Of a stretch of DNA of 64,000 nt, positions 1-64,000 are shown piece after piece. Every line of letters starts with the position of its first letter. The first letter of the stretch is position 1. This DNA comes from Dicyema japonicum (taxonomy: Eukaryota > Animalia > Dicyemida): NCBI GenBank assembly GCA_011109175.1, contig RDEW01000017.1, positions 813,855-877,854 of the forward strand, in the 5' to 3' direction. Position numbers and translations under genes: made by a program. The notes beneath the pieces are model-generated. The model was given only the letters and a program-made list of their open reading frames with translations, was not told the DNA's origin and did no database searches.

Positions 1-57
1 TATTTATAAATAAAAAAATTTTAAATTTTAGGTAATTTAATTACCACTGTCTCACTG

Positions 58-1686
58 ATGCCTGGTGATAATTCTATTGATAATTATAATAGACTCCCAA
101 AAACTCTTAAGAGGTAATAAATGTTGTTGAATGATAGAATCTAAGATATCCCTTCCTAAAGTACACATTGATAATTTATCTATTACTGATGCTATCAACA
201 AAATGAATTATAAGGAAGCACCCACAATAAAACCATTCGATAAAATTTTTCTAAAAATTGATCCAAAAACCCAAAATTCTGAATTAAAAGTCATAAATAA
301 AACAAATTCAAATAAATTGAAAAACTTTAAAGAAGGCCTTTATAACAAAATAGTGAAAAATAGAGAAGAGGCAGTTATTAAAAGACAAGAATTATACAAA
401 ATTGACAATAAAAACAAATTAAAAAACTATTATTATGAAGAGGTAGACGAAAAGGCTAGTGAAAAGGATGTCCCTGATGAAGAATTCGAATATTCAGACG
501 ACGACTCTTTAAAGTGCCGCAGCGAAGATCTTGAGACTAAAGTTGAAGATGATTCTGAAAAGGATGATGAAAGTGAAGATGAAATGGAAGTTTTAGAAAA
601 AACTGATAATGATGAATATACGGAGGAGAACGAAGATGAAATGGAAATTTTAGAAAAAACTGATAATGATGAACATACACAGGAAAACGAAGATGAAATG
701 GAAATTTTAGAAAAAACTGATAATGATGAATATACACAGAGGAAAATGAAGATGAAATGGATGATTTAGAATCTGAAAATATTGAGGAGTTAATTGAAGG
801 AATGGAAAAAAGTGACGAAGATGATAAAGACCAAATAAAATTCGTTAATGATTACAACTTTGATAGTAAAAATAAAAAAATTAACGATCAAAAATTAAAA
901 TTAATGGATTTTGTTGATAATGAAGTTGAAGTATCGGGTTCTGACAGTGGAGATGAAGTTTTTGATGAACTTGATGAATATAACCCGGATTGGATTGACG
1001 ATAAAGAAATAGGGATGATGAGCACCAAAGATTAGCTAAAATTAATAGGTCTGACTTTAAAGATTATTTTAAGTAAATTGGTTGCGGATGAAGATGAGGA
1101 AGTTCTAATCAGAATTAAGGAGCAATTTTTGCCTGATGGTGATACTGAGGGGGATATTGAAAGACATCAGAGTTTTAGATGGAAGGAATGTGGTTTTAAG
1201 TTATTAAATTTATAGAAGATTTAACGCAATTCGATGGAGACAATGCAGTTTTCGGTGATTCTGAAGAGGAAGAAGATAACTCCACACAATGGAGAATTAA
1301 GAGATTTGCAAGAGAATCCTTTATTAAAGTTTTTTTTTATTTTTTACATTAGTCACAAAACTCAAATAAAGATGATGAAATAAATGAAAATTCTGGTTTA
1401 TTTTGCTTTAATTATTAGCATTTTTAAATTCAAATTCTCAGTCAGTCTCTGGTCTATCATCAATGGTGAATAATTGCAATTATTTGATTAGAAAAGGATG
1501 CGTGGGTCATTTATTGGAAGGATATCTGACTCGTGGTTAGATGGGATGTGTGAAAACAGTAATTCTGGAACTTTGACCAATCCCACTTTGAATGATGATA
1601 AAAATTGTGATGAAGATGTTAAAAGAGTTCGTAAAATACAAGATGAGAGTTCAACGGGATTTTTTGGGCGTTTTTCAAAGAAATAA
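58..1686 (+). CDS. CLSPN: Claspin-like replication checkpoint mediator (about 480 aa after splicing; two apparent frameshifts; upstream exons outside the window are possible)
   Basis: Removing GT-AG introns 65-92, 114-137, 1049-1073, 1193-1215, 1329-1352, 1396-1418 and 1466-1491 gives DSQKLLRESKISLP, FVDNEVEVSGSD, EQFLPDGD..FRWK, QWRIKRFARESF and KRMRGSFIGR, matching Claspin-family motifs in order. Frameshifts near 735 (extra CA in a repeat) and near 1012 (G run). Confidence 0.85.
575..760 (+). repeat. 57-bp coding tandem repeat (EDEMEILEKTDNDEYTEEN), 3 full units plus a partial unit
   Basis: Units begin gaagatgaaatggaa at 575, 632 and 689. Confidence 0.9.
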
Positions 1687-1799
1687 GTTTTTTTGTAGTT
1701 ATTGATTATGTATTTTTTTGTAATTAAAAACTATAAGAACCTTTTTTAATTCAATATATTTTATTAAATCAAGCGAATTTATTAATTTACTATTGAATC

Positions 1800-2400
1800 C
1801 AGTCGACATAACCTAAGTTCTAAGGATAGTTTCCCTCAGTGATTCTGCGGTGGTCCAGGCACACCAGGTGAATAATTGGCTATCCACAAACATGTTATCT
1901 GTATTAACAGATGGGTCTTCTTCCCTCAACGAAAGAGGATCGATTGGCTTTCTTTTCAGAGAAGTCTACCAGAAATAATGACCGAGGTTTCTTGCATTTT
2001 TACAAGGAACCCGGAAACCCACTTAAAGAACAAATTATATATGCGGAGGTTTTTGAAGAAACACACTCCGATCGAATTCCTCTGTAGAAATTCGAAAAGA
2101 CACTTCCGGAAAATAGTAGGATCGACGGGAATCACTAGATGTGTGTCTGAGAATTACTCGAAGCTGAGATCATTTATTTAGTTGACTTTGATACCCTCTT
2201 AAGGTTTTTTAAAAATAATTGACTCGGCTTGGTCTATCACGATAGAAACTAAGATCAACTTGATAAGTCACTGAGTTTAACGGACGTTATGGCTTTTCAG
2301 TGTAGCCAGACATTCCAGCCTCTTTAGAAAAAGTAGTGATTCCCTCATATGCCTTATATTGTCTCGGCAATTGAGTAAAACTTGAATTTGTTCAGTCGAC
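1800..2400 (-). CDS. Possible small host gene of unknown function, convergent with Claspin
   Basis: GC-richer island with open minus-strand segments (DPTIFRKCLFEFLQRNS; KPIDPLSLREEDPSVNTDNMFVDSQLFTWCAW) separable by short GT-AG gaps; no recognisable homology. Confidence 0.25.
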
Positions 2401-2989
2401 ATTCGTGCGTTTCTTATATTTGAATCCAGTTTAAAGACGCTTTTTAAACATATGCAAGTAACTTAATTTAGTACGACATGGTAAGAAATTGAGTATTATT
2501 TTTCTGTTATCTTAATGGCTCGCTCATCATTTTAAATCTGATAAATGTAAAACAACAATATTGCTACAACACTAGATGGATTTATGACCTTCAATATGAT
2601 ACTAATTTTTATATCAAGACTATAAATCGACTAATTTTTATATCAAGACAGAATTGATAAATTATCGGAGCATAAGAACATATTGATGCATTGCTCAGCA
2701 ATAGCGTTAGCAAAAGGCGTACATATGGAAATACTTTTTTCTCGCAAACTAATTGGTATAATGCACCGGTGTAAAGTCATTATGTGATGAAATGAGATGG
2801 CATCTTAACTAAGTTTTATAGATGTAACTTGAGAAGTGGAAAGTGATCAAAAGACTTTCAATTGGACCTGCAGGTATGCCAGGTTTTTGTAAAGGAATTA
2901 GAATAAGGATTTGACTGAAATATTCGCTAGAGAAGGAAGCGAAGTCACGTTAGAAGAAATATTAATTTAAGGGTCAACATTTTGACAGA

Positions 2990-3450
2990 AAAATTCTGGA
3001 AAGTTTCGGCTCTGACTGATGGCTATTTCCTTCATGGACTATGTTCAAGCAGCCATCGGCGTTCTCGAAAATATCCGAGATTAGATTTTCGTCTCGTCCG
3101 AGAAAGGCATGGAAAGAACAACCGAAGGCTCGGACGTTTCAACAGCAAGATGAACGAACGTCACGTTACAGGGGAGGTCGACATATTTCAGCTGCTTTAG
3201 TTTTTTGGTTTTCCCTGCGACAGAACCGGCAGAACAAGATTGTTTGTTGAGAACTTGTCCATGCAGGTGACGTTCCAGGCTACTGGCTTTCCATCTTCAA
3301 ATGGAAAGTCATTCCATCAGGATGTTCTCTGTCTCTTCGGCACAAACCGACAAGCTAAGAGTAGACAGGAAACCAGCATTATCCATTGCCCATTTAACAA
3401 CATCGTTCAGGGCTTTTACCTGGGCGTCCTTCTATCTCACTTCCTGCAAT
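2990..3450 (-). mobile_element. Degenerate 3' fragment of a CRE-clade LINE (RLE endonuclease region)
   Basis: Minus-strand remnants ALNDVVKWAM, HPDGMT, AWNVTCMD and FVHLAVETS parallel the intact copy at 31500-31800. Confidence 0.7.
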
Positions 3451-3799
3451 TTTATTAGTTTGATTAAGAAAGAAGTTGAAAGTATAGTCATTTTTTGTTT
3501 TTTACCTTTAAAAATTTATCCAAAGTTATTGATTGGGAAGGAAAGTGACACTATTTATTGAGAAATCCTATAATTTCTTTTTTTTGAAAATAAAGTGTTT
3601 TTTTAGAATTGACCTAAGTCAATTTTAACTTAATAAAAATATTATCAAATGAGAGTATATCTCAATTGAGATCAGCTGAAATAAGTGGATGCACATAGGA
3701 TCAGTGTTCGAAATAAAAAAACTAGGTAAATAAAACTATCAGAATCTGCGTATTATGTTTGTCAATATTTTCCTATACATGCTGCTAATAATAATTATA

Positions 3800-5470
3800 C
3801 TATTATTATAGGGAACTATCGTAGAAACATAATTGTTATATTTCCACACGTGCGATTTTTCGGATCAATCGCGTCCATCCTCCCCTGTTACACCCAAACT
3901 TCTCATAGCATCTAGATCTTCCCCACTTACGATCCTCCGGTTGATTGTTTTGAGATCCTCATCCAGCACCTCCGGTAGTGTAGTACACGGGTACCCCCGA
4001 TATTTCTTTCCACTTGCAGCGAAATATTCCTCCATTGCCAAATTTGCAGGTGATGTGGGGTCCATCCGTAGGACATGTCTTAACAGTCTCCATCGGGCCT
4101 CCACCACAGGTCGCGTTGAGTATATTCAGTACAGTGCCTTATTGTTGATCCGTGTCGACCATTGTACCCCGCATAGTATTCGTAATTGCCTTCGGTGGAA
4201 GGAGTTAAGATTTTTGGTTTCTGAGACCGAGATCTCCAGCAGGAAGAGTTATATAGCAGGACCGGCTTCACGAAAGCATCGTAGAGGCGCAAACGAAGCG
4301 CGATCGTTACCAGTCTGTTAGCCAACCAATCCGTTTTCATCCTGTTCAGTGCGACCGTCGATAGTACTTTCCTCCGGGTGATGTCCTCACTGTCTCCGAG
4401 GAGGGAGCCGAGCTTTCTGGAACGTCTCCATCCTTCTTCCAATCTACGATTTTCATAATTTCAGTTTTAGTTGTATTAACTGTAAGAAACCATTTCCCAA
4501 GTTCTGCAGGGGCAACGTAAAGTAACCGCCTCAAGGCTGCTTTATCTTCCGATACCAAGTCAACATCATCAGCATATATAATTTCGGTGATTTGGCCATT
4601 ATAAAAACTTCTAAAACCACGCAATGCTACTTCCAAGTATACCACAATCAGCAATGGGGAAAGGAAATCCTCTAGGGAGTACCCACAGTCGTCGACAAAT
4701 TTCTAAACGACGTACTTTCAACTCGTAACGTCTGTTCTGTGTTCGACAATAAAACTTCTATCATCCTGACAGAATCCCTATTAAGGAATCCCCGCAAAAC
4801 ATCAATAAGCCTACCTCGGCGAATTGTGTCGAAAACTTTCATGTCAATCCCCAAAATTGTAGTCGTACTCTCAAATCTTTGGTAAGTGACACAACGCCAC
4901 CTATGCCCCAGACCACATCAGCGGTAGATCTGCCTGTCCTGAATCCACTGTGGCTCGATGACAGGAATTCATTCACAGGATCTTGCACACGATCCAGCAC
5001 CACCAGAGCAAGGACCTATCTTAGCGTATTGAGTAGGATGACTGGCGCAGGTTTTCCACAGGCCCGCCTCTTATTCGGTTTTTGAATCGGCACCAGAATT
5101 GCTTTGCCTAACGGAAGAAGGTCGTTAGTTGCAAACATTTCGTTTAATACTTCGGCCACGATTTCCATCAGGGTTTTTGGGCCGTACTTCAGTAACTCAG
5201 CACTTATGCCATCCGGTCCTGACGAGCGATTGCACTTAGTCTCTATTGCTTTCATAACTTCTCCCACCGTGATTTCATTTACAAGATTTCCTGCATTACC
5301 AGTGATTCAAAGAGTCGTTCAAAATAAGAAGCAATAAGTTCGGTTTGTTCCGTAGCGTCAAAAATCATATTCCCTTTGTTATCCTGAATTTTTAGTTTGC
5401 CCTTATAGTTCCTCCTCTTAAGCAGACGCATAATAATTATATGCTGTATCGCATTTAATTTCATCTCGAC
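3800..5470 (-). mobile_element. 5'-truncated, frameshifted RTE-like LINE (RT and C-terminus)
   Basis: ORF pieces SSGPDGISAELLKYGP, GVVSLT (translated by eye between ORFs), STTVGTP, IYADDVDL, RLRLYDAFVKPVLLYN, ARWRLLRHVLRM. Confidence 0.85.
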
Positions 5471-5900
5471 TTTTTTGGCTTAATTATTTAATGCAAAAAC
5501 TAACAGTCAATAACTTTTAAAAGAAGTGTCATGCATAATAGTATCTATTTTCTTCTAACTAATATGAATGCATCTTATTGTGATAAACCAGTAGATATCG
5601 ATTTTATGGAAATACTTCATTCGCAAATTATTTTAAAGTCTTTCAGTAGCACAAGTGTCAGATTTTAATATCTTAACGACTTAAAAATATTTGTGCTAGA
5701 AAAGTGAATGCAAAATACTTTGTAGGAAACATTTTTATTTTGTGTAAATATAATTAATTTTAATATAATAAAAATTTATTAATAATTTATTAATTTTAAA
5801 TATTGGTTTTGGTTGTGTCTAGTTACTGTCATTCTTTTAAACTTTATATATTTAGTCTATTTGATTACTTTTATACTAACTGTCATATTTAATTTTTAGA

Positions 5901-6855
5901 ATGGCATCAATTCAATTTGCATCTGCATGTGAAGCTAATCCTGCAATAGGAATAATTTATCCTCCCCCTGAAATACGACGTAAGTACAAAAGTGGATAAA
6001 ATTTAGATATTATTGATAGAACAGCAGCATTTGTAGCAAAAAATGGTTGATTTTACTTTTATTTTTCTTAGGACTTGACTTTGAGTACAAATTAAAGCAA
6101 AGAGAAATAGCAAACCCACGCTTTAATTTCATAAATGGCAATGATCCTTATCATGAATATTATAAATATCGCATTAGAGAATTCATGGTTTCCTCCGGTT
6201 TTATAATTATGTAATTTACATGAAGGGATGGATACTACTATCAATATGAATAAAGGATCTGGTTCTGAGCCAGCACGTATTACTATTGCTGATTTGTTGC
6301 CACCATCGAACCCCCCACCTGAACTTGAGTTCATAGCAGATCCTGTTACTTTTCAAGCAATCGATATGTAAGTTAATTTTTTGTTTCTTATTCAAACTTT
6401 TCAATTTAAATTAATTTTTAGTGATATTATTCGATTGACTGCTTTATTTGTTGCTGTTAATGGGCGTAAATTTTTGATGAATCTTATTAACCGTGAACAA
6501 AAAAATTATCAATTTGATTTCCTCCGTCCTCAACATAGCAATTTTTTGTATTTTACCAAATTAGTAGAACAGTATACCAAAGTCTTTATTAATAGGTTAT
6601 TTGTAGATCCTTCTGCCTACGACTTCCATGATAAAGGAACTTGATGACGAGTTGAGTCATCCAAAACTCATAATGGATAAAGTAAAACATAGATTGGAAT
6701 GGTCCAGATATCAAGATAGAGAGAAAAAACGTGAGGAAGACATAGCTGAAAAGGAAAGATGTTTTTATTTGATATATTTTTAGTATCTTATTCTCAGATC
6801 GACTGGCATGACTTTGTAATTGTGGATACTATTGAATTTCGACCTAATGAAAAGG
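5901..6855 (+). CDS. SF3A1: Splicing factor 3A subunit 1 (Prp21), 5' part; the remainder is lost in the gap
   Basis: Spliced: GIIYPPPEIRHIIDRTAAFVAKNG, FNFINGNDPYHEYYK (SURP1), PPPELEFIADP, YQFDFLRPQHSNFLYFTKLVEQYTK (SURP2), IDWHDFVIVDTIEF. Introns include 5980-6006 (27 nt) and 6046-6071 (26 nt). Confidence 0.95.
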
Positions 6856-6864
6856 GTTTTCATT

Positions 6865-7773
6865 TNNNNNNNNNNNNNNNNNNNNNNNNNNNNNNNNNNN
6901 NNNNNNNNNNNNNNNNNNNNNNNNNNNNNNNNNNNNNNNNNNNNNNNNNNNNNNNNNNNNNNNNNNNNNNNNNNNNNNNNNNNNNNNNNNNNNNNNNNNN
7001 NNNNNNNNNNNNNNNNNNNNNNNNNNNNNNNNNNNNNNNNNNNNNNNNNNNNNNNNNNNNNNNNNNNNNNNNNNNNNNNNNNNNNNNNNNNNNNNNNNNN
7101 NNNNNNNNNNNNNNNNNNNNNNNNNNNNNNNNNNNNNNNNNNNNNNNNNNNNNNNNNNNNNNNNNNNNNNNNNNNNNNNNNNNNNNNNNNNNNNNNNNNN
7201 NNNNNNNNNNNNNNNNNNNNNNNNNNNNNNNNNNNNNNNNNNNNNNNNNNNNNNNNNNNNNNNNNNNNNNNNNNNNNNNNNNNNNNNNNNNNNNNNNNNN
7301 NNNNNNNNNNNNNNNNNNNNNNNNNNNNNNNNNNNNNNNNNNNNNNNNNNNNNNNNNNNNNNNNNNNNNNNNNNNNNNNNNNNNNNNNNNNNNNNNNNNN
7401 NNNNNNNNNNNNNNNNNNNNNNNNNNNNNNNNNNNNNNNNNNNNNNNNNNNNNNNNNNNNNNNNNNNNNNNNNNNNNNNNNNNNNNNNNNNNNNNNNNNN
7501 NNNNNNNNNNNNNNNNNNNNNNNNNNNNNNNNNNNNNNNNNNNNNNNNNNNNNNNNNNNNNNNNNNNNNNNNNNNNNNNNNNNNNNNNNNNNNNNNNNNN
7601 NNNNNNNNNNNNNNNNNNNNNNNNNNNNNNNNNNNNNNNNNNNNNNNNNNNNNNNNNNNNNNNNNNNNNNNNNNNNNNNNNNNNNNNNNNNNNNNNNNNN
7701 NNNNNNNNNNNNNNNNNNNNNNNNNNNNNNNNNNNNNNNNNNNNNNNNNNNNNNNNNNNNNNNNNNNNNNNNN
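6865..7773. other. Assembly gap (N run)
   Basis: Continuous N bases. Confidence 1.
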
Positions 7774-8459
7774 CGAATATGTAATTATAAATATTATTTC
7801 AGTCTGTAGTGCCATAGGAAACCCAAACAACGTGCTTGGCATGTGTGGAAAGCGTAATAAATTAATGCTAACATGACTATGGAATATGAGGATTTTGGTT
7901 AGAAATAAAAATTAGTTAATTTATTCAACAATGACAACAAAGGATAATAGGTAGGCATAGGGAGGTTTAAATAATGATTATAAAATTTTGAATTATTTCA
8001 GGTGCTTCATCATTAATATTTCAAAATCGTTTGATCTCAATAATGAATTATTGACAAGTGACCCAATTATGTAGTTTATCGAAGAGGTGGTGAAAAAATG
8101 GAAATTTATGTCTAAAGGACATAAAACTCGAATAAAAGCTAATTCGTTCTGTAATGTTTTGTTATCTGCCATACCCGACAGGAAAATGTATAAGCCAATT
8201 AAGTGGTCCATTTATTTAGATTCTGTACTGTCATAACGTTTTCCTCCTATTGGATATTTTGAGAAGGTTCATTTGCATGATAGAAACCTCATTCGATGTT
8301 CCAGACCGATGTCTCTGGATAAAAATATTAAAGTTGAGGCATAAAATGTTGTTCCGTGGGTCCTCAAAAATAGCAAACTGAATTTTGAGCAAAAGGATGA
8401 AGTTTCATCCAATCTCGGTCGAAATCATAAATTTTAGAAAATGGATTTTGAGGTAACAA

Positions 8460-8970
8460 AAAATTTTTCATCTTTAACGCTCCTCGATTCTGTGACGACC
8501 GAGGACCTGCCTCCAGCCTTTCTTGGAGACCTCTAAACGATTATGAGACGCCTAAGAGTGGGATAGGATCCCGATAAACTACTAGATTGTCTTGGATTAG
8601 TCAACATGACTGCTGTTACTTCTTAACTAAAGTGTGAGTTCTGTCTAGCTGAGGTTTAACTAATAGAAACATTACTACTTTTTGGGTTAACTAATAGAAA
8701 CATTACTAATCTATTTTCTTGGATGCCCACTCGACAATGCAGAATTATGGAAACACTTTCAGTCCAAAGATATTTTCTTTCTACGAAAAGTCTTGCTATT
8801 CTGTACTCCCACAAATCTTTTTTCCTCATGAGGAGAAGCTTATGTTTGCCGAAATTGGATACTTCTGCGGAAATCCCAGTCCATCGGCCATCGAGATTTG
8901 CTACTGAGCCTGGATCAGACGTTAAAGCAAACAGTCGAGTCACTACTTTGCTACTGAGCCTGGATCAATC
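8460..8970 (+). mobile_element. Degenerate internal CRE-like RT fragment
   Basis: LAILYSHKSFFLMRRSLCLPKL aligns to LDHVAFFMLKNCLLLPKL of the 30730 ORF; two short 21-nt direct duplications inside. Confidence 0.55.
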
Positions 8971-9146
8971 TTTTTTAATGTAATAAAATGGCATTGTTGA
9001 GAATTCATTTTACGCAGAGTCTTGGTTGTCAGTTATTTAAGTATTTTTAATGGATGAGAAGATAAATATAAATATTATTTGCTGGGTCATTTTTTGAAAT
9101 TTAGTATTATTTTGAATAAAATATTTTTTTTAAAAAGAAACAAATG

Positions 9147-9530
9147 TCAGTTGAGGAAGCCGGCTGCTTTGATTGCGAACGAGTTCTCTCGGAGTATGGC
9201 CATTCCAATTTTTTGTCTCAACCATAACCCTTCTCGTTGATCCCTTTTCTTTCTGGCAAGCATTCCTCTGAGTACTCGCAAGAACTCAGCCGTTATTGGA
9301 CCAACGGCTCCCGAAGATTCGGTCGCAACAGGAGTAATTCGGTAGCGGTCCCTGAGGCAAGAATATTTTTTGATTTTTAGGCTCTCCGCAGTCGAAGCAG
9401 CTGCTCCAGGTGTCTGAACCGATTTGGAAATATTAGTGCTTGAGAACGTGTCTACACAAGTTGCGTCCCAGACCAAAGATCTTCCAGACGTAAAGGGGAA
9501 AAGCTCATCTCGTCAGGTCTCTTTCCATCA
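9147..9530 (-). mobile_element. CRE-clade LINE 3' end
   Basis: WDATCVDTFS..AESLKIKKY..PVATESSG..WLRQKIGMAILRENS; close to 38270-38405. Confidence 0.85.
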
Positions 9531-9929
9531 GTTTAAAAATAATAATTTTAAAAATACTTACTCCGTGATGTCAGCAGCCGCTCTCCCCATAGTTAATAAA
9601 TAATATTTTATTGTTAATAATTTTTGTTCTATTAAAAAAAAAAAATTTTTAAAATTATTTTATTAAAAATATTTTTTGGAATAAATGTAAAAAATGATAT
9701 TTTTTCACTTAAAAAACCTTTGAGTATTTTTCACTTAGTGAGCAGCTTCATTCGATCGCATCCTCGAACGAGCCTTCGTCCGATTAGAGAAAATGAATTC
9801 TTCACTTCTTTCATTATTAAAACAAAAAAATGTCAACTAAGTGAACCCCCATTAATCCGAACTTCAATAATCCGAATTTTTTGAGAGTCAGCAAAATTTT
9901 ACTAAATTTCCGTACAAAACAGGCTTTAC

Positions 9930-10090
9930 TTTTATTATTTAACTCCAAGACCACCAAGAAAGATAGGCTACTAACTAATTAAGTGATCCCAGCCTCCAAC
10001 AACATCCGAACTCTCTTAGTCTTCTGATGACCCAACCGCATTCCGAAAAGCGTCTTCTTTTTTTTCGCATCGAAATCCTATCAGGACCGC
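9930..10090 (-). mobile_element. Vingi-like LINE 3' end fragment
   Basis: The reverse complement ends LEAGIT-stop followed by a ctttcttggtg 3' UTR; matches 50020-50140. Confidence 0.7.
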
Positions 10091-10429
10091 TAGTCTGTTT
10101 TAGGCATTTTAGTCAACGTAGTGGCACATGTGAATAAAATATTTGAATAGTTTGCGGATTTGTAGGTTTTTATTAGTGATGTTATTTTTATTATTTTGTT
10201 TTAGTTTTTTTAAATTTAATATCTTTTTGATAGTGATTCAGGATGCTTGCTTGCGTGTGTAATAATAAATGGATTGAATAATCGCATTCTTAGAAAAGTC
10301 AACACACAAGGGAAACACAGATGTTTAGTGAACCATTTCATAATTTTCACTAAATAAAAAATCTCCCTAGGGGGAATCGCCCCTATGAGAAACAATGTCC
10401 TAGTAGATGATAATTGGACACAATATATT

Positions 10430-13400
10430 CTTTGTTACTGATCCCTCTTAGAAATACCCTTAACAACGATGAAGCTCAAGGCAAAAATTCCATTATAGAC
10501 TTTATTAAACTTCCCTTACAGGTGGGAAATAAACTAAATTAAAATCATAACCCAACTATCTACCAAGCCATGTTTATTAATCGAAAATAACATCAGGAAA
10601 CCAATGCTCAATAACATCATGCGACAAATACTTTGTCCCTTTGATCACCTACCATACAATCATCACTTACTTTCCCTAAACACATCTTCATCATTGTGGA
10701 AGTATCAATCTCACACAGTATAGACGACGTCATCTACGTCACAACACAAACTACCAGTAAAAACAACTTCATCAGATTCTCAATCTCATCTCCCTTAGAT
10801 TCTTCCTCCGACAAAAGAGCGGGAAAAAACGTGCGAATAAACAATGAAATCGTATCAAAATTGTTCGAAAATCCCAGGTATTCCTCATAATAACTGACAA
10901 CCACGTGACAACACGGATGGGTCAAACAAACAGCAATGAGGACCACCAGTGAGTGAATCATGTTATGTTTACTCATCCTTCCCCACTCTACCAATCACCC
11001 CACTCATGCTGTTCCACGTGTCATTCAGAAACAACACCAACTCCTCGTCAGAGAAAGGCAACAGACTCGTCACCATCTAAGTCACCACCATAACTACAGA
11101 ATCGCTAGAAAGGCCCTCTGCTAACTCTGCCAGTCCAGGACACGTGGTTGAATACACCCTATTTACCATCGACATTAACATATCGCGCTAATGCAACAGC
11201 AGACACGACAGTACCAGTGGGTTAAAAAAGGCGTCAATTTCCACAGTAATCCAGGGACCAACCTTTCCGACGATTCTCTAAAATAAATCACTCCTTACTC
11301 TGAAGACTCTTTATGGACTCAATCAGCAGTACGTGGACTCCCACATAATTACAGATATGTACAACTTCTGACTGCAATTGGGCGGCTTCCTTCTGACATT
11401 ATCCCCTACTCTACCATTATCTCATTGAACTGATCAGGCACGTGGGAAACACCTTTTCTATCAAGTATTCTATGACACGTAACCCCATCAACAAATACAA
11501 CGCCTCCATATCTACCATTACCACACTCCAACCTTGTCGTGATGTGTAATCCTTCAAGTCGAACACGTGAGTACCCTCATTTGCACACAACCACATGAAA
11601 CAGTCACAAAAGAATGAGTAGATCATTTCTATCCGTGCCACCGCCTTCAGCAGAAAGTCAATGTACCTAAGTAACCCCAAGTTACTACCAGGGTGCAATT
11701 CGCTGCTGTAGAAATGTTTGGTTCCCAATCTCAGTGAAGTTCACCTACAGCCCATTATTAAGTGAGCCCATACCACGTGTCCAGCCAACTAGGGATAATA
11801 GAGCCCCTAACAAACAGCATCAACTTGCACAACCACATCAATGAAGACGGATATCCTCAAGTTCACTTGTGAGGGAAGACATGTGATCATTGCGGCATTG
11901 CTTTAATGTGAGCTTTCCTCTATCAGTCTTAAGAGTAGGGCACTGAGGGCACTCTCAAACTGCCTTCCGTGATGCTCCGTCGCGAACATACGGAAAGTCC
12001 TTGACAACGAAATAATCGATTTCATAAAGTTGGACCTACTGTGACCATAATAACCCACGTGGTCTCTAAGTACTCGTTATTGTTGGATAAGGATATCTCC
12101 GACTTGCTTTTCGACTGCTTCCTGAATATATGACCCAACATTCTATGTCCCAACACGGCGGGATCTAAAGCCTTTACCAACCCACGTGTCACCTGTTCTG
12201 TAAACTTCAGCCTAGTGTATTAGACATTCTTGATATACTGAACCAAGGAGAAAACCACATTCTCCAGAAATTTATCTCTGAGACTTTCCGCAAGAGTTAT
12301 CAATGGAACTAGTCTGTGTTGCCACCAGCTGCCTCCTCAGAACAAAGCACGTGGAAGTAGGTTCCCACTCCCTCTGTAAGTTGAAGGTAGCCCCCAATGT
12401 TGTTGATTCTGCTTATTCTGGATATACAAAGAGATGTGGTGCTCTATCTGGATGGGAGTGTGGCTAAATCATAGAAAAAGCTTACAAATACGCAGTTAGG
12501 CCACAGACACGTGCCAGAAATTTGAGGTATTCGTTAACAGCCATGTTTATAGAGGAAAGGTCTGAGAGGAGTGCAGGGACAGGGATCCCCTTTAAGGAGA
12601 AATCTCCTGAGCCATACGGAGGACATGTTCGTAGTCATCTACATGTCCCTCACTGAACGCCTCCTCCAATCGTACGCAGATGTCCAATACACAGTGAGTT
12701 GACAAAGTCTGGAGCTTCCGGAACAAATATTCTAAATGTGCTTTGACCTGACTCATCTTTTGGGTTTTTCTAGTCAAACACGTGTCAAGTAGTTGTCCCA
12801 CCATGTGCACAATGAAGATAACAGACTTGACGTCCAATTCTCACTCAAATTTTATCTTTTTCCCACCACTGAGCATATTAAGCCCCAAAATGAGTCTTAT
12901 TTAGTCCGTTGCAGACAACAGGATCTTAGTCACGGAAGGTAACTACAACACATGTAACCAGTACCTCACGGCAAATATTGTTGAACAGCTGGGCATTGAC
13001 CTCCTCCATCATATCCATAAGGAATGTCTTCCTCTACGTTATAGGTAGTTAAACTGGAGATAAGTCACAACAAAACTAGTTGGTGGGGAAATTCAGGAAT
13101 TTCAACTCAGTAGAAAGCTTGGGAGGTAGTTGTCTAAATATAAAAGGGGACCAACAATTTGATGGCACCAAAACATCGAGCACAGAGGTCTTGGGAAAAC
13201 CTGACCTTGTCCCGGATGAGACAGGCAAGAGAGAATGCCAATACTGTGCTGATGAGGATCGAAGACAAGGATTCCTCCGTTAGTTCCGTGGCTATTCCGA
13301 TGAGGACACTTGGAATTAGGAAATTTGTCACGGATAATCAGTCTGAAGAGTCTAAAGGGAATCAGACTGTTAAGTTCCGTCTAAATCTGAGACCACTTAA

Positions 13401-14135
13401 TCACCCAGGGGATGGATTCGAAGTGAGAAGTGTTAATTTTAAGGACATTCATCTTCATGTTCTTTTCCGTTGAAATTGAATAATCGTGGATCATCTGACC
13501 AACAAAGGAAACCTCCTTCCGGATTTTGCCGAAGAGGGAGTCGACCTCGTTCAGTAACCGGGTCCCTGAAGCTCAGAGGTAACAAATACCGGATCTTCTC
13601 CCCATGAATACACAAATGACAGTAGAAGTAGATGACGACCACGTGCTTAAAGTTAGAAATGTCAGAGATGATGAGAATAGCAATCACAAGGTCGGTCACC
13701 AGCTTCAGAATGGATACAGTCGGGTAGTAGTTGGTGTTCTATGGTGAGAAGAAGCACTACAAAGTCAAGTCGTGGTAGAGTATCGGCCAAATGTCTGGAG
13801 AAGTCTTGGATGTGGTAAGAAGTCTCATAAAGTGCTGGAGAGTATAATGCAGGGGACCGATGTCCTGTATAATATCCATCCTGAGAAAGCCAAGATTGGA
13901 AACAAAATCCTTTGTGAGAGAAATTTAAACCGGCTTAATGTCTAAGGAATCATGCTTCTTGGATATATACTTGATAGCAGACTCCACGTTTTTATCCGCT
14001 ATCCATCCGGATGTGTCACACAGCATCTGCATGCAGGAGTAATGGTACCTTTTTGTAGTTGTAAAACCTTACAAGGAGGCCACTACATCTTAAGCATAAA
14101 TTGGAGGTATATTCGGATAATACATAGCAATCCAT
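10430..14135 (-). CDS. Large multi-exon gene, probable alpha-helical repeat (HEAT/ARM-like) protein, unidentified
   Basis: 3.7-kb GC-richer island with consecutive minus-strand amphipathic segments (MLCDTSGWIADKNVESAIKYISKK; FLIPSVLIGIATELTEESLSSILISTVLAFSLACLIRDK; HLEYLFRKLQTLSTHCVLDICVRLEEAF) broken by candidate introns of about 20-25 nt. Exact exon model unresolved. Confidence 0.6.
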
Positions 14136-14699
14136 TTTAATTTTATTATTTTATTTAAAGTTTAAAATTTCTGTAATTTTTAATCAATTTTTAATTAATT
14201 ACTTTTTAACAGGTGTGGGAGATAAAAGTAATAATCCGTCTCTCAAAAACCTCTCCAAGTTATTATCTACACTAGAATCAAAAATTCCCTAATCAAAGAT
14301 CACTTCATGATGCTCGGTCTCTGAAAATAGTAAAACAATTGTCAACGGCCTTTGACTTTACGCAAATAAAAAGAGAATCATATCTACTATGGGGGACAAA
14401 GTTTGCATTCTTCAAACCATTCCGGAAACTGAGCCATCTGCATTTGTTTACTACTTATTTTTTTAACCACCAGTTCCCTTCACTTGAAACGATTGGAGGT
14501 AAATAAGTAAATATATTGGTGGTATCCATGACTACTAGAACTCTTCAAGGCTTTCCAGACCTGTTAAAATTCAAATTCCTTTGTCGGGAAAATTGACAAG
14601 TGATTAATCTCCCTTGTGTGTTTGTCAGGGACAGAGTGCATGAAATTCAAGGAAACACACATAGCGGAGATCCCGAGATTATTGAGATGGATTCGCTAT

Positions 14700-15620
14700 T
14701 CCTTCTACGTGGGTGGAGCGTATGAACTCTCTCTCAGACGGAAGATCATGAGGCATATACAATCAGAGTCGCCGCCTCTGAAAGAGACTGTGGATATGAT
14801 GATATGATGTCAGAATTGCATATGCCGCATGATTTTCAGCCAGAGAGAGTTTATGCGTTCGATTCTCGAAGAAAGGGTCAGAATTTTCAGACATAACTGG
14901 CATATTCACTTGTCGGCGAATAACTTGAAGATATGGATGCTTGCTGTTTATTTTATTTACTTAGAACCAAGAATCACCGACAAAACAATGGTTGTGAATC
15001 CACAAGAACTCATTCGGATGACGTAATCGTGGTGGACACATCTCTAAAATCTTCTATATCTGAAGGAAGAATCCGGGAGTATGTGAACCAGATTGAACAA
15101 TGGTGCAACTTGAGAGGGTTAAAGATTTCTGCTGAAAAATCTTGCGCACACCGAATAAGCAATGTGAAAAAGCACCTGAAACAAGAATACACACTGGGAG
15201 TAATCAATGCACACAGTCTGCGCTACGTGGGGGTCGACTATGGACACACAGGAGATTACATGGATGACTTAAAAGGGAGGAGAAAAAGAGCCTTTCAGTC
15301 GCTCCTATGTACACGGAAGTTACACGTTAGCCGTGACACCTACCTGTTTATCTTCAAGGGAGTTATTCTCCCTAGCTTACTTTTTGGGTGCGAGGGGTGG
15401 TTCTTCTCTCTGAAAAGGGAGAAGATCTTATCTCTTAGAGAAGACTAGGAGAGCTGCAATTAAGCTCTCCTTAAACAAGAAACTGAAGGACTGTCTAAGC
15501 CAGGACGAAAACAAGCTCTTAGAACCGATTAGCAGGATTGTGGAGGATCAATTCAGGAGGAGATCAAAGATCCAGGACACGTATATAAAGCTACGAGAAA
15601 CGTCCTTAAAAATTAATAAA
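14700..15620 (+). mobile_element. Degenerate non-LTR RT fragment, clade uncertain
   Basis: AFDS, HSDDVIV (YADD-like), WCNLRGLKISAEKS, LRYVGV, FKGVILPSLLFGCEGW. Confidence 0.7.
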
Positions 15621-17236
15621 AAAAAGGAGGAAGGGTCCAGGTGTAGAGTCTAAGCCCTATGGTAGGGCACAGATGTAATACCCTTCAGAAAACTCCATAA
15701 CTCTGTTAATAAATCGTTTACTAGTAACTAAGAACTCATTCTAAATAAAATTGTTCACTTTATAAAAAATACCCTTATGAAGCCTACTGTGATAGGAGGT
15801 TATTGTCAATTTTGATTGTGAGATCGTTCAAGTCAGCAATAAATTTATTAAATGTGAACTTTTAACGAATTTGGCTCTGGGCTGTCTGGGAATGTGCTAA
15901 TCTAACAACATTACAACGTTATTTTTATTTTTTAATAGCACGTGTACTTATGGCCAAGTTAATTCCACGTGACATTATTTTGAAAATTGAGAATGTATGC
16001 TCACTATCCAATATGAAAGAGATTCATCACTATGCCGAGATTTTTCAAAAAAATCACAATGTTGTCACTTTTTATAATTTTAAAACCACATTGATGATCA
16101 TTGGGGTTATTTAAGTGACTCTTATTAATTTAGTGATTATTATTTCGTATGGTAGATTAGTCGTAATATAACTCACAAAACATTTCTAATTGCTAAGATT
16201 TTGATAAAATATTTTCGAATATTAAACGTAGTATTTCTGTAAACAGAAAACCTGAAAATTATTTCGGTGGTTGATTGCATCAGTGCTGATTCTCACTTAT
16301 TTAAAATTTTTTTTTTTATAAAAATCATAATAACTTTCACGTTTTAATTGTAAGCTAACGGGAAAATTGCGGAGGTGGTCGACTCGCTAGACGGAAATAT
16401 CTTCCAAAATAGAATTCGTAGCATCCTAAAAGTCGCGGACAATCTGCTCAAGAAAATATAGAGAATATCTGAATTAGGAATGTAAACCCAAAAAAGCCAA
16501 TTCCTGGTAAAAATAAATAGTTTTCTGGATGATAGCCAAACTAGGAAAGCAGAAAAAATAAGTTATCGTCACATAGGTCTGATGTGTAGAATGGCAAAAT
16601 TTATGGATAGCCTAAAAGAAACTCCTATATTATTGAAATGGAGGACTTTCTTATTAACTAGGAATGTGATTCCCGGACTCTCTGATCCGTTATGGACTGT
16701 CTCTTTCGTGTTGTCTCCTGATCACGTTAGGTTAGGCCTCTTATGTTACTCTTGCGGATTAGGATCTCCAAGAGTGTCAGCATCATGTTCTTATTGTCCG
16801 TAGACCGATTCTCGGTCGCCCCAAAAGCATTCTTGTTGCGGCGATTTTTTAGCATCAGTCTAAGAGATCGAAGCCCCACATGACTCAATATATTGCAAGT
16901 TTCGTGTTTTTAGTACAGGATGATTCCCGATTTTCCACATGCCAGTTAGGTTTTTTAGGTTGATTTTTTGTGACATTTGCATAGCAAATATTTGTATCGA
17001 AGATCACCCTCAGTGTAATCCCGTTAATGGTGAGTAACTTCGTTAAGTGAATAATTACTAGTAACGACACAGCCACCACGTGAACAGAGATAATTCTCTT
17101 AGCGCCCTAAAATGTCCATCCTCAGGTTCAATGCTCACTGTCTCTTGAAGCTGGCATCTGATTTGTTTATGATTAATAAATATTTGAAAATAATTACTAG
17201 TAAAACAACCACATCATTTATAAAAATCGAAATAAA

Positions 17237-18854
17237 TTATTTCCTCATTCTCATAGACACCACATGCTGTCTCTTCTTCACATGCTTAGGTGTCTTAGTC
17301 AATCTTCGAATACGGTTCTGTTCCTTCACTTCCATCTTAAATTTCTACAATGACAATAAACACTACCTTTCTACTATTTGGGGACATATCCCTTATTCTA
17401 ACAACATTAACGTCCTTCCCGCTCTCATTCTCACCACTTACAACCTCTTCACAGGAACCACCTCAGAGAGTTCCTTACTGGAATCACTCCCATCCACCTT
17501 TGGCGTAAAAATGTTAAGGCCGACAAAACTCACGTAGTTAATCTAAAATTAGAAAACTCAATACAGCATCCATATCTCCATCCTGAACCAACTCAAAGTC
17601 CCTCTCAGCATCCTTTAGATCATCCAAAGTTCGGGGGATATAAGTATTCATAAACACTTCATCCAAATCATAATTTGGGAGGACTTCAAAGTTCATAATC
17701 ATCTCCAACTGATCCTCTCCATCACCAAATGTAGGATCTACCACAAAGTCGAACAACTTCCGAATGGTAAGGGTCACAACATTATTCCTTCGAAAAAAGG
17801 CTAAGATCACAACATGGGGGTACCTGTTACATTCTTACAGTCCATTCTGAGAAAATTCAGGGCATTTGGATGGTCATGTTCAACAGCCTGGGCCACATCA
17901 ATCACATGCATTTGGTCTCCGACCATCCTAAGAGTTATTACGATCCTTACATTATGTTGAATTCACTCAAATCCGCGTGGACCAAATGACACACGTGGTA
18001 TAACTTCCTCATTATGAGAACACACTGCACGTATAGTCTCGTGCCAGTGAACCACCAAGTTGGACCTGCTTCAATAAATGAGCAGGCCAACCATCCTCTC
18101 CGATGAAGGACATAACAATCACGTGCTCTTTTATGCAGATTGGCTCAGGACAGGGAATTCCTGCCTTGTACATTCTGGTATAAGGATACAAATCGACCTA
18201 TTGAGGTTCCCAAATTCTTTTTCGGCCCACATGGATATACTTTTCCGTGAATTTCCTCGAAATCCCTGTCTGAACCTATACTCCCCCTGCAAGTATCGTT
18301 GACGGTCCTTGAAGACGAGAATAGAGGTTTTGAAGATCTGCAAGTTAGTGGAAGCAAACCTTAACGGCTAACTGTCGGTTATTAGAGGAGGTGGCATAAT
18401 ACACGTTGGCCTCCTTCCCAGTGTTGATGCAACCGTTTATTACAGAGATCATTCGACTTCTGACCAGTTTGTAGAGAATAAGTAGAGTCCGCTGATCAAG
18501 GACCTGCTCAGAGGTTGCTCGACTGGACTTGTCGCGAGTTCGGTTCGACTTGTTGTTTGGTGAGAAACAATCTCCTTCAATAAAGGAGTTAATGCATCGG
18601 AAAGTGTCTAAGATAGTAATTGACTCAAAAACCAGAGCTCAGACTTTGTAGTAGTCCCTTATTGGCTGGTAATGGTGCGCTGCTGACTGATTTTGTGAAT
18701 TCGGACGTCTCAGCTGTATAATTCATTAATATTATCACTACCGCTTCCATTAGATACTTCTCGTCCTCGTCAGACTCGCTATAGTCTTTAATAAAGATAT
18801 TATTAAAATACCCTCGTAGAAAATTATCCCACCATCGTCGACACCACCAAGCAT
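17237..18854 (-). CDS. RIOK1: RIO kinase 1
   Basis: Spliced: [50 protein letters not shown], and C-terminal TPKHVKKR ending at TAA 17239-17237. Confidence 0.92.
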
Positions 18855-18984
18855 CCTTGCTGAAAACTATATTTAAATTTTTATTTATAAAATATTTAAA
18901 TAATAAAATATATTAAAACAAATATTCTTTATCTAAGCAAATATTAATATTAAGAATAACTACTTGATACCCAAGTTAATTAAA

Positions 18985-19038
18985 AAATGTCATGTGGCTC
19001 GCCGACGACGTGGTGGCATTTGAAAAAAAAGAACCACA
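18985..19038 (+). ncRNA. Candidate HDV-like ribozyme scaffold (P1-P2-P3 double pseudoknot; this copy lacks P4 and the catalytic C)
   Basis: P1 AAATGTC/GGCATTT, P2 TGTGGCTC/GAACCACA (one mismatch), P3 GCC/GGT, in HDV nesting order. Confidence 0.5.
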
Positions 19039-19091
19039 CTTTCCCCTATCTTCACGGGTGGACCAATAAGGAAGGCCTGCGTTGCTGCGGG

Positions 19092-19115
19092 GACGTTGAG
19101 GCAAACCCTGGACCA
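19092..19115 (+). other. 2A-like ribosomal skipping motif DVEANPGP
   Basis: Exact D(V/I)ExNPGP consensus at codons 36-43 of ORF 18987, just before the APE domain. Confidence 0.88.
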
Positions 19116-22100
19116 GCCAGAATAGTCCAACTGAACATAAATGGAATCAAGAACAAAATACTCGAACTTCGGACATTTGTGAAAGAAAATCACATTGATC
19201 TGTTGCTAATTCAAGAATCTAAACTTTCTCCAAAGAATTCAACACCAGTATTTCCGGGATTCACAGTAATTCGCCGTGACAGAATTGGCAAACTTGGTGG
19301 GGGTCTTCTCACAGTTATCCGCAACGGCATTCCGTTTGAGGACATAACCAACAGTGCTTACACTATGCTTAAAGGATATGGAAATCTCGAACTTTTGGTT
19401 ACCAAAATACGATTCCCAAGACTATCAATAACAATTGTCAACGCATATCTCCCACCGCTGAGTTCCTGCTCGTCCAGTGCCCCAGACTCACTCCTCTCGC
19501 GTCACTAAAGGATGTGATTATCTGTGGTGACTTCAATGCGAAGCACCCACTGTGGCTGACAGGACAAACCTACGACAAAAGAGGGAAGATGATAATTGAG
19601 GACCTCCACAGCCTATGTATACTCAACGATCCTGCATCTCATACAAGAACACCTACTCGACGTAATGATAAACCTTCTTCTATCGACATCTCATTGTCAT
19701 CACCGTCCTTGGCCCCACTTATTGACTGGTCAGTGAAGTATGACACCAGGAGTGACCACAACCCAATATTTTTGGAGGTCAAAACAAGGTCACGGATAAA
19801 AGGACAATGCCCAACAATAACTAACTACAGCCTTGCGAATTGGAAAGGATTCAAGGAATACGTCGATAATTGTATTGGACTATTAAATTTCCCCACTTTT
19901 CCCTCCGTCGAACAATTAGTGAAATGGTTCAACTCCATTATAAACGATGCGAAAAAGAAGTACATTCCTATGGGGAGACAACCAACGTCATCAAAACGTT
20001 TTAACACAACGACGAAACATCTGATCAGAGAACGAAATAATCTAAAGATGGTAAAATCGCCAACAGAAGAGAACATCAGGAAAATACGAGAATTGAACAG
20101 AGAGATCGACAACAACATAAAGACAGAAAATGCAAATAGATGGACGAGACTATCGAAAGCTCTCTACAAAAACCCCCCAATGCAAGAGTGTGGAAGTGGA
20201 TCAAAAACATCAAAAGACCTCCCCAGAGAGAAAAGTCGAAGTCTACATAAAACCAGACACTCTGATAAAATATTACACATCTATATCCTACAGGAAGTTT
20301 TCAAAAGAACACCAAGTATTCCTGAAAAAGATTGAACCGAAACGCTCCGATGACTGGATCCTATTTACTAGTCAGGATGTTCGCAGAGCCATATCTAAGG
20401 CCAACAACTCAGAGGCCAAAGGACCAGACAACATAACCACATGTGAACTGAAGCACCTAGGCCATCGAGCCCTGGAACTATTAGCCTATATATTCAACCT
20501 ATCCATTAACACAAATACAATCCCTGAAATATGGAAGAAGTCTCTAATCAGACCTATCCGAAAACCCAACAAACCAATAGATGAACCATCTTCCTATCGC
20601 CCAATATCTATTCTAAGTCCGGTCTCAAGGATCCTTGAAAGGCTTGTTTTGGAAAAAATACAAGACTCAATCTCAATACCTCCGACCCAGCACGGATTCC
20701 GGGACAACCATTCGACGACAACACACCTTACAACCCTCACACAATTCATTGCGGAAGGATTTAACTCCCCCAAACCCATCAGAGGACAGTACTTATATCC
20801 GTGGACATCACAAAAGCGTTCGACTCAGTCCCTAGGAAACTCCTAACAAAGAAAATATACGAAACCAACATCCATCCGAACCTGAAACTTTGGCTTGGAA
20901 ACTTCCTAAATGGAAGACGAGCACAAGTACTCTGCAACAACATCAAATCAAGATCTCGCTATTTCCCAAATGGAGTCCCTCAAGGCTCCCACTATCACCC
21001 CAACTCTTCAATCTCTACATAAACGACATGCCACAAACCTGTAATGAAAACTGTCTAATCCTCTCCTATGCCGACGATATCATTCTTGCTCCAAGAACAG
21101 AAGCATTCAATCAGCGACTCAGTTGGCTCAACAAATGCTCGACAACTTGGAACTATGGCTCTCGAAGCGGAGACTTGACACATCAGCAGCAAAGTCCTTT
21201 GTCACACTGTTTACCACCTACAAGAGACAGCTCTGTATCGAACCAAAAGTCTTTATGAAGAACGAAGCTATCTCTATTAACAAAACACCGAAGATTCTGG
21301 GAGTAACCTTTGATCAGGGACTCACCTTTATCCGGCATGTTGAAAACAGAGTAACTTCTGCTCTGAAAAATGAGAATTTTAAAAGTGCTCTCAAAAACAC
21401 TTAGAGATCAAACTGGGATCCTTGCCACGATTTACAAACAATTTATCCAACCAACGATGACGTATGCAAGTCCTTCATGGGCAATGCAAATGTCACGATC
21501 TTCCACATTGAAATTATCTGCAATCGAGGAGACTGCAATAAGGTTAATTGGACCAGATCACAATATCCAACCTATTGAAAATTTTTTAATTGAACTACAA
21601 CGGAAATATTAAAGGAGGCTGTTCTAACAAGCTGCCCTCTATTCCAAATACTATCGAATTATCTACAATCATACAGAAATTTTGAGCCGAAGCCATGTCC
21701 AATGAGAAGAGCTGTTCAGGATTCTCGACCCCGCCGGACTCGTCCTCACCTTTGTCGGTCTGGGATCACTTAGTTAGATGAGAACTTTTATTTCTTTCTC
21801 TTTGACCCAGTGATCCTGGGGGTAATAATAATAATAACTAAGGAATACGAATAAGACATAGTGCAATAGAGATGTCGTCACCACCTCAACCAGAATGTAA
21901 AGCACTCACGTAAAGAAACAACAAATGGCAATATTCGTATTCCTTACCGACTTCTCCGTTCACTCTGGGAACTTTTAATTGCTGAGGACTTAAAAAATTT
22001 TTACAAAAAAGGTTTTTTTTAAATATCAACTGTCAGAGCCAATGTTCCGCTAAATCTACTCACCATACTGGTCAACTCTGCATGGTAGGCAATACAAATT

Positions 22101-22129
22101 TATGGATCGATCCAATAATCGTGGAAACT

Positions 22130-22530
22130 TCGGGAGTTTCAAAGCAACCTTACAAGAAACATCAACTGACATCTATCAAAATACAACATCTCTGTATGCT
22201 GTCTACAAAAGATAAAAATGACCGTATAATGTAAGGAACTTTTTGGCAAATTGCACTTTTTACCCTCTCATCGGCCGTCTAAATGACCAGGTACCCACAA
22301 ATGTCGCAATGGACAACTACTTCGCACACACAGGAGCCGGATTCTGTGGAAGGCCTAGATCGACACTTCTGACAATCTTGAATGAAAACCTATCGGAGTT
22401 TGGTATGAGACTAACTTCGGGGGACGACCAGAACTACCTAAGAGAACTAGTGCGCAACACAAGATCATGGTCGAGGCTGACGGAAAGGATGATTCGGAAA
22501 ACGGCACAAGAGAAACTTAACTAATTATTC
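22130..22530 (+). mobile_element. RTE-like 3' fragment
   Basis: NVAMDNYF..GRPRSTLLTILNENL..LRELVRNTRSWSRL. Confidence 0.75.
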
Positions 22531-23489
22531 TCGGGCATCAATTCTGGCATATTTGTTAAATATAGCGTTTTTAGAAATAAAGCGAATAGGGCCTGAGAAA
22601 GACATGGATAGTTTTTGGTAGGGGGGTTTGTGTGAAATAGACTTATTCGTATCCACAAATTTCATGTTTTGCTTTTGACAAATAAAGAGCGTAAATGGAT
22701 TTGCTGCAAAGAATATATTTTCACATAATCCAAAATAAAAACAAGGATGACTTTCTAAACTTTTCGAGGACCTAACATTTCAGAATTCACCATGAAATCA
22801 AAAAGATGCTGAGTGGACATGGACTTTGTCGCACAACTGCATTGTGAGGCTTTCTGTCCTCCAAAAAGTAATATTAAGGTTTCATATTTCACTTTAGGAC
22901 AGACAAGTGTCGTCAAGCTTACGAAATTACAAGATCTGTCACAAAATACTGACTGTAAAACTATTCAAGAGACATTTAAAGGGCCACTATCCACTTTATT
23001 GCAAAAAATGCAGCAAAGGATTTTACAGGAAGGATAGGTGGAATGAACACATGTGCTCTTTATTATAAAAATAAATTATTGTGACGTCAACGACCAAATG
23101 TTAGTAGCATGCATTGAGGCATAGAAGCTATCGCTAAGACTACGTTCTAGATCGTCGTTTCTGGCCGATTTCGACCTCCCATAGTCGGTATAGGATCACT
23201 TCATTAGGTGGGACATTCATTCTCTATTAGTCGCCACTATAATTTATCGTCGTATAGCATCACGTCCGGCTAATAAGTCTTACTTATTATTCTAAAACAA
23301 ATGGTTACCGGCTTCTTTTCGAAAGAAAAACGAAATTTTTAATTTCGTTCAAAAACATGTTCGACGTAGTATGGGACAAAAAAGGAAGACCTTGACATCG
23401 GTCTCCGATTTTCAGATTAATTAGGGTGAATTAAAGAATGGATTAGGGTGTATTAGAAAATGTGTTAGGGTAAATAAAAGAATGAATTA

Positions 23490-24168
23490 TGTTGTACTAG
23501 AGAATGGATTTGGATGTATTAGAGCAGAGCTTTTCAAAAAATAATTCTCGAGCAATAATACGACAAGCAGGGATTATCAAGTTTTCGCCAATATTGTGAG
23601 GTTTTAGTTGTTTTGCTATCACTTCTGAGATCAGGTATAAACATTTCAATGATTCCTTTGTGTTTAGAAAAGTTTCACTGAACATCATTTGACTAGATCT
23701 ACGATTCATAGTAAAAACCAAATAATACTTAAGTTGTTTTTTTCAAATGGATAAAATAATCCACAGATTTTTAGTCCGGATGCTTGGAAGTAAAATGTCT
23801 CTTTAGTTTGCTAAGAACCATAGCATTACTTGCCAAAAATCCATGCAAATTAGACATTTAGGTAGTTTATTGTTATTTTTGCATATACATCCAAATGACA
23901 TACAAGAATCTTTATAAGAACGACGAACTGATTTACCCATAAGCACGTTGATGCGCACGTTATTAAAAAATTTATAAATAATGGTTAACCAATGTAAATG
24001 TCATTTAATGTATAATAAAAAATGATTATTTTAATTTTAGTAATTATTTTAATTCGTTTATCTTTTTAAATTAATTAAGTCAAAAATGTATATAAATTTA
24101 TTCAAATTTGTATTTGGCAGGCGGCACACTAGAAATTGTCTTGCGGCACACCGTTTGACAACCTCTGG
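23490..24168 (-). mobile_element. hAT (Charlie/Buster-type) 5' remnant
   Basis: Terminus CAGAGGTTGTCAAAC on the minus strand near 24165; BED-like KCLICM and KPHNIGENLIIPAC. Confidence 0.75.
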
Positions 24169-25513
24169 GTTAAAGAGTACCGAAATTTCTATTGCACGGA
24201 AAAGAAAAAATTGCGAAATAAAAAATACATGACAAATGACTATAAAAATTTTATTTCTAATTTTTTGAGAAAATAATTATCCCACATTGTGAAATAAAAA
24301 TTTCGATACTTTCAGAAATTCTTAAAAACTGTGAACTTGATAATTTGTTTTTGAATACATTTCAAGGATGAATGGATGAAACTGGGATCTTTTTTCAATC
24401 TTCCCTTTTTGAACAATTTCATGTATTTATAGAAAGGGCATAAAGCAATGAAAAGTGAGAATAACTATAGTTTTTTGTGCTAATGCAACTATAACAATAA
24501 AAATTAAACCTTTCGTTATTAGGCAAGTCAAAGACCATAATGTTTAAGATGTTGACTTGGAAATATATTTACTATGCAAATTAAAGGGTTTGGATGACAA
24601 CATAACTTTTTGAGGTTATCAGTCATTTTAGTGATGATTTTAATTAAATCATAATTATTTAAACAAAAAAATCAAATCAAAAGTGGTCCCCGCCTACATA
24701 TCGACGTTCAGTTGCCTCTCGCAATCGCTACAGATGTAAACTGAAGTAATGAATTAAATGTTGAGAAAAAAGTTTTTTTTACTTATAGATAATGCTCCAA
24801 ATCATGTTTTAACAAAATATTTTGAAAATTAAAAATTTTATTCCTTCAAAAAAACACAACTGCTAATCTTCAACCAGTCGATTCAGTCATAATCAAGAAC
24901 TTTAAGCATTATTATGAAAAAGACTTATTTTTGATTACATGGAAGTCCTTAATTAGAAAAATAAATTTTTGTGAATTTACGAAAGGGCATCATTATGGTA
25001 TCTCACGCATGAAGTAAAGAAAACGGTTCCCATTCAAAATGGCCTCTTTCAAAATGGCCTCCATTCAAAATGGCCTCCATTCAAAATGGCCTCCAATAAA
25101 ATTTCTCAGGTTTTGGATAAGTTCATCAATAGACATCACGAGATATTTTACCAAGGTCCTCGACATCTTTAGGTAAAAAAGTCATCTTTTTAAATCTTAT
25201 AAAAATTGATTTTACCAAGGTCCTCGACATCTTTAGGTGAAAAAGTCATCTTTTTAAATCTTATAAAAATTGATTTTAACAGGTCCTATGGGTAAGTGGA
25301 ACATTTTACCAAGGTCCTCGACATCTTTAGGTGAAAAAGTCATCTTTTTGAAATCTTATAAAAATTGATTTTAACAGGTCCTATGGGTAAGTGGAACAAT
25401 TTACCAAGGTCCTCGACATCTTTAGGTAAAAAAGTCATCTTTTTTAATATTTTTATATAAGTTTAAAATGAAATATTTATTTTCAAAGAAAAAAAGGAAA
25501 ATGATTATAAATG

Positions 25514-26942
25514 TTAATAGAACACATATTCTACTAAATTGAATATATAGTCTGTCGGATCCATATTAAGTAATATTTGTTCTTGAACAAATCTCAATAT
25601 ATTCTCAGATAAAGCGATATATTTAGTTTTTCTAAGAATTTTTTCTCCATTTTGTAATCTTAAGAATTTAATCATTATGCCTTCTTCTTTTATCAATTTC
25701 TTTACAAAATTTCTTGGCGTCTTGTTTAGTGTCCCAAATGTACTTCTAAAAACGTTGTGCCAGCCTTCAATGGAGTTATTTGTCCGAGGTAAGTCCTCAT
25801 ATAGATTATCCAGATTATTCCAATAATTAATTGGAAATCTTGGAATTAATCCATTTTCTTGATTTCCGATATAATTGATCAAGAAATATTGATATAATGG
25901 AGTTAGAATCACAGGAAAATCTGATCTCGACACTATCCAATCAAAAGTGTTCTTTACAGTATGTGTAGGAATAAAGGAGAGGCATTTCAACAGTTTTACA
26001 AATCTATCGTTAATTTTAAATCACATTTAACCTATTTATATCTTCATTATTTATGTCGTTGAAAATTCCTAGTTCCAATATTTTTTTATTAATATTTTGT
26101 CCTAGATGGAACATGCAGCAATTTATCCGTGCGTTTGGAAATGATTTTTGAAAAGAGTTTATTGCTCCTTTTTCAAAATCTGAGACAATAACTCTTGGTT
26201 CTAAATCCGGAATGAGACGTTTAATTATTTGAAGCATTGTGTCATATTCATTTTCAGTTTTTGATGTTAAAAGACAGAAAATTATTGGAATTACATGGTG
26301 ATTAATTATTACCGATATTGTGAATAATTGCTTCCAAGGAAGAGGGCAGACAGAAAAAGTCCCATCAATAGACCATATTTTATGATTTTTTAATGGTGTC
26401 GTCATTTCAGAATTAAAAAAAATAACCATATTTGTCTCAACATCTGATAAGTTAATCATTAATATACCAATATTTTGGCGAAAACTGTGTCCAAACTGAT
26501 AGAATCTATGCCCTCGTAAGGTATACATTAAATTCTCCTCAATATTAAGAACTGAATCATCACTTTCGTGTGGGATACTTTTTCTTGTTCTATTAATCAG
26601 TTGTTCCAGAGAAGAATGAGTCCCTGTCAAAGCAATAGTTGTCAAATTTTGTCCAAGCAGAGAATTATTAATAATCTGTCTAGGACCCATATCACATAAG
26701 AGTGATTTCTGCTTTATGTCCTCCCGTATTAAGGCTCTCTTGACAAATTCACTCCTTGGAAGATGATTATGTTGCTTCAGACTCCAAACTTCATCACAGG
26801 ATTGAATAGTTTTTACAGATCCAGGACAAGTACGATCTGAGCACCTCCAATATGTGATATGTCCCTTCCTGTATTTTAAATGATAAAGATTTCCATCATG
26901 TTCTAAACTTCTATTTCCCTTTTGGTTAACAAGAAACGGCAT
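25514..26942 (-). CDS. FLYWCH + MULE transposase, 466 aa, one 28-nt intron (26004-26031)
   Basis: ITYWRCSDRTCPG..HNH (FLYWCH), WSIDGTF, IVSDFEKG, CCMFHLGQ, PRTNNSIEGWHN; splicing joins the two track ORFs in frame (INRFVKLLKCLSFIP). Confidence 0.9.
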
Positions 26943-27505
26943 GCAATAGTGAATCAATTAATTAATTAAATTATTCAAAAGTTTTATTATAATAAAAGAA
27001 ATTAAAAGAGACAATAACTTATTAAATTTAGTTTTAATAAAAATAATTAATTTTTATTCCAAAGTCAATTAGTATCTTAAAATCATAGGGTTTGGAGGAC
27101 TTTGGTAAAATGTTCCGCTCACCCATAGGATCCCTTAAAATCAATTTTTATAAGATTTAAAAAAGATGACTTTTTTACCTAAAGATGTCGAGGACCTTGG
27201 TAAAATGTTCCACTTACCCATAGGACTCCTTAAAATCAATTTTTATAAGATTTAAAAAAGATGACTTTTTTACCTAAAGATGTCGAGGACCTTGGTAAAA
27301 TGTTCCACTTACCCATAGGACTTCTTAAAATCAATTTTTATAAGATTTAAAAAAGATGACTTTTTTACCTAAAGATGTCGAGGACCTTGGTAAAATCAAT
27401 TTTTATAAGATTTAAAAAAGATGACTTTTTTACCTAAAGATGTCGTTTCGCTAAAATCTCGTGATGTTTATTGATGAACTTATCCAAAACCTGAAAAAAT
27501 TAATT

Positions 27506-27680
27506 GGAGGCCATTTTGAATGGAGGCCATTTTGAATGGAGGCCATTTTGAATGGAGGCCGTTTTGAATGGAGGCCATTTTGAATGGAGGCCATTTTGAA
27601 TGGAGGCCATTTTGAATGGAGGCCGTTTTGAATGGAGGCCATTTTGAATGGAGGCCATTTTGAAAGAGGCCATTTTGAAT
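27506..27680 (+). repeat. 11 tandem copies of the 16-bp unit GGAGGCCATTTTGAAT (MULE right TIR)
   Basis: Direct reading; the inverse 4-copy array lies at 25030-25095. Confidence 0.95.
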
Positions 27681-27837
27681 GGACACGAAGAAAACACAAT
27701 AAAAATTGTTTCAAAAAACATGGGCAATCGAATGTCATTAAAATCTGCTAATGAAAATATGCAAAATTTTGTTTTGACTGAGTACAAAAAACTGGAATAA
27801 CTTGCTAATAAAAAAAATTTGTGAAGAATATATTGTC

Positions 27838-28143
27838 GCCGGGTGGCATAGTTGTTAGGTGTCGTCTAAAGTGACTTAGGTTACGGGTTCGATTCTCGCT
27901 GCTGTTCACCTGGTGGAAGGTTCCACGCATCTACGATGTTAAAAGGGTTTGACGAGTGACGCCCTCACCAGTGGATACTCTAGAAAGGACCCACGCACAA
28001 GAAAAAGAAAAAAAAGAAGTGAAGATCAGTCCTTGGTTCTACGATTAGTTAAAATTAACTGTTCTTTACTTAAATAAAGTGTGTGTCCTCCCTATGCGGA
28101 GCTATAAATATTATGGCTCACGTGAAAAGGCTTTATTATTATT
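27838..28143 (+). mobile_element. tRNA-derived SINE with an RTE-type 3' tail
   Basis: A-box-like TGGCATAGTTG, B-box GGTTCGATTC (27886-27895), body shared with 59461-59739, tail matching the RTE end at 62941-62990. Confidence 0.82.
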
Positions 28144-28340
28144 ATGTCGACGAGGGAATAATTAGTGCTGAAAAAGGAAAGATTATTATATATGAAAACA
28201 TAAATATTAATTACAATTGAATTAGTATTTTTATTACTTTCACAATCCGAAAGGCGTCCAATTTTTTGTTCGGATTAATGAGGGTTTACTGTACATAAAA
28301 AATACAATATTAGGGGAAAATTAGCGATTACTATTTTAAT

Positions 28341-28437
28341 TATTATTACCTCCAGGATCACTGGGTCAAAGAGAAAGAAAAAGTTTTCAACTAAGTGATC
28401 CCAGACCGACGAGGTAGAGGACGAGTTCAGGCGGGTC
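28341..28437 (-). mobile_element. About 100-bp 5'-truncated Vingi-like 3' end
   Basis: Reverse complement matches 21727-21830, including the hairpin and TAA tail. Confidence 0.85.
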
Positions 28438-28567
28438 TATTTTAATTTTTTTAAACAAAATAATTTTTTAATTAATAAATAAAATACCTTTCTTATTTTT
28501 AACATGCTATTTAATTTAAAAATAATTTTCAAATAAAATTTTATTAAAAATTTAAATAATTACGCTT

Positions 28568-28686
28568 CCGCGAGAGACTGGTTGGTTCCGAGAACGTATC
28601 TCGTTGGCTATTGTTAGGGGAAATAGCATGGCCATTCAGATGCCTAAATTTAATTTTTATTAATTACCTTAATAAATTTTTTTCTT
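28568..28686 (+). mobile_element. Short 5'-truncated CRE copy with a 9-bp TSD
   Basis: About 85 nt identical to 31873-31955; flanked by attacgctt at 28559-28567 and 28687-28695. Confidence 0.85.
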
Positions 28687-28989
28687 ATTACGCTTTTGCA
28701 GATATGATTTAAAAAATTAAAAAATATTGAAAAAATGTATAAATTATTTTACTTTATGTAGTTGATGCGCTTTTCTATTGGGGGAGAAGATGAACTGTAT
28801 TAATAATAAAAAGATTCCTTTGATTTAAAATATATGAAATGCAGATTGAACATATGACTTATTAACTTTTTGAGTGTAATGATACTTTCAGATAATACGC
28901 CTTCTGAATTTGGACAAAAATTAACCAGGAATTTATTCTGAATCAGAAGGGAGATTTTTTTGATTTTATAAATTCAAATATATACAGTT

Positions 28990-31900
28990 CTATCTCCTAT
29001 TATCTATTCATGTCTGTTTTTTATGATGTACTACACGAAGACACCTCATGCAAAGGGTGCAGAGTATCCAATTCCCGCAAGTGCGGGATTCGATGTTCTG
29101 TATGTGTTGGTTACTACCACATAGGTTGTGAAAAACTATCCAAGAAAATTGCTCGATCACTTCCCTCGTGGTCGTGCCGTCTGGAACTCACTAAAATTGA
29201 ACCTCATGATCATTTTGTGTCATCATCATCTGTATCAGATCTTCTGGAAGCCATGTCTCCGGAGGATTTTCTGGTTTTATTATCAAACACGCGACAAAGG
29301 AAGATTATCCCTGTCAGGATCCCCAAGGCTTCCCGGATCTCAATTGCTTCTGCCCTTTCTTCTTGCATTGAGAAAGCTGTGTCCAATGGCTCGAAAAAGG
29401 ATTGGATGGTTCTTTTCTCTTTCCCTGTCCCTGGCTATGGGTTAGAGAGTAAGCCTGCCCCATCTTCTCGGAAACCCTCTCTATCCCATGTCCTGAAGAA
29501 GCGCGTGAGTGCCTTTATGGATTCATGGGAGTCCCTGGCTGAAGAATTATTTGTTTCCCCAGTTGATTACTTCCCAAAGTCCAATTCCAACAATCCAGTA
29601 TGGCTCCTGAGAGGCTTCGCTCTCGTGTCAGGAGGAAATTGATGGAGGGCGATCTTACTGCTGCAGTTCGAACTGTTTGTACGGATTCTGACCCGGTGAA
29701 AGCCACTCAGGAGACACTCTGTATATTGGGACAGAAACATCCTCCTGAACCAGAAGACTTTTGTAAACCTGTTCGTCCAGAACAATCTATGCATGATATT
29801 TCCACTTCAGCCATTTACAACGCTCTTTGTTCTTTCCGAAGAAGTAGCAGTGGAGGAGTTGACGGTCTCAAACCTGGCCATCTGTCAGACTTGGTGTCCC
29901 ATTCTGTCGGCAGGCCTGGATCGCTACTCTTGGAGCGAACCCGGGATCTCGTAGCTCGCATGCTTTCCGGAAACGTTTCCGATTTTGGTCGGAATCTCCT
30001 CTTTTCGGCGAATCTAACGGGCCTTGGAAAGAAAGATGGTGGTATTCGCCCCATTGCAATTGGAAACGTATTTCGACGTTTATCCGCAAAAATGGCTTGT
30101 CGTTTTGTTATCTCCCGAATTTCAGCCGAATTTTGTCCTTCGCAGCTTGGTGTCGGAATCAATGGCGGCTGTGAAGCTGGGATCCACGCAGTGAGAGAAT
30201 TTGCGTCACAATCAGCTGAATTGAATGTTGAGGACAGAGTTTTATTCAAATTGGACCTCCGGAATGCCTTCAATTCAGTCAGAAGGGACACCGTCCTTGA
30301 TACCTGTAGGAGGAGGATTCCTCAGATTTATCCCTTTGTATATCTCGCGTATTCGGATCCATCCCCTCTTGTTTTTGGCAGTGGAATTATTTCGTCCGGA
30401 TCCGGAGTTCAACAGGGGGACCCACTCGGTCCTCTTCTATTTTCCTTGTCTATCGACCATATTGCCCAGGACCGTTGCACTCCACTGAACGTCTGGTATC
30501 TGGACGATTGTATTCTCGGTGGAAGTCCCGATGATATTCTCTCCAAAGTTGCGTCGATCAGAAGTTTGTGTGGAAAAATCGGTCTGGAATTTAACAATGA
30601 AAAGTGCGAAGCAATTAATCTGAATTTGAGTTCCGATTCATTCTACCTTTTTCATAGAAAACTCTGCGAATCATCCCAGGGGTTAGGGAGACTCATATTG
30701 ATTCTCTCGACTTCCTTGGGTGTGGGATTTTGGTAAACCGGGTGAGGGAGTTATTGGAAGGCAAGAGGACTAATTTACGTCAGTATGCCGACAGGATGAG
30801 TTTTTTGGATCATGTCGCCTTTTTTATGCTGAAGAATTGTCTCCTTCTCCCAAAACTCCTTTTTATTCTACGGGGATCCCCATGCTACGCCGAAAAAGAC
30901 CTTCTATCGTTAATTGATATGGATATCCGGTCAACGATGGGGTCCATTCTTAATGTTCGTTTTGATGATTTCGGATGGTTACAGGCCTCACTCCCTGTAG
31001 CCTGCGGTGGTTTGGGTCTTTCTCTTCCTTCGGACGTTGCTTTGGGCGCCTATTTATCTTCGTTCGGCTCGTCAAGGCGTTTAGTGGATACGGTCCTTCA
31101 CTCTACTTCCGGACTAAACGTACCGCTGACGCCGTCGGGAGCCTGGGATGAATGGATGAATTTGTACCTGAATGCTCCGGTCAATTGTGATAAGCAAAAG
31201 TCCTATTTGTTTTGTGTCTTCGAAAAGAAGAAAGAGTCCCTTGAAAAGACGGAAGATGTAAGAAGGCTTGCCTGCCTCAAAACAGCCAGTTGCCACTCGA
31301 CGGGGGCCTGGATGAACGCTTATCCATCTGCCGAAATTGGAAACCTGTTGGATGATGAGGCTGTGAGAATAGCTACCTCGCTTCGTCTTGGTCTTAAATT
31401 GTGTGCCGAAAGAAAATGCCGCTGTGGACGTTGGATCGATCCTTTTGGTTATCATCCCTTGTCATGCAAGATGAGTGCGGGTCGTTTCCCCAGGCACTCC
31501 TGTCTTAACATGACATTAAAGAATTCCCTTGCCTCTGCTGGACACCATTGCCTATTAGAACCTGCTGGTCTTTCCCGAATCGATGGAAAACGCCCTGATG
31601 GGATGACGACTTTTCCATTCGCCAACGGACGAAACCTGATCTGGGACGTGACGTGTGTTGATACTTATTCCCCGTCTAATTTGGGTGCTTCTGCTTCAGA
31701 CCCAGGACATGCTTCGAAGCAGGCCGAGGAACGAAAGAGGAGGAAGTACCAGAGAATTTCGGAGGAGTATCTTTTTGTTCCATTCGTGGTGGAAACGTCA
31801 GGAATCCTTGGCCCCCAAGCAGATGAGTTGGTTCGTAAGATCGGCTCCATGATTCAAGCTGTGACCAAGGATCCGCGAGAGACTGGTTGGTTCCGAGAAC

Positions 31901-31990
31901 GTATCTCGTTGGCTATTGTTAGGGGAAATAGCATGGCCATTCAGATGCCTTAATTTAATTTTTACATTTAAAAGTGTTCTTTAAATAAAT
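28990..31990 (+). mobile_element. Near full-length CRE-clade LINE: PHD finger, RT, zinc knuckle and RLE endonuclease; two frameshifts
   Basis: CKGC..CSVCVGYYHIGC..WSC; GIRPIAIG, QLGVG, DLRNAFNSV, GVQQGDPLGPLLF, WYLDD; CRCG..HPLSCK..RH, KRPDG, WDVTC, AEERKRRKY, PFVVETSG. Confidence 0.92.
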
Positions 31991-32029
31991 TGGGTTTAAT
32001 TTCAAAAAAAAAAATTTTTTTTTAATTAA

Positions 32030-32800
32030 AAAATTTAAAATCCTTGGGTAGGACAGCGTACTTATCCGTTTCCACCTCTCGGCCTTCTCAGCGGCAGAAC
32101 AGGCTTCATAGGCACTCTGGAGTAGGTTGCAAGGGGCAAACGTGTCGGTGCAGGTGACGTCCCAGATAAGAAGTTTCTCGGTTTCAAAAGGGAAGATTGT
32201 CATCCCATCTTATCCATCACCGTCACGCCTGCAAAGACCGATTGACTCGAGCATGGAGGGGTGTCCGGCAACGTCCAAAGCTCGCCCAACGGCCTTGTTC
32301 AAGGCCATGTGTCTGGGAAATCTGCCTGCACTATTCCTGCAGGAGAAAGGGTGTGGGCCAAAACAGTCGATCTGGTCTCCGCATCGGCCCTATGTGGAAC
32401 ACAGACTTTTAATCCCAATCGTAATGAGATTCCAAAATGGACGCATTCGTCATCCAGGAGGATACCCAAAACTCCATTGAGATTGGCGTTGAGCCAGACA
32501 CCTCTCTCGGAAGACGCCTCCGACCTTGGCGATGTTGGCTAGATGACACTAGCAAATCATCAAAAGGAATTACTGCATATATCATCGTCCAGGCCGCGCT
32601 GAGAGAACGCGGAAGGAAGGCAGGCCAAACGAGCATGGCCAGCGTCCTTGTCAATAGAGAATTAAGGCAGAGTGTAGAATCCTCTTGACATGGGTGTTAC
32701 AGACCATTAGCGATGATGGATATGAAAGGATAGAAAGGTCCACAGGGTTGTGAATTCCAAGCCCCCGAGTCTCAATGGCAGCGTAGCTTGCTTCCATGAG
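32030..32800 (-). mobile_element. Degenerate CRE 3' fragment, tail-to-tail with the previous element
   Basis: LIWDVTCTDTFAP..AEKAERWK; ILESHYDWD region. Confidence 0.75.
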
Positions 32801-33018
32801 TAATCCTCGGACAGGAAGTTGAAGATACGCTCCGCTGTCGTACAGAAGATCACGTTAATCTTTGGAGTTATAATTTATTTTATTTAAATAAATTATATTA
32901 AATTGTCTTTAAAAAATTTATTTTAAATAAATATGATCCTCACTATCTAGTGGACATTTTATAGTCACATCACCAAGTCTAATGATAATAATTCCCAAAG
33001 TAAATTAACCATAAATAA

Positions 33019-33996
33019 TCATATAATAGGCTTAATACAGGATACAGGCACTAATCCAGTACAGGTACCCCGTCTCACTTTTATCATACCATTAACTTCC
33101 ACTAATGACTCTGCCCTTAATACTTCATCCGCTTGAAGACTCAACTCATTCATGTTTTTTGCCTCATATTCAAATATTACTTGCACCCACGTGGATTCAT
33201 TTTTTGATGTTTTCTTTCCACCACTAACAGTCAGCACAATCACAACCTCATCAATCCAGGAACCAACGCTCCCAGCAGTTTGGCAGCCTCTGTGTGGTAT
33301 TTAAACTGGGCCTGAATCAACTGTAAAAAAGTATCCTCCATACATTCCTGCATTTATTATAACGACAACCCCCTTAGCGGCGAACTCACTCATTTTATAA
33401 ACGGTCTCCTCCATGGCGGTCTCGAAGGCCACTTTGAGGTCCTTTAGTTCAGTGGAAGACTAGGATCACAGAAAGGATCACTGTGTTGGCGTTTCTGGCC
33501 GCGTCGTAGGAAAGACGAAGGTACTCTAGCTCCTTCTGGCATTCTAATGGTCACTGACTTTCTTAACCTCGATCTCTTCGAAATTCTTGATAAACTTTTC
33601 TAGTGAGGCGTAAAATTCTCCGTGGATTTTCTGCACCATTTTCTGCTCAATTTCTGCCAATCCCAATTCCGTGGCACCGATTTCACTGCAAACTGAAGAA
33701 ATCGAGGTAAAAACACGTGATGTCTGCACAAAACTGGCACCCAAAGACCTGGGATTTATCCTCTTCTCGGTCTGAAGATTGGGGAGACTTAAAGGTCGTA
33801 AATCACCCATAATTGAGCGAACAGCCTTCTTTATGTTCTGACATTTGTTGAATAGGTCTTCGAATTGAGCGTCGTATTGAGTCCTTTCGGCAGTCCCCAG
33901 TATTTCCCCAGTCTTTTGACGAACCTGACTTAGAGGAACTGATGTGCTTTTAACCTTCTTCTTAGCTACATCCATAAAACTCTTAAATTTGTCCAT
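33019..33996 (-). CDS. SH3GLB1: Endophilin-B-like N-BAR/SH3 protein
   Basis: SQVRQKTGEILGTAERTQYDAQFEDL (endophilin-B N-terminus), KELEYLRLSYDAAR after a 23-nt intron, and C-terminal SH3 VIFEYEAKNMNELSL..GLVPVSCI. Paralog assignment is approximate. Confidence 0.75.
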
Positions 33997-34076
33997 TACG
34001 GCTAATTAGAGTACAATATTAATATATTTGAATTATTATTAATTTTTTGTTAAATACATTAATAATTTAAATCACA

Positions 34077-34690
34077 CAGGGTTTTCATATTTATTTAATA
34101 ACTTTGTCATAAAATTTAATAACTTTGTCAAATATTTTTGGTATTATTAAGTTCCTACAAAAAACAAATTTCAGCGCAAAAAAAATTAAATGAATAGTTA
34201 CAAAAATATTACTGTATCCGAGGATAACCGAAAACTTATAATAATTAGATATGAAGCAGGATTGGCTTATTCAAAATAAGTGAAGACATCTGCATTAACT
34301 ACCAGACAGTTGTTTCCATCGTCAAAAATAAGAGAAGTTTCGCCTCAACAAGACATAATTGTGGACGAAAAAACTTAATTCATCGAACATTTTATTTTTG
34401 ACTAAAAGAATTGAAGAAGATGCTTCATTTACGGTGAAGACTTTACAAAATTCTTTATTTGATGTGCAAAGAAAAAATGTCTCTCTATCGACATTGTGTG
34501 CAATGATTTGTATAGCCACATGCGGAGCTATTTAGTTAAAGCATTGGCTAATGAGGAATATTAATTTACAGTTGTTTTTTTAAATTAATTATAACATTGG
34601 TTTTTTTTCTAATTTGACCTTTGACAAAAGTTATAAAACATTTTGCCAAAGTTATTTAATTTTCTGACAAAGTTATTAAATAAAACCCTG
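34077..34690 (+). mobile_element. Internally deleted Tc1/IS630-like element
   Basis: Imperfect TIRs of about 55 bp starting CAGGGTTTT with repeated TAATAACTTTGTCA; HTH remnant YSKISEDICINYQTVVSIVKNKRS..HNCGRK. Confidence 0.6.
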
Positions 34691-35519
34691 TCGTTTAATT
34701 TATGTGAAATTTTTTGTGGTTCATCTTTTGTAGTGGTGCTGGAAAAGAATTATTATATCCTCTACCTCACCGATTACCACGACGGGGTGGTTTCATTATA
34801 TCCCCTGTATTACCTTCTTGCTGTCTGGTGAACTATTTTACAACTGTATGTCAACGAGATCTGTAGCAAACTTATGGAACTATGTGTTTTGAGGCCTCAA
34901 AGTCACATTGCGCTAATTCAGGAGTAAAATATTTGCAGATTAGTCTCCACTTCATGTTTCCCAGGATTCTCTGTTATACGGAAGGATAGGGTAAGTACAT
35001 CCGATGGAGGCTTTTATATTAGCGGAATTGTATTCACGGATGTCTGTCAAACTGTGTCTTCACTCTGTGAGGGGGATATCTTGGAACACATCTCTATTGG
35101 CAAATTGTTTTATACATTCCACCATCTGGATAATGTCCGATCTCTTATTTCATAGATATTGAGACTGTGGGCTGAAAGAGATTATTATTTGTGACGATTT
35201 GACATCCATGTATCTTATAGTCTCAGCCACCTTACAGCTTAAGGGAGTATATATTGCCGAGTAGACCATATGACTATAATCCTACTAAGCCATCAAGCTT
35301 AATCCTTAATCCTAAGTCATCAGAGCAATGGCATTATTAATTTTTATTCTGAATTTTTATTTGAAACCAGAAACTTAGACATTTGTAAAAATCATGTTTT
35401 AATTGCCAAAACACACTGCATTGTAGTGATGCCCATACCTAGAGGCCGCGAAACCATTTTTGTACGCGAAAATCGCTGAGTGGTCGTAATATCATTTCCG
35501 ATTTAGTTGACTTCTTTAG

Positions 35520-37650
35520 ATTGTTACTCCTTCTTGTCCAAGCTATTAGGCTCTAGTATGGAAGGGTGTTAGGCAGACTCCAGTCCGCGATTCACAACAT
35601 CATTCAAGTTATTGTGACTGGGAATCTCCTAGGTCCCATCCCAAATCTAGCATTTCCTCCGAGAGAAAGGGTAGTTACCTCGTCAGGGCGCTTGCCATCT
35701 ATACGATCCAGGCCCACAGGTTCCAAAATGACTGGAAACTAGCCGCCCTAAGAGAGATGAACAACCCTTAAATGGCGTCTTGTCTCGGGAACCGGCCACT
35801 GCTGAGACGTCAAGAGAGCGTGTAAAGTCTTTTGCAATCCACAACATATCAACAACGACGTGGATGAGGCTGGCACAAGTCGATCCCGAGACGGAAGGAT
35901 ATCCGATTTCGGAGGGCATCCTGTTCCAGACGGGAACCAATTGACGATGATGGAACGCGTTCACCAGCCACTGTTGTAAGGGAAAGAGGCTGACAGAATG
36001 CAAGTTTGACGGTCCAAGTCACTGTTTCCAATGGGTCAAATGAGAACTCTTGAACGTAATGTTGGTCCAGTTCCTCAATCTGTGTGTTCTTCAAAAGCCA
36101 TCGACCAACTCTTCAATCCATCAGCAATTTTGTCGCCCGGAGCGGATTTGCATAAATCTAAAAGAATAGTTCGGATAAGAACTGTGTTGTTTGATAAGAG
36201 GACAGGAAGGATGGCAAGGAAACGTCCACATGAGAAGTTAGGTCGATACCCCCAAATCTGACGGGTAAGAATGCTTGCATCAATCCAATGTTATCGAACT
36301 TTCTACTCACAAATTCTTTAGTAGACTTGAAAGTTGAAATTCTCCACATCGGCAATAGCAGCGTTGGGGAGAAAAAACGTGATCCAGCTTCGTGATTTAG
36401 AGAATTCATTTTTCGAGAGTCCCAGATTACAAATTTTGGGTTTACATGCGTTAATCTCGAGTCCATAACTGCTAAGAATGGGAAGAAATATTCGAGACTT
36501 TTGATTCACCGATCGTAGCATCGTTCAAATACCAACAAATTAAAGCCGTCACAAACGAACGGGCAGCCTCATCGACTGCTGAGGCAAAAAGAAGTGGGCC
36601 AAGAGGATCACCTTATTAGATCTGATGATTTAGTGAGTCCACTACCAATAACGAGATGAGTTGGAGTACCGTTCGTAATGTGAATAATTCTTGGGGCTCT
36701 CCTCAAAATGGATTCAAGAAGATGGTCCCCTCTCACTTCTCTCACCGGATTGAAGGCGGATTAGGCTTCCAACGGCAATAGGCATGATTCCGCACCAGTG
36801 CTTCGAGGTAGACAATAAGAAAATAGATTTCACGGGTGATGAGGGGATGTTCATGATACAAACAGGTTTACAAGTTTGGTTAAAAGAATATCGTTGATTC
36901 CTTCCTCTATTAGAGGTCATCCGAGTATTTCGAACTGGTTATTAGGGGTATCTGCGACCATAGGAATTAGTCTATGGAAGAATGATATGATTGACTTCCA
37001 TTCAGGAAACTAGAATCAGAAATTACTAATCTAGCGTTTTGCAGAGTTGAACGTTAGGCCTTTCGAATTAAGTTACCCTTCTTAGACTATCCAGTACATC
37101 ATTGGGTTATCCCCCATAGTCCAGTCGTCTAAAAACCACGTGTTTAATGAAGTAGAAGCACATTTGTTACACGGCCGATTCCAAGGCTGAACAGAATAGA
37201 CTCCAAGTGGTCCCCTTGCTGGATTTCTGTAAAGTAGGGAATGATGAATTTACGATGTGCCAGGTTTGACTTTTTCCCGTAGGAGGAATATACATGGTCG
37301 TATATTGAAGGGGGTGCATGAACCAATCTCCAGAATTACATCACAGCGTATGTCGTTAAAGGAATTTTCGATGTCAATCACGAGGATAATATACTGGATA
37401 TTCTTGTAGTGTTGTTCAAAAGTCCACGCAGGATGAATTGGCGCTTACAACTTCCAGGAGTGCCGACACCAACCTAGGCTGGTCGCAGATGATCGACAAA
37501 CCTGGGGAGGACTGTATTGCCCGCCAATTTTGATGATGTGGTATCATTGGGAGTATTGATTGACAGTTTTCTTTTGTTGACTTTTTTGCTTTTTCGCAGG
37601 TCATTTTATCTTTTGCAGGTTTTAACATTTTCCTTGTACTTTTCAACAAA
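35520..37650 (-). mobile_element. Highly degenerate CRE-like LINE, preceded by a plus-strand APE remnant at 34850-35330
   Basis: IMPIAVGSLIRL, IQQGDHL, FLPVRFGGIDL, RISFRLGIDLCQPHPRRC, PTCASL..DML remnants. Confidence 0.75.
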
Positions 37651-37874
37651 AAGATTTGATTTCTTATTCAATTTTTTTTACAAATTATACAAAGTTGAGG
37701 AAGACAAATAAGCTTGGGTCCTTACTTCGAGACAGTGAGGACATCGTTTTATATAGTGTTTGCTCCACTGGTCCTTTGAGTCTCGAGAAGGCGGGCCAGG
37801 ACACGAGAGAAGGTTATCTGCGAACATGAAGGGTAAAGTGACGATTTTGTCTGGTCTTATAATGATTTTCTATC

Positions 37875-37990
37875 GAATACCACGTGGCGCCAGCGTTAGT
37901 GTGGTGCTATGTGGCTACTTGAGTTGAAGATTTTTTGTTTGCTTCTACTCTTCTTCCTCTTCCCTTTGGCTCCAGGGAGCTTGAATTCTT
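37875..37990 (+). repeat. Copy of the extended 5' UTR of the Vingi-like family
   Basis: ccacgtggcgcca..tgtggtgct..ttgaag..ttcctcttccctt is shared with 39160-39245(-) and 53960-54025(-). Confidence 0.65.
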
Positions 37991-38269
37991 CATTCAGGTT
38001 GGTATCCAAGAAAATAGACTTGCTCACGGGGGAAGACGGATATTCCAGGTAAACTGTTAAATATTCCTGCCACGCGGAGGAAATCGTTATTCAGGTATGA
38101 AATATTGATGAATTCCGATTTTTATGTTGACCTCAATGCCTAGATCAGTGATTCTTAACCTTTTTTAATCACACTCGCGAATTTTTTTTGCCCTATATTT
38201 CACAAGTCAAAAAGTTATTACCACATAATTTTTTTTAACAAAAAATTTTTTTAACAATTAAACAAATTT

Positions 38270-38405
38270 CAATTGAGGAAGCCTGCTGCGTGGATTGCGA
38301 ACGAGTTCCCTCGGAGTATGGCTATTCCAATCTTTTGTCTTAGCCATAACCCTTCTTGTTGATCCCTTTTCTTTCTGGCAAGCAATCCTCTGAGTTCTCG
38401 CAAAA
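38270..38405 (-). mobile_element. CRE 3' end fragment
   Basis: Close match to 9150-9285. Confidence 0.8.
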
Positions 38406-38644
38406 CGTACATAATTATTTTAGAAATATTTTTTTATTTAAAAATCATAGTTTTAATGAGATCTCTGTGGTTGATGAGTATTCACATGATTCTCTAAATT
38501 TGCCTTTCTTTTCTTAAGTGCAATCCTTATATCTCCTATTGTACATTTATTTTGTTTTGTTTTTTTCCCGATGACATTGTTGAGAGTGTTAAATCCTCTT
38601 TCCATGCAATATGAATTCGGAAAACATAGAATGATTTTAGTTCT

Positions 38645-38830
38645 CAGCTAACTAAGTGATCCAAGACCGACAAGGAAGACGACGAGTCCGGCGGGGTCGA
38701 GAATCCTGAACATCTCTTCTCATCGGACATGGCATCGGCTCAAAATTTCTGTATGATTGTGGACATTACGATAATGTATGGAATAGAGGGCAGCTCGGTA
38801 AACTAGCCTCTTTTAAGAGTTTCCTTTGTA
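38645..38830 (-). mobile_element. Vingi-like 3' fragment
   Basis: Reverse complement matches about 21600-21775. Confidence 0.8.
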
Positions 38831-38959
38831 ATTCGATTAAGAAATTTTTAATGGACTGGATTTTGTGTTCTGGTCCAATTAACCTTATTGCAGTCTCCTC
38901 GATTATGGATAGTTTCAATGAGAAGGATCGTAAAATCTACATTTCCCACGAAGAAATAA

Positions 38960-39245
38960 GTTAAAGTAAACAATTAATTAAGTGTATCCAGTTTCCACTT
39001 CTACAGATTCCATCCGGAATCAACATAAAAGGTAAAAGACGTCCATGGTTGCAGTTGTGAAAACCCTCCAGTGGAGTGGGGGAGAGCAAATGATCCTTTT
39101 TTCGTGCCGGCCTGGCACTGGGCGCCACCTAGACAGGTGGATCACATGACACCACTCTAATAGGAAGAAAGAGGAGGAACAGACGAACAAAACTGAAACT
39201 TCAACCAATTAGTCACGAAGCACCACATGGCGCCACGCGGGTATT
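38960..39245 (-). mobile_element. Short bipartite Vingi derivative (5' UTR and ribozyme fold joined to a 3' terminus)
   Basis: The 5' part matches family 5' ends; it ends ggatacacttaattaattgtttact..tttcttcgtg, like the 3' end at 41815-41850(-). Confidence 0.6.
39091..39153 (-). ncRNA. Candidate HDV-like ribozyme, most complete copy
   Basis: P1 GGTGTC/GGCGCC, P2 TGATCC/GGATCA, P3 ACC/GGT, loop TGTCTA, P4 TGCC/GGCA, J4/2 beginning CGAA (followed by four extra A). Confidence 0.55.
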
Positions 39246-39299
39246 TCTATTTTGAAATAAATATAAATGTTATATTTTTAATATAATATAAATGTTATT

Positions 39300-39945
39300 G
39301 TTATCTATTCGGAAAACATAGAATGATTGCAAGAAGAAAATTGTTATCTACGGTTACTATGCAAAAACTTATGAAATGTTGGATAAGAAAATGCTCGGTC
39401 GGGCCATCACTCCGACTCAGGTTGTATGAGGCGTTCGTGAGGCCCATACTAACATACAACTCTGGGACGTGGGGAATTTCGAAAACGGACGAACAAAAAC
39501 CTTGACTCCTTTCACAGAAGGCAACTTCGGTCTCTCTTGGGACTAAAGTGGCCAATACGTGTAGGGAGTGAAAATTTATATAGAAGATGCGGTTCCGGAC
39601 CTCTGAGCACCATGATCATGAAGGCTCGCTGGAGATTGTTTGGCCATATTCTCAGATTGGAACAAGACACGCCAGCAAACGTCGTCATGGAAGAATACTT
39701 CGATACGTCAGGGGAGAAGTTCAGAGGTCGTCAAGAATAACTCTTCCGGAAGTCCTTAATGGTGACCTGAGATCAGTAACCAGACAACTAAAGGACGGTG
39801 AAGACCTTAGTAGTCTGCGGCACTTGGCATCGGACAGGAGGGGATGGGAAAGGCTAATTAAGAGGATTGTTCAGACGCGGCACGAATAGAATTATAGTTT
39901 ATATGATTCTATGTAGTTGCTTATAATAATAATAATAATAATAAT
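39300..39945 (+). mobile_element. RTE-like 3' fragment with TAA tail
   Basis: RLRLYEAFVRPILTYNSGTW, ARWRLFGHILRL, (TAA)n at about 39922-39945. Confidence 0.88.
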
Positions 39946-39989
39946 AAATGTTATCTTAACCCCACTTTATTTAACCAACAATAAAGTTA

Positions 39990-41740
39990 AATTTAGTAAT
40001 CACAACCTTCCTCGCCATCCTGTTCGCCAGCCTCTCAGGCAGGTTCGATTCTGGTTTCTGAAACAATTCCGAGAGCGCCTTGTCCAATTGAACCTTTTGT
40101 TCATATGGATCTCCGGGCTTTGCCTTCTATACTCCAGTGTCAGGCTCTCTAAGGTCCGTTTTAATACAGTAAACTGTAGATAGGCCTGGAGCTTCCTATC
40201 TACCCCTAACTGTTTCAGATAACCCTTGTGGTACTTTGTTGCAATTCCTTCCCACGTCATTACTATTAGAACAACGAGGAGCTTGCAACCAAGCATCTGC
40301 CCCATCTCGTTTGCAAGCAAGTCATACTTTTTTTTCTCCATCTCCACAGTCTGCAAACGGTCTTGAGACGTAATGCCTAACCTCTATGATAAGGACTTGG
40401 CCAGACTCCTTCTTGTACCACAATGTCCGGTTTATTGTGCTAGACTATCACCGAGGTACGGATAACACTGTCTACCTTTATCTGAACCCTGGTGTTCTCT
40501 ACTACAGATTGCACCTTATGAGTCCGCAACTTTCTGGTGTGGCGAATACCATACTTATTGCATAGTAAAAGATGAAGATTCCTTACTACCTCGTTGTGTT
40601 TTCACATATAGTCGTGGCAGAGCATGGATCCGTACCGAGTGCCTAAATGATCAACCGACATGCTCCTTGACTTACAATGGGGACATTTATTTGTTGATCG
40701 ACCCCAAAAAATATTGCGGTCTTGCATATACGTGTACAGTACCTCCGATCGAGGTGAGTTGTCACCGTATTTTAGCCATATTGTCGACGACTCAAGGTCG
40801 ACATGTGGGTTGTCCAATGCTCTGAAGAGGACCTTATGAAGGCTTTTTAAGTTGATCTTTTCCATCAAATTATTATATTGTAATTCGATCAACGCCTTCA
40901 CATTTACTAGCCCACCATCATCAACACCATACTTAGCAGACAAAAAAGGTCTGATAGTGCCTAGGTGGGTTGCCCGTGTTTTCTCGGTCGTTATTATGGC
41001 GTGCTTCCTAGCAGACACACTTGACCCAGCTATCAGGGTGTCGTGCATTCGCATTAGGATACGCTCACTTAGTTGGACTACTCCACACAGTCCACGGCCG
41101 AATTTATCACGGGGTAAATATAGTCTCTCCTTATTGGCTGCCAGCACATGGACATGGTTCTCTCTGAGTACTCCACGGATCATAACATCCATCTCATCAT
41201 ACTCTTTGGGCTCAAACTCCACAACACCTATGTAGTAGTTTAGCAGCGAGACAGCATACTCATTTAATGCTAGGAACAAATTCCTTGCATTTAGAGACGT
41301 CTTACATAATAACGCTGCTCTTTTACAAATGCCTTCAGTAATTTGTCGCTTTGTCTCAGGCATTATAAGGGACTTTGGAGTTCGGTAACACCCAGATACT
41401 TAAATTTTTCGTGTTCTTCTAAGAACCTTACTAACTCGCTACATACCTGCGTGTTAGTCGCAGACTTGGAATAATTCAAATCTAGTTCGATACTCTCAAA
41501 GAATTCCCTGGCACAGACCCCCATGGAGTAGAGCTCTTCAGCTGTTCGAGCATACATCTTCAGGTCATCGATAAAAAGAAGGTGATTTGTACTGAAACAA
41601 CCCCCTCATAATGAACTGGTATTTGCTCAAACCAGTCATTGAGGCGGCGACTCAATGACTTTTAACAGAGAACAAAGAGCAGCGGAGACATGCTATCCCT
41701 CTGAAGGATACCCCTCTTGTGTTTTACCTCGCTTATCCGG
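39990..41740 (-). mobile_element. R4-like RLE-type LINE, 5'-truncated
   Basis: LLFIDDLKMY, FKYLG, LNEYAVSLLNYY, RLYLPRDKFGRGL, CPHC..HL..LCHDY, EKKKYDLLANEM..VMTWEG. Confidence 0.85.
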
Positions 41741-41799
41741 TGCCTATTATTTAATTTAATTCATTAACCCCGAATTTATTATTTATTTATTTAATAACC

Positions 41800-43500
41800 C
41801 CAAAAAAAACACCAAGAAAGAAGGAGTAAACCAACTAATTAAGTGATCCCGGCACGCCTCAACAGGATCGAGAGGTTTTTCCTATGTTCTTCCAGAGTAC
41901 CCACGGCTTTCCTGAATAGACGACGATCATCTTTCATTAGAGTTTGAAGAGGGGTGCGTTTTTTCCCCAAATTTCGTGTATTTGAGGTTTCTAGCCTTGA
42001 ATGGATGAAACGACTTGTTTCCGATGAAGCCGGAGCCGTTATTTTCGATTGCGGCGTGGTTAAGCATTGGGGGAAAAAATCGCGGGTAAATTTGTTAGAC
42101 GTGCAAGTTTGCCTGTTAGGGAGTTGATCTTGTATGAATTGGATATTGAAGCTCCATAGGCCCATGAGACACAAGCATACTCTACCGTCGGTTTTAGAAG
42201 TTGATTGAACAAGACGACAGCACATTCCTTGACGGCCAGGACTTTAAAAACGGTTTGATTATATTTAGTTTCCTGAGACCCTTTGTCATAACGTTCTTCA
42301 TATTTTGAGAAAATGTCATCAAAGGGTCAAATGTCACTCCCAGGATAGTTGGACGAATCTGTAATGGTAAGGAGTCTCTATAAATGTTTAAATCCAGTGT
42401 ATGTTTTTCTTTTCTGTCCATGGTGAAGATTGTATGCGTTGATATATCCCTGGATATGAGAGACGATTCAACTTCAACCAGGCTCCTAGGTCATCAATAT
42501 GTGACTGAAGCTCTGATTTTGCTGTACCCACGTATTTATTCCTGCTAGCGATGATTAGGTCGTCAGCATAAGTGAGAAGCATTGAATCTGGTCCTACAGG
42601 GCAGGGTAAATCGTTGAGGAATAAGTTGAATAACGCCCGAGAAAGGGGCGATCCTTGAGGGACACCATTTGGTAGTAGACGGGCCTATACAGACACGTCC
42701 TCTTCTTCCGGAGAGAAAATTGGCTATCCATCTTTTTAAAACCGGCTGAATGGTGGTGTCAAAATTTTTTTCGTGAGTATGTTCTCGGGACAGAATCGAA
42801 CGCTTTCTGGATGTCCAGGGAGACCACGATTGTCCGTAGGTTCGTTGAACCCTTCTGATATAAATTGAGACAGTGAAGTCAAATGTGTCGTAGTTGAACG
42901 CTCACATTTGAAACCATGTTGAAAGTGGCAGTCAAGCAAATGGGATTTAATTTTCCAGAGTACGAGTTTCCCCATTAGGCGCGATAATGCGCACGTTAAT
43001 GAATTTGGACGGTAGAAAGAAGGTATGGTCTTCGGTTTTCCTAGTTCTTAGGATGGGTATTATAAGTGAATTCTTCCATTTTTATGGGATGACGTTCTTG
43101 TTAGAAGACAAATTAAAAATTGACGTAATCGAATTGATTGCAACATTACCAAGATGTTTTAGCAAAATTCCCGGAATGCCGTCAGAACCACACGTATAAA
43201 ATCTCTTCATCGATCTTATAGCCTGTGTAACCTCGGCCACGAAGTTGGTTTAGGCATTAAATTCCGAAGGTGACAAGAATGGGATTTCGAAAAGTCCTTG
43301 TGACTTATGGATGCGTAATGTTTCATTAGGTTGTTAGCTTGCACAGTATTTGGAGCAGAAAAAGATTCTGATTCATCTGATTCGACGAATAGTTTTCCAT
43401 AAAAGACTCGTGAATTTCATATGTCCAATATATGATAATAGGCGGTTCCACGCCCTATCTTTCTTTTATCTGATGAGCTTTGTAATTCTCTGATTTAAGT
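41800..43500 (-). mobile_element. Degenerate Vingi-like LINE (RT to 3' end)
   Basis: FQHGFKCERSTTTHLTSLSQFISEGFN, LLTYADD, PTILGVTFDP, ends LRRAGIT-stop. Confidence 0.85.
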
Positions 43501-43860
43501 TCTTCATTCTCGAGGAAATGTTAACCTAGTGTGTACCCCCAGAACGTATGGCTTCAGTTTTGTCGTGGTCATTATTCGTAGATTCATGATGGAGAGGCCA
43601 AGAGCGAAAGGATCAAAGCTCAGTAATCTATCCAATAACCTTCGCAGTTCGATGTGAGTGCATCGTCGATGAGTGAAGATAGACATGAAGCGGCAGAGAT
43701 CCGAACTGCCTTCGGAATCCTCAGTGGTATTTTCCTTGACTTTCGCAAGCTGGATATGTTTAAGAGGACAGAATTGGAGTCAGAGATTGACTGCTCGAGA
43801 ACTGGTCCGATTTGTTGGTAAGTTCTCTTAGGGGGTCCAGTCTCAGGTATCCGTAATGGT
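43500..43860 (-). mobile_element. CRE N-terminal fragment between the actin fragment and the Vingi copy
   Basis: RKIPLRIPKAVRISAASCLSSLIDDA matches RKIIPVRIPKASRISIASALSSCIEKA in ORF 29010. Confidence 0.75.
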
Positions 43861-44070
43861 ATAGGATAACTCAACATAAGAATCCCTCGTTTGTTCTGTG
43901 CCTCATCACCTACTAGCTATCCTTTTGTCCCATTCCAACCATTACGCCTTGATATCGAGGACGTCCAACAATAGACGGGAAGACATCGCGAGGAGCATCA
44001 TCTTCAGCAAACCCTTCCTTGCAATCTACAACCAAAGCAGCAACATCTTCATCAACAATTTTGAATAATT
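43860..44070 (-). pseudogene. ACT: Actin 5' fragment (about the first 70 codons), intronless and disabled
   Basis: [65 protein letters not shown]; NGSGM is deleted, there is a 1-nt deletion near 43913, and there is no ATG at the expected start. Confidence 0.93.
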
Positions 44071-44074
44071 CCAA

Positions 44075-44710
44075 CTGAAGACAACCAATACAACGTGTAA
44101 CGCCACATTAGGAGATAGTGAAGATATCATTCGGAGAAAAGCCATGGCAAACGCTGCATTACACAGGCTGAAAAACCTATGGCTAAAACAAAAAGAGAAT
44201 AACATAAAACAAAGGATAATGTTATACGAACACCTTGATCAAACCAATCCTTTCTATACAACTCTGGGACCTGAGGCACTTCAAAAAAGGAATTGGAGAG
44301 GCTAGACTCGTTTTACAGGAATCATCTAAGAAACATAACTGGAATTTCCTGGCCATCTACGTTCTCGCGGAAAGGACTGTACAATAAATGTGACTGTACA
44401 CTATTAAGTCTTGAGATCATTAGCTCTCGTTGGAGACTTTTTGGACACGTCCTGAGGTTGGACCCGAATCCCCCCGAATATCGCAATGGAAGATTACCTA
44501 ACGCTTTCATGAAGACCGAGAACAACCCTCCCGGTCGTTTTACAAAACGATCTGAAAGCAGTGAAGAAAACATTGGCATCTAGTGACGATCTGGACACAC
44601 TGAGGACCTAGCTAAGAACAGAAGAGCTTGGAGCAAGCTAACTAATTCTCTATATTTTTTGCTGCACATGTGAGGGCTGTAAATACTATGGCTCTCGTGA
44701 AAGTGATAAT
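44075..44710 (+). mobile_element. RTE-like 3' fragment
   Basis: LGDSEDI, RLDSFYRNHLR, SRWRLFGHVLRL, tail ggctgtaaatactatggctctcgtgaaagtg. Confidence 0.85.
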
Positions 44711-45158
44711 AGAATGGTGTTGATGTAAGATACTCCTATATCCTGAAAGTTTGTCTATTTTAAAGTTAATATTAATTTTTTTTCAGTCAATGCTTAGTGG
44801 ACAGAAAAAATGATGGGATCGTAGTTCACAATCTATCGGATCTTGGTCATATTTAATCATTTTTTTATAGATATAAATAGATCTTCTCTAATCATTTTGG
44901 TTGATAATAGTAGATCTTAATAAGTATTTATTTCTGATCATTTTTAAAATTATCATTATCGTATTTTTGAAAAATAAGATTTCATTACTTGGATATCAGT
45001 TAAAATGATAAATTAACTAAAATTATTGCGTAAAATGTAAATTAAAATACCCTCAGTACTAAAACTTGATTGATCGTCTCCTCAAGTCTTAAATCCGATA
45101 TGAAATACATCTGTCATATAATTTTGACTATAAATATAAACCGATTAAAATATTATAA

Positions 45159-46796
45159 ATGCAAGCAATTTTGATATTTTTGTTTTCTCTGACATTCGAA
45201 TGTATTTTTTACGTTTATTTGAGTCAAAAATACAAAGACTCTGATGGGCCGTTATGTTAAAAGAAGGGGTGCCATCTCCACAGTGCTCTGTCCACTAAAC
45301 ACAGTCGTAGCCAAGTGCACAAATGATGGAAAAGTCCACAGAGGAAGTCATGTTCAAGGCAATCTTTGTCAAGTTGTTGCTTATACACACAAACAAAAAA
45401 CCCGGGTTTCTATTCAAAATTATTTAGGCTGTTGCAAATTGCATTCCAAACTACAAATACAGCGCAAAAGTGATTTCAGTGGTACTCAACAAGGGAAAAG
45501 TCGCATGCCCATCAAATACTATACTTTCAGACTGTAGACTATTCAATTTGTAGCTTATATGCTTATTATTAAGGTTTCCTCCTAAATACTCCCATAAGTC
45601 TAACATAAGGAAAAATTCTTGTTATCTGAAAGCAAAAAATAAGAAATACATGCGTACATACCCATCAATCGAAGTGACATGCATAGGTAACGAATTCATT
45701 CATATAAAACAGAGGAAATTGAAAAAATATTTGTTAGTCCTACCATCATTACAGAACGGAATTCGACTTCTGCTGAAACTTGTCCTAAAGGACATATTCT
45801 TAAATCATGTGAATGTCTGAATTTCACTGAATGCAGTTCTGTACAAGTATACAATAATATATGTCTCGTCAAATATTATGGTGATTCTATGGCAGCTAGG
45901 GTAAACGTTCCTCTTTAAAATAGGCAAAAATTGGATGCGTTAAAACACAAGAACTAAAATCTGAGATAATTGACAGCAAATTGTCGACTATTTCAAAAAA
46001 TAAGAAATTTATCACAAATTGTCTGGTTAAACCCGGGTTTTGTTATAATCTATATTAGGCAAAATTCGCGGGAAAAATATCAGGAAATTTTCAAAAATAT
46101 GGATCAATATTGTAATCTAAAGAAACCCTGTTCTAACTGTGAAGTAAAAGCGATTATTATTGGTTTATAATTTTAGTGAGTTTAGTCCCGAAAAATAAAG
46201 TTTTTATTAATTTAAAACGATTAAAATGCCCACAAGGAACCACTCTGGTTGAATGTTACGGAATAAATGGGAGAGCTTACTCCAAAAATAAAATCTGTTA
46301 TAGTAGAGCAAAAAATAGAGTTACCAAAATTTCTAAATTCTTAGGTTTACGGAGTTTGTGGAGATTTTGGTAATTTGCCAATTCACTACAACTTTATAAA
46401 ACACACTTCTAAGCCTTGGACGAGTGGAAATTGTCCAAAAAACTCAAAATCGATTAGGATGCTTGTTAGCTAGGTTTTACGTTTTTTTATGTGTAGTCCC
46501 AAGTCATTGTATATTGCTTTTGCATTCTATAAGAGAAAATGCAGGTTTAATGGTTATGTGATATTTTTGTTATTTGCCAAGTAAAAACGATTACAGCTAG
46601 TAACGACAGCAAACCAATGTACACATTGATGGATTCCATTCCATACTTCAAAAAATTAGTGACTAACAACACATCCATGCTATCATTCGCAATTTACCCT
46701 AAAAAGAATCCGAAAATTCAATGCAGATGTATCGGAAGCAGACTTTTAAAGACAAAACTTATATGTTATGTCCCTAATCTCACTTTATCTAACTAA
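45159..46796 (+). CDS. Putative secreted cysteine-rich repeat protein (5-6 modules, reminiscent of the PCSK9 C-terminal / resistin-like fold)
   Basis: A chain of 22-29 nt GT-AG introns keeps one frame: hydrophobic MQAILIFLFSLTF, then CPLNTVVAKC..LCQV..AVANC; CPSNTILSDC..SCYL..IEVTC; CPKGHILKSCEC..ICLV..AKIGC; CPQGTTLVEC..ICYS..VYGVC. One probable frameshift near 46450; the C-terminus is uncertain. Confidence 0.7.
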
Positions 46797-47329
46797 ACTA
46801 ACATTCTCTTTAACTAATAACAATAATAATTCTGGTCGTGCTCATTCTTTGGAACTAATTACTAGAGAAATTTTTATAGCAATTAAAATTTAAAATATAG
46901 CATTTAAATATCACTATAGTATTTATAAACCACATAATAGCATTTACACAATTTTAATTTTTGAAAAAATAAACGTTAAAAACAAGTAAAGATTTTTAAT
47001 TAAGTTCAAAACTATTCCTCTAATTTTTGCTAGCTTACTCTCAGAGATGTCCCAAATCCCAGAATTGTAAGTTTGTACTGGAGAATGAAAGAGTTGTAAA
47101 ATCTTAATCTCGTTTTTGTTCTGAAATATCTTTTTATGAAATAATGACCTTATTTTTTCAATGCAGCTGTTGCTAAACATTTTAGTGCTATTTCTATTTT
47201 TATACTTTTAGATTTCTTCGAGGGTTTTTAAATCCTCTACCTCGATGTGACTTTTTGTAGATTCTATATATTTTAAGAGTTTATGTTTTAATGTTCTTAC
47301 TCTGTCCAAAGATTTAGAGTTTTCAATCC

Positions 47330-47800
47330 TTAAGCGTAGGTCTTTTTGTGTAATCCTGATAGACTGCTATGGCCAGCACCCTCTCGTCTGCAAGAGGAGC
47401 GCTGTAAGATCTCCAAGGCACGAGGCTCTAAATGAGATTGTCAAACGGGCTATGGATGCTGCTGGATACTCGGCCATTCTTGAACCGGTCGGTTATGCAG
47501 AAGTGACGGGAAACAACCGGACGGGATTTGGGACGTGACATGTACAGACACGTTCGCCCCGAACAATTTTCACGAGTGCAACCTCTGCCTACAGGTATAG
47601 AGGACTATTTCATGTCGGATGGCATGAAATACTGCGGTCAATCGCGTGTAACTTTGCCATCTGTCTTTGACAACGATTTGAAGCCCAATAAACGACAACT
47701 GAAAACGGATGTCCTGAGAAGCATCACTTAGAACAAATAGGAGCAGGAAGAGGCTGGTGAAAAGGGTAATTATGTTTCCACACGTGTGGAAATATAACTT
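47330..47800 (+). mobile_element. Juxtaposed CRE (RLE) and RTE 3' remnants
   Basis: GQHPLVCK..RHEALNEIVKRA..LEPVG, then IEDYF..GQSRVTLPSV. Confidence 0.7.
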
Positions 47801-47933
47801 TTTATGTTTATACTTAATGTTACAATTAATAATAAATTATTTATTCCTACAAGTTTTTCCAATTTTTTTCTGCCACATAAAACATAATTATCAGACAAAG
47901 GAAACAAATCATGCACAGCTGAAAATTTAAGCG

Positions 47934-50160
47934 TAGCGGCATGCGGTTCACCTGTTGTTGTGGTGGCGCCTGGTGCAAGTTATGCACTAAAGAAAAGCGT
48001 TTGAACTTCTCCATCCCTCTACGTCCTTTGGAAGGGTGGCCTACCAACTTCAATTTGCTACTCCAGTCTGGCGACATCAAACCTATCCCGGGTCCTGATT
48101 CCACGCTGGTCATTCTCCAACTTTATGTCAATGAAATCCGTAATAAAGTGCTGGAGCCACGTTCCCTCTTGGCCCGTTTGAAAATGGACATTGCCATTAT
48201 TCAGGAGTCTAAACTCTCCACGTCAGCCGCCACCCCACGCTTCCCTGGATACAATATACTCCGAAAGGATCGGACAAGAAGTCTCGGTGGAGGATTATTG
48301 ACGTTTGTTAGGGAGGGTCTTTTGTTCACCGATGTCACCCCGTTTATATTTTCTCTTGGCAAAGGAGACCCTATTCTGGTGCAAATCTCTATCGAAGTTC
48401 CTTTCTCACCCTCAAGTCGTTTTACACTATGTAATATTTATATTCCACTTCAGAGTTCGTCGACTTCCCTTATTCCAACGTATGTTCCAAACATATCGAA
48501 ACTTTTTGAACTGAAAGATCTGGCATTAAGCGGCGACCTAAATGCCAAACATCCATTCTGGCTCCGGACACAATCAGCCGATAGTCTCGGAGAGTACATC
48601 CTTTCCTTACTTAATGATTTGACTATCCTCAATGATTCGGACGCTTACACAAGAACCCCGGCTTGCAGAAGGGACAGTCAACATCCTCGGACCTGTCTTT
48701 CTGCTCTCCTTCTATGGCTGGATGTATTACATGGAATGTTCGTTATGGTTTCTCAAGCGACCATAACCCCATTGTGTTGAGACTTAGAAGGCCTATTTGT
48801 TCACTGTGTTGTTCTACAAAGTTCAAAAATTATTTGAAAGCTGACTGGCAAGGTTTCAGGCGTATGTGGACAATAGTCTGTTTGACTTACTATGGTTAGT
48901 TGTACAGTAGATAAGACGGCCAAGATTTGTCTGTTATCATTTTGAAGGCTGATAAACTATTTATACCTGTCGCCTCTTACAAGAAGTTCAATCCAAGATT
49001 ATCATCTCAAATTGTGTCACTCATCAAGAAATGAATGCGCTGAAGAGAAAAGAACGCAGTCCAATAACTCCTTTTATTCTATACGTTCACTGAATACCAA
49101 ATTATCTGAGCTTATCCGAACTAATAACAGACTCAAATGGAGCCGTCTAGTTGGACGACTATGTCACAAAAACTCTTGCGCCACATTTTGGAAAACGCTA
49201 AGAAGGATCAATAGCCTCATCAATAGGAGGACTGCGGTACTGGGCCGTACTCGCAACGCTTCGGAACCCAAACTGCAAACAAGATTATGAAGTACTACGT
49301 ATCGATCAGCCATAAAGATTTTTCTCGTTCTACACTTGTTGAAACAAGAACCGTATTCCACTTTCTTCACCTTCCCCCATGATGTTGACAAGGCTATTAA
49401 ATTGCTACGTCCCACTCGTTTGTGGTCCCGACGGTGTTTGCACTATTATCTCAAACACCTTGGACCTCAGGCACGGGCCATACTATCAAGACTCTACAAC
49501 GACTTTATCAACTACCATACGCTACCTAATATATGGAAGAACTCCCTGATTTCGCCAATTTTAAAACCTGGAAAACCAAAAGACGTTCCCTCTTCTTACG
49601 TCTCAATAACTTGTATTTTATCAAAAGTGCTGGAAAATTTGTATTAATGCGTATTTCTCCTGTTCTACATCTACCAGAATTTCAATATGGTTTCAGGGTA
49701 GACCGTTATCAACGACTCATTTGGTTCTATCTCCCAGTTTATTACTGACGGCTTCAACATGAGAACACACTTACGGACGGCCTTAGTATTATCGATATAC
49801 AGAAGGCCTTTGATTCTGTTCTGAGGAAACTCCTAACGCAAAAGATTTTTAATTCTAACTTACATCCGAATATCAATCTATGTGGAAATTTCTTAGTCAG
49901 GGTTTCGTACATTTTTGCAAGGAACTGGGAAACTCATTCGAAGGAAAATGTGGCCCATGCAGAAGAATTTCGGTCGGTTATAAAAAAAGTGCACGCCAAT
50001 TGAATTCCTATGCAGAAGGAAGAGAAGGCGCTTCCGAAATGCGGTAGGGTTATAGACGAAGAGAGTTCGGATGTTGTTGGAGGCTGGAATCACCGAATTA
50101 GCTAGTTTTGACCTATCTTTCTTGGTGCTTTTGTAGTTAAATTTATTAAAAATAAATAAT
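47934..50160 (+). mobile_element. Second long, degenerate Vingi-like LINE with a decayed 2A motif and ribozyme fold
   Basis: TNFNLLLQSGDIKPIPGP, IIQESKL, GDLNAKHP, SDHNP, WKNSLISPILKPGKP, FQYGFR, QKAFDSV; 3' end matches 9960-10090(-). Confidence 0.85.
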
Positions 50161-50755
50161 CAAGACAGATTTTTCTTATGACAAAAGGAGAAATCAAATA
50201 ATCTTAGTCCAAATGGGAATAACATCTTCCCAAAATCTTCAGCAAGAAGAGTGAAAGAAACTGAAAAAATAAGACATTCTTTTCAAAAAGTTGAGATGAT
50301 ACTTGTATTACTAATTACCTGGAGAGGTTTTACAAATTCATATTAGTAAGTCCTTTTTATGGTGATTCCTGTAAGTCATTTTTATGGGAGATTTCTCACA
50401 TTGGAAGAATGTATTTTTAGTTATTATTTGGTTTTGTCAAAAAATCTATATCAATCTCGGTTAATATTTCCAAATCCATTTCTCTATTATTAGTATCATT
50501 TATAGATCATCATACCTTCATTATTTTATTTCAGCCTCAAAAAATACTAATCATCCATCTTCTGATGGAATTTAAAGCCATACGTACTTATATCAGGCAC
50601 TCCTTCAATTTCCTAACTATAAAAATTGAGAGCGTAGATTTTTCACTTTATAAAAATTAAGTGTATAAATGCAACCTCATTACTAAAAAACACAAAACTA
50701 AAAAGCAAAATAATTTTCATTAGTAACATTAGAATAGTCCGTATATAAATAAATC

Positions 50756-53453
50756 TCATAAAGGCAAAATATTTCTGTACTTAGAAAACCTCCCTCGAAA
50801 CTGATTCATCTCTCCATTCTGCTTCATTCGCATTTCCTCAATCTCCTTTGAATGCCTTTCCACCATACATTGATACTCCCTCAAAACAATCTGTTCCACT
50901 TCACTCCCAGATCTATCAGTCAACTATGATTATTAACAAGAGTACTATTGGACGATCAAACGTTGAAAGCTGAGAACTGGGACACACATGCACATCATTG
51001 TCTGACGCTGGTACTTCGGCATTCGAGGGATATTCGGTGGTTACGGAAGAAACATCAAACCGACCCAACTTCACCGTCTCCTAGAAAATCACTCCAAAAA
51101 CAACTGGAACTTCCGTGGTGACAGAACTCTCTGCTTCACATTTGACCTCCGCCGTCTTATGGGTATTTCCACTTAGGTCACGTGTTTTGAACGTCTTATT
51201 AAGCTCTTCCTCCAACTTAGCCAACGAAGTTTGGTTCTCCTCTCGTTTTGAGCAACAATCGGGCTTTTCCATACACGAGGATAAGGAGTCGAACGAGTTT
51301 TCGTGGTTAATAACGGACTCCGGCTTCGGAATTACCAGTGTCGCGGAGGAATCGTTCATGGGAATAGACATACTTTGAGGATCTTCCTCCTTAACCTCTG
51401 AATCAACAGGTTCAGAAATCAAGTCGTCCTAACCCTCACAACAACAGTCCACCTGGCACTCCGATGCTTTCTCAACGAGTTCTTCCAACAATTTCAACAG
51501 CCGTTCAGCCTCATAGTCTGCAAGGTACTTTTCGTCCACCTAAAATTCATATTAGGAAAAAATGACCAAATTCGCAATTATGTCTTGTGTGGACTCTTTT
51601 GAAGAGTCAAAGATGAAAGTGACCGCATCCCCTTTTAAATTTGTCAATTTGACTTTGATGTCGTTGTTCTTTTTCCCAACCAGCTCCATGGTGATCCGTC
51701 TCTTTTCACCATCTTCATTATCCCCCTCCAGAGTCCGTTCAGTCCCCTCCCTGAAATAAACCACAGCCAAACTCAGCTACCAAGGTGAGATCTTCTACTT
51801 TCGGAGGATCCAAACCCATCGATTCGGGGATTGACTTGGCCTCAGAAACCACCGATGTTCAGTCTCCCCAGCCTCAATCTTTCTGCATTCCTCCTTGTAC
51901 CTCTCAATGCTAATATGTATGTGCTTTGCTATGGCAGTGCTGTTTTCACTACTAATGAACTTATTCGAGACCTTCAATTAACAACCAACTAACCATCTCC
52001 TCAGCCACTGACAGAGCTGAATCTTCTCGGAGATTGTAGTTCATATAAATCCCAACTTTATCCTTTATCAGGAGGTCACATGACTTGCTCAAATCGGCCG
52101 CTGAGATCCTCAGAGTTATCCGTCACCTTTCCCTTCCATTCCACAGGCAATCACGTCCACATTTAGGGTACTCATTTCCTCTGAGAACACATTCAGTCTC
52201 AATAACTCATCCGCCGTGTACCTATCAAGGAATTACAATATCACAAAAACCTATTCTCCTTCTTATAAGCAATACAACTCCCCAAGATGCTCTTTAGCCC
52301 ATCATCTGATACCTTGTTGAGACTATCCGGGGGACAACCCTCACAGTCAGCCCAGTCTTACCCCCGACACTTTCAAATAGATTTGAGCCGCCGAGGTACA
52401 TTCGTTGTAGGGATACTCAGAGGTTACCATCTCCAGAATGCACATCCCGAACGCATACATGTCCACCGCCTCGTCGTAGCACTCTGTATACATCTCAGGA
52501 GCCATAAACTCAGGAGTCCCTGCCATAATTCTATGGTATTACCAATCACTGATTTGGCGAAAGATCCCTCACGAAACGTGGCTAAACCGAGATCGCCGAT
52601 CTTCACCGATCCCGTGGGACCTGTTATAAAAATATTGTCGCATTTGAGATCCCTGTGAATAATAGGTTTGCTTTGAGAGTGCAGGAAGCTCAATCCTTTC
52701 AGGATCTGCAGACACCAACGGTTGAGTACGCGTGGTTTCACTTTTTTGAACCGCTTTATGTATCTAGAGCCTTGACCCTTCAAGAATACGTTTTAAGGGT
52801 TCCTGAAGTCATCAGCTCTGTCACTAAGATCAGTTCGATCCCTTTAGGAGTTTTCGTCTCCCAGAAATCGTAGAATCTAATACTTATGGTGATTTCATGG
52901 AAACCTGACAATGTTTGGATTCTGCAATCCCTTAAGGAGTTCGATCTCTTCCTTGAACCTCTTCCGGTCGATCTTTCCCAACTTTGTACTCTGACAATTT
53001 TTCAAGTCAAATTACCTTCAGTTCACACCAGGCCACCGCTGCCCCTGTCTCCGTGTCTAATCCACGGTAGACAGTCTTGAAGGAACCAGTTCCCAGTTCA
53101 GCTCCGAACTTCACAAAGGACCCAGTCGGAGACATTGCAACGATCCTGTCCTCGGGCTTCTCTTCCTCTTCCTGGTCCCCGGCAGGAATCAATCCCGCCA
53201 CAGAAATCGCCGTGGTAGTCGATTCCGGGTTTTTTTCAACCTCCGGAGTTGGAGCGACCTCCTCGTTGCTGAGACAGGGTTTCAGGTTGGTAGGGCAACT
53301 TGGATTACTCACGTGGTGAACGTCGCTAGAACAACTGACGCTTTTTAAACGGTTCGAAGAAAAAAATTTGGCGTATTTATCGCCGAATGAGCTAGCCAGC
53401 TCATTAAAGTCAAGAAATCGGCCTTTTTTGTTGATTTTGGATTTGTTGGACAT
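50756..53453 (-). CDS. WNK: WNK (with-no-lysine) serine/threonine kinase
   Basis: [61 protein letters not shown], an autoinhibitory-like region ([14 protein letters not shown]) and a C-terminal coiled coil [11 protein letters not shown]; many micro-introns. Confidence 0.95.
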
Positions 53454-53799
53454 TGGATCTTGCTCCAGCCCAATATGTCTAAAAAATATTATGATCTTGT
53501 TAGAAAGTGAAAGTTTATGAGGGAAACAGTTAAATAAAAATACCCACAATAATGAAGATTATCACAAATAACTTTTGGGAAATTTAAAATTTTAATTATT
53601 TTTAAAAATTAATTTATAAATTAATTACTTTAAGTTCCTTCATAATTTTTAATAAATGAAAATATTTTATAAAGGAAAAAAAAGAGAATAAATGGTCATG
53701 TATTGGCTGCCATTTAATAAATTGTTTTCAAAAATATATAATTAAATTCAATTTATTGAACCAGAAGAACATCGTCATAGTCGGAATGAAAAAAACTCA

Positions 53800-54025
53800 A
53801 GTGATATTGGCCTCCCTCAGCAGTCTATGCATAATCGGACTTAAAGGAGCTCCGTCCAGGGGGAACTCCTCTGGATGGCTGTTAACTAATGCTTTTGTTT
53901 GGATATAATTTAGGATTATATCTAGAGCAACCAGAGATGGTAACCACATGACGCACGCTAACAATTCAAGCTCCCTGAATCAAAGGGAAGAGGAGGAACA
54001 TGAGAAACAAACAAAAAATCTTTAA
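53800..54025 (-). mobile_element. Decayed Vingi-family 5' end with ribozyme-like fold (53891-53958)
   Basis: GTC-A-TGTGGTT-ACC-ATCTCT-GGT, then an 8-bp hairpin GATATAAT/ATTATATC followed by CAAA. Confidence 0.55.
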
Positions 54026-54039
54026 GGAGTGTAACTCCA

Positions 54040-56110
54040 TTATTTCCTGGATACATCGTAATCAGAAAAGGTGGGATACTTGACCTACTCTGATGTGAGC
54101 AGACAAGTGGACAATATAATTTACATGAAAGGACCGCTGAACAAATCTCGATTGATGTCGTTAATGATTTAGGTCACCTCATTTTGATTGACTTATACAT
54201 TTCCCGTCGGGATCCTGCCCTATAAATTATGTTCCAAAACTCGATATAAGTCTACTAAGACTTTCATAGTGACAATAATCTAATTATACTAAAGTAGAGC
54301 CGATTCAAAACCCCACATAGGAACAAAGCAACCTTCAGAACTACATAATCTTCTCCTTGATCAATACACTATTCATGGAAAAGACGATCGCATCTGCTAC
54401 TTCGTTTAATTTTATTAATTATTTGTATAAAAATATTCATAAATTCATGCAGTTCAATAGATAAATTTTTCACTACCAAATTCTGCCTGTGCAAAATGCA
54501 ATGAACAAATATCGCATTTGGGCATTTTATTTTAAAAATACCATAAAGTGCACGCTTTGTTATATAAATTATTTTAAATAAATTTATGTATAAATATGTC
54601 ATCATTAAAAAATTCGTAATTAAAAAACTCGTTGAGAGACACTGATCTAAACCGTGTAATCTTCCCAGCAGAAAGCTATTTGTCTTCCGAGCAGTGTATA
54701 GATGTTATAACACTACATTCGACTCCGAACCTCGTTCCCATATAAAGAAGAGGAACTCTCTGAAGATAATTAACCTCTACCTTATTTGACTTGAGGAATA
54801 AAAATGTTTTATTCAAAAAATCACAACCCTCATAAACAAAAAAGAAAAGTCTTGGAATCGAATATTATTATCTATTAAACAAATGAAATCGCGATACTAC
54901 TTTGGAATATAACCTGATGAAGTATTACCCCCTACAAGACACAAGGACTTTTCGAGGACTCTCTACTGTTGCTTACGTAATTTGTATTTAAACCATCTTC
55001 ATGGATCGAACTTTTTACTCACGTTGAGGCTACATAGGCGTTAAGATTCATGAAAAGTCATATACGTCTCGTCTATATGGCATTCCTGAAATTCTGCTAA
55101 AGCATCTTGAAGAGATTGCAGTCAGATCGATTAGTTCAATTTTAATTTGTCTTCAATACGAACGCTATTTCTAATAAATGGAAGAACTACATATCATACC
55201 TGTCTTAAAACCAGGAAAACCTAACGCCCACCTTCATCTTACTGCCCGATATCCCTGACCTGTACGTCATCGGGTCTCATGGAAAAACGTGCTTTGGAAA
55301 ATTAAACCCCATTTTCCCTTTTGTCACTACCAACATGGATTCAGATTGAAACGTTCTACAACAACACACTTAACTTCCTTGACATAATTTATCCCGAAAA
55401 ACTTCAACGAACCTAGACGGCATCTACGAACAGTATTAGTCTCGTTAGGCTTCCAAAGGGCATTTAATTCAGTCCCGATAATCCTACAAACGAAAATTGT
55501 CTTCAACATCTCCATTCAACCGACTTTAAAACGACGGATAGTCAATTTTCTTACAAAAAAGAGATTATGTGTATAAGCCATTCAAGATCGAGATCCCGCC
55601 CCCTCCTGAATGTTGTCCTTCAGGGATCGTTCTTTCTATAGCGAATCCGATCGCTTCTATTAATCAGCGATAGAAGCCGTAGGTACACGTAAACAAGATG
55701 ACACTAAATTCTAATCAATTACGTATCGATTTAAAATTTTATTATAAAATTACGTAATAATGTTTAGCCATACTAATTTTAGCTCTAAAATTTAATCATT
55801 TTTAAAAATTTTTAACATAAATATTTAAAATTACAATCTGTCAAGCTAAACTATTTCAAATCAACCCTCTACGATGTGGGCACCACCCATATCTACCAAC
55901 ATATGATATACTCTGCCCCTTTTGCAACCTCAACGTGCTGAAAACAAATCACCTATTTCAATGTCATGAATTGGCACAACGTTTCTCCACAATGCCGGAA
56001 CTGACCGATGGGAGCGACCAACATCTGCTGCGTCCTAATTAATAGCTGTTGGCCTCCTACAAGTTAGTGAGGCTGGGGTTACTTATCTAACTAACTAAAT
56101 CAACCCTTAC
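54040..56110 (+). mobile_element. Heavily decayed Vingi-like LINE, interrupted by a minus-strand hAT remnant (54369-54605)
   Basis: FPGYIVIR, KPGKP..YCPISLT, KAFNSVP and CPQC..HLL remnants; hAT motif FVHCILHRQNL. Confidence 0.65.
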
Positions 56111-56369
56111 CCAGGTAATGTTAGTAATAATAAAAGTGATCCAATTTAATAAAAAACACATCTTAAAAAATTTCAAAGGTCACAATTTTTAGCTCGACTA
56201 ATATGAACTGTGTTATATTTATTATTTTCTTCGTCCTAGGTCAACAATAGTTATCAGTTCTCCTTTCTTACTGACAACTTGGTACTTTTTTGTAGAAACT
56301 TCGTCATATAATGGGTAGGCCTATTACCCTCATTGGCTTCCCAATCATGACGTAATAAAATTTCGGAAA

Positions 56370-56900
56370 ATTTAGAAAATGAGTCTATAAGAACCATAAT
56401 CTGATATATTGCAAACTAACCCAAGAAAAGTTTTTATTTTGAGAAGAATATCCACGTAAATCAACAAGATCTACAATGTATTGATCTCTTGGAGCATAAG
56501 CAATGATTGGCGTAATTTCAGGTTTATTTGCAAGAATTCGTTTTGACTAAAATTACTATATTTAATACCTGACAATATACACATTTAGAGACCACAGTAC
56601 TAACTTTTCTACGTGTAGCACCATAAAAAGTAAGTGATAATGAACTAAATAATTTATCTCGCCCAAAGTGATCAAGATTATGTTGAGCCTAATATAAATT
56701 GGATAATATAAAACTTCAATGTATTTTTTTATGTTCTGTTTCTTCAAGATAAAAGTATTCCAGTTCTATACCATTTTTTATAATGTAGGGTTTCACATAT
56801 TTGAAAATGAATTGTTCGGCACATCTTCTGATTTTTGCCCGTTCTTTCCTGTCAGGGTAATTATCGATTGTTTTGTAACAATATTATATCAAAACAAAAT
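56370..56900 (-). pseudogene. Truncated Ginger/KRBA2-type DDE integrase with three micro-introns
   Basis: Spliced: YPDRKERAKIRRCAEQF..HNLDHFGRDK..SKCVYCQ (H2C2 zinc finger)..DLVDLRGYSSQNKNFSW/IMVLIDSFSKF; candidate introns of 26, 23 and 20 nt (the last at 56401-56420). Confidence 0.72.
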
Positions 56901-57052
56901 ATGAACAATAAATTCTAAAAAAAGAAATTAAAAATTATATTATAGAATGTTAGAGATAATCCCGATAATTATGATTGATATTCTATCATGACTGTCAGTT
57001 ATACAAATCAATGATTATATATTAGATTTGTAATCTGTGATCGGTAGAAATA

Positions 57053-57615
57053 ATGGTTTGGTTTTATAGTCATTAGTGTAGGGTGACCTTGCTCAGTCAG
57101 AGATTGATGGTGAAGCAGTCTGTTACTTTAGATATTAAAGAGGTCTTTGATCTTTTCGACTTTTGGGATGGACGAGACGGAGAGGTCGACGCCTTCAAGG
57201 TTGGGGACGTTTTGAGATCTCTGGGGATCAACCCAATGAACGACACGGTTTTGAAACTTGGAGGGACCTCTAAAATGGGTTTTTAGTGATCATTATCCAC
57301 AGGAGAGAAGGCATACAAATTCGAAGACTTCTTGCCGATGTACAAAGCGGCTTGCAAGGAAAAAGATACGGGGACATTCGCTGACTTTATTGAAGGATTC
57401 AAAACCTTCGATAGGGAAGGACAAGGCTATATTTCAGCTGCAGAACTGAGACACGTACTCATAAATTTGGGGGAAAAACTAAGGGATGAGGACGTTGACA
57501 ACATTCTTAAGTGTACTGACGTGGCTATTGATTTGGACGGAAACATAAAATATGAAGGTAAGGAAGTTTGGCATTTGTAGAATTTATCCGCAAAGTAATG
57601 GCAGGGCCACACTAA
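57053..57615 (+). CDS. Myosin essential light chain, mollusc/spiralian type
   Basis: Exons 57053-57055, 57082-57109, 57132-57278, 57303-57557 and 57581-57615 (introns 26, 22, 24, 23 nt) give [67 protein letters not shown]. Confidence 0.95.
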
Positions 57616-57899
57616 TTTATCACTAACCAATAATTAATTATCATAAAATTGATAACGATGTTATTGTTCGTAGTTTACTCCCGGTCCCTTCGTGTGAAAT
57701 AAACCCGTGGCTAACATGAACGTCACAACCAAAAGCGAACTCTCAAAGAGATCAGAAAAGTGTATTTACCTCTGTGTAGAACACGGAGGCGAACTGGAAT
57801 AGAATCAAATATTTTGCTTTGTAGTGGCTACGGGACGAGCTCCAAAATACCGTTTCTAGAGATCTTTAATCATGGTTTGTTGATATTATTGTATTTATT

Positions 57900-58930
57900 T
57901 AACATCCCAGGACCACGGTAAAACTAAGCTAATTATCATGTGATCCCGATGCTTTCCATTAGTGATTTCATCTTTGACATTATTGCATTCATTATATTAA
58001 TCCAAAGAACATCAAGAAAAATTTCAAGGCTTACTAATTAAATCATCATTTTAAGGCTTACTAAGTAGCGCCTGTGACAGATTATGGCTCTGTGGTTAAC
58101 ACTGTCTTTGATATGTCGAGACATGACATTCAGGAGACATTTGGAACTAGAAGTTGAGATGAAGTAAGCAATCACCGCATGACCGTCCTGGGCGAAAAAC
58201 AAATTGATCATTTCTGAATTAATCTTCTTTTTCCAGCTTATTTGTAATCCTCCAGAAGACAATTTTTCCATGATTTTTAAGATTGACCGAATTAGGCTGA
58301 TCGGACGGTAGCTATCAGGATCATTCTTTGGTCTTTTTGTCTTCGCTACCACCCATACAATGGTCTTCTTCCATTCCTGTGAAACACGACCAATTTTTAT
58401 GCATGCGTTGAACATATCTTTGAGAACTTCAAATAAAATTTCTGGGCCTTCTTTGAACATCCTAGCTTTTATGAAATCACTGCCCGGAGCTTTATTCTTG
58501 ACAGTTCTTATTACTATCTTCAGTTCTTCTAGAGAGAACTCTAAAAATGCTGTTTTCTCTGATAATGGTTCGTAACAAGTCTTCTCCGAGATGACATCAT
58601 CGTCCACATCAAATATCTTTTTAACCTGTGTCTCAAAAACTAGAGGTATTTTTTCTTCAGCATAGTAGGTGCCATCCGGTTTTTTGAGCACAATCTTGTT
58701 TGCGATTGACTCTGGGTTCCTCACTCTTCGGTATACCTTCCAGAAAGAGGGATTGTGTTTGTTTAGCTTCCGTAGTCGAGAGTTCCACTTATTCTCATTC
58801 CGACTTTTGAATTTTTCAGACAACTGCTTTTGTAGTTCGCCAATTTTGTGAGACAAGGCTAAGCGGTCCTGTGGGTCTACGCATCTCTCAGTTTAGTTCT
58901 TAGATTATTTCTTTTCAACACAATCTTCTT
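57900..58930 (-). mobile_element. Internally deleted APE-type LINE (RT N-terminus joined to a GIT-stop 3' end)
   Basis: KAPGSDFI, WKKTIV, SYRPISL; MESIGIT-stop near 57945. Confidence 0.75.
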
Positions 58931-58999
58931 GATGTGCCATGGAATAAGGACAACATTATCGTTTTTTGAGTTTATTTTTCTAGCAAAGTTATTGTTTTC

Positions 59000-59449
59000 T
59001 TCTGTAACCGAAGATTGTTTTCCAATTTTTTGTAAATTGGAAAATTTCGATTCTTGAGCAATAAAAGACAGTAAACAATTTTGAAGACGATGGGATTATT
59101 ATTGCAAATGTAAGCAATCAATAATGAATGAAAATTTGTTTCATGAACTCTCTGAAATTGCGAAATATAAAAGGCTAAAATCAAATTTGGAAAAATTGCA
59201 AAACCCACGGTATTCAATCGAAGAAAGTTATGCAGATTTTGAAAAGATCAGTTCTATTTCTGTAAAGGGAGATATTGAAAATTATTTTATTGAAAGTTAT
59301 GAGAAGAATGATTTAATGGATGTGTTAAAATGAATAACAAATAATAAATCCAATGACATATTGCAACCTTCTAAAATTCCCGCTACTTCAATTGCAGTTG
59401 AACGATCTTTCTCCTTTTTGAAAAATAATAATATTTGCACTTGAACGAT
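59000..59449 (+). mobile_element. hAT-like transposase C-terminal remnant
   Basis: PATSIAVERSFSFLK dimerisation-type motif. Confidence 0.55.
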
Positions 59450-59460
59450 CCTTTTGAAAA

Positions 59461-59739
59461 TAATAAATCAGTTATCGCTCCCCACAGACAGAACACACAC
59501 TTAAAGCAAAGTACAGTTATAATAGCTAATCAAGGAGGATCAAAATGCTCTTCACTTCTTGTTTTCTTTTTCTTGGGTGTATGCCATTTATAGACGATTC
59601 GGTTCCGCAGTGAAGTTCACTGATGACGGCGTCACTCGTCAAGCCAAAGCATATTGATGGAACCTTCAACCAAAATGTGCAGTATCGGGATTCGAAAAAG
59701 CGACCTTCAGGCATCTTGCCCGACAACCGCCACACTGCG
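59461..59739 (-). mobile_element. Second copy of the tRNA-derived SINE, with an 11-bp TSD
   Basis: Head with TTCGAATCC, body GAAGGTTCCA..TTGACGAGTGACGCC; flanked by ccttttgaaaa at 59450-59460 and 59740-59750. Confidence 0.8.
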
Positions 59740-59884
59740 CCTTTTGAAAAAAAAGATGTCTAAAGATAGAAATATCAATAAAAACAATATCGAAAAATAT
59801 TTCATGCTAAATTATAATTTCTCTAATAGTAAAACCAAAGAAAATCAATTGTAATTAATTAACACTATGTAAGCTGAATTCTTC

Positions 59885-62800
59885 ACAAACGCGTTGTAAA
59901 GCCTGCATCTAATGTCAATTCCAAGTCCTTTGGCCCTTAGCCATCCTTTCTTCAGCCATTGCCGTATTTGCCAGTGTTTTCTTCCTTAGTACATCTTCAG
60001 CGTCTCATAGTAGAGAGCCGAGCTTATTAGTACGTCTCCATCTTTCATGAGTAATATCGTCTCTTTTGATTTCCGTAATTTCAGTTTTGTTAACATTTAC
60101 GCTGAGAAACCATTTTTCTCAAGCTCCGTTGGTGCATTTTCTAGCAGGTGTTGGAGAAAATCCACATCATCCGCATATGATGTCTCTTCTATGTCGCATT
60201 TACGGAGATCGCGGAGTGCAGATTCAAGGTATATGGTAAATAGTAAAGGGGAGAGGGAATCACCCTGGGGTGTCCCAATCGTTGTTTTGAAACTGCGGGA
60301 AGTTGCTCTTTCTGTCCTCACAGATAGTCTTGTGTTCGCAAGTAGTAGTCTGATTATCCTAACCGACGATTCATCCAATATTTGCTCAAGCACATTCATC
60401 AGTTTCTGTCTGTTTATTGAGTCGAAAGCTCTGGAGAGATCTATTCCCAACACGGTCGTTGCGCTCTTGAATCTTTGGTGCGTTGCGCAGCGCCATCTGT
60501 GGCTCCATACAATGTCTGCCGTAGACCTCCCTTCTCGGAACCCACTTTGACTTGCTGGTAGGTATAGATCCGCCACACCCTTTATCCGGCTTAGTGCAAT
60601 GTTTGCCAGCACCTTGCGTATCGAATTCAGAAGTATTATCGGGCGGAGATTTTCTACTGGTCTTTTTGATTTGTTCGGTTTTTGTATGGGTATTAATAAT
60701 CCATTTCCAAGTCCTAGATCGGTATTAGTTTCAAAGACGTCATTTAGGGTTTTTGCAATTGTGTTGCTAAGTTTTTTTGGCCCATATTTTAGGAGCTCAG
60801 GGCTTATGTTGTCCGGCCCAGCACTCTTGTTGTTTTTCAGTTTATTTATCGCTAATTTCACCTCTTCCACTGTGATTGAGATTTTTAGCGCCTTTGCTTC
60901 TCCTTGGAAAGGGGGAAAGTCATTATTTTCTTTATTCAACAGTGTTTCGAAGTGTCGTGCAATCAATTCTGCTTTTTCTTTTCTGGTTACCCACGAATTT
61001 TCCATCTTTGTCTTTGATGTGAAGGATGTTTTGTCCTTTCTTTGTCCGCAGCAAAGCCGCATACATCCTTGAATTGTCCTTTAGGCATTCCACATCTTTT
61101 AATAGAGATGTAATAATTTCCCGTGAGTGTTTTCTGTTCATCTTTTTGATTTTCCATTTTAGTTCCCTTTGTTGGATATTAAGCTCTTTTTTTTACTCTC
61201 GTCTGACGTGTTTGCCGCTTTTAGCCGTAGCTCTCTGCAATGTTTTGCCATATCTGGCACGTTCGGGTGGTGATTTAATTTTAGGGCGTGATGATTTCGG
61301 ACTCCAAGGCATATATTGGCCGACTTGGATATTACCTGCTTTGTTTGATCCCACAGAGTTCGTACTGATGATTCCGGTGCGGTTTTCTCCATAAGAATCT
61401 CGATTTGTTCGTGATATTTAGCTCTACAAGTGGGCTCTAACCACAATTTTTCTGTCTGAAAGTATATATTGGGCTTTGTCTCGCCTTCTTCGCGTTTTCA
61501 ATGTATTTTTTCCCAGTCAGGTGCTTTTTCCACAGAGTTTTGCAATGACGATCCTGTGGTCGCTGTCAGTTGTTGTCCCCTGGTAGGAACGTGCATCATT
61601 TAGCAGGTGTTGATCAGACAGATAATGTAGTCGATTTTTTTTTTTTTTTTTTTTTTTGTCCGTTTGTTTTTTTCTTTGTCCGTGCCACGTCGTCTTGTGG
61701 CAAGCTGAGTGCGTGAAGGCCGTGTTGCACAGGAAAAGGCTATTTGCCTCGCAGAAGTTTACCAGAGAGGCTCCAGATGCATTTCTCCTTCCGCGCCCGT
61801 GTCTTCCAATAGAGGATTCTTCGGGCCCCATTCGCATTCCGGCCTTTGCATTCATATCTCCCGCAACAAAGACAAGGACGAGGAAGTATTATTAGAGTAT
61901 GTGCTTGATAGTTCTGAGTAGAATTCCTCGAGCTCACGGGGTTCTTGATTACTCGTCCACAGTGTGGTGCATAGACATTTATGACAGTTATATACTCTTG
62001 GACGGGCATAGTTCATTTAGTTTGACTTGTAGGACACATATTCGGGCGTTGACTCTCCAAAGCGATGTAATTTTTGAGGTAATCCACGTGTAGGGCAGGT
62101 CCCATGCCGTAGTGCTTGTATTCAGTTGGAAGAGAATCAGTCGGTAATTGCTCCATGTCTCATCGCGTCCATTTTCGATTTTCGTCTCTTGTAGGAAGCC
62201 AATAGATATTTTGTATTTCTCGAGATCGTCACAAAGTACTTTCCTTGTCCAATCTTTCGATATTCCACATGCGTTGAACGTCATTAGCCTGAATTCTCGA
62301 TTGTATGATGATTGTTTTTCAGACATTTTTCTTAACCGTTGTACAAAGAAAAAACGAGGCACGTCACCACCTCACCAAAAAACTGTACAACGCTGGGACA
62401 TGGGGAAGTTTTTTCTACGAACTATTGAAACTGGATTCGTTCCATTGAAGGCAACTAAGAAGCTTACTCGGAAAAAACGAGGCACGTCACCACCTCACCA
62501 AAAACTGTACAAACGCTGGGACATGGGAAGTTTTTTCTACGAACTATTGAAACTGGATTCGTTCCATAGAAGGCAACTAAGAAGCTTACTCGGAATGGAG
62601 TGGCCACGTAGAATATCAACCACTGGTATCTACAACAAGTGTATGTGTTCTTACATCAGCAAGGATGTGATAGATGCCCGGTGGAGGCTATTTGGGCATG
62701 TACTAAGAATGAACCCGGACCCACCCGCTAACAAAGCGATGGAAGATTACTTTGACAGTTGCGAAAAACCCTTCCGCAGACGACCTAGATCGACACTTCC

Positions 62801-62989
62801 GAATGCCTTAAACAAAGACTTAAATCGTGTGAGAAAAAATCTAAAGACGGGGGACGACCTGGACGAATTGAGATCACTCGCATTCGACAGAGGAAGATGG
62901 AAAAGACTAACTATAAATATTGTTTCTTTGAGTGTTGCACATGCGGGGCTATAATCATTATGGCTTTCGTGAAAGTGCCTTAATAATAA
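59885..62989. mobile_element. Full-length RTE-like LINE with an inverted 5' portion (59885-62382 minus; 62383-62989 plus)
   Basis: The minus part encodes APE (LMTFNACG, FLQETK, DSDHRIV) and RT up to LYNAFVK; the plus part resumes at LYNAGTW and runs to the TAA tail; TSD taagctgaattcttc at 59870-59884 and 62990-63004. Confidence 0.9.
62349..62592 (+). repeat. Tandem duplication of about 123 bp spanning the RTE inversion junction
   Basis: aaaaaacgaggcacgtcacc..agcttactcgg occurs twice, with small indels. Confidence 0.9.
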
Positions 62990-63004
62990 TAAGCTGAATT
63001 CTTC

Positions 63005-64000
63005 TCCTCTTTGGGCATTGACCCTCACTGTTCCCATCGAATGCCACTTGAGAAAGCAAATTACTAGACAAGACATCTGTTTCTCTTGGTTCCTCTTCGA
63101 CGTTACTTCCGAGTTCAGAGCCTCTTGAGATAGGATGATTTGTCACTCTTGTAACCTCATCATCATAGTTATCAACTTTCAGGCCATGTCTATGCTATAT
63201 TATCATGCTCTCTAAAGTTTTTTTGATCGTCGTTGATTAAATATACGCCCTTGTAGAGACATCCACGTTGAGTCTTTTCATATAGGACTTGTAGTACTTT
63301 GTTACTACTCAATCCCATGTCAAAACAATCGGAATTATTGTCACATTGGCCTTGTGAATTTGTGCTAGTTCTTTTGCAAGAAGGTCGTATTTGTAGAGTT
63401 TTTCCACTTCAACATGTTTTAGCAAATCTTGGGAAGTGATCCCTATTTCGTTTTTGGATTTATCGTGTACGAAAATATCAGGTTTGTTATTTTTAACTTG
63501 TATATCCGTTTGTAGTGTTGTATCGACTCGTATTTCAACTTTACTGTTTGACATAATCGATTGGACTGTATGCGTCTTTACCCTCTTGGTTCTTTTTATT
63601 CCAAATTGCCGACATGGTTGCAGGTGTATACATCTTACAACTTCGTTATGTCGCCGCATATACCGGTAAGCATCCTAGTACATCGTGTAGCCAAGTGATC
63701 CACACTCTTTTTGGCCATACCAATTTGCTTTCATCTCTTCAAAGAACAGATTCCAATTTTGTATCATGCAGTACATTGCTTCCGACCTTGGACTAGTGTT
63801 TCCCCAGTAAGCCATTCTGTTGATCCATTGATATCGACATTCGTATTTTCAAAACACCTAAATATAATTGAATGAAGCAATTTCTGATTATTCTTCTCCA
63901 GATAATTCTTCTTTTATGTTATTCCTTTATATTGTCAGTGTTCAAGTTAGAAATGTCATCCACATTGTATTTGGGTGCAATAAATCTTGCGATAGTGGTC
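63005..64000 (-). mobile_element. R4-like RLE-type LINE 3' part; continues past the window end and is split just before its stop codon by the RTE
   Basis: RRHNEVVRCIHL, NNKPDIFVHDK, EIGITSQD, EKLYKYDLLAKEL, PIVLTWD; rejoining across the TSD gives RRRIQLT-stop. Confidence 0.87.

Follow-up and report, generated by a model that had tools for sequence, protein, structure and literature searches.

A candidate HDV-like ribozyme fold at the start of a 2A-bearing LINE family in Dicyema japonicum and related elements, and within a high-copy SINE-like element

A LINE begins at position 18985 of a stretch of Dicyema japonicum DNA of 64,000 nucleotides (hereafter the window, meaning the whole stretch analysed), and its first nucleotides can be arranged in the helix order of the HDV ribozyme. 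The question raised by this locus is whether the arrangement represents a self-cleaving RNA that sets the 5' end of the element, a conserved RNA module with another role, or a pairing produced by some other constraint. We consider it probable that it belongs to an HDV-like ribozyme located at the very 5' end of LINEs of one family, which have a single APE-RT ORF and lack RNase H; intact members would self-cleave, and the copy at 18985 (c1) is dead.

The window consists of AT-rich animal DNA and is full of retroelements. Other RT-bearing LINE fragments, from different families, are found at 42126–43522 (minus strand), 55193–55570, 58260–58544 and 60049–60882, and one of them belongs to an RTE-like element at 59870–63004.

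The decayed copy c1 and its closest counterparts

In c1, which lies on the plus strand, the 5' strand of P1 (AAAUGUC, 18985–18991) pairs at all seven positions, one of them G-U, with the 3' strand GGCAUUU (19015–19021). An AUG occupies the J1/2 position (18992–18994) and is followed by the 5' strand of P2 (UGGCUC, 18995–19000), which pairs with 19031–19036 with one C.A mismatch, and by P3 (GCC, 19001–19003, with GGU, 19012–19014), which is identical to the P3 of the relatives L002 and L006. The loop enclosed by P3, L3, has the sequence GACGACGU; it is 8 nt long, ends in CGU and begins with G rather than U. The initial annotation had described a nested fold in HDV order with a longer P2, UGUGGCUC (18993–19000) against GAACCACA (19031–19038), and this fold is read directly at 18985–19038, with 7/7 pairs in P1, 7/8 in P2 (the same C.A mismatch) and 3/3 in P3. 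The helices follow one another as in HDV, i.e., in a nested double pseudoknot, and every helix except P4 is present. The predicted cleavage site would be located directly 5' of 18985.

The catalytic base of the HDV ribozyme is C75. At the site where the relatives contain P1.1, P4 and a C-containing J4/2, c1 has only a G followed by eight A residues (19022–19030), so that neither P4 nor the C is present between the 3' strands of P1 and P2, as had already been noticed in the initial annotation. L002 and L006 could form P1.1 (GC with GC), as could the Octopus sinensis copy described below (GG with UC), whereas its usual form is impossible in c1. Because P4 and the catalytic C of J4/2 have been lost, c1 is predicted to be inactive, and its self-cleavage appears unlikely from the sequence.

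The coding features of c1 agree with what had been annotated. An ATG inside P1 (18987–18989) opens an ORF of 173 codons (MSCGSPTTWW...GDVEANPGP), and codons 35–43 of this ORF encode the 2A/StopGo motif GDVEANPGP (19089–19115), although the context preceding the motif (GLRCC) is less Leu-rich than in the relatives. The AUG at J1/2 is out of frame with 2A. It lies in the string GUC-AUG-UGG, which is identical to the ORF start of the locus L001 and of two further copies, c3 and c5. The APE-RT body and 3' tail follow at 19116–21786 in frameshifted form, as indicated by Pfam matches to APE and RT and by tblastn, in which the APE-RT similarity reaches approximately 21600 with several frameshifts and stops. 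The 3' end, 21786, is placed where similarity to the tail of another copy (c2) stops. When target site duplications (TSD) were searched for around c1, no score exceeded those of shuffled sequences, and the 5' end of c1 is not fixed by a TSD. Accordingly, c1 is a dead LINE copy, a decayed relic.

A nearly intact counterpart, c5, is provided by a LINE of O. sinensis (L014:3158–3088, minus strand), whose fold opens a 618-aa ORF with 2A (MWFTFS...GDVEQNPGP). Its P1 is GAUCGUC/GACGAUU, with a G.U first pair; J1/2 consists of the start codon AUG; P2 is UGGUUC/GAACCA, P3 is ACC/GG(A), and L3 is UUCUCGU. After the 3' strand of P1, c5 contains GG, a P4 of 7 bp and ACAAACA, the segment across which c1 is gapped in the alignments. 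Compared with c5, c1 thus retains P1, the AUG, P2 and P3, together with the CGU at the end of L3.

Three further copies in the window, each with P3 ACC/GGU and with P4 hairpins of differing sequence, were found where the initial annotation had placed them. The copy c2 (39091–39153, minus strand) is treated separately below. The copy c3 (47934–47998, plus strand) is a decayed fold with which a second LINE copy begins; this LINE has APE and some of RT, and its 2A is degenerate (GDIKPIPGP). The copy c4 (53891–53958, minus strand) belongs to the L001 subfamily, and its fold is decayed as well; directly before it stands part of a shared sequence, 'U', which is also found in c2, and no APE was found downstream of the fold. 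In c2, c3, c4 and L001, P4 is retained and J4/2 begins with C-N-A-A. The J4/2 C is present in these four, in c5 and in all relatives, c1 being the one without it; conversely, the CG of L3 is present in c1, c5 and all relatives and is missing in c2, c3, c4 and L001. The loop-3 G.U pair has been described as critical (PMC3386971), and since the L3 CG, which supplies the G of this pair, is missing, the activity of c2, c3, c4 and L001 is doubtful.

Upstream of P1, c4 and L001 share about 20 nt (permutation p = 0.02). A broader conservation of some 25 nt upstream of P1 in all copies was considered and rejected, because permutation supports the c4–L001 pair only and not c1/c3. Some 15 nt beyond the 3' end of the fold, L001 (L001:1575–1610) and c4 (53875–53845, minus strand) have another conserved hairpin in common, CCAGAGG...CCCUGG.

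Conservation of the fold and the possibility of chance pairing

The bare nested topology is by itself not beyond chance. A loose HDV descriptor has 27,336 matches on one strand of the window, a generic descriptor recovers 339 loci in 128 kb (the window searched on both strands), and a strict version with perfect helices, P4 and the C still gives about 23 loci in 128 kb, among which c2 is the best. Comparison of MFE folding with shuffled sequences yielded insignificant z-scores of -1.25 to 0, relatives included. These results would fit a reading in which the pairing is a by-product of a conserved leader peptide, of a DNA-level promoter or of a monomer motif, with the likeness to HDV arising by chance; furthermore, the region is coding in c1, c3, L001 and c5, and GUGGCGCC-AUGUGG-like words are repeated in the head of the SINE-like element that contains c2. 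The evidence from homologous copies, however, makes such an explanation very improbable.

Homologues were collected with a profile of the two N-terminal ORFs of the window, which yielded 5,434 protein relatives; an N-terminal 2A motif was found in 45 of the best 150 of these. The closest protein is annotated in O. sinensis (P0001, LOC115229065). A word-based protein search with the N-terminus of c1 gave no matches, and a protein search with P0001 returned only 3 proteins. Protein relatives with complete folds share 34–44% identity in APE. Their folds are situated at the 5' end or the start codon, at L002:351–416, L003:213–283, L008:539–615, L009:40–101, L011:136–215 and L006:591–656, the last belonging to a family with further copies at L007, L012 and L013. 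No RNase H domain was found in the relatives. A single APE-RT ORF without RNase H fits Vingi and also the CR1, L2 and Rex1 types. A conserved motif, 'VFS/VFG' at the peptide or nucleotide level, separates the fold from 2A in other relatives.

The helices of the relatives were located by a descriptor that demands pairing, and pairing alone is therefore partly circular as evidence. This helix-only descriptor gave one candidate each at L002, L003, L006, L007, L008, L009 and L011, and these candidates share several features which it did not demand. L3 is a heptamer, UNNACGY (UGCACGU, UUUACGC, UAUACGU, UUCACGC); J4/2 is CAAAU, CAAAC or CAAGA; and P3 is of the GCC/GGU type and abuts the 3' strand of P1. 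A P4 hairpin is found in all candidates, with a GAAA loop in L009. At the same time, the sequences of P1, P2 and P4 are unrelated between loci. When a signature derived from the folds of these relatives (L3 ending in ACG plus a pyrimidine) is added to the descriptor, the sole match in the window, on either strand, is 18985, with no match on the minus strands of the relatives and one stray in about 70 kb.

Two alignments bear on covariation, and both are small samples. In a plain MAFFT alignment of the relatives (A7), P2 and P3 are 98% paired, compared with 17–46% when the partners are slid, and 7/9 pairs change on both sides. The second alignment comprises six copies (c1, c2, c3, c4, L001 and c5), was also made with MAFFT unguided by structure, and includes the decayed copies; 81% of its cells are paired versus 31–50% with slid partners, and 5 pairs are changed on both sides. 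P1 illustrates this, as c1 (AAAUGUC/GGCAUUU) shows compensatory changes on both sides relative to c2 (GGUGUC/GGCGCC) and to c5, and P4 is represented by five unrelated sequences among c2, c3, c4, L001 and c5. The initial annotation had proposed to judge the fold by P1/P2 covariation and the J4/2 C; both are kept in the relatives, the latter as CAAAY or CAAGA.

A constraint acting on peptide or DNA is difficult to reconcile with these observations. The leader peptides vary widely while the helices are kept; P4 has five unrelated sequences; in c2 a stop codon comes right after the AUG; the fold of L002, like that of L009, is situated for the most part before the ATG; the motifs in L3 and J4/2 correspond to those of HDV and CPEB3-type cores; and the pairing collapses in the slid-partner controls.

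Searches with covariance models, also suggested at the outset, did not recover the fold. Rfam models gave no HDV-type match, at gathering thresholds or at E<=10, for c1, c2, L001 and four relatives, a null result which carries little weight because well-formed relatives were missed too. A model of our own (R1), built from six relatives whose seeds score 52–62 bits, found none of c1–c4 in the window and gave only 10 bits for L008 and 6.7 bits for L001. R1 is too narrow as a homology test.

The boundaries of genomic copies provide a separate line of evidence. In the L006 family, 4/4 copies share sequence from nucleotide 1 of P1 while their upstream flanks are unrelated, which is the footprint expected if the template RNA starts at the ribozyme cleavage site. 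In c5, 15 nt from the interior of the fold are duplicated directly before nucleotide 1 of P1 (L014:3173–3159, minus strand), so that the sequence discontinuity falls exactly at the predicted cut. In L013, partial copies of the first 17 nt stand in tandem before P1 (L013:640–700), and both these repeats and the 15-nt copy in c5 look like template jumps at the RNA 5' end.

The design of HDV-like fold, 2A and APE-RT that had been ascribed to c1 is consequently upheld for the family by the complete folds, the covariation and the genomic 5' ends of the relatives; c1 itself is decayed and probably inactive. In the proposed mechanism, the ribozyme of an intact member would cut the transcript just 5' of P1 and provide the RNA with a defined 5' end wherever transcription had begun. 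The start codon would lie within or beside the fold. In c5-type copies (c3, c5, L001) it is the J1/2; in L006 it is located in P2, in L002 at the junction of J4/2 and the 3' strand of P2, and in L009 it lies 12 nt past the fold, with 2A downstream. The 2A/StopGo site 35–60 codons further on would free a short leader peptide from the APE-RT protein.

The fold inside a high-copy SINE-like element

The copy c2 has a different context. It belongs to an internally deleted, SINE-like element of 671 bp (38636–39306, minus strand), on either side of which lies a TSD of 21 bp without mismatches (39327–39307 and 38635–38615). The fold combines P1 GGUGUC/GGCGCC, P2 GUGAUCC/GGAUCAU, P3 ACC/GGU, P4 GUGCC/GGCAC and C-GAAAAAA with an L3 (UGUCUA) that lacks the CG; the family majority of the P1 5' strand is GGCGUC, and P1 is fully Watson-Crick or G-U paired. 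Over its last 315 nt, c2 shares 85% identity with the 3' end of c1. Neither APE nor RT is present, there is no ORF, and the AUG is directly followed by UGA. A further LINE/SINE 3'-tail fragment, 87% identical over 47 nt, is found at 28389–28435 (minus strand).

The abundance and the ends of this family were assessed by placing contigs of four public runs on 37800–39500 at at least 80% likeness. Summed contig depth is 1–3.5 million across 38640–39240, with a peak over the fold, as compared with 8–16 thousand in the flanks. The only cluster of loose ends with heterogeneous flanks is at 39240 (74, 65 and 10 contigs in three runs; agreement 0.42–0.45), and the family unit therefore extends from about 39240 to 38636 (minus strand), with its 5' boundary 87 nt upstream of P1. 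Thus, c2 is not a LINE 5' end but forms the core of a SINE-like element present in very many copies. Between the element and a second copy of its upstream region, a separate extremely high-copy repeat (38199–38426) reaches a summed depth of up to 3.1 million, and several contigs there have joints that skip about 183–207 nt.

The upstream segment 'U' of c2 recurs without the fold at 37868–37985 (plus strand; U3) and in part in c4. Depth over the fold is threefold that over 'U', which fits many head-less copies, at a binning that does not resolve ends at P1. The head itself (39240–39190, minus strand, and 37868–37930) starts with GUGGCGCC-AUGUGGU and continues with GGUUGAAG about 35 nt later. 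By eye only, its words at 39240–39190 resemble the A and B boxes of tRNAs; ARAGORN predicted no tRNA anywhere in the window, and no further SINE heads were found in an extra 21 kb of O. sinensis sequence. The head also contains GGCGCCA, a perfect complement of the 3' strand of P1. This heptamer (39234–39228) was considered as an alternative, distal P1, and cleavage there is unsupported, the family boundary being 6 nt further upstream. An additional 64 AT-rich nt (39243–39306, minus strand) lie inside the TSD of c2, upstream of the family boundary and outside the repeat family, and could represent a 5' transduction or nucleotides added at the 5' junction.

The position of the family boundary implies that the RNA templates of these copies were uncut at P1, which leaves two options: a variant fold without activity, or propagation by an uncut fraction of the RNA alone. 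We propose that the fold and the LINE 3' tail would have been captured behind a different head in this hugely amplified family, and that the RNA which was copied would be the uncut form. The initial claim that self-cleavage sets the 5' end is contradicted in c2 and in c4, both of which carry shared sequence upstream of P1. The related claim that 5' ends lie at P1 holds for the L006 family and agrees with the discontinuity in c5, but fails at the boundary of the c2 family.

These observations raise the alternative that the pseudoknotted fold has been conserved as a 5' RNA module which has lost, or never possessed, cleavage activity in the lineage of c1–c5 and L001, and which serves instead in binding of the LINE protein, in 5' protection or in cap-independent initiation. 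Such a role would explain why the fold is retained inside SINEs behind another head and why the c2 family keeps both the sequence upstream of P1 and a fully paired P1; it is also in line with the four of six copies that lack the loop-3 CG and yet keep P1, P2 and P4 by compensatory changes. There are precedents, as R2 ribozyme folds bind the R2 protein and act in an IRES-like manner (PMC6765202), and some trypanosomatid SIDER folds look adequate yet are inactive (PMC4035085). Nevertheless, c5 and all relatives outside that lineage keep the L3 CG and the J4/2 C and have 5' ends at P1, J4/2 still starts with C-N-A-A in c2, c3, c4 and L001, and the head-bearing SINE copies could stem from an uncleaved fraction of the RNA. 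We regard a non-cleaving module as unlikely, and favor a ribozyme that is active in the intact LINEs. For the SINE-like elements themselves, it is conceivable, and we put it forward only tentatively, that a ribozyme-derived pseudoknot with an altered loop 3 forms the conserved core of a very high-copy SINE superfamily, where selection would maintain it although it does not set the 5' end.

Comparison with known systems

With the HDV and CPEB3 cores, the fold shares the nested double pseudoknot, a 3-bp P3 abutting the P1 3' strand, a J4/2 in which C is followed by A residues, and a 7-nt L3 ending in CG plus a pyrimidine (UUCACGC, UGCACGU and UUCUCGU in the relatives and c5). The corresponding L3 is UUCACGU in CPEB3 and UCCUCGC in genomic HDV. 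It differs from both in the absence of an Rfam match and in having a G.U first pair of P1 only in some copies (L006, c5).

To our knowledge, the combination of ribozyme and 2A had previously been established only for the trypanosome L1Tc/ingi elements. In these, both components have been characterized (PMC3185411, PMC4035085), with support attributed to Heras 2006 as cited in PMC3708506. The L1Tc design is the closest analogue of the present LINE family: Pr77 (L1TcRz) is likewise an HDV-like fold in the first 60–80 nt of a single-ORF APE-type LINE with an N-terminal 2A, and the derivatives NARTc, RIME and SIDER keep the fold, some copies being inactive (PMC3185411, PMC4035085, PMC3708506), which may be compared with c2. 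In contrast, the present family has an animal host, no RNase H domain, and an AUG inside the fold. 2A sequences are established in animal non-LTR elements including a molluscan Ingi element, while Odon 2013 detected none in the Vingi elements known at that time (PMC3708506).

HDV-like ribozymes have been described at the 5' ends of R2, R1, R4, RTE, LOA and Ingi/L1Tc LINEs (PMC5786205, PMC6765202). Those of R2, RTE and Baggins (LOA) are of the same class and have the same proposed job, i.e., freeing the element RNA from a co-transcript, likewise with a possible role in cap-independent translation, and SIDE-type internally deleted parasites keep the fold as c2 does (PMC6765202, PMC3414825, PMC5786205). 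The present lineage is different from these LINEs, carries 2A, and has a fold that overlaps the coding start.

SINEs that join a Vingi or RTE 5' part to a LINE tail, SINE2-1_ACar and SINE2-1_AMi, were reported by Kojima in 2018, who pointed out that an active ribozyme would remove the head of a SINE (PMC5786205). The same bipartite plan, a different head followed by a LINE 5' part and a LINE 3' tail, is seen in c2; however, the captured 5' part in c2 is the ribozyme-like fold itself, and no tRNA head was detected by ARAGORN.

If the preferred reading holds, a ribozyme combined with 2A, with the AUG built into the fold, would be widespread in animal single-ORF LINEs, and these LINEs would fall outside the six ribozyme-bearing clades listed in 2018 (PMC5786205). 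The presence of the fold inside a very abundant SINE-like family bears on the origin of conserved SINE bodies. Should the tentative reading of the fold as a SINE core be true, there would be an RNA-level reason why only ribozyme-bearing LINE clades donate 5' parts to SINE bodies, and a 2A-bearing animal LINE lineage, possibly Vingi, would join the clades with 5' ribozymes. Vingi-type elements with their native 5' and 3' UTRs are used as RNA gene-insertion tools (PMC13708176), and a ribozyme at this position would bear on the function of the 5' UTR of Vingi-type elements.
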